A DNA stretch of 61,607 nucleotides, from IMG/VR virus record IMGVR_UViG_3300008448_000080, positions 1 to 61,607 of that record; one strand, written 5' to 3'. This document shows positions 1 through 61,607 of the stretch, piece by piece; the first letter of the stretch is position 1; each line of letters starts with the position of its first letter. The stretch is from a virus. Its lineage: Duplodnaviria > Caudoviricetes. The position numbers were made by a program, and so were the translations under genes. The notes under the pieces are model-generated. The model searched no databases and was not told where the DNA came from. It was given only the letters and a program-made list of their open reading frames with translations.

Positions 1-195
1 GGGGAAGGCGTGCCAACCGAAGCCCAGGGCGTCCGCCGGGGGCTTCGGAAGTTCGGGCAGGGGTTTCCCGCTCCGCGTCAGCTCCCGGTCATCGAACTGC
101 GCCAACACGCAATCCCGAAGGGCGTGGCAGGGTTGGAGCAGCGCGGACTTTCCCTGAAGATGGGCGATGGGCCCAACGTAGGTTCCGTGGCTCAC
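1..195 (-). CDS. Hypothetical protein, runs off the window start (MSHGTYVGPIAHLQGKSALL...GFGWHAFP)
   Basis: GTG at 195 overlaps the TGA of the upstream gene (GTGA coupling); frame open to base 1; not in the ORF track. Confidence 0.6.
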   Translation of the reverse strand, partial: MSHGTYVGPIAHLQGKSALLQPCHALRDCVLAQFDDRELTRSGKPLPELPKPPADALGFGWHAFP

Positions 196-521
196 AGCAG
201 AATCTCCCACGTCATCTTCGCCAGGGCCTTGTGGTCCGCCAGGAAGTGCTTGCGGTCCGTGCCGGTTCCGTTCGGGAGGTAGCACAGGCCCTCCGGTGTC
301 TTCATTTCCCCGTGCGGGAGGTAGTGGACGCGGTTCCACTTCAGTTCGTCCGCGTTCCAGACCTCCGAGAAGGCGCGGCACTGGAACTTGTACGCATCGG
401 ACTCGATGGTGAAGCGGACCTTGAAGCGCATACAGCGTTCGGTGCGGTGGAAGGTGACGCCCTGGCGGGAGGTCGTGACCTTCTCCTCCAGGATTTCAAA
501 CTTGAGTTTGGGGTTGGACAT
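192..521 (-). CDS. Hypothetical protein
   Basis: 109-aa ORF with GAGG-type SD, coupled to neighbours. Confidence 0.75.
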   Translation of the reverse strand: MSNPKLKFEILEEKVTTSRQGVTFHRTERCMRFKVRFTIESDAYKFQCRAFSEVWNADELKWNRVHYLPHGEMKTPEGLCYLPNGTGTDRKHFLADHKALAKMTWEILL

Positions 522-900
522 GGCGCAGGCCTCCTCGTTGGTTGATACGGTCGATGTTGAGTTGTTCAGCGGAGCCGTCCGGGGTCCAGTACCCGAACCA
601 GTCCGCCGGTATGCCGCTGATCAGTTCGGTCGGGTTCCCGAAGTTCACGGCGCGGCCCCGGCTCCGGCATTCCTCGCACAGTCGCAGATAGCGTTCCAGG
701 AGGTAGCCCAGCCGGGGGTAGAAGAACCGCACGTGCCCAGCTCCGAGCAGGTACTGCTGCGGGTTCCGGGGGTCTGTCGGACGTTCGCCCCGGCGGATAG
801 CGTCCCGGACCAGACCGAACACGCGGGGCAGCTCCCGGTACTCCGCCCCCAGGTGCTGATCGGACAGGCGGGACGGCTCAATCACGTTGATGCGGGTCAT
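496..900 (-). CDS. denV: Pyrimidine-dimer DNA glycosylase (T4 endonuclease V family)
   Basis: N-terminus MTRIN...LSDQHLGAEYRELPRVF and LGAGHVRFFY match T4 DenV hallmarks; start moved to the ATG at 900. Confidence 0.92.
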   Translation of the reverse strand: MTRINVIEPSRLSDQHLGAEYRELPRVFGLVRDAIRRGERPTDPRNPQQYLLGAGHVRFFYPRLGYLLERYLRLCEECRSRGRAVNFGNPTELISGIPADWFGYWTPDGSAEQLNIDRINQRGGLRHVQPQTQV

Positions 901-1178
901 GCTGCGCACCGGGGCAGGAAGCAACGGGTGAGCTGGCCGGTGGAGCGGTCCATATGGTTGACGATGCCCACCAAGTCATGCGCGAAGTTGAAGTCATCGG
1001 CGTCCAGGAACTTCTGGAGCTGGAGGGGGCAACCGTTAAGGTGCGTGGCCGTCACGTCCATCGCCACGCTCAGGCGGTCGAAGGGCGCGGACTGACGGGT
1101 GTAGATTGCCTCAGCGCGGTCCACGATCTTGTCGATCAGCGCGGAGTCCTCCGGGGAGGCGTTGAAGTTGATGTGCAT
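897..1178 (-). CDS. Conserved small phage protein (DFNFAHD...GI..HMDRSTGQL..CFLPR type)
   Basis: 93-aa ORF after promoter and CAGAAATGGAG SD. Confidence 0.8.
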   Translation of the reverse strand: MHINFNASPEDSALIDKIVDRAEAIYTRQSAPFDRLSVAMDVTATHLNGCPLQLQKFLDADDFNFAHDLVGIVNHMDRSTGQLTRCFLPRCAA

Positions 1179-1212
1179 AATGCAGCTCCATTTCTGTGTT
1201 TACGGTCGAAGA

Positions 1213-1242
1213 AGTATAGTGCGAGGGACCCGAAGAAGTAAA
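1213..1242 (-). promoter_or_regulatory. Sigma70-like phage promoter TTTACT-N18-TATACT
   Basis: Motif recurs upstream of several minus-strand operons. Confidence 0.75.
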
Positions 1243-1263
1243 GCGGGGACAACGTCCCCGCTT
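1240..1263 (-). terminator. Hairpin AAGCGGGGAC-gtt-GTCCCCGCTT(T), probable intrinsic terminator overlapping the next -35 box
   Basis: Perfect 10-bp stem just downstream of gene 1276..1497. Confidence 0.6.
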
Positions 1264-1275
1264 CGGCGGCTCCCC

Positions 1276-1497
1276 TTATGTCTTTTCCCAGAACCAAAAA
1301 TCTTCTACAAACTTTTCAACGGTTTTGGAATCGACGGGACCTGATGACAACAAGTTTCCCGAAGTCGATATAAAGCGCAGGCGGTTCTTTGCTATTTTAA
1401 CAAATACAGGCAAGGTCTTACCGTCCCGTTGGATCAGGCCGTCTGGGGAAAGGCTTGCTGAATACTGCAAAAGGGCATCGTTGATCATAGAAGTCAT
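1276..1497 (-). CDS. Hypothetical protein (AT-rich, own promoter and terminator)
   Basis: 73-aa ORF with CAGAAATGGAG SD and TATACT box at 1542-1547. Confidence 0.7.
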   Translation of the reverse strand: MTSMINDALLQYSASLSPDGLIQRDGKTLPVFVKIAKNRLRFISTSGNLLSSGPVDSKTVEKFVEDFWFWEKT

Positions 1498-1775
1498 TTA
1501 ATTTCTCCATTTCTGTTCCGGTCAGTGCGACCGTGTAAAGAAGTATAGTGCCAAAAGTTGTCAGCGGGGAGCCCCCTGTACAACTTTTTTCCATTTTCTT
1601 TCCGCTGTCCGGCTCCGGAAGGTCGTCACCGTCCTGTACTTCCCACACCGCTCACAGCATTCGTGGGACTCCCGGCCCAATCGACTTCGGGCGCTTCGGT
1701 TCCGGGAGGCATAGATCACCAGCAAGCTGTATCCGAACTCCAGCCAGCGGTGTAGGCCCAACCAGCACAAGAGCT

Positions 1776-2288
1776 TCACGGCAACTTGAAGCGGTCCCGG
1801 CACGGAGCGCACACGCCCCTGATCAGCCGTCCGCTCCACTCCCCGCACAACTCGCAATCCCCGGGCTTCCCCGGCGGGAGTTCCGCAGCGGCCTTCCGAA
1901 TGTTGTCCACGGCGCGGTCCAGGCCCGCCCTCCGATAGTACCCCTCAAGAATGGGCACGTCAAAGTTCGCCCCCTGGCTCCAGACCCGCTCCAACTTCGG
2001 GAGGTTCTTCACCCAAGCAGCCAACTCCAGCAGCGCAGAGCGGAGGGGCACCGGGTTCTTCAGCTCCAGGCCTCCCCGCTCCCGCCACCAGTGTGCGGTC
2101 GCAGCATCGACTTCTCCGCCCAACAACACCGAGCTGTGGAGGTCAATATCACGGCTCATCCCGTCCGGGTCCGTCAGCCCGTTCACGCTGTTGAAGGCCA
2201 CGGCCCCCAGTTGGATCACGGCGGCGTTCGGTCCCGTCCCCATCGTCTCCAAGTCAATCATCAAGCTGTCATACACCACGGTGTTCAT
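1776..2288 (-). CDS. DEDD-type 3'-5' exonuclease (Rv2179c/DUF5051-like), C-terminally truncated and fused to a C4 zinc finger
   Basis: MIDLETMG and WSQGANFDVPIL motifs; AAGGAG SD before the ATG at 2288; ends CELC...CAPC; in-frame Cys-rich extension upstream to 2414. Confidence 0.7.
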   Translation of the reverse strand: MNTVVYDSLMIDLETMGTGPNAAVIQLGAVAFNSVNGLTDPDGMSRDIDLHSSVLLGGEVDAATAHWWRERGGLELKNPVPLRSALLELAAWVKNLPKLERVWSQGANFDVPILEGYYRRAGLDRAVDNIRKAAAELPPGKPGDCELCGEWSGRLIRGVCAPCRDRFKLP

Positions 2289-2410
2289 CTTCTGCTCCTT
2301 TTTGTACAAATGCCGGCAACAAGCCATATGGGGTTTGCCGTCCGCTCCCACGTGGAGTCGGAAGGCGTTGAGGGGCATTCCGGCGCGGCACCCGTCACAT
2401 TGGTTGATCA

Positions 2411-2641
2411 TCACAGCGGTTCTCCCCGGCGGAGTCGGTCCACCGCTTCCTTGCCCAAGGACTTCTCCAGCGCATCCCAGTCCCCGGCGGCGTTCCCCGG
2501 GGCGGTAGGGTCGATGCCAGCGGCCCGCTCCCGGGACTCCACCACCGCCTGCACGAAGGACTGGTGGAAGATGGCGAAGGCCAACCGCCGGAGCGGTCCC
2601 CGGGCGTCCTCCGGGAAGTCCCGCAGCGGGTCCTCAATCAT
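2411..2641 (-). CDS. Hypothetical protein (MIEDPLRDF...)
   Basis: ATG overlaps the upstream gene end; coupled to downstream ORF. Confidence 0.6.
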   Translation of the reverse strand: MIEDPLRDFPEDARGPLRRLAFAIFHQSFVQAVVESRERAAGIDPTAPGNAAGDWDALEKSLGKEAVDRLRRGEPL

Positions 2642-2936
2642 CGAACTTCCCGGCAGCGGTCTGGCGCTGAATCTCCGCGAAGTGTCGCAGGAAGCGGGCA
2701 CGGCGGAACTCCAGTTGCTTCTCCACGGTATGGCCGGACAAGTGCTCATCCGCCACGTGACGCCCATAGGGGCTGTCCAGGAAGTTGCGCACCTCCTCCG
2801 GCTTCGCGTCCGGGACGGCGGAGGCAATCGCGTGGAAGGCGCGGTGCCATTCCTTCTCCGCTCCTTCGCTCCCCTTCTTCAGCGCCACGGTCCCGAAGAA
2901 GCCGTGAAACACGTTGTTGGATGGGATGGCGGTCAC
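2634..2936 (-). CDS. Hypothetical protein (GFFGT...VRNFLDSPYGRHVAD type)
   Basis: GTG start overlapping upstream TGA; FLDS.YGRH.AD motif typical of small phage proteins. Confidence 0.7.
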   Translation of the reverse strand: MTAIPSNNVFHGFFGTVALKKGSEGAEKEWHRAFHAIASAVPDAKPEEVRNFLDSPYGRHVADEHLSGHTVEKQLEFRRARFLRHFAEIQRQTAAGKFDD

Positions 2937-3409
2937 AGTTGTGCTCCGTGGAGTGCGCCCACCTTCTCGTTGATCCACTGGACCTCCTTCTGGGTGAGCT
3001 GTTGTTGATGATCGACCAGCCACTGCATGCGGCGGACGGCTTCGACCTCCGTGGAGGTCAGGACGTTGAGGTGATGGGCAAGGCGCTTCAGCTTCGCGGG
3101 CAGGTCCTTCGCCAGGGCCTTGAGCAAGTGGCACTCCTCCTGGAAGGCGCGGAGGGCGTCCCGGGACGCGGCCCCGGGGTCCTGCGGTTCGTTGTACTTT
3201 TCGCCCAGGTACTCCGCGCACGCGGCTCCGGCGGCAGCAATCATCTTCAACAGGTGGTCGGTTCCCGAAGCCACCCCCGGGTCGATGTCGTTGCTGGCCT
3301 TCAGACCGGGTTGACGCAGGGACTTCATCTGCACCGTGATCACGTACTTGCGCCAGTCCTCCTCCGAGCGGCCCAGGCGCACCGTCACTCCGTTGATCGT
3401 GGTGCTCAT
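2933..3409 (-). CDS. Hypothetical protein
   Basis: 158-aa ORF, ATGA coupling. Confidence 0.75.
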   Translation of the reverse strand: MSTTINGVTVRLGRSEEDWRKYVITVQMKSLRQPGLKASNDIDPGVASGTDHLLKMIAAAGAACAEYLGEKYNEPQDPGAASRDALRAFQEECHLLKALAKDLPAKLKRLAHHLNVLTSTEVEAVRRMQWLVDHQQQLTQKEVQWINEKVGALHGAQL

Positions 3410-3744
3410 GCCGCGTCCCCTTCAACGTGCTGGAAGTCCCCGGTGGCGGACTTCGCCCAGACGCGGGAGCGGTTCACCGCCATCTTGTAGTTGATAGCGG
3501 TCTGGAGGTCCACGCCCAGCTTTTCGCAAACCTGGAACAGCATCACGCCCACGTCCGCGCACTCCTTCCGGATAGCGTCCAGGGCGGTCGGTTCGATGTC
3601 CGAGACTTCGAGACGGGCGTGAGCGGCCAGGCCACTGACCAGCTCCGCCACTTCCTTGTTCATACGTGCCGCAATCACCGCCGGGTGAGAAGGCCCGAAG
3701 GTCCCCTCAGCCCAGGCGGTGATACTTTGTTGTGTTTCCATCAT
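3406..3744 (-). CDS. MazG-like nucleotide pyrophosphohydrolase
   Basis: WAEGTFG, KEVAEL, ECADV and KMAVNRSRVW motifs of all-alpha NTP-PPases. Confidence 0.8.
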   Translation of the reverse strand: MMETQQSITAWAEGTFGPSHPAVIAARMNKEVAELVSGLAAHARLEVSDIEPTALDAIRKECADVGVMLFQVCEKLGVDLQTAINYKMAVNRSRVWAKSATGDFQHVEGDAA

Positions 3745-3998
3745 GGTGTCGTTCTCCGTTGTTGGCAGATCAGCTGATTGAAGTTGTCCACGCGGCACTC
3801 CAGCCGGTCGAATGTCGCGGGAAGGTTGTTGGAAGCCCGGACGCCCCGGACTTCCTTCACGCGGACCGGCGGGGCCAGTCGCGCAGAATAGGTGCCGACT
3901 GCCGCAGCGCGGAGCGTATCCTGGGCGGTATATCGTCCGGGCTCCGCAAATGCGGCGGAGCTGGCGAGAATCAGCAGGGCGATGGACAGGCGGTTCAT
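3741..3998 (-). CDS. Small secreted protein
   Basis: Sec signal MNRLSIALLILASSAAFA|EP; two C-terminal Cys. Confidence 0.65.
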   Translation of the reverse strand: MNRLSIALLILASSAAFAEPGRYTAQDTLRAAAVGTYSARLAPPVRVKEVRGVRASNNLPATFDRLECRVDNFNQLICQQRRTTP

Positions 3999-4002
3999 GA
4001 TC

Positions 4003-4350
4003 TCAGTGCTTCACGGAGATAGCGGCCTGAAGGAGGTCCGCCAGGTTGGGCGCTTCGCCCGTCTCCTCCGGTTCGTTGCGCTTCAGGAAGGCGCACTGGT
4101 GGTCCCGGAGGTAAGTGGCATCCAGCTCCCACTGGCCCAGCTCCGCACCCGGGAGCCCGGAGGCTTCGAGGAGCGTGCCCCAGGCGTTCTTCAGCAGCTC
4201 CGCGTACTCCCGGCCCATGCCTTCGAGACGGTCCTGAAACTCCTTCTGGAGGGCTTCGCGGCGGGCGTGCGCTTCGAGGTGGAGTTGGTGAACGGTGCGG
4301 GCGGCTTCGAGGGCGTCCCCGCGCAGGTTGATGGTTTGGTTCTTGATCAC
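4003..4350 (-). CDS. Hypothetical protein
   Basis: 115-aa helical ORF, coupled start. Confidence 0.75.
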   Translation of the reverse strand: MIKNQTINLRGDALEAARTVHQLHLEAHARREALQKEFQDRLEGMGREYAELLKNAWGTLLEASGLPGAELGQWELDATYLRDHQCAFLKRNEPEETGEAPNLADLLQAAISVKH

Positions 4351-5528
4351 AGGGGTTCTCCGGTCAGTTGTTCGCCCAAGGACACGATGGCGTCCATCAG
4401 GAAGTTTTGCATGCTGCGCTCACAATCGCGCAGGTGGTGACGGAGGTGAAGGAACTCCTCAATCAGGGTCCCTGCCAGCATCTTCGTCCCCATCATCAGC
4501 ACCCGCTTGCTGACATAGATCGTCTCCTCATGGGCACGGCCCAGGACTTCTTCGCCCAGGAACTCGCTGACCACAATCGGGTAGTCCGCCACGGGATAGC
4601 CGATGCGTGCGCAGAAGTCCTTGGCGCGGTCCAAGCGTGCCTGCTCCAGGCGGGGGAGTTCCACCGGCGCGGTTTCGTGGAGCTGGTCCCGCATCCAGAT
4701 GCGGCAGGACTCCATCGCACTGCGGCTCAGTGACGGGTCGAAGGCCCGGGCAAGCCGGGACACGGTGCCCAAGAAGGTCTTGCTGGGCAGTACCCCGTCG
4801 AAGCTGAGGGCGTGCTCATAGGACCCTTGCGGAGCCGTCACGGCGCGGTGGATCACGTTCGCGTCCTCCGCTTCCATCAGCGCACGCTTCACGGCGGTGT
4901 CGATGTCCCAGCTGTACTTGATCGTGCGGTCCTCCGTCAGGTCCACCTTCTTCTGGATGTTGTAGGTGAACATCGAAGGGGAGCTGAGGCGGTAGGCACG
5001 CACCCCGCGATAGTACACGAAGTTGGAGCGGCCAGGGTGGACCTTCACGCCTTCATGGACCAGGAACGGCTCCGTGTTCAGTACCGTCTCCGAGCGGTTG
5101 GACCACGCATCCATGAAGCGGTCCCCGCTCACCACAATCATAGTCTCCCCGGCGGCGGGCTCCGGCACTTCGGAAGTCTCGAAGGCTTCCCCCGCTTCGT
5201 CCAGGCAGTTGCAGTAGAGTTCGCGGAAGGCTTGCCACATCTCCCAAGTCTTGCCCAGCTCAGTCGTGAAGCCCAGGCGCTTCGCGTTCATCGTCACGAA
5301 CTCGAAGTTGTCCACGCGGACCTTCTCCCGCTTCACCCCGAAGTGCATGGGCTTCGTCCCGGCGTAGATGGAGATGGTGCAGCCTTCGCGGAGGAGGATG
5401 GCAATGGCGTACTTCAGGCCCGTGCCGAAGAAGCCGATGGCCCCGGCGTTCTCCTTCGAGGACACCCCGAAGGTGGTGATGCTTTTCGGGTCGATGACGC
5501 CCTTGTTGCGGAATACAATGTTGGTCAT
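4347..5528 (-). CDS. GHKL (HATPase)-like ATPase domain protein
   Basis: N.G.I...FGVSSK...IGFFGTGLKYA motif; start at ATG 5528 behind CAGAAATGGAG SD. Confidence 0.7.
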   Translation of the reverse strand: MTNIVFRNKGVIDPKSITTFGVSSKENAGAIGFFGTGLKYAIAILLREGCTISIYAGTKPMHFGVKREKVRVDNFEFVTMNAKRLGFTTELGKTWEMWQAFRELYCNCLDEAGEAFETSEVPEPAAGETMIVVSGDRFMDAWSNRSETVLNTEPFLVHEGVKVHPGRSNFVYYRGVRAYRLSSPSMFTYNIQKKVDLTEDRTIKYSWDIDTAVKRALMEAEDANVIHRAVTAPQGSYEHALSFDGVLPSKTFLGTVSRLARAFDPSLSRSAMESCRIWMRDQLHETAPVELPRLEQARLDRAKDFCARIGYPVADYPIVVSEFLGEEVLGRAHEETIYVSKRVLMMGTKMLAGTLIEEFLHLRHHLRDCERSMQNFLMDAIVSLGEQLTGEPL

Positions 5529-5565
5529 GTTGAGCTCCATTTCTGAGGTTGATGAAAATTGATGA

Positions 5566-5925
5566 TCACTGGACCCAAACGCGGTCGAAGCGTTCGGGGA
5601 GTTTGTTGCAGCTTCCGGTCTTGCCGTCCGCGTACACGACACGCACGCATTCACCGGAGGCGTTGCTGACTTCGACTTCGGGCATGTTCGCAAAGTCCCA
5701 CGCCACGTAGAAGATCGCAGCCAGGATGATCAGGCCCAGGAATCCCTTGAGCAAGAACTCAGCAAAGTTCATCAGCATCCCACGCATGGCCCCGAAGGCG
5801 GTTGACCTCGAACTCGAAGCGGAGCGGAAAAGCCTGCGTGAGCCATCGCGCAACGTCCCGTGGTTGGAGGTTGCCGGGGAGAGGATTGCCCGTAATGCGT
5901 TGATGCGCTTTTTGAAGTTCGTCAT
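5566..5925 (-). CDS. Small membrane protein (start uncertain; may be two genes)
   Basis: Hydrophobic segment FLGLIILAAIFYVAW followed by a two-Cys domain; AGGAG SD before 5925. Confidence 0.55.
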   Translation of the reverse strand: MTNFKKRINALRAILSPATSNHGTLRDGSRRLFRSASSSRSTAFGAMRGMLMNFAEFLLKGFLGLIILAAIFYVAWDFANMPEVEVSNASGECVRVVYADGKTGSCNKLPERFDRVWVQ

Positions 5926-5989
5926 GTGTCAGCTCCTGTCCAAGGTTGAAGATCGGTTTCTGGTCGGTCAAAATGACCTCCTGCGAAGA

Positions 5990-6019
5990 AGTATAGTGCC
6001 ATTCACCCGAAGAAGTAAA
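5990..6019 (-). promoter_or_regulatory. Sigma70-like phage promoter TTTACT-N18-TATACT
   Basis: Near-identical to the copies at 1213 and 22235. Confidence 0.75.
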
Positions 6020-6035
6020 CTGGCAACGAAAATAA

Positions 6036-6248
6036 TTACACGCCCAGGGCCATCCGGATTTCCCGGCGGACCTGAAGGCGGGCGTTGAGGGCGGCGCGAT
6101 GATCGGAGGAGGAGACGGAGCAGGTGACCATACAGGACTTGCCACGCACTACAAAGCGGACCTTGTAGTGGCGGCGTCCCTTCTCCACCGTGTGTACAAT
6201 CCCGGCTTCCTTCAGCTCCTTCACGGTGGCGTCCAAGGTCGTGCTCAC
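6036..6248 (-). CDS. Small basic protein (HicA-like fold possible)
   Basis: GTG start with GAGGAG SD; G.RHYKVRF...S.SD.RA..N pattern. Confidence 0.65.
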   Translation of the reverse strand: MSTTLDATVKELKEAGIVHTVEKGRRHYKVRFVVRGKSCMVTCSVSSSDHRAALNARLQVRREIRMALGV

Positions 6249-6258
6249 GCGGGGCTCC

Positions 6259-8709
6259 TCAGAACGGGGGTGCGTTCTTCTTGTTGGGCTGATGCGGCTC
6301 CAGTTCGTTCTGCTGGGCCTCCACCTTGGGCCACTGGAACGGTCCGCCCATGTTCCGGTCCCAGAACTCCCGGACCTCCGACAGGGAGGGTAGGTGGTAC
6401 ACATACACCCGCTTCTTGATCAGGACCTCGAAGCCGTGCTCATTGATCCAGGGCACGTCCATCATCTCCTGACGTGAGAGGAGCTTGTTGGGCGGGAAGG
6501 CCCGGGACATGAACTTGCCGAAGCCGGTGAGGGACATCCGGAAGTTGCGGCCCTGGTCTTTCAGGTCGTTGATGTAGTCCTGGTACAGGCTTTCCTTCAC
6601 CACGCGGCCCTTCCAGTCCTGGTCGGTCTTGAGCATCCGGCCTTCCCACAGCTTTTCGTACATCCACTGCGTCTCCGGGGCCATGCTCATAATCTTCTGG
6701 TCCTGCAGGGCGTCCGTCTGGGGGACCTGGCGAACCTCGAAGGCGCTCAGGTCATAGGTCATCAGGTAGTGCAGCAAGTTCTCTAACCCGCCATCGTCCA
6801 GTTCGTCCTTGATGCGCTTGAAATAGCCGTGATCTTGCTTCTTCCCGTCCCCCACCTCCATGACAAAGAACCGGCGTTCATCCAGGCCAGCGGGCACCAC
6901 CCAGTCCTCGTTGGACGCCAGAATCAAGTGGACGTAGTTGGGCGCGGCTTCCGCGTCCACGCCCTTGCCTTCGATGACCAGGTGCTCCTCCGTGATCAGG
7001 GTCTTGAGCACTGACTCGTGCTTCTTGTCCCCGGCGAAGAATGCCTCATCACCGAACAGCAGGACCGTGTCCCGGAGGTGGGCGTTGAAGGAGCCCACGA
7101 GGTGCTTCGAGTCCGACACCTGCAGGTAATGACGCCCAAACATCGCACCGAGAATCTTGGCAAAGAAGGACTTGCCCGTGCCCCGCTTCCCGCGAAGAAC
7201 CACGGCCACTTCCCCGGGTCCGTCCGGGTGCTGAATCATTCGAGCCATCCAGCCCACAAGGTACTGGAAGTGCTCCGGGTTCCCGGAGCAGACGTTGTCG
7301 CGCACGTGGAGCAGAAAGGACTCGTGCTTGCTCCCCGGGAGGGAGTTGCACGCGAAGCCCCGCCAGAGGTTGTAGGCGTCCTCCGTCTCCCGGCCCGGGG
7401 CGAACAGGATTGTCTCATATTGGCGGCGCTTCGGGTGATCAATCCAGAAGGCTCCTGCGGCCTTCTCGATGGGCTGACCGTTGTCCGAGTGCCCAACCAC
7501 TACCTTGATGTGGCGGTAGCGGTTCCGGAAGTCCTCGAAGGACTGCTTGCTGATCTTGGTCCGGTTCAGGGACAGGTCCATCACCTCCGAGATAATGCGG
7601 CACTTGCCCCCGATGTCGCTGATCACGGCGTGCTTCTCGTTGAGCATCCGCAGCATGGGGTCAACGGCCTCCTCCTGCGCACGTTCGATCTGGCGCAGTG
7701 CATAGCCCTCCCAGTTCGGTTTATCGCGCACGCTGGTGGCGATTTCGTTGGAGCCGGTGATCACCGCAAATATCATCTCCGGCGGTACGTCCGCCCGGAC
7801 CAGATCACAGCAAACTCTGAACAGGGCTTCGGAGCGGGAGGCGTACTTGGTGGGGTCCAGCGGGTCCTGCCCAGTAGCAATCAGCGCCAGCGTGTGGTCA
7901 CTGATCGCCTTGTTGTGTTCCTGGGCCCATTCCTTCAGTTCGTCCGTCCCGATGTCCGGGACGTTGCCCGTGATCTTCACCTTCGGACGGCCTCCGCCCG
8001 CCAGCCCCTGCTCAGACATCTGAACACGGGGGGCGGGGGTGAATTGTTCAATCGGGTAACTGACGTTGTTCCACTCGATCAGGACGGCCAGCGCGGGCCA
8101 ACGGCCCTTCTTGCGCTTCTTGAGCGTGGGCATGTTGATCGTGCCCGGGAGGCGCATGATGCGGTCCACGTTGTGGCAGTGGTCCGCCTGAAACACCTTC
8201 TCCAGCTGGATGTTGTACGCTTCCAGCTCCTGGGCCTTGGCAATGCTGCCGTTGATCTCCAACTTCTCCGAAGGCGACAGCCTCCAAAAGCCCTGAAAGC
8301 CACCGCCGGAGTCCACGATGGCCGTGGGCTTGGGGGTGTAGTTCTGAAGCATCTTCAGGGCGCGTGTTCGCTCCTCCTCGATTTCCTCCCCGGCACGCGG
8401 GTCGATGTCCACGTGGAGCCATTCGAGTCGGGCGATGTCCTCCTTGGAGGCTTTCACGTCCATTGCCCGTCGAACCGGGTTGACGTGGAAGTACACGTTG
8501 CGCTTGCCCTGTTGTTCCTCAATCCACTCAGCGGCCTTCTGCCACTTGTCGGGGGTGAATGTCAGGGTTTCGGTCTTGCCGTCCGGGATGATCGCAGTGA
8601 GAACCCAAGGCCCCTCCGGGCACCACTTCTTCAAGAAGCTGATTGCAGCCTTCGTGTCGTGTTCCGGGAGGGGGCGGGGTTTCGTGAATTCTTCACCAAA
8701 ACGATTCAT
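6259..8709 (-). CDS. DNA primase-helicase (RepB-like primase domain plus SF3/DUF5906 helicase)
   Basis: HVDIDP, DSGGGFQGFW, RIMRLPGT primase motifs; Walker A GKRGTGKS; FGDEA; LASN; ERRF. Confidence 0.9.
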   Translation of the reverse strand: MNRFGEEFTKPRPLPEHDTKAAISFLKKWCPEGPWVLTAIIPDGKTETLTFTPDKWQKAAEWIEEQQGKRNVYFHVNPVRRAMDVKASKEDIARLEWLHVDIDPRAGEEIEEERTRALKMLQNYTPKPTAIVDSGGGFQGFWRLSPSEKLEINGSIAKAQELEAYNIQLEKVFQADHCHNVDRIMRLPGTINMPTLKKRKKGRWPALAVLIEWNNVSYPIEQFTPAPRVQMSEQGLAGGGRPKVKITGNVPDIGTDELKEWAQEHNKAISDHTLALIATGQDPLDPTKYASRSEALFRVCCDLVRADVPPEMIFAVITGSNEIATSVRDKPNWEGYALRQIERAQEEAVDPMLRMLNEKHAVISDIGGKCRIISEVMDLSLNRTKISKQSFEDFRNRYRHIKVVVGHSDNGQPIEKAAGAFWIDHPKRRQYETILFAPGRETEDAYNLWRGFACNSLPGSKHESFLLHVRDNVCSGNPEHFQYLVGWMARMIQHPDGPGEVAVVLRGKRGTGKSFFAKILGAMFGRHYLQVSDSKHLVGSFNAHLRDTVLLFGDEAFFAGDKKHESVLKTLITEEHLVIEGKGVDAEAAPNYVHLILASNEDWVVPAGLDERRFFVMEVGDGKKQDHGYFKRIKDELDDGGLENLLHYLMTYDLSAFEVRQVPQTDALQDQKIMSMAPETQWMYEKLWEGRMLKTDQDWKGRVVKESLYQDYINDLKDQGRNFRMSLTGFGKFMSRAFPPNKLLSRQEMMDVPWINEHGFEVLIKKRVYVYHLPSLSEVREFWDRNMGGPFQWPKVEAQQNELEPHQPNKKNAPPF

Positions 8710-9044
8710 GCCTGGGTCTCCCAATAGCCCTTCAGGCGGTCAATGGAGGCTTCGCCCAACTCCATCTTCATGACCCACAGGCGGGTCATCCCGATAGCGG
8801 CTGCGACTTCCCGCTGAGTCATACCGGCGCGGCGGCGGCGCAGCAGGCAGACTTCGTGCGGCTTCATATGTCCCGCGTTGTAGTGCGGTACGTCCTCCGG
8901 GCGTTCGTCCGTCTCCCAGGCCCGGTAGGTGTCCACGTGCACTCCGTAGCGGGCAGCGGCCTGCAACTGGTTCTCCGCCTTGCGGCGGCGCTCCAGCAGT
9001 AGGCTTTCGCCCCGGGTCGGTTTCAGTTCAGCAGCCATGTACAA
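8706..9044 (-). CDS. Tandem helix-turn-helix transcriptional regulator
   Basis: Two XRE-like HTH units (NQLQAAARYGV...WE; MTQREVAAAIG...MELG). Confidence 0.8.
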   Translation of the reverse strand: MYMAAELKPTRGESLLLERRRKAENQLQAAARYGVHVDTYRAWETDERPEDVPHYNAGHMKPHEVCLLRRRRAGMTQREVAAAIGMTRLWVMKMELGEASIDRLKGYWETQA

Positions 9045-9421
9045 ATCTCCTCAGTTTTGGGCTTGCGGGTCCATCGGGCCACGCATGCCGCGTAAAGTTT
9101 CTGTTGTTCGACTTGCCCAAGGACACCGGCGGCAACCGCCCCGTCGAACAACAACCATTCATTCTCCCCCACCTTCAGAAGGAGGAAGGCCCGCCCACCG
9201 GCGTGCCTTCGCTTCGTGAGCCAGACTTTTTGCTGTTGAGTGAAGTGGTCCACGCGGAGCGGTCCGCCCATCGGGGGCCACCGCTCCGCGTACTTCAATT
9301 CAATCCAGCCCCCGGTGTAGTTCACATCCGGGGTTCCGGGCACGATGGGGTTCTCAACCCGTACCGGGTCCAGCTTCTTCAGCATCGGTCGGATTGCGTC
9401 CCACATCGCGGCTTCAGACAT
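9023..9421 (-). CDS. PD-(D/E)XK nuclease, Holliday junction resolvase/VRR-NUC-like
   Basis: GTPDV...WIELK...QKVWL motif. Confidence 0.8.
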   Translation of the reverse strand: MSEAAMWDAIRPMLKKLDPVRVENPIVPGTPDVNYTGGWIELKYAERWPPMGGPLRVDHFTQQQKVWLTKRRHAGGRAFLLLKVGENEWLLFDGAVAAGVLGQVEQQKLYAACVARWTRKPKTEEICTWLLN

Positions 9422-9878
9422 CTGCCCAGCTCACTTTCACGTTGTAGCGGCGGGCGATTTCCAACGATTGGTCAATCAACCCATTCCACTGGTCCACCCA
9501 CTTCGGGTCCCGGCCCTCGAATTGGATGGGCGGGAACACGACACGGGTCACTCCGGCCTTCGCGGCAGCTTCCAAGCAGTTCGGGCAGCAGGGAAAAGAA
9601 GTATAGAACGTGAACCTCTGTGCAGTCTCCCCCTCAAGGAACTTCAGCGCGTTGATTTCAGCGTGAACCACGTGTTGGTACTTGTACTCACGATCAGCGT
9701 ACAGCTCCGGGTGATCATCGTGCCCCGGCGGGAAGCCGTTGAACCCGGTGGACGCCACGGAGTTGTTTGGACGGACCAGGACGGCCCCCACCTTCGTGGA
9801 CGGGTCCTTGCTCCAAGTGGCCACTTCCTTCGCCAGCGCGATGTAGCGGCGGTCCCACTTCGCTTGGCGCGTGCTCAC
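9414..9878 (-). CDS. dCMP deaminase
   Basis: SKDPSTKVGA, HAEINAL and PCCPNC zinc motifs. Confidence 0.93.
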   Translation of the reverse strand: MSTRQAKWDRRYIALAKEVATWSKDPSTKVGAVLVRPNNSVASTGFNGFPPGHDDHPELYADREYKYQHVVHAEINALKFLEGETAQRFTFYTSFPCCPNCLEAAAKAGVTRVVFPPIQFEGRDPKWVDQWNGLIDQSLEIARRYNVKVSWADV

Positions 9879-10717
9879 AGCAACTCCTTCTTAAGGGTTT
9901 GTATGCGATCAGGAACCAATTCGGAATACTCCGGATTCAATTCAATTATCAGTGAATCCCTGCCCAAGGCTTCTGCCACTCCTGCGACAGTGCCGGAGCC
10001 CCCAAAGGGGTCCAAGATAATTCCTCCTTTTGGACTACCTGCAAGGATTGCCGGAAGGACTAGCCCGGCGGGGAATGTTGCAAAATGACCTCCCTTGTAG
10101 GGCTTGGCAGCCAATTCCCAAACGCTTCTGCGGTTTCTTCTTGAAACCCCATTGCGAGCAGGCTCCTGAAAGGCATCATAGTCAAAATAGTACCGCTCCG
10201 ACTTGCTGAACATGAAAAGATACTCATGAGCTTTTGTTGCGCGGTCTTTGACACTTTCCGGCATAGGGTTGGGCTTGGACCAGATTATGTCTTGTCTAAG
10301 ATACCAACCATCGTCAGATAGGGCCAGGGCCAGGCGCCAAGGTATGCCCAGCAGTTCCTTCGGCTTCGCTGTTGGGTCAGTGGGCCTCACCCAATCTTTT
10401 TGTAGGGCAGAGGCTCGCAACGTCTGTTGTTTTAAGCCCTGTGTTGCCCCGTGACCTTTTCTTCCAGCAGCGTTGTAGCTGTCTGCTATGTTGAGCCACA
10501 AAGTTCCGGCGGGCTTTAATACCCGGCGGACTTCGCGGAAAACTTCAACCATGCCCGCCACGTACTCCTCACGGTTTGTTTCCAGTCCCATTTGACGGTC
10601 ATTTCCGTAGTCTCTCAACCCAAAGTAGGGGGGAGAGGTAACGACGCAATCCACGTGATTGTCGGGAACGGTTTTCAGAATGTCCCTACAGTCCCCGATC
10701 AGCAGAGAATAGCTCAT
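9875..10717 (-). CDS. Beta-class N4-cytosine DNA methyltransferase (Cfr9I/SmaI-like)
   Basis: TSPPY catalytic motif precedes DPFGGSGT SAM-binding motif; GLRDYG, GIPWRLA, MPESVKDR, HFATFP blocks; more AT-rich than flanks. Confidence 0.9.
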   Translation of the reverse strand: MSYSLLIGDCRDILKTVPDNHVDCVVTSPPYFGLRDYGNDRQMGLETNREEYVAGMVEVFREVRRVLKPAGTLWLNIADSYNAAGRKGHGATQGLKQQTLRASALQKDWVRPTDPTAKPKELLGIPWRLALALSDDGWYLRQDIIWSKPNPMPESVKDRATKAHEYLFMFSKSERYYFDYDAFQEPARNGVSRRNRRSVWELAAKPYKGGHFATFPAGLVLPAILAGSPKGGIILDPFGGSGTVAGVAEALGRDSLIIELNPEYSELVPDRIQTLKKELL

Positions 10718-10911
10718 ATCAAGCCCTTCTCGTTGGCAATCCACTCCGTCACCGTCAGGGTCACCGACTTCGGACCCTTCACCACGTTGCGGACCTGTGA
10801 CTTGGGCATCCAGATTTCGGCCTCACCCCCGTGGTCGATCAGCAGGGCCTTCTCCGTCTCCCGCTTCACCACGCACTCGATTTCTACGGTGTTCTCGTTG
10901 CTAGTTCTCAT
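10714..10911 (-). CDS. Small conserved phage protein
   Basis: ETEKALL...WMPKSQ...EWIA.EKGL pattern. Confidence 0.75.
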   Translation of the reverse strand: MRTSNENTVEIECVVKRETEKALLIDHGGEAEIWMPKSQVRNVVKGPKSVTLTVTEWIANEKGLI

Positions 10912-11456
10912 TTAACGCTCCTTCTAAGTCTTGCTGTTTCAAGTTTTGCCAGCATCCGCTGGCGGTATTCGGGGTCAGCCCACTGTCGCTGTGCGCTTTC
11001 GCGGCGCTTCTCCCGATAGGCGTCTGAGTTGTAACCCGCATTGGGGTCCTTCCTCAGTCGCTTATGGGTTTCACTTTGTTTCTGACGGTACTCCGGTTGA
11101 TTGAATCCTGACCCGGGGTCTGCCCAGACGGACTTCCGGGCGGCGCTCAAGACACCCCGTGTTTCTTCCGAAGGTACAATGCCCTCACCCCCAGCGGTCA
11201 GGTTGTACCCGTGAGGGTCCATGGTCCCTCGTTCCCGGATGTGATGGGCCTCCCGTTCATTCAACATCTCCGTACAACATACCTCAATCACCTCGAAGCG
11301 GAAGGCCCCCACCCCGTGCTTACCCAAGGCGGCGTTCAGCTTTGGGCAACTGGAGCCCAAGCGGTGATCGTTCCACCGCTTCTCAATGTTCCGAGATTGC
11401 CCCACGTAGGCTTTCCCGGAATCACGGTGGGTGATCAGGTAGATGCCGCAGGTCAT
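10908..11456 (-). CDS. Free-standing GIY-YIG homing endonuclease
   Basis: GIYLI...AYVGQS, R and E catalytic positions, GYNLTAGGEG, NUMOD-like tail. Confidence 0.9.
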   Translation of the reverse strand: MTCGIYLITHRDSGKAYVGQSRNIEKRWNDHRLGSSCPKLNAALGKHGVGAFRFEVIEVCCTEMLNEREAHHIRERGTMDPHGYNLTAGGEGIVPSEETRGVLSAARKSVWADPGSGFNQPEYRQKQSETHKRLRKDPNAGYNSDAYREKRRESAQRQWADPEYRQRMLAKLETARLRRSVK

Positions 11457-13429
11457 CCCTCAAACCCCATGGAATGTCCCCAGCTTCTCCCCACCTCCAC
11501 GTCAACTTTTGAAGGAAGTTCGAGGGGCGTGCAGGTACGCATGATGTGGGCGGCTTGTTCGGCTTCCTCCTTCGACTTCACGCTGAATGCGATCTCATCG
11601 TGGACCTGAATGATGATGTCGAACCCGGCGGCATCGCAGGCCACCATTGCCATCTTCGTCTGATCAGCGGAGGAGCCCTGGATCAGGCGGTTCAGGCCCT
11701 TGTGCGTCCAGTCGAAGTTCCCGTCATTGTCCTTCGGGAAGCGGCAGCGGCGTCCGGAGACGGTGACGATGTGGCCCACGGCCTTCGCACGGGCTTCGCA
11801 AGCCTTCGCCAGCTTCTTGATGAAGGGCACCTTGCGGTCGAACGTGTCCAGGAGGGCCTGACCCTCCGGCCCAGCGGCTTCCCACCGGCGGGCTCCCTGC
11901 TCCGCCAACCGGATACCCTCCGGGCTGTTCGCGTCGAAGGTCTGGCCCCGGGGTCCGCGCACCGCCATCATCGTGGGCAGGCCCAGCTTCCGGCACATCT
12001 TCGCCCCGCCCATACCGTAGGACAGGCCCAGGTAAATCTCCTTGGCGTCCTTGCGCTTGATGCCGGCCATATCCGCCATCATCTGGTGGTTGTCAGTCGT
12101 GGGGTCATCCCGGTAGCGGTCCCGGGCTTCAATCGCCTTCTCCCAGGCGTTCTGCCCAATCAGGTCCCGGGCCAGCGCGGCATAGTGCACCGCCATCCGG
12201 GGCTCCTGCTGCGAATAGTCGTTGGACGCCCACATCTCACCCTCCTCCGGGAGGTAGATGGCACGCCACATCGTTGCGAACTCATCGCGGGCGGGCTGCT
12301 GCTGGAGGTTCGGGTGCTCGCAGGACAACCGGCCATAAGCGGCCCCGGCGGTCCCGTCTGCCTCATCGTCCTTTTGACGGCGGAGTTGGTTGAAGGTACA
12401 GTGGAGCCGTCCGTTGATCAGGTGGTCCCGGACGGACTGCCCGAAGGTCGTGCGCAGCTTGTTCACCTTCCGGGCACGTTCCAGGGCATGGGCCACCGGG
12501 TGGTCGATGCCCGCCAGCAGTTCCTTGTCGATGTTGGGCTTGCCCTGGGAGGTCTTTTTGAGCTTGATGCCAATATATTCAAGGGCGGGCGCAATCGTCT
12601 CCGGCTTCCAGACATCGCCCACGTTCACGCGAACTCCGGTGTGGTGATGAACCGCCTTCAGGGCTTCCGTCTCCTGGGCCAGCGCCCACTTCTCAATCAT
12701 GTCCAGTCGGTCCAGGTCAATCCGGACGCCCCGGCGGCGCAGCTTCGTCAGCACCGGGAGCAGGCGGGACTCCAGGTCATAGACGCCCCAAAGGTTCTGC
12801 TCATCAATCTCCCGCTCCTGACGGCGGAGGATGTTCAGCGGCAGGCGGGTGTCCTCCTCCGCGTAGGGCCCAACGAACCGGGCGGGCAGCTTCCACATGT
12901 CCTTCTTCGGGTCAATCTTGTAGTCCAGCGCGGCTTCCTTGAGCAGCTGCTCATTCTTGCCGTCGAAGCCCCAACGGGAGGCAATCGACTGCATGCTGTA
13001 GCTGTCATACAACTCGCAAATCAGCGGGTCCGCAATCTGGATGTCCCGGAAGAAGCGGGCGGACTTGTACTCAATGCCGTCCCCGGCCAGGTAGTCCAAG
13101 TCATACGGGAGGTTGGCCCCCACGATGTCGCCCTTGAACACGGCGGCTTGATCGCGGAGGTAGCGCAGCACTTGATCCACGGGGAGGTTGTCCCCGCCTT
13201 CGTGTCGCATCGGCAGGTAGAACCCCGGCCCGTCCTCAATCGTGAAGCTCACCCCGGTGATGTAGCTGTTCGGGCGGCGTCCCGCTCCGGGTCCGAGTTT
13301 GCGCAGGTCCGGGTCCCGGGTTTCGCAGTCCACGGCGATGCGCTTGGCGTCCGCCCAAGAGGGCAGCGTGTTCAGCTCCGGCGGCTTCCAGTTGCTGTGG
13401 GCGGTCATGAACAGAGGTTGTTGCATCAA
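11453..13429 (-). CDS. polA: DNA polymerase, family A, with 3'-5' exonuclease domain
   Basis: DCET exonuclease motif; GRLS..PNLQQ, DYSQQEPR, R..AK...LGLSYGMG, IQGSSAD, QVHDE. Confidence 0.96.
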   Translation of the reverse strand: MMQQPLFMTAHSNWKPPELNTLPSWADAKRIAVDCETRDPDLRKLGPGAGRRPNSYITGVSFTIEDGPGFYLPMRHEGGDNLPVDQVLRYLRDQAAVFKGDIVGANLPYDLDYLAGDGIEYKSARFFRDIQIADPLICELYDSYSMQSIASRWGFDGKNEQLLKEAALDYKIDPKKDMWKLPARFVGPYAEEDTRLPLNILRRQEREIDEQNLWGVYDLESRLLPVLTKLRRRGVRIDLDRLDMIEKWALAQETEALKAVHHHTGVRVNVGDVWKPETIAPALEYIGIKLKKTSQGKPNIDKELLAGIDHPVAHALERARKVNKLRTTFGQSVRDHLINGRLHCTFNQLRRQKDDEADGTAGAAYGRLSCEHPNLQQQPARDEFATMWRAIYLPEEGEMWASNDYSQQEPRMAVHYAALARDLIGQNAWEKAIEARDRYRDDPTTDNHQMMADMAGIKRKDAKEIYLGLSYGMGGAKMCRKLGLPTMMAVRGPRGQTFDANSPEGIRLAEQGARRWEAAGPEGQALLDTFDRKVPFIKKLAKACEARAKAVGHIVTVSGRRCRFPKDNDGNFDWTHKGLNRLIQGSSADQTKMAMVACDAAGFDIIIQVHDEIAFSVKSKEEAEQAAHIMRTCTPLELPSKVDVEVGRSWGHSMGFEG

Positions 13430-13809
13430 CGGACCTCCTCGATCATCTCACGCAGCAGTTCGAGGGCGCGGGTCAGCTCCGGGTCCGCTTCCCAGAACGT
13501 CAGGATGCGCACGAACTCCGCTTCATTGGTGGTCAGTCCGTTCGACTCCACGAAGTCCTCGAAGCTGAGGACCATCGGAGCCGTCCGGGGCGGCAGGTAG
13601 CCGTTGCGGTGAAGGTCCTGAACCTTCTCCACGTAGTGCACCGCCTTCTCCAGGTCCTGAAGCGGGCTTTCATGCTTCTTGCGGTTGCGCGTTGCGTACT
13701 TGGTCGCACAACCTTCGGTGTAGCGGAGCCCGTTCAGCTCCACGTAGTCCCAGTGTTGGACCTTCGAGCGGTAATGGTCACCGCCCACTTGTTTTTCGTT
13801 CACGTTCAT
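13426..13809 (-). CDS. DUF3310-type protein (nucleotide-modification associated)
   Basis: QVGGDHY...KY..R...K....QDLEKA.HY motif. Confidence 0.8.
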   Translation of the reverse strand: MNVNEKQVGGDHYRSKVQHWDYVELNGLRYTEGCATKYATRNRKKHESPLQDLEKAVHYVEKVQDLHRNGYLPPRTAPMVLSFEDFVESNGLTTNEAEFVRILTFWEADPELTRALELLREMIEEVR

Positions 13810-14005
13810 CGTTCAGCTCCTTGGTAAGTTCTCGAACCCGGCGGACTTGGGCCTGGTACAGGTAGGCCAGCGGCCCTCCGTCCGGGCTCATCAGGTATTT
13901 GTGCGCCTTGAGCAGGTGGTCCGCAAGGTCCTCCACCCGCTCATGGGCGCAGTAGCTCAGGCAGGGGTCCTCCGCCCAATCACGCTCCAGCTTGCGCAAG
14001 TCCAT
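13778..14005 (-). CDS. Hypothetical protein (MDLRKLERDW...)
   Basis: Short ORF bridging the HD and DUF3310 genes. Confidence 0.55.
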   Translation of the reverse strand: MDLRKLERDWAEDPCLSYCAHERVEDLADHLLKAHKYLMSPDGGPLAYLYQAQVRRVRELTKELNDERERKTSGR

Positions 14006-14618
14006 CGGCAACTTCCTCGAAGAAGTCGGACAGGCGCTTGTGAGGGGCGTTGCGCAATGCTGCGTAGAGCTGCGCGGCAATCGCGGGCAGGCTACCCTCC
14101 AGCTGGCGCTTCTCCGTCACCTTCTCGCATGCGCGGCGCATCGGCGTGACGGCGGCGTTGCCCAGGGCTTCTTCCTCCCGGCACCACAGCCACAGTTCGA
14201 GGGTGTCCACGGCCTTCAACCACGCTTGTTCGAGTTCCGTGAGTTCCGGGAACAGGCCCAGGCGCTTCAGCAGCTCCGTCTCCGCCCGCTCATAGACTTC
14301 GCCCAGCTCCGTGTTGTCCCACTTCGCGGGGGCGGGTACGTCCCCCAACCAGCGTTCCGCCACGTCATGCCACTGGACGGCCTTGATCAGCTTCAGGGAG
14401 GGCTTCGGGTGAAGCAACAGCAGGAGGCTCACCGCCCCGTAGCTGTGTTGGGCGATGTTGTACTGACCGTGGTGAGGGACGATATGACACCGGCGGACGG
14501 TCCCGGCTTCCCGGGTAGCTGCGAGGCGCGTCAGAAGCGGGCGCTGAACCCGCTCCCGGGCAGCTTCCGCTTCCACTTCCTCGTCACGGATTCTGGATGC
14601 TATGCTGCCCATGATCAC
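13980..14618 (-). CDS. HD-domain nucleotide phosphohydrolase (YfbR-like)
   Basis: VRRCH...NIAQHSY, WHDVAE..LGDVPAPAK, KAVD.LE. Confidence 0.85.
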   Translation of the reverse strand: MIMGSIASRIRDEEVEAEAARERVQRPLLTRLAATREAGTVRRCHIVPHHGQYNIAQHSYGAVSLLLLLHPKPSLKLIKAVQWHDVAERWLGDVPAPAKWDNTELGEVYERAETELLKRLGLFPELTELEQAWLKAVDTLELWLWCREEEALGNAAVTPMRRACEKVTEKRQLEGSLPAIAAQLYAALRNAPHKRLSDFFEEVADGLAQAGA

Positions 14619-15667
14619 GCTCCTGTACCGTAGTCCACGCCATCGTCCTGCGCACGGGCCTTGCGGGCTTCGTGCGCGGCGCGGCGGCGCTCAATCCACT
14701 CGATTGCGGCCAACCTCCAATCGGAAGCGGCCACCCGTCCGAGGGCGTCCATTGCCCCGTCGAAGTCCTTGGCCTTGTAGGCGGCGTGAGCCTGAGACAT
14801 CGGGATGGCCACCTTGCGGAAGAAGGGGTCACGGAAGCCCAAGGCATCCGGCTCCTCCATGAACATCTTCAGCTCCGCGTCCCACTCCTCCCGGGGCAAC
14901 GACATCAGCGGGAAGGGCTCCACCGCTTCGGCAGCATACGGGTCCGGGGTGGGCGCTCCGGTCAGGGGGTCCGGGGCGTAGTCTGCCAACGGGGAAACCT
15001 TCGCCAGCACGTCCTTGTAGGCGTGAAAGTTCGCGGACACTTGACGGTACACGCCCTGCGGGACGCCCACGGAGCGGGCCACGTACTCGTGGAGGTAGCT
15101 GAAGTGCACGGCGTTGGCACCGTAGGCTCCCCACACCAGATCGTTCGAGCGGTTGGTGACCATCATGTCCAGGCGTCCGTCCGATGAGACTTGAAACACG
15201 GCCTGAAGGTTGCACGGGAGGTCCTTGCCAGAGCGGCCCAAGTCAGCATCCGCGTCCCACATCGACAGGACCTGGCGGCGGTCATCCGGGTTCGCCTTCA
15301 GGGCGTTGATGATCTTGGGCAATTGGTCATCGAAGAAGAAGTTGCGCCAGCGGAAGCCGTAAGCCCCGTGGAACACCTTGCCATCGTCCGAGTAGGTGCG
15401 CATGCGCTCCACGTAGCGGGCCACGAACTCCACATCACGGCGTCCCGCCAGCATCCAGAGGCTTTCCACCAGGTGGAAGAACGGGTTGCAATCCCGCTCC
15501 GCCCAGAACATCACCCGCTCCGCAGGGCGGAGGTACACCGTGGTCACCGGCTCCGGGAACATGCGCACGGGACCGTTGCGGCTTTCACGCTCCACGCCTT
15601 CGTTGTTGAGCTGATACAAGGCTTCGGGAAGGGCCTGTTGTACGTTGCGTGCTTTGATGACTTTCAT
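14615..15667 (-). CDS. Thymidylate synthase homologue, probable dUMP hydroxymethylase
   Basis: GAYGFRWR, RRQVLSMWD, DLPCN, NRSNDLVWGAYGANAVHFS, NFHAY; lies within a T-hypermodification cluster. Confidence 0.9.
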   Translation of the reverse strand: MKVIKARNVQQALPEALYQLNNEGVERESRNGPVRMFPEPVTTVYLRPAERVMFWAERDCNPFFHLVESLWMLAGRRDVEFVARYVERMRTYSDDGKVFHGAYGFRWRNFFFDDQLPKIINALKANPDDRRQVLSMWDADADLGRSGKDLPCNLQAVFQVSSDGRLDMMVTNRSNDLVWGAYGANAVHFSYLHEYVARSVGVPQGVYRQVSANFHAYKDVLAKVSPLADYAPDPLTGAPTPDPYAAEAVEPFPLMSLPREEWDAELKMFMEEPDALGFRDPFFRKVAIPMSQAHAAYKAKDFDGAMDALGRVAASDWRLAAIEWIERRRAAHEARKARAQDDGVDYGTGA

Positions 15668-16224
15668 TTCGCTTCCTTGAAGGACAAGCCCAGGCGGGCG
15701 TTCAGGTCTTTGATCGGCAGGGCGGGCAAGTACCGGCCTGTGTCGGTTTGTTGAAACTGCTTCACGAAGGGTTCGACCTCCGGCCAGACTTCGATCAGCT
15801 TCTTGACCGTGGTCACGCTGCCCAGGATGGCTTGGGCGGAGGACTTCGCACCGGACTTCTCCAGGCTCAGGGCGTCCTTTGCCTTGCGGAAGGCGGCGTG
15901 ACGAACGGACAACGGGTGCTTGTCGTCATAGACCCGGGCGGCGTTGGCTTGGTGGGCGCAGGACAGCATCCGGTTCTCACCGAAGTACACGCGGGTGAAG
16001 TCTCCCCCGAAGGACACGCACACGTCATCGTCCACGGGAAGGAAGCCGGAGGGCAGGGCCTTCATTTTCTTCTGAACGTCCTCCGGGTACAGGTCCTGGT
16101 ACACGGCGTCACCCAGGGCGAACCATTCCTTGTCCAGTGCCTTTTCGCGTTCATCGAAGGCGTGCGAGAGGAGGCTGCTGATCACAGTCTCCTTGATGTA
16201 GTTGCTCAAGCGTACAGTTGCCAT
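15664..16224 (-). CDS. Nmad5 (nucleotide modification associated domain 5) protein
   Basis: C-terminal VTTVKKLIEVWPE...LPA...LNARLGL; position beside the TS homologue. Confidence 0.75.
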   Translation of the reverse strand: MATVRLSNYIKETVISSLLSHAFDEREKALDKEWFALGDAVYQDLYPEDVQKKMKALPSGFLPVDDDVCVSFGGDFTRVYFGENRMLSCAHQANAARVYDDKHPLSVRHAAFRKAKDALSLEKSGAKSSAQAILGSVTTVKKLIEVWPEVEPFVKQFQQTDTGRYLPALPIKDLNARLGLSFKEAK

Positions 16225-16237
16225 TTCAATTCTCCCG

Positions 16238-17194
16238 TTAAATCTTGGTTGCCTTGCGCCAGTCATACTTGCTGCGCATCTTGCCTTCGCCCAGCTTCAC
16301 CCGTTCGTACTTGTCGAACTCGCAAAGGCAGTGCTCAATGTCGCGCATCTCGAAGCGGGGGAACGTATCCTCACCACCATCCAGACGCGGCCCGAAGGTC
16401 TGCGTGAATCCCGGCTCCGCCCAGTCGTTCAGATCGTTCATCAAGTCGAACATCTCCCGGTTGGTCACTTCCGGCTTCGGCTTCGCTCCGAGGTCCCGCC
16501 CGTGGAGGCGGTTCAGCCCCCGAATAGCTCCCGGACCGGCGTTGGCCCATGAGTAAATGTCCGGGGCTTCGTTCAGGTAGCGGGTGTGGCGGAGGTCCGT
16601 GACCACTTCATAGGCCATGAACGGTCCCCAACCGATGTAGCGGGGCTCCTGAAACACCTTCCAGACCTGCTCCAGGGAGGCTTGGCGCTTGCCTTCAAGG
16701 ACTTCCACGAAGGCGGCACGGTCCTCCCACAGACGCCCAATCACGATTTCCGCGATGTAGCGGTGCTTGCTCCAGCTGTACCACTCCTTGGACTGATCGG
16801 ACTCCGCCCTGATCATGTACGCTCCGGTGTACACCTTGTCCCCGAAGGATGCCTTGGCTGCGAGGACTTCCGAGACGTTCGAGGGCGTGAAGTCCTCGTG
16901 GCTGGGCCAGGCCCCGGGCGCTTCGATCAACGTGGCCAGGGTATCGGGCCAATTGATATAGCGGGCCAACGCCAGCATGAGCCAAAGGTGTTCGTGTCCG
17001 GCGTAAGGCTTGCGGATGTTCTCCTCAATCCAGATCGTCACGGTGTCCAGTTCGCGGAACACGTTGCAGAAGCGGCCCCCGGCCAGGATGGGGTCAGCCG
17101 TCCAGGGTCCGGGTTGACCGGCCTTGCGCTTCAGGTAGATGTCGTGCCGCTCCTTGATGAAGGCGGCGAACTCGTCAATGCGAGGAGTTGTCAT
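16238..17194 (-). CDS. 5-hmdU DNA kinase helical domain protein (aGPT-Pplase1 family)
   Basis: ERH.IY..R..G...PWT.DPIL...RFCNVFRELD; GPFMAYEVVTDL; GPGA.RGL; IEHCLCEFDKY. Confidence 0.88.
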   Translation of the reverse strand: MTTPRIDEFAAFIKERHDIYLKRKAGQPGPWTADPILAGGRFCNVFRELDTVTIWIEENIRKPYAGHEHLWLMLALARYINWPDTLATLIEAPGAWPSHEDFTPSNVSEVLAAKASFGDKVYTGAYMIRAESDQSKEWYSWSKHRYIAEIVIGRLWEDRAAFVEVLEGKRQASLEQVWKVFQEPRYIGWGPFMAYEVVTDLRHTRYLNEAPDIYSWANAGPGAIRGLNRLHGRDLGAKPKPEVTNREMFDLMNDLNDWAEPGFTQTFGPRLDGGEDTFPRFEMRDIEHCLCEFDKYERVKLGEGKMRSKYDWRKATKI

Positions 17195-17207
17195 GATGGT
17201 CAATTCC

Positions 17208-17762
17208 TCAGATGATTGCGAGAAGGGCGGCGCGGGCGTCCTGCCACGGAAGGTCCAGCACGGTTTCCTTGTCGGCCAGGGCCTTGTCGCGGACCCGGGC
17301 GATGGTGCGGTGCTTGTCAGCCACCTGGTCCTCCTTGATGGGCTTGCCTCCGTTGCGCACCTGGATGCGTTCAAGGCAGGTCTGGAGCGGAGTGTCCAGG
17401 AATGCCCAAGTCATCCCTCCGTTGGCTTTCGACCACTCCTGCCACGGTCCGTAGATGGTACTGACCACCACGCCCTCGAACAGGACGGCCTTCACCTCCG
17501 GGTCCTTGCCCACGAACTCAACCACGGCCTTCGCGGCGGCTTGGGTCTTGATGCGGTCCAGGCCAGCGGTGGTAGAACCGGCGGCGGCGGGCGTGTAGTC
17601 CCCGATGATGGCGATGCCGCCGGGGCAGTAGGTGACCGGGATGGGCTTGTGGAGTTCGCCCATGTTCACGTTCGAGACGCGGCACAGGGGGTCGGTTGCG
17701 AGGCTTCGCAACAGGGTAGTCTTGCCGGAGCCGTTACAGCCCCGCACGTTGATGTATTTCAT
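17208..17762 (-). CDS. P-loop kinase, probable 5-hmdU DNA kinase
   Basis: INVRGCNGSGKTT Walker A; G.Y.......GLD; LFEG; LDTP...CL.RI..RN. Confidence 0.85.
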   Translation of the reverse strand: MKYINVRGCNGSGKTTLLRSLATDPLCRVSNVNMGELHKPIPVTYCPGGIAIIGDYTPAAAGSTTAGLDRIKTQAAAKAVVEFVGKDPEVKAVLFEGVVVSTIYGPWQEWSKANGGMTWAFLDTPLQTCLERIQVRNGGKPIKEDQVADKHRTIARVRDKALADKETVLDLPWQDARAALLAII

Positions 17763-17819
17763 CTTGGTTCTCCGTTTCTGAGTTGAATGTGGGCGGAGCC
17801 GGAGCCCCGCCCGGGGGAC

Positions 17820-19286
17820 TTACTGCTGGACCACCACCTTGATGGCTTCCAGCTTCTTCTTGATGCGGTCAGGCTGATCAGCGTCAGGCCCAGCCACGTA
17901 CTTGAAGTCAGGGGCGCGAAGGGCGCGGGCGGCTCCGAACACTTCCGAGCCGCAACGGCCCTTCAGCTTGTCTTCCGGTTTCGCATCGTCCGGTGCGCAA
18001 TACAAACAGCCCGAAGGGGCGCAGGCTTTCACCTCCTCGAAGTTCTCTGACAGGTCCTTCCGCGTGAACATCGGAACCTTCTGGCCGTGGCACTGATCGG
18101 CGGTCGTGAACTGACGGCCCACGCTTTGCCAACCACCTCCGCCTTCGCCCTTCGCGTACTCATAGCACGTGGCGTAAGTCATGCCCAGTTCGGTGGCCCA
18201 CTTCTGGTACATCGCATGAGCCTCCAAGCGGTAGGCTTGGGCAATCGTGCGCTGCGCACCGGCCTGGTTCTCCGTGAACAGGGCTTGGAACTTCCCGGCC
18301 CGCTCCGCTCCGAACCGCTTGTGAAGGCGCTCCACCATCGCGGGAGCCCAGCTGTAACCGGCCTCCACGAACTTGACGATGACGTGGTTGTTGCCGACTT
18401 CCGCCAGACGCTCAAACAACCGGCGGATGTCCTCGTGGGAGGTAATCCCGGGCACCACCGGATTCACCTGAATCGAAGTGTAGATGCCTTGGTTGCGCAG
18501 CTCACGGATTTCGTCCAGGTGCGCCTGAAGGGAGATAGCCCCGGGCGACAACTTGTGCCAGTCCGCATCGTTGCCCGTGTTCAAGGACTTCTGGGCATAG
18601 CTGAAGGGGTTTTGCTTCAGAAGGTCGAAGGCCCAATCAGGGTAGTGGAGGCGGGACAGGAAGAACACCGGCAGGCCCAAGCGCACGAACTCCTCCGCAC
18701 CGCGTTGGGTGTTGTGGTACACCTCCTCAATCGGCAGGAACGGGTCCGTGAAGCTGGAGAAGTAACCGGCGGCGGAGGTGTGGACCTTGGACAGCTGGTT
18801 GCGGACCTGCTCCCCGTAGTTCATCGGCACGCTGATCAGGCCAGAGCCCCGATAACCCCGGAACCCGCTGTTGACATAGCAGAAGGCGCAACCCACGGTG
18901 CAATACCCGCCATAAGGCTCCGTCAGGATAGCTTCCGAGAAGCAAGGACGCGGACGGCTCCCCTGCTTGTCGTTGTGCTTGTCCTGGTACCAACCTTGCA
19001 GCGGCTTCGCGTTCGGAATGCGCAGGTGCGGCACGTAGGTCTTGTCATTGAATCCGAGGTACACCTTGACCTCCTTCTTGGACTCATCGGGGGCGTTGCG
19101 GACCATGCCAACCTTCGCCATGCGGAACTTCGCACGCATGCCGGTCAGCGGGTCATCCTCCTCCTCGATTGGGCCCAGGAACTCACGCTGGTTCGGGTCC
19201 GGGCGCATGAAATACTTGTAAGCCTCCTGGGCTTCTTCGCCTGTGTTCTCCTCCAGCCATTTGCTGTGGTCGTGTTCGCTTTGCAT
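17820..19286 (-). CDS. Radical SAM enzyme (M6-type DNA modification isomerase)
   Basis: CTVGCAFC CxxxCxxC motif; additional C-terminal Cys cluster; cluster context. Confidence 0.88.
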   Translation of the reverse strand: MQSEHDHSKWLEENTGEEAQEAYKYFMRPDPNQREFLGPIEEEDDPLTGMRAKFRMAKVGMVRNAPDESKKEVKVYLGFNDKTYVPHLRIPNAKPLQGWYQDKHNDKQGSRPRPCFSEAILTEPYGGYCTVGCAFCYVNSGFRGYRGSGLISVPMNYGEQVRNQLSKVHTSAAGYFSSFTDPFLPIEEVYHNTQRGAEEFVRLGLPVFFLSRLHYPDWAFDLLKQNPFSYAQKSLNTGNDADWHKLSPGAISLQAHLDEIRELRNQGIYTSIQVNPVVPGITSHEDIRRLFERLAEVGNNHVIVKFVEAGYSWAPAMVERLHKRFGAERAGKFQALFTENQAGAQRTIAQAYRLEAHAMYQKWATELGMTYATCYEYAKGEGGGGWQSVGRQFTTADQCHGQKVPMFTRKDLSENFEEVKACAPSGCLYCAPDDAKPEDKLKGRCGSEVFGAARALRAPDFKYVAGPDADQPDRIKKKLEAIKVVVQQ

Positions 19287-19314
19287 CGTCTGATTCTCCG
19301 GTAGTGTGTGAAAA

Positions 19315-19343
19315 AGTATAGGGGGTGAGGGGGAAGAAGTAAA
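19315..19343 (-). promoter_or_regulatory. Phage promoter TTTACT-N17-TATACT upstream of the radical SAM gene
   Basis: Same motif family as the other copies. Confidence 0.7.
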
Positions 19344-19352
19344 GTGAACCAA

Positions 19353-19511
19353 TCATTTATCGTTTGGCTCCTCCCGCTTCTTCCGCCAGCGTTCTTTGGC
19401 GGCTTCGGACATCTTCCGCCGGTGCTCCTCCGTGAACACGCGGCCCTTCATGCGTTCGGAGTGCTCCCGGCGCTGGGCTTCGTCCCGGGGGCGTCCCTTC
19501 GGATAGCCCAT
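19353..19511 (-). CDS. Stand-alone NUMOD3-repeat peptide (homing endonuclease remnant)
   Basis: MGYPKGRPRDEAQRREHSERMKGRVFTEEHRRKMSEAAK, 52 aa, no nuclease domain. Confidence 0.65.
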   Translation of the reverse strand: MGYPKGRPRDEAQRREHSERMKGRVFTEEHRRKMSEAAKERWRKKREEPNDK

Positions 19512-19515
19512 GGCG

Positions 19516-20355
19516 TCAGTCCCCAATGTTCCAGAACACGATGGGCTTGTGAGCCAACGGCTCCAAGTTCTCCGGCTGTTGAAGCCAGTTCCACGCCTTC
19601 TGGTCATAGTAGGGGTTGCACGGGAACGGAACGGACACGCTGCTGGGCGCGGCGTCAGCGTAGTTGTAGCCCTCATCCACGAAGCGGACCCGCTCCGTCA
19701 GCTGAATCCCGGCGGCACGTTCGATGTATGCGCGGGTGGAGTCCTGACTGCGGGAGTACCCCATGTTGAGAATGACGTCATACCCGTCCAGGATACCGGC
19801 CTGCTTGAAGCCCAGGAGGACCCCGGCGGCAACCGTCCCGGAGCTGATGGACAGAATCAGGGTGCCTTCGCCCGGGAGGTCCGGGGCGGTGCGCAGGGCT
19901 TCTGCGGCGTTCTCCGTGATCGACTCCGGCAGCTTCAGGGCGTTGGGCATCAGGTAGCCGTTCTGGTAGCCCTCCATCAGGCGCTTGCGCGCTCCGTGGT
20001 ACAGGACTGCGGAGCGGCCCGCCGGAAGGTCCACCAGGTCCGCTCCGAGCTGGCGGGCACGCTGCTGCTGAATGCGCGGGGCGTCCGCGTTCCCGTCCTT
20101 CTTGTAGCGGGGCCAGAAGTCCACGCACTTGCGTCCGAGGTGGTTGCAAACGTAGGCCACCGCGTGTCCGGCCTTCGAGTGGTACGTGTCCAGGACCCCG
20201 ATGACCTGCTCAGGGCGGTTCTTGATATGGGCCACCACCCCGCGTATCTTGCTGAAGGACGGACCGGGCAGCGGGGCGCAAAGGTCCTCACGCTTGACGA
20301 TGACGGAGACGCCCCGGAGGTCGTGGACTTCGAGCGGTGTGTTGTTGACGATCAT
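19516..20355 (-). CDS. PLP-dependent enzyme (fold type II), probable DNA-linked amino acid decarboxylase
   Basis: TPLE...VKREDL......FSKIRG (PLP lysine); [10 protein letters not shown]; YDQKAW; FWNIG. Confidence 0.87.
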
Positions 20356-21230
20356 GATTGCTCCTTGGGCATGTGGTGGAGGAAGGCGCGGGCGGCGGGG
20401 CACGAAGCGGCCCAGGGTTCGAGTCCGGTGTTGATCTCCCGGATGTCGTTCCAGATCGGGTAGTGACCATTCATGTGCGACTTCCACTTGCACAGAACCG
20501 TCTCCACCTCCTGGATGTTGATTGGGCGGTCGGACAGGGGCGGGGCTTCGAGGTCCCGGAAGTGCCCAATCAGGTACTCCGCCACCCCGTTCAGGATGAC
20601 CTCCCGCTTGGGCTTCGCGTTCTCCGGGTACTTGTGGCCCTGACGGAGCTGCCACAGCACCATCGCGGCCTTCTCCGGGTCCTTGAACATGAACACGGCG
20701 GCGTTGTCGAAGTCCACCGGGACCTCCATCACGCGGTCCATCATGTCCGCAATCTTGAACCCAATCCATGGTCCGAAGCCGTTGTGCTCCTGAGCACGCT
20801 GCGAGACGGTCCGGAAGGGCAGGCGCTCATCCTCCGTTGCCCTTGCGCCCACGTACAGGGCGAAGTTCTCCGGGCGGTCCCCGTACCGCTTCTGGAGGGA
20901 CGATACAGAGTTGACCGCAATTGCTGCGCGGAAGTGGCGGCGCTCATGTCCCCGTGGCCATCGTCCGCCCACGGGGGTTTCGTTCGCGTTCTCCGCTGCG
21001 ATCATCATCCAGTGCCAGAACTCCTCCCCCTCCTTCTCGCTGAGGAAGGACGCAACGGCGGCGCTGTAGTAACACCAATATGCGACCATCCAGCGGCAGA
21101 GCTGGGGGATGGAGAAGTCACCGGCCTTCTCCGCCTTCACCAAGGCGATGTAAATGGGGTCCAGGTCCCCGGAGGTGATCAGTTGTCGCCCAAAGGACTC
21201 GATGTCCAGGCGTGGGTAGTTTCTGCTCAT
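20352..21230 (-). CDS. Amino acid:DNA transferase (aGPT-Pplase2 family)
   Basis: [43 protein letters not shown]. Confidence 0.88.
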
Positions 21231-21240
21231 TGTACAAGTC

Positions 21241-21510
21241 TCACAAGAATGATTTGCTAATTTTCCCGCTCAGGTCCTTCAGGATTTCCCAATCTGAGAA
21301 TTGGGCACTGAAGGAAGGACTCATGCGGACTTCTTTGTTCACATGAATACGGGAGTGGACGGTGAGCCACTTGCTGTCCCCGTCCTCCGTGATCACAACG
21401 TGAATCCAGGGCGGGAGCTTTGAGGGCTCCATCCTGTACCCACGTTCTGCCGGATACTCAACCCGGCAGAGCAGGTAGTCATAGGTGCGCTCAACAGCGG
21501 CCATAGCCAC
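21241..21510 (-). CDS. Hypothetical protein
   Basis: 89-aa ORF with GAGG SD. Confidence 0.6.
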
Positions 21511-21511
21511 C

Positions 21512-22177
21512 TCAGACTTCGAGGCGTGCTTGACGTGCGTCAGCCTTGGCTTTGCCCTTCAGGGGCGTGTGGGCGGGGATGCCCTTTGTACCGGCGGGGA
21601 GGACGATGACGAAGCGTTCAGTGCCTTCTTCATCGAACACAGAGCGGACACCATAGCCCTTGAGCTTCATGTCCCAACCGAAGCCGGAGCGCACGGTGGC
21701 TTCGGTCCAGGGCTTGTTACCGCCGGACAGGGCGGCAACCAGTTCGTCCATCGTGGCTCCGCCTTCGCGGGACAGGACATCCAGCAGGAGGGCTTGCTTG
21801 GAGCCTTCGCGGCAGGGCAGAGGGGCGAAGCCGGGGGCGGCAAGGTTGGTGCCACGGGACTTGGCGGGCTTTTTCACGGGGGTTTCCTTCTTCGAGGGAG
21901 CCAGCAGAGCCGTTGCCCAGTTCGAGGACGCAACCGGAGCGGTCACCACTTCTTCGACTTCTTCAACAACCTTGTCAGCTGCGGTTTCGACCGGGAGCTG
22001 TTGGAGCAACTTCCAGGTACGGCTGACAGCGGACTTCTTGTCAGCGAAGCGGGCCACCGGCTTGCCGGTGTTCAGGGCTTCGGAGACGGCGTTGAACAAT
22101 TCAACCAAAGCGGAGCCAGACAGGTTGTTCAGGGCGGCTTCGGTGTAGCTGGCGTTGTTGAAAGTGATCGTGGTCAT
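21512..22177 (-). CDS. DUF3489-like winged-helix protein
   Basis: GSKQALLLDVLSREGGATMDEL.......W...TVRSG motif; strong promoter and leader upstream. Confidence 0.7.
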   Translation of the reverse strand: MTTITFNNASYTEAALNNLSGSALVELFNAVSEALNTGKPVARFADKKSAVSRTWKLLQQLPVETAADKVVEEVEEVVTAPVASSNWATALLAPSKKETPVKKPAKSRGTNLAAPGFAPLPCREGSKQALLLDVLSREGGATMDELVAALSGGNKPWTEATVRSGFGWDMKLKGYGVRSVFDEEGTERFVIVLPAGTKGIPAHTPLKGKAKADARQARLEV

Positions 22178-22234
22178 GATGAGCTCCATTTCTGAGGGTT
22201 GAGTTCCGGTCCGTTTCGTTCGACCGTGAGAAGA

Positions 22235-22264
22235 AGTATAGTGCCATTCTTGCGAAAAAGTAAA
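22235..22264 (-). promoter_or_regulatory. Phage promoter TTTACT-N18-TATACT flanked by a 13-bp inverted repeat (22218-22230 / 22288-22300)
   Basis: Directly visible in sequence. Confidence 0.75.
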
Positions 22265-22324
22265 GTGGACGGCAAAATAATTTCTGGCTCACGGTCGAAC
22301 CAGGCCCCGGAGGGCCTTCAGGCG

Positions 22325-24196
22325 TCACTCACACTCACGGCGTCCCGTGGCGGGGTCGATGCGACACTGGCTGGCGGGTTCTTCGGTCTGGGCTTCCCCG
22401 GCCTCCGCGTCCTCACTGCCATCATCGTTCACCACCAGGATGCCGGAGCGTTTGCCGCCCAAGCGGAAGGTGGTGCAGCCCTTCGCTCCGCCTTCCCAGG
22501 CGCTCACGTACACGTTCTTGAAGTCCTCCCAGGTGATGTCGGAGGGCACGTTGCAGGTCTTGCTCACGGCGGAGTCCACGCGTTGCGCGGCGGTCGTGAG
22601 AGCGGCCACGTGTTCCTGGACCGTGACGCGGGAGCAGGCCTTGCCGCGAACTCCGAACACGCGGGCACCGTAGTCCTCCACCGTCTCCACGCGGGGTCCG
22701 CTGAACTCCACCACCGTGCGGTCGAAGGAGTATGCGAACACTGGCTCAATGCCGGAGGAGACGTTGTCAGCGCACAAACTGATCGTGCCGGTCGGTGCGA
22801 TGGAGGTCAGGTGCGAGTTCCGGATGCCGTGTTGGGCGATGGCCTCACGCACGTCCTCCCGGAGGGTCTTGATGAACGCACCCTGCAGGTACTTCTCCTT
22901 GTCGAACATCGGGAAGGAGCCCTTGACCTTGGCGATGTGGGCGCTGGCCAGGTAGGACTCATCACGCAACGTGTCGAGCACTTCAGCCTCAAAGCGGAGG
23001 AAGCCGGGGGAACCGTACAGGTGGCCCAGGGCTTCGGCAGCGTTGGCCAGGCCGGTAATGCCCAGGCCCATGCGGCGCTTGTCGTGGGCTTCCTTCTTCT
23101 GCTGCGGGAGCGGATAGATGGCGCGGTCAACCACGTTGTCCATAGCACGAACCACGTGTGGGATGTCCTCCTTGTACTGCTCCCAGTCGAAGGCGAACTT
23201 GCCGGAGCCGTCCTTGACAACGTACTTGGCCAGGTTGAAGGAGCCCAAGAGGCACGCACCGTAGGGCGGGAGCGGTTGCTCACCGCAGGGGTTCGTGGCG
23301 GCAATCGTCTCGCAGTACCACAAGTTGTTCATGCGGTTGATCGCGTCGATGAACAGCACCCCGGGTTCCGCCCAATCCCAGGTTCCGCGCATGATCGACT
23401 CCCACAGGGCGCGGGCGTCCACTTCGCGGTACACGCGGCCATCGAACCGGAGCGGGAAGGACTTGCCAGCGGCAACGCACTCCATGAACTCATCGGTGAT
23501 CGCCACGGAGACGTTGAAGCCGGTCAGCTTCAGGGTACTCTGCAGGGAGAAGATCATTTGCTGCTTCTGCGGGCCTTCCGGCATTGCGGCCACCATGTCC
23601 CAGAGCGGCTGAACGTCCCGGGCGGGTTGCTTCGCGTGAATGAACTCCTCAATGTCGGGATGGTCCACGCGGAGGACCCCCATTTGTGCACCCCGGCGGT
23701 GACCCGAAGAAGCCACGCAGCGGCAGATCGCGTCGAAGATGTGCATGAAGGAGACGGGACCGGAGGAGTGCGAGTGGAGCTTGCGAATCAAGTCACCACG
23801 CGGACGGAGGGTGCTGAAGTCATAGCCGATACCCCCGCCCATACGCATCGTTGCGGCGGCTTCGGCAGCGCGGGCCATGATGTGGCCGTCACCGTCCACG
23901 AAGCTGTCATTGATCGTGCCGCTGACATAGCAGTTGTACGGGGTCACTTGACGGGTGGAGCCCATCGCGGATTGAATGCGGCCCGCCGGGAGGAAGCGCA
24001 TGTTGAGCAGGGCGTCCCGGAAGTCCGCAAAGTGGCGGTCATCGTCCTTCAGGGAGGCGGCAATGCGGTTCATCGCTTCGCGGAAGGCTTCGCCCTCCCC
24101 GCGATACTTCTGGGCGTGTAATTCTTGTGAGTAGGGGACTTGTGGACCGTGCATGTTGCGCTTCTCCGGGTTGAGTTGTTGAAAAGTTCGTATCAT
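22325..24196 (-). CDS. nrdJ: Ribonucleotide reductase, class II (B12-dependent)
   Basis: PYNCYV, GGGIG, RRGAQM, TNPCGEQPL, RRMGLG, IAPTGTIS, KGCTTFR, C-terminal Cys pair; no NrdB partner gene. Confidence 0.92.
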   Translation of the reverse strand: MIRTFQQLNPEKRNMHGPQVPYSQELHAQKYRGEGEAFREAMNRIAASLKDDDRHFADFRDALLNMRFLPAGRIQSAMGSTRQVTPYNCYVSGTINDSFVDGDGHIMARAAEAAATMRMGGGIGYDFSTLRPRGDLIRKLHSHSSGPVSFMHIFDAICRCVASSGHRRGAQMGVLRVDHPDIEEFIHAKQPARDVQPLWDMVAAMPEGPQKQQMIFSLQSTLKLTGFNVSVAITDEFMECVAAGKSFPLRFDGRVYREVDARALWESIMRGTWDWAEPGVLFIDAINRMNNLWYCETIAATNPCGEQPLPPYGACLLGSFNLAKYVVKDGSGKFAFDWEQYKEDIPHVVRAMDNVVDRAIYPLPQQKKEAHDKRRMGLGITGLANAAEALGHLYGSPGFLRFEAEVLDTLRDESYLASAHIAKVKGSFPMFDKEKYLQGAFIKTLREDVREAIAQHGIRNSHLTSIAPTGTISLCADNVSSGIEPVFAYSFDRTVVEFSGPRVETVEDYGARVFGVRGKACSRVTVQEHVAALTTAAQRVDSAVSKTCNVPSDITWEDFKNVYVSAWEGGAKGCTTFRLGGKRSGILVVNDDGSEDAEAGEAQTEEPASQCRIDPATGRRECE

Positions 24197-24218
24197 ATCG
24201 CTGCTCCTGTGTTTTGGG

Positions 24219-25421
24219 CTACATCATCACCACGTCAATCCGTTCGGCAGCGCGGGTGATTGCGGTGTACAACCACTGGCGGCGGTCCTTCCCGTACCAC
24301 TCGTCAAACAGCAGGACGTTGTTCCATTGGGAGCCCTGGGACTTGTGAACCGTGAGGGCGTACCCATAGTCAAACTCCTCCGCCTCCTTCTTCTCCCAAT
24401 ACTCCGGCTGATTGCCGTGGAAGTAGTGAGGGTGGGCGGTGAGTTCCACGCGGGTCCCTTCATCGCTTTCGACCTCCATGATCACGTAGTCCCCGTCAAA
24501 GATGGAATCAGTGCGGGACTTCCAGAGCTGACCGTTGAGCAGGCCCATCTCATGGTTGTTGCGAAGGCACACCAGCTTGTCCCCGGCTTGCGGCAGGGCG
24601 TTCGTCCGCCCAAGGAGTTCCCGGGCACGGTTGTTGCTGCTGATTCTCGTGGCGTTCCTGCCAACCAGGAGCTGGTCCGTGGACAGGACTACCTCCCGGA
24701 GTTCTTCGCGTGGCAGGTGCTGGTAGGGCACCACGCGGCTGTCCCCGTAGGAACCCGGGCGGAGGGCACGGCCTTCGCGGACCTCCTGCGACATCCAGAT
24801 GATCGGGTTGTCCCGGGCTTGCCGGTGAATCTCCGTCAGGAGGAGGTCCGGGGCCTGGTCGAAGAAGGACGCCCCGCGAACCGGCGGGAGCTGGCACGGG
24901 TCGCCCAGGGCAAGGATTGGGCAACCGAAGCTGAGCAGGTCCTCCCCCATCTGGGTGTCAATCATCGAATACTCATCCACCACCAGGAGCGCAGCGCCCA
25001 ACAAGGGGCTTTCCGAGTTCAGCTGGAACGTGGGGCGGGCCAGGTTGGTTTTCTCCGCCAGGATAGCGGCCTCAACCTTCTCGATCATGACCTTGGGCAA
25101 CGGGTTGTGCGTGAGCAGCTTCGCCCGCTCCGCTTCGAGGTCCTTCAGGCGCTGCTGGGACTTGTCCTTGGGCGTGTAGATCAGCTTGTGTATCGTGCTC
25201 ACGTTGGTCGCTCCGGACTTCGAGAGGACGTGCGCGGCCTTGCCGGTGTAGGCGGCGAAGTACACGGGACCGTTGACTGTCGCGGCCAGGTGCTTCGCCA
25301 GCGTGGTCTTGCCGGTTCCGGCGTACCCGGCCAGCTGGAACACGGGCTTGTCCTTTGTCTTCAACCAACGCCCAACACGGTCCAGGGCGGAGGCTTGCTG
25401 AGGACTCCAATTTGTTGACAT
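24219..25421 (-). CDS. SF1 RecD/Dda-like DNA helicase
   Basis: GYAGTGKTT, TIHKLIY, VDEYSM, GDPCQLPPV, YALTVHKSQGSQW, LYTAITRA. Confidence 0.92.
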   Translation of the reverse strand: MSTNWSPQQASALDRVGRWLKTKDKPVFQLAGYAGTGKTTLAKHLAATVNGPVYFAAYTGKAAHVLSKSGATNVSTIHKLIYTPKDKSQQRLKDLEAERAKLLTHNPLPKVMIEKVEAAILAEKTNLARPTFQLNSESPLLGAALLVVDEYSMIDTQMGEDLLSFGCPILALGDPCQLPPVRGASFFDQAPDLLLTEIHRQARDNPIIWMSQEVREGRALRPGSYGDSRVVPYQHLPREELREVVLSTDQLLVGRNATRISSNNRARELLGRTNALPQAGDKLVCLRNNHEMGLLNGQLWKSRTDSIFDGDYVIMEVESDEGTRVELTAHPHYFHGNQPEYWEKKEAEEFDYGYALTVHKSQGSQWNNVLLFDEWYGKDRRQWLYTAITRAAERIDVVMM

Positions 25422-25440
25422 ATGTTTCTCCGTTTCTGAT

Positions 25441-25469
25441 GAAAAAGAAGGGGACCCGAAGGCCCCCTT
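25441..25469 (-). terminator. Intrinsic terminator
   Basis: Minus strand AAGGGGGCC-TTCG-GGTCCCCTT followed by CTTTTT. Confidence 0.75.
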
Positions 25470-25513
25470 GAAAGAACCCGGGCAGGGAGGACCCCCGTGG
25501 CAACTGCTCAGTC

Positions 25514-26356
25514 TCAGAACACGGGCTTGCCGCCAGCGGCTCCCTGCGCACCTTCGTCAGCGGAGCCGGGGGCCTGCGACTCATAGGCAGCGCGGGCCTT
25601 GCCGCCTTCGATCAGGGTCTTGATCGCCACGGCGGATTGGAACAGCGGGTCATTGGGGAGCAGGCGGGCTTCGATGGCGTTGGAGCCGTCGAATGCGATG
25701 TCCCAGTTGAAGAACTGACCCTTGTTGTTCTTCTCCGACAAGGTCTTGAGGCGGTACTTGTGGGCGAACAGCGGAGCCGGGATGCGGCGTCCATCCGGCA
25801 GCGGCAGCTGGATGGTCTTGGCCTTGGTCATCCAGCCCTTGTACTTCTTGATCTTCGAGGAGGAGAAGGCCAGGACGGCTTGCGACACGTTCTCATCGTT
25901 GTCGATGGCGACACCGTACACGTAGAACGTCTCAATCAGCTCGTTGCCGTCCGGGGTCTTGTAGTCACCGAAGGGTTGGTTGGCCACGCAGTTGCGGACC
26001 AGATCGCTGGAGGGCTCGTGGATGCCCACGAAACCACCGCCCGCGTCACGGGGCTTCCATTCCACGTACACGTGCTGAGTCGTGGCCGGGACGAAGGCAA
26101 TGCCGGTCTTGCCTTCAAAGATTTCACCCGTCACGGTGTTCAGAATCATGCCCTGACGCAAGGCATCGTTGTCCTGCAGCTGCGGGCTGAGGGCCTGCAG
26201 AATCTGAAGGAACGGGATGCTGTAGTCATCGCTGGTCTGGTTCTCGAAACCCGCACCGGCGTAATCGGCATATGCGCCATACTCCGCCACGGCGGTGTTT
26301 TGGTTCGCAACTGCGACTTCGGTGCTTGCTGCTTCGGTTTTCTTGCTGGTAGCCAT
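25514..26356 (-). CDS. Conserved replication protein, probable ssDNA-binding protein
   Basis: IPFLQILQALSPQ, YVEWKPR..GGG motif; flexible tail ending in F; replication module. Confidence 0.65.
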   Translation of the reverse strand: MATSKKTEAASTEVAVANQNTAVAEYGAYADYAGAGFENQTSDDYSIPFLQILQALSPQLQDNDALRQGMILNTVTGEIFEGKTGIAFVPATTQHVYVEWKPRDAGGGFVGIHEPSSDLVRNCVANQPFGDYKTPDGNELIETFYVYGVAIDNDENVSQAVLAFSSSKIKKYKGWMTKAKTIQLPLPDGRRIPAPLFAHKYRLKTLSEKNNKGQFFNWDIAFDGSNAIEARLLPNDPLFQSAVAIKTLIEGGKARAAYESQAPGSADEGAQGAAGGKPVF

Positions 26357-26461
26357 TTGGAAATACTCCTGTTGAAATGAGCGGGATGTTTAGCGGCCCC
26401 CGGTCGAATAGCCGTTGCTGTCTTTCCAGCAGTCGCCCATACCCAGGGCTGGGGAATCTGG

Positions 26462-27010
26462 TCAGACCTCGATCTTGGCGATGCGTTGGCGGTGGACGCC
26501 AAACAGGTCCAGGGGGAGTTCTTCGCCTTCGCGCAGCTTCTCACGAACAAAGGCTGCGAGAGTGGAGGGGTGCACGTTGGCGACATCGTCCACCTCGAAG
26601 TCGCCTTGAAGGCGGTGGTGAAGTTCCTCCGCCTTCGCGTCCTCCCCTTTGCCGAAGGCCACGGACACGACACGCTTGATCAGGCCCGCGTGACCGTTCG
26701 CCTTGAGCCACGCGAAGGCCAGCGGGGCCTTCGCCTTCGGGATGGAGGCGCGGATGATTTCGTCAATCTTGATCTTCAGGCCGGAGGCGGTCTTGAACTC
26801 CGCCACACCCACCTGATCCATGAGTTCGGGCACCTGGCGCTCCGCGATGTCCTTCAGCTCCTCCCGGGCGGCGTTGAGTTGGGCTTCCAGCTGGGCCACC
26901 TTGGCGGCGGCGGCGGCTTGGAGTTCGGCCAGCTGAGAGAGCTGGGAGAGTTCGCCACCGTTGTCGGAAGCGGCCTGGACATAATCCAGGTAAGAGGATG
27001 CGTCATTCAT
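26462..27010 (-). CDS. Conserved hypothetical protein (coiled coil; AFAWL...GH..LIK; VHPSTL.AFVRE)
   Basis: GGAG SD before the ATG at 27010; common in phage replication modules. Confidence 0.75.
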   Translation of the reverse strand: MNDASSYLDYVQAASDNGGELSQLSQLAELQAAAAAKVAQLEAQLNAAREELKDIAERQVPELMDQVGVAEFKTASGLKIKIDEIIRASIPKAKAPLAFAWLKANGHAGLIKRVVSVAFGKGEDAKAEELHHRLQGDFEVDDVANVHPSTLAAFVREKLREGEELPLDLFGVHRQRIAKIEV

Positions 27011-27014
27011 GAGT

Positions 27015-27305
27015 TCAATCTCCGGAGTCGATTTGGTAGCTGTGGCCGCAATGCTTGCAGGTGTAGTCGGTGAGGCACCGGCCCGCGTTCCGGGAGACGT
27101 ATTCATGAGTGCAAGGCGTTCCGTCATCGCGGAGGACGGATTGGCCGGTGGGGCGTCCGTACATCGTTTGGCCACCGCAGTTGTGGCAGGGGAGGGTGTC
27201 CGTGTCGGAGTCATAGCCAGCAATCACTGACTTGTACTTCACGTCACCGGCGGCGCGGCGTCCGGTTCCGTTACACACCGGACAGGTGCAGGGTTCACGC
27301 TTCAT
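27015..27305 (-). CDS. Cys-rich zinc-finger protein (CPVCNGTG; CHNCGG; CKHCG)
   Basis: ATG at 27305 behind the conserved leader and promoter. Confidence 0.75.
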   Translation of the reverse strand: MKREPCTCPVCNGTGRRAAGDVKYKSVIAGYDSDTDTLPCHNCGGQTMYGRPTGQSVLRDDGTPCTHEYVSRNAGRCLTDYTCKHCGHSYQIDSGD

Positions 27306-27358
27306 TGAGGCTCCATTTCTGTTCAAGGTTCCGGTCCATTTCGTTCGACCGTGAGAGA

Positions 27359-27387
27359 AGTATAGTGCGAAAAAGTATAGAAGAAAA
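27359..27387 (-). promoter_or_regulatory. Phage promoter TTTTCT-N17-TATACT
   Basis: Variant of the motif family, followed by the conserved leader. Confidence 0.6.
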
Positions 27388-27393
27388 CCCTCA

Positions 27394-27738
27394 TCAACCG
27401 AATAGATTTTGGGCCACCACCGCGATGTAGCGTTGGTCCTTCCCGCTCCACTGAAGCAAGGACACGCGGCCCTCGTTGAAGTCCGCTGCGAGGGCGACAG
27501 ACAGCCCAATCAGGACCGGGTTGCCCACCAAGAGCAGGTGGTCCCCGTCCCGGTAGTCCTTCAGCTTCTCCCGCAACTCCGCAATCACCGGCTCCGGGCG
27601 GAAGGGCGCGGCAGTAGGGCTCAGCAGGTAAGTGAGCTCACCGAACTCCGCTGCCGGTTCGAGGTCAAACTTGGGCTCAAACTTCTGTTTGTCCCGGTCC
27701 CAGCGATGCTGGTTTTGTACAACAAATACACGATTCAT
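27394..27738 (-). CDS. Conserved hypothetical protein
   Basis: A.EFGEL..LL...D.LLLVGNP...LLQW pattern; coupled to the helicase gene. Confidence 0.75.
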   Translation of the reverse strand: MNRVFVVQNQHRWDRDKQKFEPKFDLEPAAEFGELTYLLSPTAAPFRPEPVIAELREKLKDYRDGDHLLLVGNPVLIGLSVALAADFNEGRVSLLQWSGKDQRYIAVVAQNLFG

Positions 27739-29429
27739 AACCATTCCTTCAGGCGGTCGCCAGTAATCTGGGACGCCACGTTGAACTTGTTTCTCAAGGA
27801 CTCCACAACCTTTTCGTCCACCGAGTCCTCAGCAACCAAGTCGATGTACAGCACCGGGTTGTCCTGACCGATACGGTGGGCACGATCTTCCGATTGTAGG
27901 CGATCGATCAACTTGAAGCTGTTGGAGTAATAAATGACGGTCTTGGCGGCGGTGAGCGTCAGGCCCGTAGCACCGGCGGCGGGGTTGCCCACGAACACCT
28001 TGGCCTGCTCCTCCGGCGGGATAGCCTCCCGCCCAGTCACCTGCGCCCCTTCGTACAGCGTGCGCTCCCCTTGGAACAGGGCCTTGGCCTCCGCCCGCTC
28101 GTCGTCATTCACCAGTCCGTCATACCGCACGGCGCGGATGCCCCGGGCGCGGAGGGCTTCGAGGATGAGCGTGATGTCCATCTGGAACCGGGCCCAGACA
28201 ATCACCTTGTGCTGGGACTCCTCGATCAGCTCCACCAACATGTCCAGGCGGCGGTTCGGTCCGGGTATCGTGTACAGCGGCTCCTTCTCATCGTCCGTGG
28301 GGATGTACCCGCAAGTGATCTGCTGAAGGCGGAGGAGCCGGGTGATTGCGAGGGCGGCAATCACGGGCGTGGTGCCTTCGAGGTTCAGGGCGTCCGCTCC
28401 CCCGCAATCGGGGCAGGGGTAGATGAAGCCGTCAACCTCCACTTCCTTCCGTCCGTGGCACGTGGGGCAGACCTCCTCCCCGGGCGGGAGTTCGAGGGCT
28501 TGCGCTTCCTTCTCCAGTCCGCCCGTCTCCAGCCAGACGATGAACTCATCACGCATCTGGCGGTACAACTTGCCCTGCTCCGGGGTCATCGGGAAGAACC
28601 GCTTGTTGTACAGCTTGGGCGGGAGGTCCAGCACGTCATCCTTCGTCACGCGGGAGGAGACGGGCTGCAGGAGGGCGTTGAGCTGATCCAGGCGGCGATA
28701 GCCCACCAGCACGTCATACTCCCGGCCCGTGTTCTGCTTTGTCTTCGGGTCATAGGCGGTAGGGTTCCAACCCTTCTTCCAGATGCCAAAGTGGGTCTTG
28801 AACTCCGTGAAGGTGCCCAAGCCGTTCTCCTTCCAGTACCCCTCGTGCAGGAACTTGATCTGGGTGTAGGCGTCGAACGGACCCTGCGCAATCGGGGTCC
28901 CCGTGAGGACCCGGCGGAAGGGCGCATATTTGGCGGACTTGAGGATGGACTTCGTGCGGTCCGCGTCCGGGCTTTTGATGTAGTGGGCCTCATCCAGGAC
29001 GTACAGCAGGCGGCGCTTGTCGAAGAAGTCGATCAACGCACGCTTCCCGGTAGCCGTCATGAATGCGTCATAGCTGATCGTCAGCCACGCGAAGCCCTTG
29101 TGCTCGATGACCGCCTTGACGGCCTGCTTGTGCCACTTCGTATCGGCCCGGGGGGACTGGTAGTGGAAGGCGCGAACGTGCCCAATCACATCGTCCGGCA
29201 CGTGGTCCGGGATTTCCTTCTCAGTCCAGTTGCGGTGCACCCCGTTCGGGGCCACGATGAGAACCCCGTCAATCAGGCCCCGGTTCCAGAGCCAGCAGGC
29301 GGTGTCGATGGTCAGCTTGGACTTGCCGGTGCCCTGTTCCCAGAAGATGGCGCGGGCTTCTTCCTCCCGGCTGCGGTCCCATTCGTCCTTCTGATGGCCG
29401 AAGGGGGTGGTTTTGAACTGATAATCCAT
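27735..29429 (-). CDS. SNF2-family (SF2) helicase with zinc-finger insertion
   Basis: EQGTGKS, LDEAH, LTGTP, GLTLTAA, QSEDRAHRIGQ. Confidence 0.93.
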   Translation of the reverse strand: MDYQFKTTPFGHQKDEWDRSREEEARAIFWEQGTGKSKLTIDTACWLWNRGLIDGVLIVAPNGVHRNWTEKEIPDHVPDDVIGHVRAFHYQSPRADTKWHKQAVKAVIEHKGFAWLTISYDAFMTATGKRALIDFFDKRRLLYVLDEAHYIKSPDADRTKSILKSAKYAPFRRVLTGTPIAQGPFDAYTQIKFLHEGYWKENGLGTFTEFKTHFGIWKKGWNPTAYDPKTKQNTGREYDVLVGYRRLDQLNALLQPVSSRVTKDDVLDLPPKLYNKRFFPMTPEQGKLYRQMRDEFIVWLETGGLEKEAQALELPPGEEVCPTCHGRKEVEVDGFIYPCPDCGGADALNLEGTTPVIAALAITRLLRLQQITCGYIPTDDEKEPLYTIPGPNRRLDMLVELIEESQHKVIVWARFQMDITLILEALRARGIRAVRYDGLVNDDERAEAKALFQGERTLYEGAQVTGREAIPPEEQAKVFVGNPAAGATGLTLTAAKTVIYYSNSFKLIDRLQSEDRAHRIGQDNPVLYIDLVAEDSVDEKVVESLRNKFNVASQITGDRLKEWL

Positions 29430-29499
29430 GTGTGAGGCTCCTTTTCTATGATCACAGCGAAGTTTAGCCCGGAACTGGCCCAGAAGGGAACCCGAACAC

Positions 29500-29828
29500 G
29501 TGCGCTTGACTTAGTGGGTTTCTACTTGACTTCGGGACCCGAAGAAGTATAGAACCCAAGTACATGTCTAAGCCCCACATTTATATGGGTTTTCTTATCT
29601 TTTATTATTATTATTACTTAACTTACTTAACTTACTTACCTTCATTCCCCGGGAGCCGTTCTGGGCTGTCCCGCCGGTTCTATCGGGCGAACTGAAAAAG
29701 AAGTGGAGTAAGTCAAGTAAGTCAAGCGCACCGTGCCGAAGTTCCACCCCCGTATGGGTTTAATGTGCGCTTGGGTTCTATACTTCTTCGGGCACGAAGT
29801 CAAGTAGGGCGGCGCGAAGTCAAGCGCA
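29500..29828. repeat. Non-coding element copy A (inverted arms, 9-bp iterons, AT-rich core)
   Basis: 48-bp core 29590-29637 identical to 58871-58918; 26-bp block 29645-29670 identical to 58926-58951. Confidence 0.9.
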
Positions 29829-29830
29829 GC

Positions 29831-30196
29831 TCAGTGGGTCACCTTCTTCGCCCACTCCACCACACCCATGACGATCAGTGAGAACAGCCCCGTGACGAAG
29901 ATGCCGGTGAGGACCAGCATGCCCTTCTTCTTGATCTCCTCCCCGGACTCCCGCCAGGCCCGGAGGTGCTGGAAGTCTCGCTGCATCGCAATCGGGTCGG
30001 AGGAGTCCACGCCCATCTGGAGGAGGGTCTGGCGGACGGCTTCGGCCACCAGCTTTGTGATTTCCTCGTGATTGAGGCTCACCTTCTCAGCAGCGGCGGT
30101 TGCGGCCTTCTCTGCTGCTTCTTCAACTTCAGCCTTCGCGGCGCGGGTAGCGGCACTGATGGCCAATTGTTCGATTTCAGCAGCAGTCAGTGCCAT
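29831..30196 (-). CDS. Membrane protein with one C-terminal TM helix (holin/antiholin-like?)
   Basis: GMLVLTGIFVTGLFSLIVMGVV hydrophobic segment; GGAGG SD. Confidence 0.7.
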   Translation of the reverse strand: MALTAAEIEQLAISAATRAAKAEVEEAAEKAATAAAEKVSLNHEEITKLVAEAVRQTLLQMGVDSSDPIAMQRDFQHLRAWRESGEEIKKKGMLVLTGIFVTGLFSLIVMGVVEWAKKVTH

Positions 30197-30277
30197 GATT
30201 TCATCCTCCGGGGGCGGTGTTGTTCGTCAAATAGTGCGTATTGTATCGTGGTTGGGTAGGGGAGGGCAAATTGTTGA

Positions 30278-31720
30278 TCAACCCGCTCCGATCATTGACC
30301 AATTCAGTATCCGGGACACAGACCCGCTCGTGACTTGGGCCTCCAGGATATAGCCAGCCCCGGGGTTGTAGGCCACGGACAGGCCCGTGATCTGATTGAC
30401 CACCGTGTGAATCCCTCCGTTCGGGTCACATACAAATACCGCAGCCCCGCCCAAGCTGTTGTCCCGGAAGCGGAGGATGCCGCTGGTGGCGGTGCTTCCC
30501 GCCAGTTGCACGGGAGTATTCAGGGCGGTCAACGTGATCGACTGACCTTGGTAGATCATCCCGCCGGTCAAGCTGGGGTTCGACTTCGCAGCAGCGTCCG
30601 TGATGCCGTACCCGGACAATGTCGTGGGCTTCGAGGACAACCCAGAGAAGGGAATGTCAATATTGGCGGAACCGTCGAAGGACACCCCGGCGATGTTTCG
30701 GGCGGTCGCCAGCTTGGTGGCTGTGGATGCGTTGCCCTCGAAGCCGGGGGCCTTCACGCTTCCCCGCACTTCGATGTTCCCGGCGGTAGAACCCATGGTG
30801 ATCACGGGGAGCCCAGGGTCATCGTTGTTGTTCCAGGAACCCACGTACACATACAGCACGTTCTGAACCGTGCCTTGGAATGAGGTGTAGGACGAAGGCT
30901 TGATGCGTCCCAGAATGGAATTGGCGTTGCCCCCGGACACGTTCATGCGCCACGTTATTTCCTTCCCGGCAGCGGCTCCCGTGGCCGTGTCCCAGATGTT
31001 GAAGGCGTTGTCCAAGCGGAGGGCGTTGACTAGGGTGCCCAAGGTCGTGAGGTTCGTGGAACCGGCCCACGTACTCAAGGCGGTGTTCTCCACGTTGCTC
31101 AGGCCCACGGCGGCTTTGTTCAGCGTCTGCCAGGACTTGTCGCCCCTCCAGTATTGCGCAGTGGTTCCGGCGGTGATGCCGGGTTCCTTCGCGGACCATG
31201 CCGATTGGGCTGCGTCGGAGGGGATGGAGTACCCGGCGGAGTAGCTGATTGCAATAGTGCCGGAGGACGTGACGGGAGAGCCCGAAACAGACAGCCCTGT
31301 AGGTACGGACACCCCCACTGACGTAACAGTGCCTGCGGTGGAACTCGTGCCAGCGCCAATGGCCGTTCGGAAGGCGGCTGCGTCCAGGGCGCTGACGGTG
31401 TTGTCGGCGTTGAATCGCGGGAAGCGGACGGCCCCCGGGTTGGTGATCGTGAACAGGTTACTGCCCAGGGTCGTTGCGCCCAGGTTCGTCCGGGCGGTCC
31501 CGGCGTTCGCAACGTCAGACAGGTTGTTGGCTGACTTGAGATAACCCACCAAGGCCCCGCTCACCGCATCGGCCAGAACGGAGAAGGGCAGGCGCAGCAG
31601 TCCTCCCGTCTCCGAGTTGCGAATCAGCAGCGTGTCGTTGGGCGTGATGTCCACCAGTACGGCTTCGGGGTCATCCGTAAAGCGTTTCAACAACGCAATG
31701 TCAAAAATCGGGTCTGCCAT
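30278..31720 (-). CDS. Tail fibre protein
   Basis: ANNLSDVANAGTARTNLG, GNASTATKLATARNIAGVSFDGSANI and KPTTLSGYGITDA fibre motifs. Confidence 0.85.
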   Translation of the reverse strand: MADPIFDIALLKRFTDDPEAVLVDITPNDTLLIRNSETGGLLRLPFSVLADAVSGALVGYLKSANNLSDVANAGTARTNLGATTLGSNLFTITNPGAVRFPRFNADNTVSALDAAAFRTAIGAGTSSTAGTVTSVGVSVPTGLSVSGSPVTSSGTIAISYSAGYSIPSDAAQSAWSAKEPGITAGTTAQYWRGDKSWQTLNKAAVGLSNVENTALSTWAGSTNLTTLGTLVNALRLDNAFNIWDTATGAAAGKEITWRMNVSGGNANSILGRIKPSSYTSFQGTVQNVLYVYVGSWNNNDDPGLPVITMGSTAGNIEVRGSVKAPGFEGNASTATKLATARNIAGVSFDGSANIDIPFSGLSSKPTTLSGYGITDAAAKSNPSLTGGMIYQGQSITLTALNTPVQLAGSTATSGILRFRDNSLGGAAVFVCDPNGGIHTVVNQITGLSVAYNPGAGYILEAQVTSGSVSRILNWSMIGAG

Positions 31721-31732
31721 TATGTCCTCCAG

Positions 31733-31764
31733 AAGGAAGGCCCCGGGCGTCCGGGGCCTTCTTC
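31733..31764 (-). terminator. GC-rich hairpin, probable terminator
   Basis: GAAGGCCCCGG-acgc-CCGGGGCCTTC between the tailspike and fibre genes. Confidence 0.55.
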
Positions 31765-31765
31765 A

Positions 31766-34700
31766 TTACGCTTCGATGATTTCCAGCACCGGGGAACTTC
31801 CGGCCTCAATTACCCGGAGGAGCGGAACAGCGGCCCCCTCCACCAAGTTGCCAGCCGTGGACGATACCCCGAAGGTGTCCCCGAAGGCAAGGGAGGCGGA
31901 GCCCTCGAACTTCAACTGCTGGGTCATGAATTGACCGTCCTTCTGAACCCGTCCGAAGCGGCCCGGGGCGATGTTCTCCAGGGCGATGCCGGCCACCAGC
32001 ACGCGGGCATCCGCGTTGGTAGCCTTCCGGCAGAGACGGCGGGAACCGTCGAAGGATACGGCCTGACCCTTCAGGACCACAGCGTTGCTGTTATTCTGCA
32101 GCTTCAACTCCCGGTCCAGCTGGTACACCTTGGCCACCCCGTCATACGGGTTCAGCTCCGAGAAGGCCCGCCCAGCACCATCGTTCAGCAACGTGTTCAG
32201 AGTGCTGACGATCGTGGCGTTCGATTGTCCCGTGAAGTTCTGATTCAACGTGAGGGTCTTGGTCACAGCTCCTCCGTCGAACACGATGTTCAGAACCTTG
32301 TTCACGCTGGTGCAGTCGCCCAAGCGGGTTCCGAGGTCGATGCCTGCGAATCCGTTGTAACAGCTGATCGCGTGAGCACTCCATACCCGGGCGGCGTAGC
32401 CGGAGCCCCCATATTGATACTCGGGGGACACGCCGAACAACGGTGCCGCAGCGGAACCGGACACCGTCACCGAGCTTCCCACGGCATCCAAGCTGCGCAA
32501 CTCCAGCACGTTTGCGTAGTTGTAGGCGTCCCAGGCCACGGGGGAAGAACTGGAGATGAACACTTCTGTTTCCGAGTTCATGTTGCCCCGGTAGTTGTAG
32601 GGTTGGTTGGACAGCATCGGCAGAGGGGAGAAGTTCAACCGCCCCTCCACGTGCGAACCCTTGATCACCAAACGGTCCGGGGTTCCGGAGCCCAGGCACT
32701 GGATGACCAGGGCGCTTCCGGAGGTGGTCGTGCAAATACTCTGGGACTGGTCCAACTCTACGTGCACAGGCTCCGCAAAATCACGATGAGTGTGGAAGTA
32801 GAAGGGACTGGTGCGGCTGATCCACTGAGTGCGGCGGCTGATGATCGTCTGACCGCTGTGCGTACCACAACCCCAGGCGTGTTCCGAACCCCATACAGCA
32901 GCGGGGTCCCCACCATTGGCGATTTGGTAGGCGCGGGCCTCCTCGTTGCCGAGGTGTTCCACGTAGCAATCCTCAGTCTCCTGATAGGCCCGGAGCCCGG
33001 AGGGTCCACTGTCCGAGTGGATTGGGTAGCGCATATTCTGGCAAGTCACCTTCACGTTCCGGACGCGGCCCGTGCCGTTCCAGTACCAAGTCTGGTGGTT
33101 CGGGATTTCGCTCACGGGGGTGCTGGCGGGCATATAGCCCTTGAACCAGATTTGGTCCCGTTGGCCAATGCCCACCACGTCAACGAAGTCCGGGAACCAG
33201 GTGTCCAGGTCCGTGTAGATGCCCTCATACACCTTGTACAGCACCCGCTTGTTAGTGTCGCTTCCTCCGCCTTCGGCAGCGATAGCTGCGGCCAGGGTCG
33301 TGTAGTTCCCGGTGCCGTCCGGTTTGACGGTGATGGTCTTGATGTACGTGAAGGCGTTGGACGAAACCGGGGTGTACAAGCCTTGACGGAACGTCAGCGC
33401 CATGTCCGCCAGCGAATAGCCCAAGGACCCGGGCGTGTTGTGCGTCCCACCCACGGACTCGAACACCAGCTGCATGCCCGCGTAGGTCACCCAACCTTCC
33501 GTGGTCCGGGCTCCGCTGGTGGACACTTGAACGAACGGGCGCAGGTGGGTTTCCGTACCGTCGAAGCGGTACGTGAATTCAGCCAGGAACGTGTTTTTGT
33601 CCAACTTGCGGAAGCTGGAAGTGCGAGCAGCCTGAGTCAGAATGCTGCCCACGTACTTCGAGAGGTTCCCGCCCAACCCGGTCGTGTCGGTGATGTCGTC
33701 AGACGTGCGCAGCAGGACGTAGATGCGAACTTGGGCACCCTTGTACTTGGCCACGTGAGCCACGGGGAATTTGAATGCGCAGTAGGTCGTCAGGCCGGAG
33801 GACCCCGCTGGAATCGTGAAGCCCCAACCACCGTCCCGGGAGGTTGCCCCGTTGAACGTCTCCGTCAGCGTCTCCGAGTAGTCATACAGGTCCCCGGACG
33901 TGACCTTGTTCTCCAGCAGGCGGCGATGAATCACCGCTTCGTTCTGCTCCAAGTCCTTGAGCTTGTAGCTGACCGTCACGGGGCTGTAGTACCCAGCGTT
34001 GGTAGCCGTGCGGCCTCCAATTTGGATGTACAAACCCACGTACTCCGTCAGGGCTCCTTGAATCACGTAGTCCCCACGAATCCGAATGCGCGTGGTGCTC
34101 ATTTGCTCCACGATCAAGGACCCCGAAACAGCCATGCCCGTCTCGTTCGCCCCGTCCAGGAAGCCGTTGATGTTTACCCAAAACGGAGCAGTGCTGTAAA
34201 AGTTGGCCGGGCATTCAACTTCCAGCTCCAACTCAACCGTCGAACCTTCGCTGAGGCGTTCAAGGTGGAGGGGGAGTTGATACACGATGTAACTGTTCAC
34301 GCCAGTCGAACCTTCGGGGATATTGATCAGCCCAGAAGTAAGGTTCACGGAGGCTCCGTTGAAGGCTTGCCCGTAGCCGTCGAAGATCGGAAGATCACCC
34401 ACTGGGGTCAGCCCATAACCCGCCAGACGTGCCGTGTAGAAGTCCATCACATCCGTGAAGCCCCGGGCGTCCATCGGTACGATGAATTGACCCACGGCAG
34501 ACCAACTCAGGGTGCTGGCCAGGGCTCCGGTGGAGTTCTTCTGGAGGTACATGCTCACGGTTCCTTCGCTGCCCGAAGCCAGGTAGTCAGCCGTGAGCAG
34601 GTAGGAGGTGCTGCTGATTTTCGTGATCAACTTGTTCGTCACGGTTCCGATAGTTCCCGTGGCGTCCACTTGCAGGAACCAATCCGGACCGTCCCCCGCA

Positions 34701-35950
34701 ACGTCATCCAGAGCGTTCGCGGAGGTCTTGAGCGGGATGACGATTTTGAACGGACGGCCCGCGAAGTTGGCGCGGTCCTCATAACTGAAGTCCCACAACC
34801 AAGCGATGTAGCTTTGGTTGCCGGTCTGGCCCGCCGGAATGCGCAAGCCCCCGGTAACGCTCAATTGATCGGTGCCCACGACAGCGGAGCCGTTCCAGAA
34901 CTCACCCCCGTTGAATACTTGACCGTTGAAGTCAGCGTCAAGCTGAATCTTGGGCCAGCTTTCGTTGAAGCGGGAGAAGTCGCGCCAGAACTCCAGCGCA
35001 TCCACGTCAGACAGAATCGTGCCCAGGTTCGATTGAACCGCGTCCCGGAAGCCGAAGTCATCCTGCGCCATCATGAACAGCCCAGGGCTCCACACGTTCA
35101 GCGTCTCCGCTTGAACACCACCGCCCTTTTGGAAGTAGGCGGTCAGGCGGGTTTCCGTACCGTCCGGGGTGTAGTCCCAATAAAACACCCAGTGAGTGGC
35201 GTCAATTTGCTTGAAGTACGGAGTGGAGGAGGTCGCCACCAACGCATCTTTTTGTACCGCCACGCCCCAACCAGAGCCCACGAAGTTCGCAGAGGTCTTG
35301 AGTGGGACGTAGAAGCGCACCGGACGCCCCGCCAGGTTCGCACGGTCCGCGTCCGTGAAGGCGAAGTCCATGCGCAAGTACGTGCTGGTGCCCGAAGAAC
35401 CCGCCGGAATGCGGAAGCCTCCGGAGGCACCGTTGGCCCCCACGGTCGTGGTGCCGTCCCAGAACTCTGCCCCGTTGAACAGTTCCACCGAGTAGTCCCG
35501 GGCGCGGGACATCCGAGCTTGTTGAGTCTGGGTGTCCCAATCCAGAGCGGTGACGGACCCGGCGGAAGGGTACGTGGCCACCAATGTGGAAACGGTCCCG
35601 GCGTTCACGCGGCGGTATTCATAGGCAGCGATGTCTCCGGAGCCCTGCACCTTGAAATAGGCCCCGTCAGCCACGGCAGCACGCCCAGTCGGTTCGTCCG
35701 GGTACATGCCAGCGCCGATGATTGCGGCGTCCCGGGCGGCTTCCGCAGCGGTCTTGGCGGCAATGGACGCGGTGAGGTTTTGCTGAACCGTCCCGGTCAT
35801 CGACTCCGCGTCACTGATGAACTTGGGCAGACTCTTGACCGGGGTTCCTCCGCTGGTCACGTAGCCGTCTTGAGTGTTGACAAAGTTGTCAATGCGCTCC
35901 TCGTTCTGCTTGAATCGGGTCAGGCCTTGATCGACTGGAAGTTGAGACAT
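31766..35950 (-). CDS. Large tailspike/receptor-binding protein, possible depolymerase
   Basis: N-terminal anchor (VTSGGTPVKSL; GRAAVADGAYF.V), four internal repeats, ITVKPDGTGNYTTLAAAI beta-helix entry motif. Confidence 0.8.
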   Translation of the reverse strand: MSQLPVDQGLTRFKQNEERIDNFVNTQDGYVTSGGTPVKSLPKFISDAESMTGTVQQNLTASIAAKTAAEAARDAAIIGAGMYPDEPTGRAAVADGAYFKVQGSGDIAAYEYRRVNAGTVSTLVATYPSAGSVTALDWDTQTQQARMSRARDYSVELFNGAEFWDGTTTVGANGASGGFRIPAGSSGTSTYLRMDFAFTDADRANLAGRPVRFYVPLKTSANFVGSGWGVAVQKDALVATSSTPYFKQIDATHWVFYWDYTPDGTETRLTAYFQKGGGVQAETLNVWSPGLFMMAQDDFGFRDAVQSNLGTILSDVDALEFWRDFSRFNESWPKIQLDADFNGQVFNGGEFWNGSAVVGTDQLSVTGGLRIPAGQTGNQSYIAWLWDFSYEDRANFAGRPFKIVIPLKTSANALDDVAGDGPDWFLQVDATGTIGTVTNKLITKISSTSYLLTADYLASGSEGTVSMYLQKNSTGALASTLSWSAVGQFIVPMDARGFTDVMDFYTARLAGYGLTPVGDLPIFDGYGQAFNGASVNLTSGLINIPEGSTGVNSYIVYQLPLHLERLSEGSTVELELEVECPANFYSTAPFWVNINGFLDGANETGMAVSGSLIVEQMSTTRIRIRGDYVIQGALTEYVGLYIQIGGRTATNAGYYSPVTVSYKLKDLEQNEAVIHRRLLENKVTSGDLYDYSETLTETFNGATSRDGGWGFTIPAGSSGLTTYCAFKFPVAHVAKYKGAQVRIYVLLRTSDDITDTTGLGGNLSKYVGSILTQAARTSSFRKLDKNTFLAEFTYRFDGTETHLRPFVQVSTSGARTTEGWVTYAGMQLVFESVGGTHNTPGSLGYSLADMALTFRQGLYTPVSSNAFTYIKTITVKPDGTGNYTTLAAAIAAEGGGSDTNKRVLYKVYEGIYTDLDTWFPDFVDVVGIGQRDQIWFKGYMPASTPVSEIPNHQTWYWNGTGRVRNVKVTCQNMRYPIHSDSGPSGLRAYQETEDCYVEHLGNEEARAYQIANGGDPAAVWGSEHAWGCGTHSGQTIISRRTQWISRTSPFYFHTHRDFAEPVHVELDQSQSICTTTSGSALVIQCLGSGTPDRLVIKGSHVEGRLNFSPLPMLSNQPYNYRGNMNSETEVFISSSSPVAWDAYNYANVLELRSLDAVGSSVTVSGSAAAPLFGVSPEYQYGGSGYAARVWSAHAISCYNGFAGIDLGTRLGDCTSVNKVLNIVFDGGAVTKTLTLNQNFTGQSNATIVSTLNTLLNDGAGRAFSELNPYDGVAKVYQLDRELKLQNNSNAVVLKGQAVSFDGSRRLCRKATNADARVLVAGIALENIAPGRFGRVQKDGQFMTQQLKFEGSASLAFGDTFGVSSTAGNLVEGAAVPLLRVIEAGSSPVLEIIEA

Positions 35951-35962
35951 TTTGTTTCTCCG

Positions 35963-38900
35963 TTAAATGGTGGGTTGTCCGTACTCGTTGACCAACCCGT
36001 TGATGTAGTCCTGGTCCTGGCCATAGTAGCGGCTGTCATAGTTCACAGCCCGAACGGTGCTGGTGAAGTTTGATTGCTGCTCCTTCTCCACAATCAGGAA
36101 GGCACTGCCCCGTGGCTCATTGTTGCCAATAAGTATAAAGGAGGTGCGAGCAAAAAGCCCGTCCTCAAGTGCCAACGGCAGACGCGGAGCCTGGGACAGG
36201 AGCACGTGAAAATCATCGCTCCCCCGGACGGCGGGGATGCTTTCCACCGTTCCGTCAGGCAACTGAAGGAACATGTTGTATTGGACCCCGGTGGTGAACG
36301 TCAGGGGTTGGCTCACCTCAATCTCCAACAGGTTCTGGCTGATCACCTCCCCGTCCTGGGTTCCGGTTCGGGTATTGTCCGCCACCAGAATCCGGTCATG
36401 CGTCACCAACAGGTCCGCTTCCTGCGTGGCGGTGAACTCCGTGATGGTGTTCTGGTAGCGGATTTTGTTCCAAGCCCGCCACGCGTGGAAGTAGGCCTGA
36501 AGCCCGTTGCGCACGCCCAGGGTTTCGATTTCCTGCGGGTTGAAGGCGCTCCGGTCCTCCGGGATGTAGTAGGTGATCAGGGCGTCATCGTCCGGGGAGA
36601 CGTAGCTGAGGCTGACCCCGTCAAAGTTGTTCTGGTTCCCGAAGCGGACCGTGCGGACTTCGGAGCCGGGGAGCTTGTTGCGGTGATTGAACAGCAGCAA
36701 GCTGTCCTCCGTCTCCTTCTCGAAGTTCAGCTTGATCACGGAGCCCCTGCGGTAGGCCACGCAGAAGCAGGCGTTGGAGACGGCTTGGGCAGTCTCCTCG
36801 AAGCTGAGGTTGTCCGCGTCGAACGTGTAGCAGAACTCCGCCGGAAGGTCACTGCCGAAGTAGTCGCGCACGGACTCCACCGAGTCATAGATGCTGTTCA
36901 GGTCCAGCTCCGCGTCTGGGCGGTTGCCCAAGTACGGGTCCCGGGCGATGAACGTCAGGATGTCGTCAGCGCGGTTCGTGGCATACAGCGTGGTGGTGGA
37001 GTAGCGGGACGTGACCCGGACGTTGCTGACCGTGAAGGGTCCGGGGTTCGTCTGACGGACGAACAGAAGCCCAGCCACGCTGCTTCCGGAGTTGATCGTC
37101 AGCGTCACGGAGCCCGTCCCCGGGGTGACGGAAGCGGGACCCGCACGCCATGCCGCCGGGTCATAGAACCCGATTTCAATTGGCACGTTGGAGGCGGAGC
37201 TGATCGTGTACTCCACCGTGATCGTTCCGCCCCCGGCCACGATCTGGAAGAACGGAACCAGGACCCCATACTGCGGATTGGGCCCAGACACTTCGATGGC
37301 GGAGGCTCCCTGAGTCAGCACGGCTCCTCCGTACCCGGCCCAGCCCTCCTCCGCGATGCTCATGGAGTAGCGGATGTTGGGCCTGATCGGGATTTTCCGA
37401 GTGACCGACATGTTCAGCTTCCGCTCCTTCAGCGCCAGGGCTCCGGCGGTAGCGTAGGTGACGGATTGGACCGTGGTCACGTTGCCGAAGTTGGTCACGT
37501 TGATAGGGGCGAAGGCGTACACGTCACGCCACTTGATCTCATCGACCACGGAGCCCTCATATGCCAGGTCCGCGTTCGTCACGCGGCGTGCCCTTACGCG
37601 CACGCGGCCCGGTAGGCTCACACCTACGTCCAGGGTGACTGCCCGCGTGCTGCGGTACGTGGCGGAACCCTCCACCGTGGCCTGGGCGGTCTGAACCGCT
37701 CCGCGCACGGAGCCGTCCGCGTTGATCGGGGTGATCTCCAGCTCCAGGGTAACGTCGAACCGCACCTGGTTCTTGCCGTCATCCTTGTACAAGCCGTTGG
37801 TTGCAACGAAGTTGGTCACCACGCGGTCGGTATTGGTCTTGTCCAGAATGAACGGCCCAACCCACTTCGAGCCCGTAGTGGACAACGTGGGGCTCAGGTT
37901 CGGGGAAGTCGTGAGCGTGGACCAGTTCCCGTTCACCGCAGCGGGGTTGGACAGCGTGATTTCCGTGTCCGCCACGGCCAGCACGGTGTACGTTCCGTTC
38001 AGGTTGTAGAGTTCCGCCCCGCTGGACAGGCGAATGCCCACGGAAGCGGACGCCCCGCTGGTCACGGTATTCCACTGCGGATTGATCGCTGCCGGGTTCG
38101 ACAGGACCACGCGGCAATAGTAGGTCGTGGCGGAGGTTTCCGGGTCCACCACGGTGATCAGGTTCTTGGACGCGATGGTGTACACCCCGGACAGGTCCGA
38201 AGTGGAGGACCAGAAGCCGTCCGGGTCCGTGGTCGTGAAGGTCGCACCCGTCAGCTGAATCTCCGCTCCGGTGGCGTACTCCGAAGGCAGGGTGCTGTTC
38301 GGAATCACGAAGCGGAAGGACCCGTCATTGTACGCAAACAGGGTCTTGGTCTGACTGATGTAGTCCTGGTACACCGCAGCACCGCTGATCGTGAGGGAGT
38401 CCCCGGAGGCAAACTTGTCCGTGAAATCAAATGCCGAGGTCTTGACCAGGTTGGGCGTTTGGAAGTATATGTTGTTGGTGGCGCGGATGAACTGATCATT
38501 GGGCGGACGAAGGACCTGACCGTTGACTGCGTTCGAGCGGGCCACGTCATACACGGGCTTGTTGATTGCGGTTCCGATGCGCAACTGCGGGGCGTCTCCG
38601 GAGTTCGGGGAGGTGTTGGGCCCATAGACCTCCACGGACGTTCCCGGAATGTCCAGCGCCAGCGTGTTATCGTCCCGGATGTCCTCGATTTCATAGGTTC
38701 CCCGCCCAATACACATGTACGCATATTCCACTTCCTCGTGGTTGCTGTACACTTTGTACGGGACGGACAAGAGGTCAGGGGTAGATCGAACCGTGCCGAA
38801 GATGTCCGGAATGCGGGACAGCGGGCGGGGCTTGTTCGTTCGGTCGGACAACTCGTTGTTCGGGGATTGGTTCTGCGTGTTGCGCAGGGTTGGGTTGGGC

Positions 38901-39211
38901 GGCTTCACCAGAGCCGGGAGGACCACGGCGGCAACCACCACCACGGCCACCACGGCGATGATGATGGTCACGGGGTCCGCCGGGTACACCACCACGTAGA
39001 ACGGCCCCTGGAGTTCTCCCAGGCGCTCAATCCCGTGTTCGTCCCCGGGCGTAACGTCCGTGGCGGAACTCACGTGCTCGTGATAGATGCGGGCGGAGGA
39101 CGGCCATTCATCAAACTCCCCCAACAGGAAGTCCCGCACGTCCTCAACCTCGTGCTGCGTCCAGGTGTCCGGCTCCAAAGGGTTTCGGGCCAGTGTAACT
39201 CGTTTCAGCAT
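35963..39211 (-). CDS. Central tail tip/host specificity protein (lambda J-like)
   Basis: SPNNELSDRTN..R...RIPDIFGTVRS.PDL; follows NlpC/P60 and DUF1833 genes. Confidence 0.87.
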   Translation of the reverse strand: MLKRVTLARNPLEPDTWTQHEVEDVRDFLLGEFDEWPSSARIYHEHVSSATDVTPGDEHGIERLGELQGPFYVVVYPADPVTIIIAVVAVVVVAAVVLPALVKPPNPTLRNTQNQSPNNELSDRTNKPRPLSRIPDIFGTVRSTPDLLSVPYKVYSNHEEVEYAYMCIGRGTYEIEDIRDDNTLALDIPGTSVEVYGPNTSPNSGDAPQLRIGTAINKPVYDVARSNAVNGQVLRPPNDQFIRATNNIYFQTPNLVKTSAFDFTDKFASGDSLTISGAAVYQDYISQTKTLFAYNDGSFRFVIPNSTLPSEYATGAEIQLTGATFTTTDPDGFWSSTSDLSGVYTIASKNLITVVDPETSATTYYCRVVLSNPAAINPQWNTVTSGASASVGIRLSSGAELYNLNGTYTVLAVADTEITLSNPAAVNGNWSTLTTSPNLSPTLSTTGSKWVGPFILDKTNTDRVVTNFVATNGLYKDDGKNQVRFDVTLELEITPINADGSVRGAVQTAQATVEGSATYRSTRAVTLDVGVSLPGRVRVRARRVTNADLAYEGSVVDEIKWRDVYAFAPINVTNFGNVTTVQSVTYATAGALALKERKLNMSVTRKIPIRPNIRYSMSIAEEGWAGYGGAVLTQGASAIEVSGPNPQYGVLVPFFQIVAGGGTITVEYTISSASNVPIEIGFYDPAAWRAGPASVTPGTGSVTLTINSGSSVAGLLFVRQTNPGPFTVSNVRVTSRYSTTTLYATNRADDILTFIARDPYLGNRPDAELDLNSIYDSVESVRDYFGSDLPAEFCYTFDADNLSFEETAQAVSNACFCVAYRRGSVIKLNFEKETEDSLLLFNHRNKLPGSEVRTVRFGNQNNFDGVSLSYVSPDDDALITYYIPEDRSAFNPQEIETLGVRNGLQAYFHAWRAWNKIRYQNTITEFTATQEADLLVTHDRILVADNTRTGTQDGEVISQNLLEIEVSQPLTFTTGVQYNMFLQLPDGTVESIPAVRGSDDFHVLLSQAPRLPLALEDGLFARTSFILIGNNEPRGSAFLIVEKEQQSNFTSTVRAVNYDSRYYGQDQDYINGLVNEYGQPTI

Positions 39212-39564
39212 GTGTAATACCCCAGCTTGTTGAACCCCCGGGTGGCGACATCAACGGGCAAGCACTCCACCCCCAACTCGTGGATGTGGATGATTCTCCC
39301 GCGAATGTACACCCCCGCGTGGGGTACGCTTTTGTGGCGCTGCATCAGGACCAAACACGGGCTGACCGGCGCGGCCAACTTCTTGAACTTGCGGCGCAGC
39401 GCGGGGTCGGTTCGGCGGTCCTTCGGCGGGCGCAGGAATCCTTCCAACTCCGTCTCGATGTTTTGACCAGTCAGGTGCTTCCAGACCTCACAAACAAAGT
39501 GGGCGCAGTTGTAGTTCTGACGATTGTATCGCCTGTAGAAGAAGTCATCAAGCCCCGCAACCAT
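39205..39564 (-). CDS. Tail assembly protein, NlpC/P60-like (lambda K-like)
   Basis: YNCAHFV..VW and PHAGVY...IIH motifs. Confidence 0.8.
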   Translation of the reverse strand: MVAGLDDFFYRRYNRQNYNCAHFVCEVWKHLTGQNIETELEGFLRPPKDRRTDPALRRKFKKLAAPVSPCLVLMQRHKSVPHAGVYIRGRIIHIHELGVECLPVDVATRGFNKLGYYTC

Positions 39565-40064
39565 TACAAGAACCCCCGCAACATCGGGAACCGCTCCAGG
39601 CGGTACACCTCCCCGGTCTTGTTGATGTTCAAGGAGGGAGCCTTGGCGGTGAAGCTGGCCCCCTCCCGATTGAAGGCGAATGACTCCACCTCCAGGACGA
39701 TAGGCCCAAACAACGGCGCAGTCAAGTCATCAGACCTGTACGTGCGATACACCACCCGGGGCTTCTCCGAGAAGCCCGCAGCGGTAGCCACCGCATCCAG
39801 CTCCTTCGGGAGGACTTCGCCCAAGTCACCGAGGGTGAACGTGAAGGACTGATCCAGGTCATCCTTCTGTCCGTTGTTCTCGATGCGCAGGGGGTAATAG
39901 TCGAACGTGGCCTGGGCTCCCGTCTCCAACGTGACCGTGACCCCGTTCACCGCGTTCCTGACAATCCGATAGGTCTGTGTGAAGTCGCTGTGGCTGATTT
40001 CCATCAACTCCAGCTGTACCACGGAGGACTTCGAGCGCAGGAAGAACTCGCTGTATGCACTCAT
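39564..40064 (-). CDS. Minor tail protein (DUF1833-like)
   Basis: QLELMEISHSDF...Y...RFPMLRGFL; position in tail tip module. Confidence 0.78.
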   Translation of the reverse strand: MSAYSEFFLRSKSSVVQLELMEISHSDFTQTYRIVRNAVNGVTVTLETGAQATFDYYPLRIENNGQKDDLDQSFTFTLGDLGEVLPKELDAVATAAGFSEKPRVVYRTYRSDDLTAPLFGPIVLEVESFAFNREGASFTAKAPSLNINKTGEVYRLERFPMLRGFL

Positions 40065-40552
40065 AGCCCAATCCCCGGCAACGTCACGTTCACTTCCGTG
40101 TTCAGCATATCTTCCCAAACCGGGAAGGCGGTTTGCCAGTTAAATCCGAACTCACTGATCATAGCAGCCTCCAAGGCTTCTTGCGCGTCATCGGTCACAA
40201 TCGGATAGGCTTCCAATTCAGCCGTCACCCCGTAGTAGTGGCCCCGTTGTTCCGCCAATCGAACGGTCCCCGGCGTGAAGTATGCCTTGTGCTCCGTGGG
40301 CGTGGCATCGTCAATCACCAGGTCAATCAAGAACGGCTCCGAGCCCCGCTTGAGCAGGGAGCTGTAGAACTGCCTGAAATAGTTGTAGTCAGTTCGGTCA
40401 AAGGCCCAACGAACGGACACCTTGGCCGTCCCGCCAATCTTGTCGCGGCGGAACCGAGACGCCCCGCCATCCAACTTGATGGCGATGACTTCCGCCGGGT
40501 CCTCCATCATGTACCCCGTAGCCTCCGGGGGGATAGCAAACTTGTACATCAA
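40061..40552 (-). CDS. Distal tail protein
   Basis: LDGGASRFRRD motif; immediately follows the tape measure gene. Confidence 0.75.
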   Translation of the reverse strand: MMYKFAIPPEATGYMMEDPAEVIAIKLDGGASRFRRDKIGGTAKVSVRWAFDRTDYNYFRQFYSSLLKRGSEPFLIDLVIDDATPTEHKAYFTPGTVRLAEQRGHYYGVTAELEAYPIVTDDAQEALEAAMISEFGFNWQTAFPVWEDMLNTEVNVTLPGIGL

Positions 40553-43500
40553 CGTCTCCTTTGGATCAGGGTGCTGCGCCCAAGGGACTTCGACACGCTG
40601 GAGTTCGGGTTGCTGATCTCAGCGGAGATGACCGCTGGGGATTCTGTGCGCACCGCGTTCTTCGCTTCGTCCCGGGCGATGATACGGATTTGGTTGGCAT
40701 CCAGCTGCTGCACCTCGAAGTCCTTGCTGGTGCCGTAGTTCTGGATGTTGACCTGAACCCCAGAAGGTGCGGCGGAGGAGCCCGCCACCACGCTTCCCCG
40801 GTTCATCGCTTCGAGCAGCGGACGGTTGGCGGAGGTCGCTTGGGCGTTCATCACGAACTCCCGCCCGTGAACTACGCCAGCCACTTGATTCACACCACCG
40901 TCTCCGGTGTAGCCCCCCTCCTTGAACCCGGCCATGGAAGCCAGGGCCAGGGACTCACTCAGGGCGGTCGTTGCCGTGATGCCGGCCATAGCAGGCACCG
41001 AGTTCGCACCGAAGCTGGCCAGCGATACCATCGCAGCGGCGGGCGCATAGGCTGCTGCCAGGGCGGAGCCCGTAGCCACGCCCATGGCCACCGTAGTGGC
41101 GGCGGACGCGGCCCCGATACTTTGACCAATCGCAGCGTTGACCAGCCACTGAATCCCCAGCTTGACCAAGGCGCTGATCAACCCCGCCACGGCTTCCTTC
41201 GCCACGTTCTGTAGGGCGCTGCCCAGGTCCTCCGAGTACACGATGGCGCGGCCCACGGAGTTGGCGAAGCCGTCCGTGAAGGACTGGAAGAAGTTGCCCA
41301 TGGCTTGCGATGCTCCGGCCTCGAAGGTCGTGAAGCCTTCGGAGACGCGGGCCAGGGAAGCCAATTGCATATCGGCCCAGGAGCCGGTCCCCAGGTTCAG
41401 GCGGGTGTTTGCGGCTTGGACTTCGAGCTGAATGAGCTGTTGGGCCAGGGCGGTCGCTTGCATCACGCGCATCTGGTTCGCAGTCTGCTCACTGATCATG
41501 TCCGCCTGACGGAGCTGGTTGATGCGCTGGAAGGTCTGGCGGTACTTCTCCACCAGTGCGTCCTGGGCTTGCGAGGTCCCGGCGAACAGCTCCTGATTGG
41601 AACCGACAACCTGTGCGTTGACCTGCTGCTGAGTCAACATCCCGTCCTTCAGGAGTTGGTTCAGGGCCTTCAGCTCAACTTCGTACTCCTTCATGGGCCC
41701 AATCGCGGCCTCATAGATGCGGTTGCGGGCTTCGGCCACCTTCGTTTCGTTCTGGATGAGGCTCAGGCGCTCCCGGAGCTGCGTCAACTCCCGCTCCGTC
41801 ATGTTCACGCCCTGGCCTCGCAGGTCCTTCTGGATGGCCATCATTTGCGTTTCGATTTCCCGGGCGTCCGCAGTCAATCCCAGCAGGCGTTGCTGATCGT
41901 CCAGCTCCCGGTTCACGGCTCCGAGCGGGTCCAGCTGATCGCGGAGCTGCTGATTCATCAGTGCGATGACCTCGTTGGCGCGGGTCCGAGTGATCAGGCC
42001 TGCGGCAACGGACTTGTTCAGGATGTCGGTGGACTTCCGGACCTCCTCCTGAGCGGCCCACACTTGATCGTACTTGCCCACGACACCGGCCAGCTCATCT
42101 TTCATCTTCTTGAGCTTGTCCGGGTCAATCATCGGAGCCGTCCGCGTACCGGCCTGGGATAGGTCCACGGCGGGCGCGGCTTTCGTGCGCTCCTTCGCAA
42201 TCTCCTGGGCGCGGGTGGTAATCCCAGCCAGGGCTTCCGTGGCAAAGTTCGAGCCGTTCCAGCCCGTCATGAACGCATCACCCAAGTCGGTTCCGAGCTT
42301 CGCGGCGGCTCCGGCGTTCTCGTTGGTCAGCTTCAAGTCCACGGCGGCAATCTTGCCCAAGCCCGCGAACTCCGTGATGCTGCTCAGGAGTTCCCCGGCG
42401 GCGTTCACGAAGGTTCCAATTTTGTCCAGCACCACGTTCAGGCCCTGGGTCACCAGGTCCCCAATCACGGCGGGAAGGGTCTTGAACAAGGCCACGATGA
42501 CGTTGAAGGCTCCGGACCAGAAGCCCACGACACCGTCCACGTAGCGGGCGACAGCGCGGAGGACCCCGATGAAGCTGATGTCAATCTCACCGACAACGTC
42601 CTGAACCAGTCGCACCAGAGGTCCGAAGGTCTGTTGGGCCCATTCCCAGATGCGTCCGAAGGTAGCCCCGATGACCTCACCGACTGCGCGCATCATGTCG
42701 CCCAGGGTCGTGATGTCGTCCACCCCCATGTTGATTTCGTCCCGGAACAGCGTCAGGGCGGTGATCGCGGCGGTGACCACGACAACCAGGAACCCGATGG
42801 GGTTGGCCATGATCGCGGCGGTGAGTCGGTTCACGGAAGCCGTGATCAGGTTCACAAGGGCGGGGATACCCACCCAGATGCCGAAGGCGACAGCAACCGA
42901 AGTCACCACCTTGGCAATCGTGTCCAGGTTCTGCGCAAGGAACATAAGCCCCCTGGACAGTACCCCAGAGATGCCGCTTGCGGTGTCCAGACGGCCCACG
43001 AAGTCAATCACGTTGTTCTTCAGGACTTGGAAGGACTGTGAGATGGTCGGAACGGACTTGCCAAACTTGTCGGCCAGTTCGGTCTTGGCGTTCCGGAAGG
43101 CGCGCATCACCACGTCAGCCGTGATCTTGCCGTCCTCACCCATCTTCTTCAGTTCGCCCCGCGTGACCTTCAGTTCCTTGGCGATGACGTCAGCCACCAC
43201 CGGGAGCTGTTCCAGCACACTTCGGAGTTCGTCCCCGGACAATCGACCGGAGGCAAGGCCCTGAGACAGCTGGATCATCGCGGCCTGGGCTTCCGTAGCG
43301 GACGCCCCGGACAGGCTCACGGCCTGGTTCAAGGACTTCGTGAAGTCGATGACCTCCTGCTGACTGACGCCCAACTCCTTCGCGGCCAACGCCATCCGGC
43401 TGTACATCTCAACCGTCCCCTCCAGGGAGGAGCGGGTGGAGTTCGAGACGCCCAACAATTGTTGATACACGGCACCCAGCTTCTGCCCCTCCAGGCCGGT

Positions 43501-43713
43501 GGCCCGGAGTCGGTTCTGCAGGTTGGTGTAGGTGTCCAGGAGTCGGACGATTTCACGCACGGAGACGGCGGCGGCGATACCCGCCAACGCTCGTTTCAGG
43601 AAGTCCACCCCACCGGAGGCGGTCCTTGCCGTGCTCCCGATGTCCTGAAGATTTCGTTGGACAACCCGGGAGCCACGCTCAGTGATTACAATGTCGATTC
43701 TTTCGGACGCCAC
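40549..43713 (-). CDS. Tape measure protein
   Basis: 1054 aa helical; QLSQGLASGRLSGDELRSVLEQ domain; GFKEGGYTG...AGVVHGREFV. Confidence 0.95.
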   Translation of the reverse strand: MASERIDIVITERGSRVVQRNLQDIGSTARTASGGVDFLKRALAGIAAAVSVREIVRLLDTYTNLQNRLRATGLEGQKLGAVYQQLLGVSNSTRSSLEGTVEMYSRMALAAKELGVSQQEVIDFTKSLNQAVSLSGASATEAQAAMIQLSQGLASGRLSGDELRSVLEQLPVVADVIAKELKVTRGELKKMGEDGKITADVVMRAFRNAKTELADKFGKSVPTISQSFQVLKNNVIDFVGRLDTASGISGVLSRGLMFLAQNLDTIAKVVTSVAVAFGIWVGIPALVNLITASVNRLTAAIMANPIGFLVVVVTAAITALTLFRDEINMGVDDITTLGDMMRAVGEVIGATFGRIWEWAQQTFGPLVRLVQDVVGEIDISFIGVLRAVARYVDGVVGFWSGAFNVIVALFKTLPAVIGDLVTQGLNVVLDKIGTFVNAAGELLSSITEFAGLGKIAAVDLKLTNENAGAAAKLGTDLGDAFMTGWNGSNFATEALAGITTRAQEIAKERTKAAPAVDLSQAGTRTAPMIDPDKLKKMKDELAGVVGKYDQVWAAQEEVRKSTDILNKSVAAGLITRTRANEVIALMNQQLRDQLDPLGAVNRELDDQQRLLGLTADAREIETQMMAIQKDLRGQGVNMTERELTQLRERLSLIQNETKVAEARNRIYEAAIGPMKEYEVELKALNQLLKDGMLTQQQVNAQVVGSNQELFAGTSQAQDALVEKYRQTFQRINQLRQADMISEQTANQMRVMQATALAQQLIQLEVQAANTRLNLGTGSWADMQLASLARVSEGFTTFEAGASQAMGNFFQSFTDGFANSVGRAIVYSEDLGSALQNVAKEAVAGLISALVKLGIQWLVNAAIGQSIGAASAATTVAMGVATGSALAAAYAPAAAMVSLASFGANSVPAMAGITATTALSESLALASMAGFKEGGYTGDGGVNQVAGVVHGREFVMNAQATSANRPLLEAMNRGSVVAGSSAAPSGVQVNIQNYGTSKDFEVQQLDANQIRIIARDEAKNAVRTESPAVISAEISNPNSSVSKSLGRSTLIQRRR

Positions 43714-43714
43714 G

Positions 43715-44251
43715 TCACACCTCCTGCTGGCGGTCGCGCATCAGCTTCTTTTCACGGAGCTTCTGCTTGGTTTCTTCTGAGTGCGTCCAACCCGTTCGGG
43801 CCTTCAACTTCTCCCGGGTCGCTTCGCTCATGGCGGGTCTTGCCTTTGCCGCCTGAGACAACTTCAATCGGTGTTCTTCCGTGAAGCGTTGACCCTTCTT
43901 GGCGTCAGAGACTTTCTGGCGGTACTCCTCCGTGCGGTCCCAGGCACTCATCTTCGTCCGGGCAGCTTCCGAAGGCTCCGTGCCCCCGATACCGCCCCCG
44001 TTGAGGTTATACCCAGCCGGGTCCTTGGTGTCGAAGGCTTCGATGATTTTCTGTTCCATGAAGAAACAGAAGGAGCGGGAGGCTTGGAGCAGAAGGGTCA
44101 GGGCGGGTGTACCGTACTTGCGGATGGCCTTGCCCACGGGGAGGTCCCCCCGGGCGTGCTGCTGAAGTCGAACGGAAGGTTGCGAGGACACCCCCACGTA
44201 CTTCTTCCCGTTCGGGAACTCCAAGCAGTAAACAAAAGCCGCATCAGCCAT
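43715..44251 (-). CDS. GIY-YIG/NUMOD3 homing endonuclease
   Basis: FVYCL...KYVGVS, GYNL..GG.G, NUMOD3 repeats (FTEEHRLKLS, HSEETKQKL). Confidence 0.88.
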   Translation of the reverse strand: MADAAFVYCLEFPNGKKYVGVSSQPSVRLQQHARGDLPVGKAIRKYGTPALTLLLQASRSFCFFMEQKIIEAFDTKDPAGYNLNGGGIGGTEPSEAARTKMSAWDRTEEYRQKVSDAKKGQRFTEEHRLKLSQAAKARPAMSEATREKLKARTGWTHSEETKQKLREKKLMRDRQQEV

Positions 44252-44254
44252 GAT

Positions 44255-44689
44255 TTAGTCCCCAACTACCCTTCCAAACTGGACAACTTGCGCTGCCTCC
44301 ATAACCGCTTGCTCAACAAAGTTGGCCGGGGCTTGGGCGGAGTAACCGTCATTCAACCGCTGGATGTAGGGCAAATTGTTTGTGATGTGTATAGATTCAC
44401 CGCTATTGTACCCTGAGATGACATTTTCTCCTTGGTCAATCGCGGCTTGCGTGTTCGCCCCGGCGGTGCTTCCGGCTTCTCCGGGGGCGTAAGCATCAAC
44501 CACCCCGCTGTTCGGGGAGTTGATTTGTACAATCCAATTAGAACGGGCACGCCCAGTATCCACCGGGGTGCCCGTCACTACGGCTTGGTCAGCGGCAAGC
44601 GCCACCTTGCGCACAAGTCGGTCCGTATTCTCCGCCACGGCCCGTCCCCGGACTGTGATGCGGCGGCTGAAATCATTTAGACTGGGCAC
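44255..44689 (-). CDS. Tail completion/neck protein (HK97 gp10-like)
   Basis: TPVDTGRARSNW and NNLPYIQRLNDGYS.QAP motifs; GTG start. Confidence 0.85.
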   Translation of the reverse strand: MPSLNDFSRRITVRGRAVAENTDRLVRKVALAADQAVVTGTPVDTGRARSNWIVQINSPNSGVVDAYAPGEAGSTAGANTQAAIDQGENVISGYNSGESIHITNNLPYIQRLNDGYSAQAPANFVEQAVMEAAQVVQFGRVVGD

Positions 44690-45011
44690 GGGCGGCGCTC
44701 CATTCAAGGTACTTGTGATCAAGGAGCTGAACAAAGTACAAAAAGTCCTCCCTCAGCTCCCCGTCCACTCCGTTGATCTCACAATACTCCAGCATTGCCA
44801 TCATCGGAATAGGACCCAAACCCATGCCCACAGACCTACATGACGTCAGCTCCAAGAATCCGATGTAAAACAGCTCCAGTCCAAGGTACAACTCCGGGGC
44901 GTTTTGAATACGGTCCGGGATTTTCTGCCCGAACCGCATGCACTGCTCAATGATCTTCCGTTCTACTGGGCCTTGTTCCCAGCCGTAGCGGAGGACCTCC
45001 CAGAGTTTCCC
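44673..45011 (-). CDS. Tail assembly chaperone GT extension (-1 frameshift product)
   Basis: Open -1 frame KLWEVLRYGWEQ... starts at slippery heptamer G GGA AAC (45005-45011). Confidence 0.8.
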   Translation of the reverse strand, partial: GKLWEVLRYGWEQGPVERKIIEQCMRFGQKIPDRIQNAPELYLGLELFYIGFLELTSCRSVGMGLGPIPMMAMLEYCEINGVDGELREDFLYFVQLLDHKYLEWSAARAQSK

Positions 45012-45421
45012 AAGTCCGCCTCCCGCACTTCTTCCCGGAACAGGGCCACGTTGGCGGCTTGTTCGCGGAGGTCGTTGAACAGGTCCGGCAAGTCCTCGAA
45101 CACCTGCAGCACGTTCTCCTTCTTGAACTCCAGCGGCTTGCCGTCCGGGCCTTCCACGTTGATCCAATCCAGCACCACCGTTTCCGCGAACACTTCCTTG
45201 TACAGGCGGTCAGCGGTCGTGTTCTCCATCATGCCGGTCTGGATGGCCTTGCGGTAGGGGCGGGTGGCCTTCTCCAGGGCCTTCGAGAAGGCGGTGTTTT
45301 TGCCACCAGATCGTGCGATCTTGATGCGAATGGGTTGGCCCGCGTCCGTCTGGCCATACTCCAGCCACACGCCATCGGTTTCCAGGGCTTCGTTCGTCTT
45401 GAATTGTTTGTACAGGCTCAT
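44963..45421 (-). CDS. Tail assembly chaperone G
   Basis: Follows the tail tube gene; contains slippery site near its 3' end. Confidence 0.85.
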   Translation of the reverse strand: MSLYKQFKTNEALETDGVWLEYGQTDAGQPIRIKIARSGGKNTAFSKALEKATRPYRKAIQTGMMENTTADRLYKEVFAETVVLDWINVEGPDGKPLEFKKENVLQVFEDLPDLFNDLREQAANVALFREEVREADLGNSGRSSATAGNKAQ

Positions 45422-45478
45422 TCTCTGTTTCTCCGGTAATGGGTAGGACGGGCGGAGCCGAAGCCCCGCCCACGCTGA

Positions 45479-47014
45479 TTATACGTCAGCAGCGTTCGGA
45501 AGGTAAGGGAATTCATTCAGCAACAGCGTGTAGCCAAACGAACTCTCAGCAGCTTCCACCGTCAAGGGCAGCGTGATCGGGCTGTCCTGCTCCACGCTCA
45601 GGCGTCCATCGCCCAAGGAGATGAGCGGAACGTCCAGCACCAGGCCCGCGTTCGCCTTCACCACTGCAAGGTCCAGGGCCACGTCCGAGTTGTTGCGGAC
45701 GGCTTGGACGGCGGCGATGTCCGCGAAGTAGGCGGTGATGTTGCCGCCCACCTCGAAGGTGCCCACCGATACGTCGAAGGCTCCGAGCACAGCAACCGCC
45801 TTGTCTGGGCTGACGTTGTTGTTGATCGTCACTTCGAGTTCGGTCATGAAGGCGAACAGCGGAGCGGGGTTGGTGTCCCCGGCGGTGACCAGGTGCAGCT
45901 TGATGCGGCTGAAGTCCGAGGAGGTATTGAATGCCGGGGCATCCACGTTCTCCGGACGGCCCCCGGCCTTCACTCCGGTCGTGCCGTCACGTTGTTCGTG
46001 ATCCACGGCCACGAAGGACAGATCAGCGGTGATCTTGTCGGCCTGCTTGATCGACAGGGCCAACTCGTTGGGCACAGCACCAATCAGGTACTCCGACATC
46101 ACGCCATTCGCATCACTGCCCAGGGTACGCTCCAGCTGATAGCTGCGGCGGGTGATCAGGGCGGGGTCCTTCTCGTTGCGCAGGACGTTGCCGAAGAACA
46201 ACTGGATGGTCTTGCCGGTGCCCGTCTCGTTCACCATCGTGGAGGCGGTCTTGTCAAATTCCAGGTAGGTCGCTGCGATGGCGCGGATGCGGGCAAAGCC
46301 GTTGTTGGCAGCGGTGGTGAACTTCGTTGCGGCTCCGTCACCCCCGATGAACACCCACTCACCCACGATCAGGCCCAAGGTCGTCAGGTCCTTCGTCCCG
46401 GAGACGCGAACCAGGCGCGGATAACTGGCAGTGGACACGTCGATGTTGAACTCAGCGGAACCGAGTTGCACACCAACCTTCTGAACCTTCGCGGCAGCGG
46501 TCGGAGTCTCATCCACCGAAGTCTGGGTCACCACCACGGTCGTGCCGGTGGAGCTGGCCACGTTCTTCAGACCGTTGTTGGCGGACTGCGAGAAGCCCGA
46601 CATCAGCGCAAGGTCCCCGGCCACGAACGAAGTGCCCAGCGTACCGGAGCCCAGCGTGTAGGTCTTGGTGCTGCCCACGATACCCGTGAAGGGGATGGCC
46701 GTGCCGTTCAGCGGGAGGTTGGTCACCTTCTCACGCATCGCGGCGAAGAAGAAGCCCTGCAGGAGGCGGGTCAGGTTGTTCTGAGTCAGGTCCTGAACGA
46801 AGCCCCCGGAGGCGTCCAGGTCCGTGATCACGCCCTTCTTGCGCTGGCGGGAGGCGTTGATGGGGTTGCGGGCCATCAACGTGGTCTGACCACCAAAATC
46901 CTTGTAGCTGTTGGGCTCCAGCGGATGCCAGACGGGGGAAGCGGGCAGGGTCTTGATCGCGGACTCCTCCGCGAAGCGCAAGCCGGTTACATTCGAGTCA
47001 ATTTTGTTCGCCAT
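45479..47014 (-). CDS. Major tail (tube) protein
   Basis: LEPNSY.DFGG....ARNPIN.SRQRKKG..TDLDASGG motif; position. Confidence 0.87.
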   Translation of the reverse strand: MANKIDSNVTGLRFAEESAIKTLPASPVWHPLEPNSYKDFGGQTTLMARNPINASRQRKKGVITDLDASGGFVQDLTQNNLTRLLQGFFFAAMREKVTNLPLNGTAIPFTGIVGSTKTYTLGSGTLGTSFVAGDLALMSGFSQSANNGLKNVASSTGTTVVVTQTSVDETPTAAAKVQKVGVQLGSAEFNIDVSTASYPRLVRVSGTKDLTTLGLIVGEWVFIGGDGAATKFTTAANNGFARIRAIAATYLEFDKTASTMVNETGTGKTIQLFFGNVLRNEKDPALITRRSYQLERTLGSDANGVMSEYLIGAVPNELALSIKQADKITADLSFVAVDHEQRDGTTGVKAGGRPENVDAPAFNTSSDFSRIKLHLVTAGDTNPAPLFAFMTELEVTINNNVSPDKAVAVLGAFDVSVGTFEVGGNITAYFADIAAVQAVRNNSDVALDLAVVKANAGLVLDVPLISLGDGRLSVEQDSPITLPLTVEAAESSFGYTLLLNEFPYLPNAADV

Positions 47015-47046
47015 GATATTCTCCAGTTAAAGGGCGGTTGAGGTTC

Positions 47047-47499
47047 TCATCGAACCTCCTCATATTCAAACTCCACAACCAGGTTCATCTGGAACCACTC
47101 CGTGTCCGGTCCCACTTCCTGTAGGCGGGCGTTGCGGAACCAAATGCCACTGTTTGTGCTTCGCCCTTCAAAGGCGTCCCGGGCGATTATCCCGAGTTTT
47201 TCAGCAAGAAGCAAGCCACCTCCGTTCGAGAGGGGCGTGAATACTTGTACAGTGACCAATCCGGGACGGAGGAACCGGCGGTGGCCCACGGTCCCGAACG
47301 TGGCCTGCTTCGAGGTAGCGTGGCGCACGATGATGCGTGCCCAAGGCTTCGAGGCTTCCGGGGGCGTCTGTGAATCGACCCCGGGCCATTCCACGCGGAC
47401 GGGCGCTGAGTCGTTGAGCGCGGGCGTCTGGGCGGTCCAGTAGGCGTGAAACAGCCCAAGGATTTCGTCCCGGGCGCTGTCAAAGGTCGGAAGGCTCAT
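47047..47499 (-). CDS. Tail terminator protein
   Basis: 150 aa, G.V.VQVFTP...G pattern; precedes the tail tube gene. Confidence 0.75.
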   Translation of the reverse strand: MSLPTFDSARDEILGLFHAYWTAQTPALNDSAPVRVEWPGVDSQTPPEASKPWARIIVRHATSKQATFGTVGHRRFLRPGLVTVQVFTPLSNGGGLLLAEKLGIIARDAFEGRSTNSGIWFRNARLQEVGPDTEWFQMNLVVEFEYEEVR

Positions 47500-47864
47500 T
47501 GGCGCACCTGCAATTCATACATGATGGCTTGTCCGTTCGGGTTGAGCGGCTTGATCGTGACGATCTTCCACTGCTCCGTTCCCCGTAGCACAAGCCCGTC
47601 GATGTCCGGGGGAGCGGTCAGGCCGGAAGCGGGCATGAACACCCGTTGATCTCCGGCCCGGACGCTGTCCCCGTCCACGTACTTTTGTTCATAGTCAAGG
47701 AACACGGCCACGGGCGTCTGGTCCAGGGGGACGTTGCCCCCGGGCTTCCACGGCTTGTTCGGGTCCGTGCCTTCGACCGGCGTGAAGGTGCGCAACGTGA
47801 CGGTCTGTCCGTTCTTCGTGATCAGCTTCTTCGCCAGCGCAATAGCGGAGTCAAACCGTGCCAT
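47496..47864 (-). CDS. Head closure/head-tail joining protein
   Basis: Size and position; ends YELQVRQ. Confidence 0.72.
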   Translation of the reverse strand: MARFDSAIALAKKLITKNGQTVTLRTFTPVEGTDPNKPWKPGGNVPLDQTPVAVFLDYEQKYVDGDSVRAGDQRVFMPASGLTAPPDIDGLVLRGTEQWKIVTIKPLNPNGQAIMYELQVRQ

Positions 47865-47868
47865 GTCC

Positions 47869-48387
47869 TCAGCCCCTCAGAACGGTTCCGCCGGAGCGGG
47901 TCAGGCCAGCCTTGATCAGGCGTTGGTCCGCTGCCGGGTACTTGGGCATCACGAACACGGAACCACCCACGAAGGTGACGGACTCCGAGATGGGCCCAAC
48001 CGTCTCCGACTTCGAGGCAACAGCGGCTCCGGTGGCGTTCCGCTCCGGGTCCGGGTTCAGCACGGCGGAGAGGGCACGCAGGGCGTACTCTGCCGTGGCT
48101 TCCTCCACTTCTCCGGGCACTCCGTTGATCGGGTAGTCATCCCGGTCCCATGCGTCATAGCGGGGCCACTCCGTGGATTGATTGCGGCCTTGGAGGCGCT
48201 TGCCCACGAAGTTGAACCGCTGGTCCAGGTAGTCCGTGGCGCGGATAATCGCGGACTCAATCTGCGGGTCCGTAAAGGAGGCGAAGGCGTTGCCCCGGTC
48301 AGTGTGATAGGACTTGAACTCAGCCAGCGTGATGTAGGCGTTTGCCCCCACCACGGAGCCGTTCGCGTCCTGGATGGTCAAAGCCAT
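47869..48387 (-). CDS. Head-tail adaptor (DnaT-like annotation family)
   Basis: ANAYITLAEF..YH..RG, AIIRATDYLD, EWPR, VGPIS. Confidence 0.8.
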   Translation of the reverse strand: MALTIQDANGSVVGANAYITLAEFKSYHTDRGNAFASFTDPQIESAIIRATDYLDQRFNFVGKRLQGRNQSTEWPRYDAWDRDDYPINGVPGEVEEATAEYALRALSAVLNPDPERNATGAAVASKSETVGPISESVTFVGGSVFVMPKYPAADQRLIKAGLTRSGGTVLRG

Positions 48388-48593
48388 TACGGGTTCCCCT
48401 TCTTGCCATTCTGATTCAATAGACGGCCAACGATGATCGCCACGGCCAACCACTTCACCCAGCCTTCGGGCAAGTAGGTCTGGACGGCGGGCAGGTATTC
48501 ATATGCGAGGTCCAGGAGGGCCAGCGCGGCGGCAAGTTGGACGCTCATCCACTTCCAGGCGTCCTTCCAGTTGTCAACAAGCACTTGTTTCAT
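48387..48593 (-). CDS. Holin
   Basis: 68 aa, two hydrophobic segments, NWKDAWKWMSV, basic tail; adjacent to endolysin. Confidence 0.75.
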   Translation of the reverse strand: MKQVLVDNWKDAWKWMSVQLAAALALLDLAYEYLPAVQTYLPEGWVKWLAVAIIVGRLLNQNGKKGNP

Positions 48594-48976
48594 GCCGGAT
48601 ACTCCTTGTGGGGCAGTTGAAAGTGCGGACCGTCCTTGAACGTCCGCCAGTCTCCGCCCCATTCCAGCGGGACGCCCAACTCAGAGGCGGCTTGCTTCAT
48701 GGCGGCGGCAATCTTGTGGTACAGGGGCCAGTCCCAACGGACGGAGCCGGAGACGTATGCGCCCAAGTCCACGGCGTGCCCCGTCAGGTGACGGCTGTTC
48801 ATGGTCTGGGAGGCTCCCGCCTTCACCAGTTGTTCCTGGCGGGACTTCGAGCGGACGCCCTCCAGCACCGCGAAGTCCACGGTGGGGATCTCAATCGCCC
48901 GCTTCACGACACGCACCAGGTCCGGGTGCACTCCGCTCAGGCGGTCCAGGGACTTCTTGCTCAGGACGAACATCAT
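48590..48976 (-). CDS. Endolysin, M15 L-Ala-D-Glu peptidase
   Basis: EGVRS..RQ, SRHLTGHAVD, WGGDW..FKDGPHFQL. Confidence 0.93.
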   Translation of the reverse strand: MMFVLSKKSLDRLSGVHPDLVRVVKRAIEIPTVDFAVLEGVRSKSRQEQLVKAGASQTMNSRHLTGHAVDLGAYVSGSVRWDWPLYHKIAAAMKQAASELGVPLEWGGDWRTFKDGPHFQLPHKEYPA

Positions 48977-49503
48977 TCAGCTCCTTGGCTTCCGCAGAGC
49001 GTCACTGCGCTGCGGGCCCAGTCTTGGAGGGCTCCGAGTTTCCGGATGGCGCGGTCACCGTCAGCGGCGATGGACCAGAGAGCTGCTGCAGTCTCTGGCG
49101 CAAGTTCGGCTGTTCGGGTTCCATCAGCTCCGGCGGCGGGTCCTCCAGGTAAATCGGGTGCGGTTGTACCACAAGTGGTGACTTGGAGGCGCAACCGCTG
49201 ATTGCCAGCGCGAAGGTCAGCAACAGTGCGCGCATCCCGTTCCCGGGCTTCCGCGTTCGAGCGGGCGAACTCCGCCCGAAGGTCTGCGACACGTTGCTCA
49301 TGGGCCTTCTCCTGTTCACGGTTCTTCTCGTTCGATTCATTGAGCTGAGTCAGCAGCTGGTGCTCACGCTCCGCTGCTTTCCCTGCTGCTTTCCCCGTTC
49401 CGTGCATATAACCCCCCAGGGCCACCGCTGCGAGCAGCAGGACGCCCAGGAGAATCGTCAGCGCGTGACGCTGTAGCGTGCTCAGAACGGGTAGGGGGAA
49501 CAT
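48973..49503 (-). CDS. Rz: Inner-membrane spanin
   Basis: N-terminal TM helix, coiled coil, LRAGNQRLR, ALQDW. Confidence 0.85.
   Translation of the reverse strand: MFPLPVLSTLQRHALTILLGVLLLAAVALGGYMHGTGKAAGKAAEREHQLLTQLNESNEKNREQEKAHEQRVADLRAEFARSNAEARERDARTVADLRAGNQRLRLQVTTCGTTAPDLPGGPAAGADGTRTAELAPETAAALWSIAADGDRAIRKLGALQDWARSAVTLCGSQGAE
49002..49235 (-). CDS. Rz1: Outer-membrane spanin lipoprotein embedded in Rz
   Basis: MRALLLTFALAISG|C lipobox, Pro-rich, alternative frame inside Rz. Confidence 0.85.
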   Translation of the reverse strand: MRALLLTFALAISGCASKSPLVVQPHPIYLEDPPPELMEPEQPNLRQRLQQLSGPSPLTVTAPSGNSEPSKTGPAAQ

Positions 49504-49504
49504 T

Positions 49505-49669
49505 TCAGACTCCGCCCTTGTCGCTGCCCTTGATCGGAGCGGTCGGACCCTTGGGCGCGGGCTTGCGGGTTGCCCCGTTCACCACGTTCTTGTTCGAGGG
49601 ACCGGAGCGGGCGGACTTCGAGGCGGAAGTCATCTTGGCTGCGGTGGCGGCGGTAGTTCCTTGTTTCAT
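49505..49669 (-). CDS. Small basic low-complexity protein (MKQGTTAATAAKMTSASK..., 54 aa)
   Basis: AAGGAG SD; fills the gap exactly; below the ORF-track size cutoff. Confidence 0.6.
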   Translation of the reverse strand: MKQGTTAATAAKMTSASKSARSGPSNKNVVNGATRKPAPKGPTAPIKGSDKGGV

Positions 49670-49694
49670 GATCGGCTCCTTCAGAGTGGTTGGG

Positions 49695-49874
49695 TCATTT
49701 CTTCTTCGCAGCGGGCTTCTTGTTGGGCATTGCCCGCTTCAGAAGCCCTGATTTGGCGTCCGCCTTGTTGAACTCCTTGGCCACTTTGACCGGCACGCCA
49801 ACCTTCTTGGCGAACTTGGGGTCATGAGCGGCAGCAGCCATCAAGCGGGCCTGCTTCCCGGTCTTACTGGGCAT
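49695..49874 (-). CDS. Small Lys/Ala-rich protein (MPSKTGKQARLMAAAAHDPKFAKKVG...)
   Basis: AAGGAG SD before the ATG at 49874. Confidence 0.7.
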   Translation of the reverse strand: MPSKTGKQARLMAAAAHDPKFAKKVGVPVKVAKEFNKADAKSGLLKRAMPNKKPAAKKK

Positions 49875-50442
49875 TTGCGTTCTCCTTCGCCTTCTCCCGG
49901 GTCCAACCCGGGGCCACGGCTTCGACTTCGGCACGGGTGATGCCGGTCGAACCGTAGAGCTGGCCCACGGCGGTCATCGCGGGCTTGCCTTCGCGGGTCC
50001 AGTGGGAGTCCTGAACCGGGTCCAGGGACAGGACAGCCTTCTGGAGCTTCGTGTTCAGCTCCGGCGCTTGTCCGTCCCCTTGGGGTTCCAGTCCTCCGGC
50101 TTCGTTGCCGGTGTCACCTGGAGCTGCTGTGCCGAGGTCATCCTTGGGCTGCTCACCGGACGGAGCCCCTGCCCCTTCGGGCTGTAGGTCGCTGAGAACC
50201 GTTTGGGCCCCTGTCTCTTGAATATCACGCTGGCCATCGGTTTTCTCCTTGAGGGCTTCATGTCCTTCCGGGTAGGCTTCCCAGTTCCGCTCCAAGAAGC
50301 GGGCGTGGAGGGCCATCTGCTCAAACGGGGCAACGATCTGACACTTGCCGAGTTGGAAGCGGTAGGGCTGACTGCCCAAGTTGATCGTTTTCCCGGCCAG
50401 AGGACCCGTGAGGACAAAGGTGGTTTGGATGATGCTCGACAT
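49864..50442 (-). CDS. Hypothetical virion-associated protein
   Basis: 192-aa ORF in the head module; HWT..GKP domain. Confidence 0.7.
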   Translation of the reverse strand: MSSIIQTTFVLTGPLAGKTINLGSQPYRFQLGKCQIVAPFEQMALHARFLERNWEAYPEGHEALKEKTDGQRDIQETGAQTVLSDLQPEGAGAPSGEQPKDDLGTAAPGDTGNEAGGLEPQGDGQAPELNTKLQKAVLSLDPVQDSHWTREGKPAMTAVGQLYGSTGITRAEVEAVAPGWTREKAKENANAQ

Positions 50443-50466
50443 TTATGGCTCCAGTTCTGTTGAGGA

Positions 50467-51045
50467 TTAGGCTTGGATGACGGCGGCGCGGGAGACGGGC
50501 ACCACAGCGGCGTCAGCCGGGAGGATAACCGACAAGGCGTCACCGGAGGCCCCACCGTCAACAATCGTGCCCACCAAAGCAGCCACCGAGGACTTGCCCA
50601 GGGGAGGCGTGATGTACACTTCCACCTGCTTATCGCCCAAGGCATCGGCGGTTCCGGCGATGGTCAGGGTGTTCGAGGTCGTGTTGTAGGCGGCGTTGGC
50701 GATGAGCGGGAGGGCGTTCAGCGCGGTCGCAAGGGCGGCACCGATTTCGTCCATGGTGTTGGTCGTGGCGTCCGCAGTCACACTGGCGGTAGCGGGAGAC
50801 GTTCCGCCCGTTCCGAAGCCGGACAGGATGGTGACGTCAAACTTCCAACCAGCCCAATCAGAGGCGGCGGTGATTTCAGTGGCGGTCCCGTCCGTGGTCC
50901 AGGCAGCACCGTCACCATCGTACTTCGCGGCAGCAATCTGCTTCGCAGTGGTGGCATCGGCGGCAAACACAACTTGGGCGTCCACTCCGTTCGGGAGGGT
51001 ATGACCGGACTTGGTGCGGTCAAGGGTTACAAGGTAAGCGGGCAT
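50467..51045 (-). CDS. Virion structural protein (possible head decoration)
   Basis: Ala/Thr/Gly-rich ORF directly after the capsid gene. Confidence 0.7.
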   Translation of the reverse strand: MPAYLVTLDRTKSGHTLPNGVDAQVVFAADATTAKQIAAAKYDGDGAAWTTDGTATEITAASDWAGWKFDVTILSGFGTGGTSPATASVTADATTNTMDEIGAALATALNALPLIANAAYNTTSNTLTIAGTADALGDKQVEVYITPPLGKSSVAALVGTIVDGGASGDALSVILPADAAVVPVSRAAVIQA

Positions 51046-51076
51046 GATGAATTCTCCAGGATGTTGAGGCAACTAG

Positions 51077-51113
51077 CAAAAAGGGCGGACGGGCCTGTGT
51101 GACCTGTCCGCCC
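51077..51113 (-). terminator. Intrinsic terminator after the major capsid gene
   Basis: Minus strand AGGGCGGAC...GTCCGCCCT followed by TTTT. Confidence 0.75.
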
Positions 51114-51155
51114 TCCGGGTACGGCTCCCGCCCTCCGGAGGGAGGGCGTGCGGCA

Positions 51156-52088
51156 TCAGTTGGTGATACCGTCCGCAGCTGCCAGGCCCTTCTCGCTGAA
51201 CAGGGCCAGGCCGGAGTACCACTTGACGCGCCAGATGTGCTCGTCCTTGTCCTCCGCTTCACCCACGTCCACCACCTGGATACCGGCGGCGGTTGCAGCG
51301 GTCAGGCCCGCGATACCGTGAGTGCGCGAACCATCATCCAGCGTACCCGCGAAGATGGTGGTGCAGCCAGCGGTGCCGCCCTTGGTCTGGTTGACCGGGA
51401 TGTAGTCGTTGCGGAAGATCGGAGTTGCGCTGTAGGCGGGAACTTCCGCACCGCTGGGCAGCTCAACCACTTCGTTCACCGAGGCACCGCCCAGGGCACG
51501 CAGCAGGGCTTTGTAGCTGCGCAGGGTACGGGCGGGCATCGTGATGTAGTCCACCATGCCGTCCTTGTCGGTCACCAGGTCCATCAGCTCATCCAGGATG
51601 GCGAAGGACAAGGCGGAGCCGGTTGCACCCGTTGCGGCCTTCTGACCGGAAGCGCAGAGCTGGATCAGGCCTGCGATTTCGTTGTCAGCGCCAGAGCCGT
51701 TGATCAGCATGTCCTGGAACTTGCGGCCAGCGGACTTCGCCTTGGATGCAATCTGGACAGCGGTTTGGTCGTTGCCGTCACCGGAGCGGGTAGCCTGGAT
51801 CAGGCCATTCACTTCGGCATCACCCATGATCGTGGTCAGGTTCGAGTTGACCTTGGTGAAGGTCGCAGCACCCTTACCAGCGCCAGCGCCAGAGAAGGTA
51901 GTGCCGACACCCGACACGATCACATCGCCCAGGGCGTTTTCGCGGTTGTATGCGAGGCTGTTGCCTTCGATGCCGTCGAAGGGGAGGACATCGAACATGC
52001 GGTTGACGGTGATGATGTTCTCGATCACACCGGCAACAAGTTCGTCTTGCGCCAGCTTGGCGCTTTCAGCTAGGGTAACAGAAGCCAT
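51156..52088 (-). CDS. Major capsid protein
   Basis: 310 aa, TLAESAKL...GVIE.I, RVKWYSGLALFS; follows the scaffold gene. Confidence 0.9.
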   Translation of the reverse strand: MASVTLAESAKLAQDELVAGVIENIITVNRMFDVLPFDGIEGNSLAYNRENALGDVIVSGVGTTFSGAGAGKGAATFTKVNSNLTTIMGDAEVNGLIQATRSGDGNDQTAVQIASKAKSAGRKFQDMLINGSGADNEIAGLIQLCASGQKAATGATGSALSFAILDELMDLVTDKDGMVDYITMPARTLRSYKALLRALGGASVNEVVELPSGAEVPAYSATPIFRNDYIPVNQTKGGTAGCTTIFAGTLDDGSRTHGIAGLTAATAAGIQVVDVGEAEDKDEHIWRVKWYSGLALFSEKGLAAADGITN

Positions 52089-52215
52089 GATGGTTCTCCA
52101 AAAAGGGTTGTTGATTCAGTAGGTTTTCAGCCTTGTCCCGCATCACGCGGAGTCCGCTGCGGCCCCGGAATCACTCCTGTTGGCCCTCGCATTGGCATTT
52201 CACCAAAGTGTTCGC

Positions 52216-52244
52216 AGTATAGCTCCATTTTGCTGAGAAGGGAA
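52216..52244 (-). promoter_or_regulatory. Candidate promoter TTCCCT-N17-TATACT upstream of the capsid gene
   Basis: Similar TTCCCT-N18-TAAACT at 29461-29490 upstream of the helicase gene. Confidence 0.45.
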
Positions 52245-52277
52245 GCCGGGGCGAATTGTACCCGACTTCCCGACATC

Positions 52278-53051
52278 TCAGCGTCCGCGTGCGCGGAACT
52301 GGCCCTTGTTCAGACCGGCAGCGATTTTCTCGTTGGCGGTCATCACCTTCCCGGGCGTGCGCGGGGGCGTCGAACCGGAGCGGGGCGGCATACCACCGCC
52401 AGCGGGCGCTTCGGACTCGAACAAGCGGCCAAACTTCTCATTGGCCTTCATCTCAGCCACCAGCTCCTTGATCGACATGGGACTGCCTGTGTGACCATAA
52501 CGGACTTCCCCGTTGGGGTCCATCACGTACACCTTGAATTGACCGTCCTCCTCAACAACCTTAACTTGGTTCTTGACAAAAGGCAGGAGGAGTTCCGGGA
52601 CGCCCTTCATTTCAGCCACGGCGGCGGTTGCCGAGTTCTCCACCAGCAGCCCATACAGTTGGTTCTGAAGGGCTTGACTGCGCTGAGTGTGTTTCTCGAT
52701 GTCTTTGGTGTGGGCCTGGGCCATAGCTGCTTTGACCCCTTCGATCTGCTTGGCCACATCGGCCCCGGGGGTGCCCTTAGCAGCTTCCAATTCAGCCAGT
52801 TTTGCTTCAAAGGCTTCCCGAATAGCTTTGGGGTGGTTGCCCCAGTCCGCAAGGGGGGTCAGGTCAATATGCTTGTTCTTGAGACCTTGTCGCATTTCCT
52901 TCAAATTGCGACTCAGGCCGGTGACGGCCTCAGCAACACCCTTGTAGGTTTCGTTGACGACAAACTTGCCATCTTCGCCTTGGGTGTACAGGCCCCGGAA
53001 TTGTTCGGGGACTTTGTCGATGCTTTCGACCGGAGTGAATTCAAATTCCAT
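52278..53051 (-). CDS. Capsid scaffolding protein
   Basis: Coiled coil, Gly/Pro-rich tail ending EKIAAGL; precedes the capsid gene. Confidence 0.8.
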   Translation of the reverse strand: MEFEFTPVESIDKVPEQFRGLYTQGEDGKFVVNETYKGVAEAVTGLSRNLKEMRQGLKNKHIDLTPLADWGNHPKAIREAFEAKLAELEAAKGTPGADVAKQIEGVKAAMAQAHTKDIEKHTQRSQALQNQLYGLLVENSATAAVAEMKGVPELLLPFVKNQVKVVEEDGQFKVYVMDPNGEVRYGHTGSPMSIKELVAEMKANEKFGRLFESEAPAGGGMPPRSGSTPPRTPGKVMTANEKIAAGLNKGQFRARGR

Positions 53052-53121
53052 GATGTATTTTCCTCGTGTGTCAGCGGTTCACCCGCCAGTGTTGTGCGTC
53101 ACGCACGGTCATATTGTACCG

Positions 53122-54333
53122 TCAGAACTTTTCAGGGTCAAGGCCCGCCTTCCGGAAGGCTTCCGGCTTCGTTGCTGCCAGCTGTTCCAGGGTCAGCTCC
53201 GTCCCGTTCCGGTCCACGAACTGGTCCACGTTCAACCCGCCCTTGCGGAACAAGGCCCCCTTGGTCTTGCCCAGGACCTCATCCTGGAAGGAGGCGGACT
53301 GACGGCCCAAGAAGTCCTGATATGTTGTGGCGGCGGGAACCCGGCCCACGTTCCGCTCCGCCCACTCCTTGCGAACGTCCTGGATGGACTTCCCTTGGGC
53401 CTTCGCTTCTGCGCGGAAGTCGATTTCACGCTTGTCCCGGGTCCGGGTATCCGTCACGGTGGGGCGGTTGCCCAGAAGCCCGACCCCGTCGATGTACGCC
53501 ACCATCACCGAGCGGCAGTTGATATGGGCGGGGGGCTTCGCGTTCGCGGGCGTGAGCGGCGGGACTCCTTCGGGCAGCGGGTTGTCGCCCACGGGGGCTC
53601 CGTGACCGTCCCGGGCGCGGCAAACAGCAGAGGTCCGCCCGTCCAGCGTGGAGGTCCAGATGCGGGCCTGTATCACGTCACTGTTCGCGTCCCAGACGTA
53701 GTTGCGAGCCGTGTTGGACACGTGGTTCACGGCGGTCCGGACGATGGCCTGGGCGTCCCGGCGGGTCATCGACAGGATGCCGTCCGCGTAGTTGTTCTTG
53801 CGAGTGCCCACGACACGGCGCACGATGTCGTCAATGGGCTCCCCCTGCGTCATCCCCAGCTGAAGGGCTTGTACAAGTCGTTGCTGATCGACCTGCTCCA
53901 GGGTCTGGAACCACTCCTTGAGCAAGCGGCCCTGGAACGGTTGCGAGGAGACGATGGCGCGGAGCTGATCAGCGGCCACGGCGGCGAAGCTGATTTCAAT
54001 CGGCAGGGAGGACTCCAGCACGGAGACTTCCCGGGCTCCTTCCATCGTGGACAGCGTGCCGAGCTCGGTGCGGACCGTCTCCCGGTACTCCGCCAGCGCC
54101 ACTGCGCGGGCGTCCTTCACGTCCGCCAGCAGGGCCTTCCAGCGGTCCCCGGTGAAGTCCATGGGCTTGCCCTCGAACTTGGCCAGGCGGGCCTTCAACT
54201 TCTCCGTCAGGTCCGCGTCCGCCTTCTCCAGGAGCTTGGCGATGCGCTTGTTCAACCCGGCGGAGTACCGGCGCAGGCCAATTTGGTGGCGCAGCGCGGC
54301 GTCCCTGTATTGTTCGTTACTGGTCATTGGCAT
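53122..54333 (-). CDS. Head morphogenesis protein (SPP1 gp7/MuF-like)
   Basis: RTAVNH, STLDGRTSAVCRARDG, PPAHINCRS. Confidence 0.9.
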   Translation of the reverse strand: MPMTSNEQYRDAALRHQIGLRRYSAGLNKRIAKLLEKADADLTEKLKARLAKFEGKPMDFTGDRWKALLADVKDARAVALAEYRETVRTELGTLSTMEGAREVSVLESSLPIEISFAAVAADQLRAIVSSQPFQGRLLKEWFQTLEQVDQQRLVQALQLGMTQGEPIDDIVRRVVGTRKNNYADGILSMTRRDAQAIVRTAVNHVSNTARNYVWDANSDVIQARIWTSTLDGRTSAVCRARDGHGAPVGDNPLPEGVPPLTPANAKPPAHINCRSVMVAYIDGVGLLGNRPTVTDTRTRDKREIDFRAEAKAQGKSIQDVRKEWAERNVGRVPAATTYQDFLGRQSASFQDEVLGKTKGALFRKGGLNVDQFVDRNGTELTLEQLAATKPEAFRKAGLDPEKF

Positions 54334-54913
54334 GATTCATCCTTTTCTTGATGGCGTCCCAACCCAATCCAGTTTCCCGCATAGCCCCGTGAATGGAAGG
54401 ATACAAAACCCCATCAATCACTACGGGCTTGGCGTTCACGGGCAGCTTCCCCAGCTTTGCCTGCGCCATCTTCGCACGTGCCTCCGTGGTTATGACCCGG
54501 CCCTTGCACTTCTCCGAGAATCGCTGGCGGGCTTCTGGTTTCCACTTGGTGCCCAGGACCTTCTGACGCTGGCGCTCCCGGGACTCCGGAGGCATCCGAT
54601 ACCCGGGTGTGCCTTCGCCCCCGTCCGTCAAGTTGTAGCCGTGTGGCTTCTGGGTTCCAAATGCCTTGATGGCTTTGCGTTCGAGGTCGCAGAGGTAGTC
54701 CCAGTCATCGGCAATGACCAGGACCTCCAACTGCGCCTGTCCCGGGTACTTGTTCAAGGCGTGGTGGAGCAGGGAACCTCCCCGGGGCTTTTCCCGCTTC
54801 AGGCGGGCGGCTTCTGCGCAGTGGTCCTTGAACCGACTTTTGGCCTGCTGCGTTGTGATGCCCAGGTAGGCTTTGCCGTTTGGGAAGGATACCCGGTACA
54901 AGCAACCCATCAC
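54317..54913 (-). CDS. GIY-YIG/NUMOD homing endonuclease
   Basis: CLYRV...AYLGIT, GYNLTDGGEG, NUMOD repeats, C-terminal V.IDGVLYPSI. Confidence 0.88.
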   Translation of the reverse strand: MMGCLYRVSFPNGKAYLGITTQQAKSRFKDHCAEAARLKREKPRGGSLLHHALNKYPGQAQLEVLVIADDWDYLCDLERKAIKAFGTQKPHGYNLTDGGEGTPGYRMPPESRERQRQKVLGTKWKPEARQRFSEKCKGRVITTEARAKMAQAKLGKLPVNAKPVVIDGVLYPSIHGAMRETGLGWDAIKKRMNHANDQ

Positions 54914-56478
54914 TCACCCCCGCCGGTGGCGGCGTCCACCTTCGCCTGTTGGGCCGCAATCTCCTCCTCCGATGCTCCCTCAGCCTTCAAGCGGTCCAGC
55001 TCCGCCCGTTCCGCGTCCCCTGGGCGGTCGCCCCCGGTCTTGTCCCCGGGATTGAGGTCCAAGCCAGCAGCGCCCATGGCTTGGCTGGTTTCCTCCATGA
55101 GTTCTTCCCAATCTGCCTCCTCATCGAAGTCCTCCGACAGGACGCCACGCATGCGCAGGGCTTCGAGGAAGGACTTGCGGCTGATGTCGCGCTTGTCGCG
55201 GGCGGCTTGGAGGGTCTGGAGGCCAACTTGGTCCTTCTCCTCCACTTGGAAGGTCTTGACCAACTCGATGCTTCCGCCTTCAGTGCCCAGGCGCATCCAT
55301 TCAGCGGTAATGCCCAAGGCTTGCTCCACCGCGTCCTCGAACACGCCCACCATCGCTGCGAGGTCGTTGGAGGCTTCGGCACTGTCCAAGGCGCGGGCGG
55401 TAGCGGTCGTGCCGCCGGGGCGCTTCTTCAGGAACTCCGCCCCGTACCCGGCCATTTGCGTTTCAAGGTCGTGCAGGTCATCGCGTCCGGACTTGATCGC
55501 GGCCCCGGTGTGCTCCACGTAGTAGAACCGGCCCTGGGCGTCCGGATTGTACAGCACCTTGTTCGGCCCAATCACCACCGGGTCCGAGTCCTCCCCGGAC
55601 GCCCCGGAGCACGCCAGCAGCGGGAAGCGGGTGACGGTGAGGATGTGGCGCTGGTCGGAGGTCGATTGCCAGTGAGCCACGTTCAGGTGAGCCAGGTCCA
55701 TCAGCGGGGGCTTCCCGTACATGAAGCCGTCCCGTTGGGCGTAGAACGTGACCAGCGGGATGTAGGTCAGGCCGGTCGCCCACTCATCGACCACGGCCCA
55801 GGCCTCCTTCCCGTTCTGGGCCTTCACCATTTCCCAGAGTTGTACAACCCCGGGCTCCATGACCCTGATGCGTTGCTTCTCCGTCTCCGCGAAGCCGTCC
55901 TGCTCCGTGTACGTCTCCATGATGCGGACGTGCTGGAGGACTTCCACGCCCTGAATCACCTCCGAGCGGGCGAACAGCACGCACTCCGGCTTGATCATCA
56001 CCCAGTACGGGCGCAGGCCTTCCCGGCGGTCATCCGCCAGAGTGCGCGGGCCTCCGCCTTCGACCGGGGCGGGGCGGGGGAAGTCGATGAGGACGTGTGC
56101 GAAGGCTTTGGCCATGCCCTCCCGGAACCAACGGCGACAGAACACCGCGATGTCGTTGCCTTGGAGGTCCACGTCATCCAGCACCGTGTTCTCCATCACC
56201 TCCGGCACGTCCTCCATCTTCACTTCTTCGCTGAAGGGCTTGCCGCTGAGGGTGTCCAACGTCTGGCTCACCATGTTCAGGAGGACGGCGGCGCTCAGGC
56301 GCTCCTCATAGCCCTTGTCCGTCTCCTCCGAGTGGCGGGGCAGGTACGTCTCCCCGGCGGCGCGCATGGTTTCGGTTCCGCCCAGGAGGGCTTCCATCAG
56401 GTGCCAGCGTGGCGACATCGCGTCATAGGCGGCGGAGGTCGTGGCGGGGCTTTTCGGGTCTTTCGCTTGCTGGCTCAT
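54910..56478 (-). CDS. Portal protein (DUF4055 type)
   Basis: LGGT..MR.AG..YLP...E....Y..RL; PPLMDLAHLNVAHWQ; follows terminase. Confidence 0.9.
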   Translation of the reverse strand: MSQQAKDPKSPATTSAAYDAMSPRWHLMEALLGGTETMRAAGETYLPRHSEETDKGYEERLSAAVLLNMVSQTLDTLSGKPFSEEVKMEDVPEVMENTVLDDVDLQGNDIAVFCRRWFREGMAKAFAHVLIDFPRPAPVEGGGPRTLADDRREGLRPYWVMIKPECVLFARSEVIQGVEVLQHVRIMETYTEQDGFAETEKQRIRVMEPGVVQLWEMVKAQNGKEAWAVVDEWATGLTYIPLVTFYAQRDGFMYGKPPLMDLAHLNVAHWQSTSDQRHILTVTRFPLLACSGASGEDSDPVVIGPNKVLYNPDAQGRFYYVEHTGAAIKSGRDDLHDLETQMAGYGAEFLKKRPGGTTATARALDSAEASNDLAAMVGVFEDAVEQALGITAEWMRLGTEGGSIELVKTFQVEEKDQVGLQTLQAARDKRDISRKSFLEALRMRGVLSEDFDEEADWEELMEETSQAMGAAGLDLNPGDKTGGDRPGDAERAELDRLKAEGASEEEIAAQQAKVDAATGGGE

Positions 56479-56538
56479 GTGTGTATCTCCTTCAACAATT
56501 TCAGTATTTTCGCCCCGGGAAGGCCCCGGGGCAAATGG

Positions 56539-58086
56539 TTACATGTCGGACTGCTTAACGCCACGCAGCTTCTTGCGTACACGGTAGCGGATGGCGTCCC
56601 CGATGTGGTCCTCAGCGTCCGTGTCCACGTCATCCAGGTTCTTGTCGTCCCGGGGGAGCACTGGCAGGGTTTCGAGGGTTTGGTGACACCAGTCGAAGAT
56701 GAACAGCCCCGGCGTCTCCCGAAGTCCGCCCCCGGGCGGAGGGCAGGCCCCCTTCAACATCTTGCGTATCTGCTCCCAACCCTGCTTCCGGCTTCCCGGC
56801 CCCTTGTCGGCGGGCGTCCAGCGGCATCCCCGCTTCTCCATGTCCACCGCGATGCTGTTGCCGTTCTCCACGTCGAAGATGGAGCTGTCAGCGGGGCCTG
56901 GGCGAACCTTGGCGGTGATGTCCCAATCGTCCTCCCGGTCCCGGATACCCTGCCCCACGTCCGTTGCGAGCATCCGGACGCCCTCGTTGCGGCTCCCGTT
57001 CCACCCGTACCACTCCTGGATCAGGTACAGGTCCCCGCGCACACGTCCGTAGGTGCGGCCCTGGTACTCGAAGGGCTCCCCGTTCGACTCCGCCCACCAC
57101 AGCGCGGCGAAGGGCTTGGAGCTGCCCCAGTCGAAGCTGCGGTCAATCTTCCACCGCTTCGGAATGAGGTGGAGCGGGACGGCGGGAACCACGTGCACGT
57201 TGGTCCGCCAGATGTCATCGAACATGCCCCCGGCGATGATGTCCCAGGAGCCATGGAGCCATGCTGCGAGTTCGGACGGGTTCCGAGCAGCGGCCCTGAT
57301 CTTGCTGATGTACTCCGGGTCAGCGTGGAGCAGGATTTGGTTCTCATAGATCGAACCGTGAATGGCGACACGCGGCGGCTCCCGTTCGCCTTCGCGCATG
57401 GAGTCACGGATGACGATGCCCCGGGAGTGGGGGAGGCGGAACCGGGACTTGACCCAGTTGTGCCCCGGCCCATAGGGGTTCGTGGTGGAGCGGTAGCAGC
57501 GGGGCATTCCCGGCTTCGTGGAGCGGCAGCACGACATCATCACCGTGTAGCACTTGTCATCCGGCCAGTTGCACAGCTCCTCCCAACCAATCCACGGATA
57601 GGCGTGGCCGTGGTAGTTCCAATAATCGTCTTGGGACTTCATATGGCGCAGCAGCAACTCCTCCCCTGAAGGGAAGGTCCACTTGTGCTCCACCTTGTTG
57701 TAGCGGGCTCCGGGGAAAATCTTGCGGAACCACTTGGTGGTCTTGTTGATCACGTCCGACAACTGCGGGTACGTCTGACGGAACAGGATGCCCCGCCATT
57801 CGCTCCCGTAGCCCTTCCCCACGTGCTGGAGGAAGTCCATGAGCAAGCAGTCGGTCTTGCCTGGGCCACGGGTCCCTTCATACAGGACCTCGAAGATGGG
57901 ATGAGCCTGAAGGAAGGCCAGCTGGGAGCCGTACTGCGGACACCACGTGGCCTCCATCTCCTTGCCCGTCACCGGGTCCCGGTAGAACCCGCGCAACTCC
58001 CCGGTTTCGACCTCCCGCCACTCGATGGGATACCCTGGGCGAACGGCCAGCGCCACCGCGTTGGAAATAGCGTTGGTGGTGTTCAC
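56539..58086 (-). CDS. terL: Terminase large subunit
   Basis: EGTRGPGKT Walker A, WEEL Walker B, TTNPYGPGH.WVK, FDWG, EDHIGDAIRY nuclease motif. Confidence 0.93.
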   Translation of the reverse strand: MNTTNAISNAVALAVRPGYPIEWREVETGELRGFYRDPVTGKEMEATWCPQYGSQLAFLQAHPIFEVLYEGTRGPGKTDCLLMDFLQHVGKGYGSEWRGILFRQTYPQLSDVINKTTKWFRKIFPGARYNKVEHKWTFPSGEELLLRHMKSQDDYWNYHGHAYPWIGWEELCNWPDDKCYTVMMSCCRSTKPGMPRCYRSTTNPYGPGHNWVKSRFRLPHSRGIVIRDSMREGEREPPRVAIHGSIYENQILLHADPEYISKIRAAARNPSELAAWLHGSWDIIAGGMFDDIWRTNVHVVPAVPLHLIPKRWKIDRSFDWGSSKPFAALWWAESNGEPFEYQGRTYGRVRGDLYLIQEWYGWNGSRNEGVRMLATDVGQGIRDREDDWDITAKVRPGPADSSIFDVENGNSIAVDMEKRGCRWTPADKGPGSRKQGWEQIRKMLKGACPPPGGGLRETPGLFIFDWCHQTLETLPVLPRDDKNLDDVDTDAEDHIGDAIRYRVRKKLRGVKQSDM

Positions 58087-58619
58087 TTCGTACCCTCCGG
58101 GCGTCCGGTGGTGCCCTTGGCCATAGCCCCGAACTGCTCCTGCCAATCGTCAATCGTGGCCGGAGCGGCGGGGATGATCAGCACGCCCCCGTTGCCCATG
58201 TCATAGGCTCCGGACTCCTTCCCGGGCTCCCGGAACTCTGCGGAGCGGGCCTTGAGCAGCTGCGACAACAAGCCGTCGCTGTAAATGCGCTCATAAGCAA
58301 TGATCTCATCCTTGAACTTCCCGCCCACGATAGGCTTCTGTACCCCGTTCACTGCCCGCTCAATCGCGGCCTTGATCAGGACCTCATCCGTGTGACGACA
58401 TTTGGCCTGCTGCACGGCCTCCTCAAATTCAGGGTCCTTCTTCCGGGCGTCCGCAATCGCGGTGTCTGAGACCCCTACCAATTCAGCGGACAGGCTCATC
58501 AGCCCGGACTTGCGAAGTTCATACAAATAGCGCAGCTTGATCTCCTCCGTGACCTTCACGGGAGGCTTGCGCCAATCCGGCTCCCTCACTGCGGGTGGTT
58601 TCGATTTGTTGGCGGACAT
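58083..58619 (-). CDS. terS: Terminase small subunit
   Basis: HTH-like N-terminus, RAVNGV, YSDGLL..LLKA; directly upstream of terL. Confidence 0.8.
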   Translation of the reverse strand: MSANKSKPPAVREPDWRKPPVKVTEEIKLRYLYELRKSGLMSLSAELVGVSDTAIADARKKDPEFEEAVQQAKCRHTDEVLIKAAIERAVNGVQKPIVGGKFKDEIIAYERIYSDGLLSQLLKARSAEFREPGKESGAYDMGNGGVLIIPAAPATIDDWQEQFGAMAKGTTGRPEGTK

Positions 58620-58769
58620 CACGCCCTCCTTTGACAATGGTTCAACGTCCCGGGGCATCACGCCCAAGGAACTTGTCACGGAGTATAGCGGTTGAGGGTG
58701 ATTTCGACAAGGTCGCCCCCGCCCGCGAAGTCAGGACCACGGCCCAACCAACTTCCGCCCAACAGATCG

Positions 58770-59108
58770 TGTGCGCTTGGGTTGCGCTTCAGTTTCCACC
58801 GTTCTACTTGACTTCCCACACGAAGAAGTATAGAACCCAAGTACAGCCCTAAGTCCCAGTAAATAAAGGCTTTTCTTATCTTTTATTATTATTATTACTT
58901 AACTTACTTAACTTACTTGGGATAGTTCCCCGGGAGCCGTTCTGGGCTGTCGGTCCGCGTTTGTCGGGCGAATTGAAAAATAACCCAAGTAACCCAAGTA
59001 AGTCAAGCGCAGATTGCGTAACCTCCAGCCCCGCTTGAGTTTCCTGGCAACTCCACACTATACTTTATCCCAAGTAATTGCGAGGTGAAGTCAAGTAACC
59101 CAAGCGCA
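58770..59108. repeat. Non-coding element copy B
   Basis: Direct, imperfect repeat of 29500-29828 with identical 48-bp and 26-bp blocks. Confidence 0.9.
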
Positions 59109-59113
59109 CTGAT

Positions 59114-59429
59114 TCAGCGCACCCCAACCAAGATAGAAGGCGGCAGCAGCAGGGTCCCTTCGGAGGGCTTCCAGAGGTGAAGGCAGAAGGGGTGGTTGTT
59201 CACGTAGTCGGAGCGGGGCGGGTGGAATTGCACCACGGCGTCCTCCTCCGTCCAGAACAGGTCCTTGACTGCGCACATTTCGTCCCAGGTGGGGCAGCGG
59301 TCCTTGCGGGAGACTGACACGTGTTCCCAACCTCCCTGATCGGAGGCGATGGCGAACAGCCGGGGTTTGCCCGGGGTCTTCAGCAATAGCTCGAAGGCTC
59401 CGTTGTTGCCGAAGGACGGGGAAGCTCAT
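59114..59429 (-). pseudogene. Conserved phage protein (GNNGAF...GWEHVSVS...CPTWDEMC) with 5' frameshift or deletion
   Basis: Coupled ATG at 59429 is out of frame with the conserved body. Confidence 0.55.
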
Positions 59430-59587
59430 GACGCGCACCCCTTCACGATAGCCGTGAGCATCACCGCCCAAAACAGCGCAACGGCTCCGAGCACGCGGAG
59501 GAGTTCCCAGTTGAAGCCGGGGGCGGGGCGGTTCGGGCAGTCACGGCCTTGTCGGCAGTTGTGATTGCAGCATTGTTTCTTGTTCAT
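59426..59587 (-). CDS. Small membrane protein with CCNHNCRQGRDCP motif
   Basis: ATGA coupling; one TM segment. Confidence 0.65.
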   Translation of the reverse strand: MNKKQCCNHNCRQGRDCPNRPAPGFNWELLRVLGAVALFWAVMLTAIVKGCAS

Positions 59588-60000
59588 ACAACCCTCGTCA
59601 CGTTCAGCACCTTGCGTTCCCACCACGTGGCCCACTCCTCCGTCCAGGAGGTCAGCGCACGGTCGAACTCCGCGTGGATGTGCTTCCAATCGTCCGGGTG
59701 AATGCGGCGCACGCGGTAATACTCCAGGTGCTCCGCCCGCCAACCCAGGGTCGTTTCCACGTACTCCCCGGACACCGGGAGGAAGTTGACATAATGCAGA
59801 ATCGGGTCCCCGTTGTCGATGTAGATCACCTCGATCACTTCGTGGCCGGGGTGGTCGTGGGCGTACTGCACCGCGTTCTCGAAGCAGCGGAAGTTGAATA
59901 CACCCTTCACCCCCTTGGGCTTGATCAGCTCATAGCGGGTCCGGACGAACCGGCACAGCCGTTCATGAATGCGCTTTTGGGCGCTTGCTTTGCTCAGCAT
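59584..60000 (-). CDS. Hypothetical protein (FNFRCFENAV...PILHYVN)
   Basis: 138-aa ORF in the operon. Confidence 0.75.
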   Translation of the reverse strand: MLSKASAQKRIHERLCRFVRTRYELIKPKGVKGVFNFRCFENAVQYAHDHPGHEVIEVIYIDNGDPILHYVNFLPVSGEYVETTLGWRAEHLEYYRVRRIHPDDWKHIHAEFDRALTSWTEEWATWWERKVLNVTRVV

Positions 60001-60445
60001 GTTTCTTGTCCTTTGCTAGTTTGATGGCTTGTTCCATATCGTTGACGGTCGCCACTTCCATCATCGCATCGTGTAGTTCCAGGAGGTCCCGGAAGGCTTG
60101 CAGCTCCGGAGCCCGAAGCGTACTGCGGCCCGTGGCCTTCAGGCGGTCCCAGACTTCTCGCAGCGCCACTTGCGACCTGATCAGGATGTCCTTGTACTCC
60201 CGCCCCCGGCCCATTGCCCAGAAGGCGTCCGCAATCGCGTGAGCGGTGATCAGCGTGGTCAGGTCCGCGAAGGAAGCCCGCCCGGTCAGCGCGGCTCCGA
60301 AGGCCAGTTGGTTCTTCAGTTGAAGGTCCACCAGGTAGCCTTCTTGGCAGCTGAGCAGGCTCACGCCTTCGGTGACGTACTCCATCGCATTCAACAGCTT
60401 CGGCTTCGGGCGGTACTTCTTGCGCGGTTTCTTGTTATTTGCCAT
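59963..60445 (-). CDS. Hypothetical protein (KKPRKKYRPK N-terminus)
   Basis: 160-aa ORF with GGAGG SD. Confidence 0.75.
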   Translation of the reverse strand: MANNKKPRKKYRPKPKLLNAMEYVTEGVSLLSCQEGYLVDLQLKNQLAFGAALTGRASFADLTTLITAHAIADAFWAMGRGREYKDILIRSQVALREVWDRLKATGRSTLRAPELQAFRDLLELHDAMMEVATVNDMEQAIKLAKDKKHAEQSKRPKAHS

Positions 60446-60674
60446 TGGCCGCAGCCTCCAGTTGATTGAGGGTCGTGAGGACGGCGGCGGACTCGAAGCG
60501 GGCGCACACTTCGCAGGAGCCGTCCGGGAGTTCCTTCACGTTCAGGATTTCGCCCACGGGTCCGGTCCGGTTCAGCAGGCGTACTCCGAACCCGGCGGGC
60601 GGGGCCTTGCGCGGGAGGACCAGCGTCACCCAGTCCGCTTCCCCGCACAGGCGGCGGAGTTCCCCGGGGCTCAT
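60435..60674 (-). CDS. Hypothetical protein
   Basis: 79-aa ORF, ATGA coupling. Confidence 0.65.
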   Translation of the reverse strand: MSPGELRRLCGEADWVTLVLPRKAPPAGFGVRLLNRTGPVGEILNVKELPDGSCEVCARFESAAVLTTLNQLEAAANGK

Positions 60675-60883
60675 CCCTCCCTCCGCTTCAGGCGTTGCAT
60701 AGCGTCCTCCAGGGCGTCCCGGTCATAGGTCACGCCCAGCATGTCGAACACATCCGCGCAGCCGTTGATCAGGGTTTTCCTGTAGCGGTCCTCCGTCTCG
60801 CTGAGTTCGTCCTCAATATGCTCCGTGCAATCCACGAAGTCCGGCACCGTGTTCTGAAAGCGGCAATATGACATGTTGGCCAC
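60671..60883 (-). CDS. Small conserved phage protein (NMSYCRFQNT motif)
   Basis: 70-aa ORF. Confidence 0.75.
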   Translation of the reverse strand: MANMSYCRFQNTVPDFVDCTEHIEDELSETEDRYRKTLINGCADVFDMLGVTYDRDALEDAMQRLKRREG

Positions 60884-60885
60884 GG

Positions 60886-61599
60886 TCAGTCATCCCACTG
60901 TTCGGACGCGGCGGACTCCACGTCATCCGCGTCAACGTCCACTTCGAGGGAGGAGCGGCCCACGTACATCGCCATCAGCATCGCGTCGAAGCTGCCAATG
61001 ATGTCCGGGCGGGAGGACGGCGTGACATCCTTCCCGTCCAGGTGCAGAGCGTACACGGAACCCTCCTTGTTGAAGGCCAAACGATAGCGGGCACGGTACT
61101 TCTGACTGTCGCGGTCGGAGCGGCCATAACTGTCCCCGGGCTTCTCGTTCTCATCCAGGTACAGCCAGCCCCCTCCGTACTCGCTGGGCTCAAAGTAGGC
61201 GAAGAAGGCGTCAGTGCGTTCCTTGTGGAATCCCTCCCGGGCCTCCTTGACCAGGTCGCTCATCTTCACCACCGGCGGGACATCGGGCATGACCTGCTTC
61301 ACCGCCTTCTCCAGGGCCACGGTCACGGCGTCCTGATTGGCGCAGCGTACCACTTCCAGGAGGGTCTTGTTCAGGACCTGCTGGAACTTCGCCACGTCAT
61401 CCAGATTCAGCCCGTGGGGCAGAGCAGCGGCCACTTGCTCCGTCAGTTTCTTGCGGAACTCCGAACGGTAGCCGGTAGCGTCCGAGATGGCGGAGGTCAC
61501 GGCCCCCTTCAGGTGTTTGTCCAGAATGGGTCCCAGCTTCTCCGCTGACAGTGCTTCGCCCAGGGCGGCTTCGAGGTCAATGTTGATCTTCAGTTCCAT
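60886..61599 (-). CDS. Hypothetical protein
   Basis: 237-aa ORF with phage-like codon usage. Confidence 0.8.
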   Translation of the reverse strand: MELKINIDLEAALGEALSAEKLGPILDKHLKGAVTSAISDATGYRSEFRKKLTEQVAAALPHGLNLDDVAKFQQVLNKTLLEVVRCANQDAVTVALEKAVKQVMPDVPPVVKMSDLVKEAREGFHKERTDAFFAYFEPSEYGGGWLYLDENEKPGDSYGRSDRDSQKYRARYRLAFNKEGSVYALHLDGKDVTPSSRPDIIGSFDAMLMAMYVGRSSLEVDVDADDVESAASEQWDD

Positions 61600-61607
61600 G
61601 ATGATTC

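Follow-up and report, generated by a model that had tools for sequence, protein, structure and literature searches.

Genes at the methylase locus

The window, by which we mean the whole stretch of DNA analyzed here, is a complete 61,607-bp virus record, and essentially all of its genes lie on the minus strand. The phage is M6/YuA-like: its replication module was approximately 81% identical at the nucleotide level to Pseudomonas phage M6, YuA, and some 50 further Yuavirus records. The closest relative found was a complete IMG/VR genome of 60,886 bp, termed G404, with 85% identity over 81% of the window. The features around the methylase gene are listed in Table 1.

Table 1. Features at and near the methylase gene in the window
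Feature	Position	Strand	Description
dCMP deaminase	9414..9878	-	Core gene immediately downstream of the methylase; PF00383, E 1.3e-17; 79% nucleotide identity to NEU2024
Orphan beta-class SPPY DNA methyltransferase	9875..10717	-	280 aa; PF01555; predicted m4C, probably CCCGGG
Conserved 65-aa ORF	10714..10911	-	Upstream of the methylase; weak S1-like match; stop overlaps the methylase ATG
GIY-YIG homing-type endonuclease	10908..11456	-	PF01541, E 1.9e-11; between PolA and the 65-aa ORF
Family A DNA polymerase (PolA)	11453..13429	-	Upstream core operon gene; PF00476, E 5e-45; 83% amino acid identity to L062 PolA
Thymidine hypermodification cluster	14615..20769	-	PF00303, PF18757, PF18723 (E 1.3e-54), PF04055, PF00291

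The frame of the methylase is open over 9875..10744 (-), the longer version being GTG-started. We took the ATG at 10717 as the true start because it forms an ATGA overlap with the stop of the 65-aa ORF and because the homologues likewise begin with MSY. At the other end, the methylase stop overlaps the GTG start of the dCMP deaminase (GTGA), giving 4-bp overlaps at both ends of the gene. The protein matched PF01555 (N6_N4_Mtase) with 171.4 bits (cut-off 26.7; E 3.7e-50), and residues 22–267 covered positions 1–218 of the 221-position profile. Motif IV, TSPPY (residues 27–31), lies N-terminal to motif I, DPFGGSGT (residues 236–243), and both were invariant in an alignment of 11 family members in which 82 columns were invariant. 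The motif order is that of the beta class.

The composition of the methylase gene is foreign to that of the surrounding genes. In 400-nt windows, the GC content over 9800–10999 was 0.52–0.55 against 0.59–0.67 in the flanks, and the GC3 of the methylase was 0.54 compared with 0.78 for the dCMP deaminase, 0.83 for the 65-aa ORF, and 0.84 for PolA. No RE_* Pfam family was found in the 67 window ORFs scanned, and the immediate neighbors are the dCMP deaminase and the 65-aa ORF. As no cognate nuclease gene is adjacent, we concluded that the gene is an orphan methylase and not part of a restriction-modification system. The earlier note had described a beta-class SPPY methylase, AT-richer than its neighbors, in the replication operon and without a restriction partner; the PF01555 match, the GC3 values, and the ORF scan all bore out this description.

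The scan also returned three homing-type ORFs of the GIY-YIG family and, within an SNF2 helicase, one ResIII match below threshold. Judged by its family, the GIY-YIG endonuclease upstream of the 65-aa ORF is not a restriction partner. Its ORF was missing at the same place in G404 and NEU2024, and homologues with 37–39% identity occupied the slot in two other loci (L233 and L234). The idea that this ORF might encode an unrecognized Eco29kI-like nuclease for CCGCGG, and so account for the zero count of that site, was rejected, since it gave no RE_Eco29kI match and G404 has zero CCGCGG sites without it. The 65-aa ORF was present in 17 of 20 YuA-like loci and was 74% identical to the ORF at the same position in L062, a Yuavirus fragment with 95.8% nucleotide identity to phage Aergia. 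It matched the C-terminal part of a 104-aa ORF of NEU2024 and showed no similarity to the 64-aa ORF of that phage.

The hypermodification cluster contains genes for a thymidylate-synthase-like hydroxymethylase, Nmad5, a 5-hmdU DNA kinase, a radical SAM protein, and a PLP enzyme, and it was approximately 81% identical, in nucleotides, to M6 and other genomes of Yuavirus. The premise that thymidine is hypermodified in this phage is sound by homology, given that an M6-type cluster was found in the window. The window thus resembles M6 and other Yuavirus phages in its genome plan, in its hypermodification genes (5-NedU thymidine hypermodification in M6/Yuavirus), and in the pattern of purged palindromes. 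It differs from M6, YuA, S218, and NEU2024 in having a PF01555 gene, which these four lack.

Relatives of the methylase

The methylase family was reached via the XcyI nuclease and not via M.Cfr9I or M.SmaI themselves. Two of the 401 Pseudomonadota genomes in an evenly drawn sample encoded RE_XcyI (PF09571), and both carried a 294-aa methylase immediately upstream of the nuclease with 53% and 50% full-length identity to the window enzyme. When the window protein was searched against the same 401 genomes, six gave E ≤ 1e-40; the XcyI-linked pair scored best (3.3e-88 and 2.4e-84) and provided the sole full-length matches. A plasmid search returned 114 matching records, the top ones 51–53% identical to the window enzyme. 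All three top matches inspected had an annotated XcyI-family nuclease directly downstream of the methylase: pRA2 of P. alcaligenes, which carries the Pac25I system and whose M.Pac25I was 53.1% identical to the window methylase, pAG1 of Xanthomonas citri, and one Agrobacterium plasmid. Five methylases adjoining XcyI-family (CCCGGG) nucleases, including M.Pac25I, showed 50–55% full-length identity to the window enzyme.

The earlier note had assigned the enzyme to a Cfr9I/SmaI-like group on the basis of the blocks TSPPY.GLRDYG, GIPWRLA, DGWYLR.DI.W.KPN.MPESVKDR, and HFATFP. These blocks were present, and they were common to the methylases adjoining XcyI-family nucleases. The family assignment is therefore right in substance and is supported by these sequence relatives. 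M.Pac25I and the XcyI-paired methylases resemble the window enzyme in their length class (286–300 aa), in the short loops of the C-terminal half, and in the TSPPY and FxGxG motifs. In contrast to the window enzyme, which is without a nuclease, they are halves of restriction-modification systems with the nuclease gene immediately downstream.

Among 402 matching GenBank phage records, the best match was p05 (AH14a_p05) of the Pseudomonas prophage phiAH14a, with 58.1% identity over 92% of the query and 56% in the 11-row alignment. Two uncharacterized phage homologues were as close (Smarc2, 61%; PHB04, 58%). Pattern-based searches of loci with the window protein turned up nothing but distant relatives. 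In the published work on phiAH14a (PLoS One 2016, PMC4936722), p05 expressed in E. coli protected a plasmid from SmaI and not from HpaII, BsuRI, Bsh1236I, or Hin6I, and phiAH14a virion DNA was SmaI-resistant and HpaII/MspI-sensitive. The same authors cite M.Pac25I as an m4C enzyme whose CCCGGG specificity had been defined by experiment. Like the window enzyme, p05 is a phage-encoded orphan SPPY beta-class methylase without a nuclease partner. It differs in its length of 354 aa, with an insertion of approximately 70 residues, absent from the window enzyme, between motif VIII and RNRRSVW, in lying next to the integrase of a temperate phage whose thymine is unmodified, and in belonging to a separate clade of the tree.

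CCCGGG sites and the exposure left by thymidine hypermodification

In a digest study of M6, the nearest phage so studied (Flodman et al. 2019, PMC6449724), M6 DNA was cut completely by SmaI, XmaI, TspMI, SrfI, SacII, BssHII, AvaI, and AlwI, and sites containing TG or TC were resistant. The complete cutting by SmaI, XmaI, and TspMI agrees with the statement of the earlier note that modification of T cannot protect T-free sites.

CCCGGG occurs 92 times in the window, against 51.7 expected from base composition and 96.9 from a Markov model (observed/expected 0.95), and is thus neither avoided nor enriched beyond its sub-words. It is abundant, as had been claimed; the sites include those at 1860, 2530, 3160, and 4148, as well as 29648 and 58929 within two 175-nt repeats. 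The other seven GC-only hexamer palindromes were present in 0–12 copies with observed/expected ratios of 0–0.39 (CCGCGG 0, CGCGCG 0, CGGCCG 0, GGCGCC 1, GCCGGC 4, GCGCGC 5, and GGGCCC 12), and CCCGGG is the sole GC-only hexamer palindrome that has not been purged in the window. Palindromes containing TG/CA were kept (TGATCA 58, TGCGCA 40, CAGCTG 32, and TGGCCA 29). Many others were absent, for example TTCGAA with 0 copies against 37 expected, as well as GTCGAC, CTCGAG, AAGCTT, and others. The palindrome usage of the window mirrors the M6 digest pattern.

Seven relatives that were at least 92% complete had 78–94 CCCGGG sites, and six of them gave no PF01555 match: NEU2024 (94 sites), YuA (93), S218 (91), Bordetella phage CN1 (89), M6 (88), and G404 (86). 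The more distant G407, also without a PF01555 match, had 43 sites against a Markov expectation of 46. Because CCCGGG is equally common in relatives without the gene, its persistence is independent of the methylase and goes far back in the clade as a whole. The equal counts, which include those of G404, rule out the abundance of CCCGGG as a consequence of the methylase, and the number of sites is accordingly no independent evidence that CCCGGG is the target.

The site profile of G404 was the same as that of the window (CCCGGG 86, CCGCGG 0, CGCGCG 1, and TCCGGA 46). M6-type relatives keep approximately 120 CCGCGG sites and have purged TCCGGA, whereas in the window and G404 it is CCGCGG and CGCGCG that have been purged, and TCCGGA is tolerated. 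The purge of CCGCGG and CGCGCG thus belongs to the lineage of the window and G404. Of the palindromic hexamers, TCCGGA alone was tolerated in the window yet avoided by the M6-type relatives (36 sites versus 0–1); it was rejected as a candidate target, since the methylase-free G404 has 46 sites, and the tolerance is accordingly no methylase effect that would speak for a target other than CCCGGG.

A CYCGRG (AvaI-type) specificity was likewise rejected: the methylase that lies beside a BsoBI/AvaI-family nuclease has 453 aa and the alpha motif order, and is of a different kind. Furthermore, CCCGAG/CTCGGG was purged in the window (2 versus 21 expected), which counts against a CYCGRG methylase because such an enzyme would make the purge unnecessary. 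As indirect evidence for protection of CCCGGG, this purge gives a hint at most; a similar depletion was seen in Bordetella phage CN1 without a methylase, and L062 has a methylase and no purge.

These results bear on the division of labor proposed in the earlier note, in which modified T shields A/T-containing sites, m4C shields CCCGGG-like sites, and the remainder is purged by mutation. The proposal held in part: thymidine modification leaves CCCGGG exposed and the other GC-only palindromes have been purged; the abundance of CCCGGG, however, is not tied to the methylase, as G404 and the other methylase-free relatives show. A weaker reading is coherent with the data, namely that CCCGGG is the largest standing gap and that the phage acquired an enzyme of a gap-closing family.

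Acquisition, probable target, and possible role of the methylase

In G404, the 65-aa ORF abuts the dCMP deaminase with the same GTGA overlap, and the window methylase sits exactly between the two. The last codons of the methylase (…KKELL-stop) resemble the end of the displaced ORF (…EKGLL-stop in G404). At this position, L062 carries a methylase that is 67% identical and just as poor in GC3, and it has a Mom-family gene (PF25680, E 6e-26) in the neighboring slot, where the window has the GIY-YIG gene. There are records of the L062-type allele on 18 contigs, the longest of 62.6 kb. In 20 YuA-like loci retrieved via the deaminase, the interval from the 65-aa ORF to the deaminase held the methylase once, in L062, and an unrelated 64-aa ORF eight times, with neither in the rest, and the flanking slot holds a GIY-YIG gene, a Mom gene, or neither. 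Elsewhere than in this slot, one related genome (G405) has two SPPY PF01555 enzymes between an HTH gene and the primase, and another (G406) has two PF01555 domains in one 532-aa frame. Extra methylases are a recurrent but sporadic accessory of the clade, and the methylase of the window is an accessory patch for a weak spot of long standing, not the reason why the sites persist.

As to chemistry, several database labels of homologues would make the enzyme an N6-adenine methyltransferase of the CcrM or Dam-like type. The best PDB sequence match was CcrM (E 3.2e-20), as was the best NCBIfam model, and cyanophage homologues are annotated as 'dam'. A serine in motif IV (SPPY/SPPF) marks m4C enzymes, and adenine enzymes carry Asp or Asn at this position. 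The SPPY of the window enzyme is shared with the N4-cytosine methylase 8S9M, which has TSPPY and scored nearly the same as CcrM (E 1.7e-18); TSPPY was present in 11 of 11 aligned members, whereas the CcrM chain has DPPY. In addition, the score against the NCBIfam CcrM model was 98.9 bits versus a cut-off of 830, and p05 of phiAH14a blocks SmaI at a site without adenine (PMC4936722). An adenine methylase is thus very improbable. An orphan SPPY m4C anti-restriction methylase directed at a site other than CCCGGG, related or unrelated, deserves more weight, although we regard it as unlikely. An identity of 50–58% among type II methylases is no guarantee of the same specificity, and the loop after DSY (residues ~82–117), which differs in length and sequence from that of the XcyI-linked enzymes, is specific to the clade of the window enzyme. 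The tree leaves room for such a target. Its 93 rows were the window enzyme, P0002–P0060 of 120 listed matches, 22 loci, and 11 enzymes that were named or linked; IQ-TREE was run as a quick search, and SH-aLRT was the sole measure of support. The window enzyme grouped with five metagenomic proteins of 66–71% identity in a 6-row clade with 100% support, nested in a 46-row clade of metagenomic proteins without a labeled or characterized member, and not among the proven CCCGGG enzymes. The window enzyme fell outside the clade of the XcyI-paired methylases, which was tight and had a long stem (length 1.5; 100% SH-aLRT); this latter clade and that of phiAH14a, phiPSA1, and LESphi3 joined the window clade only at a 76-row polytomy. 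The CCCGGG label requires two changes on this tree, and the starred branches allow one. Against a different target stand the labeled relatives found, all of which are CCCGGG-specific (one experimental phage enzyme and five XcyI-adjacent methylases), and the window core (residues 121–272), which aligned gap-free to M.Pac25I, including the segment from motif VIII to motif X. No homologue beside another nuclease was found, as the 17 flanking ORFs of six homologue loci gave no RE family. Moreover, the CCCGGG specificity occurs on two branches of the polytomy and survives the 70-residue insertion of p05, and the conserved core therefore seems to carry it; both points favor a shared target. On this sequence evidence, CCCGGG is the probable target of the methylase.

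The methylase might also bring no restriction benefit at all and ride along, neutral or regulatory, as a passenger in a hotspot of recombination, perhaps brought in with mobile genes such as that of the GIY-YIG endonuclease. The variability of the methylase slot (one methylase and eight 64-aa ORFs in 20 loci) and of the slot flanking it would fit such a passenger, and G404 does without the methylase despite its 86 CCCGGG sites. In the phiAH14a study (PMC4936722), the host of that phage had no CCCGGG restriction system, and the authors doubted an anti-restriction role there. The window gene, however, has kept its reading frame and all catalytic motifs intact, together with the translational coupling at both ends. 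The copy kept in the L062 slot is 67% identical in a setting where PolA is 83% and the deaminase 75% identical, which suggests long-term retention under purifying selection, and the SPPY methylases of G405 and G406 were acquired independently elsewhere. We therefore consider a mere passenger improbable, more so than a methylase with another target.

Our preferred explanation is that of an active stand-alone m4C methylase that targets CCCGGG, closes a gap against restriction, and is an accessory gene; taken as a whole, we hold it to be somewhat better than an even bet. We infer the activity, the m4C chemistry, the CCCGGG specificity, and the anti-restriction benefit for the window phage. The stand-alone N4-cytosine (SPPY) methylase would be co-transcribed and translationally coupled with replication genes, and new phage DNA would thereby be methylated during replication. 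The main disguise of this DNA would be the M6-type, 5-hmdU-derived hypermodification of thymidine at TG/TC, under which T-free sites would stay unprotected. Methylation of CCCGGG may close this gap against type II systems that cut CCCGGG, such as those of the XcyI/Pac25I family, which reside on plasmids of Pseudomonas, Xanthomonas, and enterobacteria. The gene would have entered by horizontal transfer, its site being a variable hotspot with the 65-aa ORF on one side and the dCMP deaminase on the other, and would not be a fixed strategy of the clade.

A broader proposal, which we put forward tentatively and hold to be rather less likely than the explanation above, is that the junction from PolA to the dCMP deaminase in M6/YuA-like phages is a swap-in hotspot for DNA-modification genes that patch the gaps of TG/TC-limited hypermodification. 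The lineage of the window would have purged seven GC-only palindromes and methylated CCCGGG, and its ongoing purges, those of GGATC and CCCGAG/CTCGGG, would follow the nucleases that its host currently has.

Orphan phage methylases of the CCCGGG type are a known kind of enzyme, found here in a setting for which we found no printed report: the literature searched contained no report of methyltransferases in Yuavirus-type phages, and the word 'methyltransferase' has 0 occurrences in a family-wide comparison (PMC11946847). M6-type thymidine-hypermodified phages find use, and are studied, as restriction-resistant phages of Pseudomonas, and published digests reveal clear gaps in this resistance at T-free sites. 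A natural relative with a probable CCCGGG methylase and a full purge of CCGCGG shows routes by which such gaps are closed. The window phage and its methylase-free sister G404, which have the same site profile, form a matched pair for a clean test, and the analysis flags a variable locus of these phages where extra modification genes, such as those for the methylase and Mom, collect.

Palindrome usage and apparent lineage-specific site loss

Over the whole window, the retained and purged palindromes agreed with the published in vitro behaviour of the DNA of Pseudomonas phage M6, in which thymidine hypermodification acts at TG/TC. Digestion-resistant TG/TC sites were retained, while the purged sites were either cut in M6 DNA or had no occurrence in M6. 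GATC persisted chiefly as TGATCA (58 of the 217 GATC). The site counts for the whole window were compared with those for L021–L037 and L253–L265. CCGCGG was absent from both the window and its sister genome G404, in contrast to 116–128 copies in M6-type relatives, and CGCGCG was present in 0 and 1 copies, respectively, versus 25–63. TCCGGA showed the opposite trend (36 in the window and 46 in G404 versus 0–1 in M6-type relatives). GGATC (19 versus 52) and CCCGAG/CTCGGG (2 versus 21) were further reduced in the window relative to G404. These differences look like lineage-specific purges following different host nucleases.

Repeats and homing-type endonuclease genes

Each of the two direct repeats in the window contained one CCCGGG site. 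In addition, blocks of genes were preceded by a recurrent GAAGAAGTATAGTGCCA-like motif, a possible promoter or regulatory element of the phage. Three GIY-YIG homing-type ORFs were identified in the window, and some relatives had homologues in the same or nearby slots.

Features of the window and of related loci
Feature	Location	Strand	Remarks
GIY-YIG homing-type endonuclease ORF	window 10908–11456	−	breaks PolA/65-aa-ORF junction
GIY-YIG homing-type endonuclease ORF	window 43715–44251	−	after tape-measure gene
GIY-YIG homing-type endonuclease ORF	window 54317–54913	−	between portal-region genes
175-nt direct repeats (n = 2)	window 29587–29761, 58868–59042		81% identical
Further positions given with the repeats and GAAGAAGTATAGTGCCA-like motif	window 1511–1553, 5982–6049, 22204–22294
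Two adjoining SPPY methylases (G405)	L224:4667–6354	+	PF01555; 261 and 301 aa
Single open frame (G406)	G406:C1:9168–10658		532 aa; two PF01555 domains
Methylase then dCMP deaminase (Pseudomonas phage LESphi3)	L060:1495–3023
Mom-family gene (L062)	L062:6507–7082	+	PF25680, E = 6e-26; GC3 0.54

Modification genes in other phages

Other PF01555 genes were present in the YuA-like relatives G405 and G406; the G405 pair was located between an HTH gene and the primase. The methylase of LESphi3 was 54% identical to that of the window, and the dCMP deaminase gene came next with a 4-bp overlap. LESphi3 is an unrelated temperate phage and shares this gene pair and its order with the window. In the IMG/VR Yuavirus fragment L062, the Mom-family gene was flanked by PolA and the 65-aa ORF and adjoined the 67%-identical methylase. 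In this M6-like phage, thymidine hypermodification may therefore be accompanied both by cytosine methylation and by a Mom-type modification of adenine.
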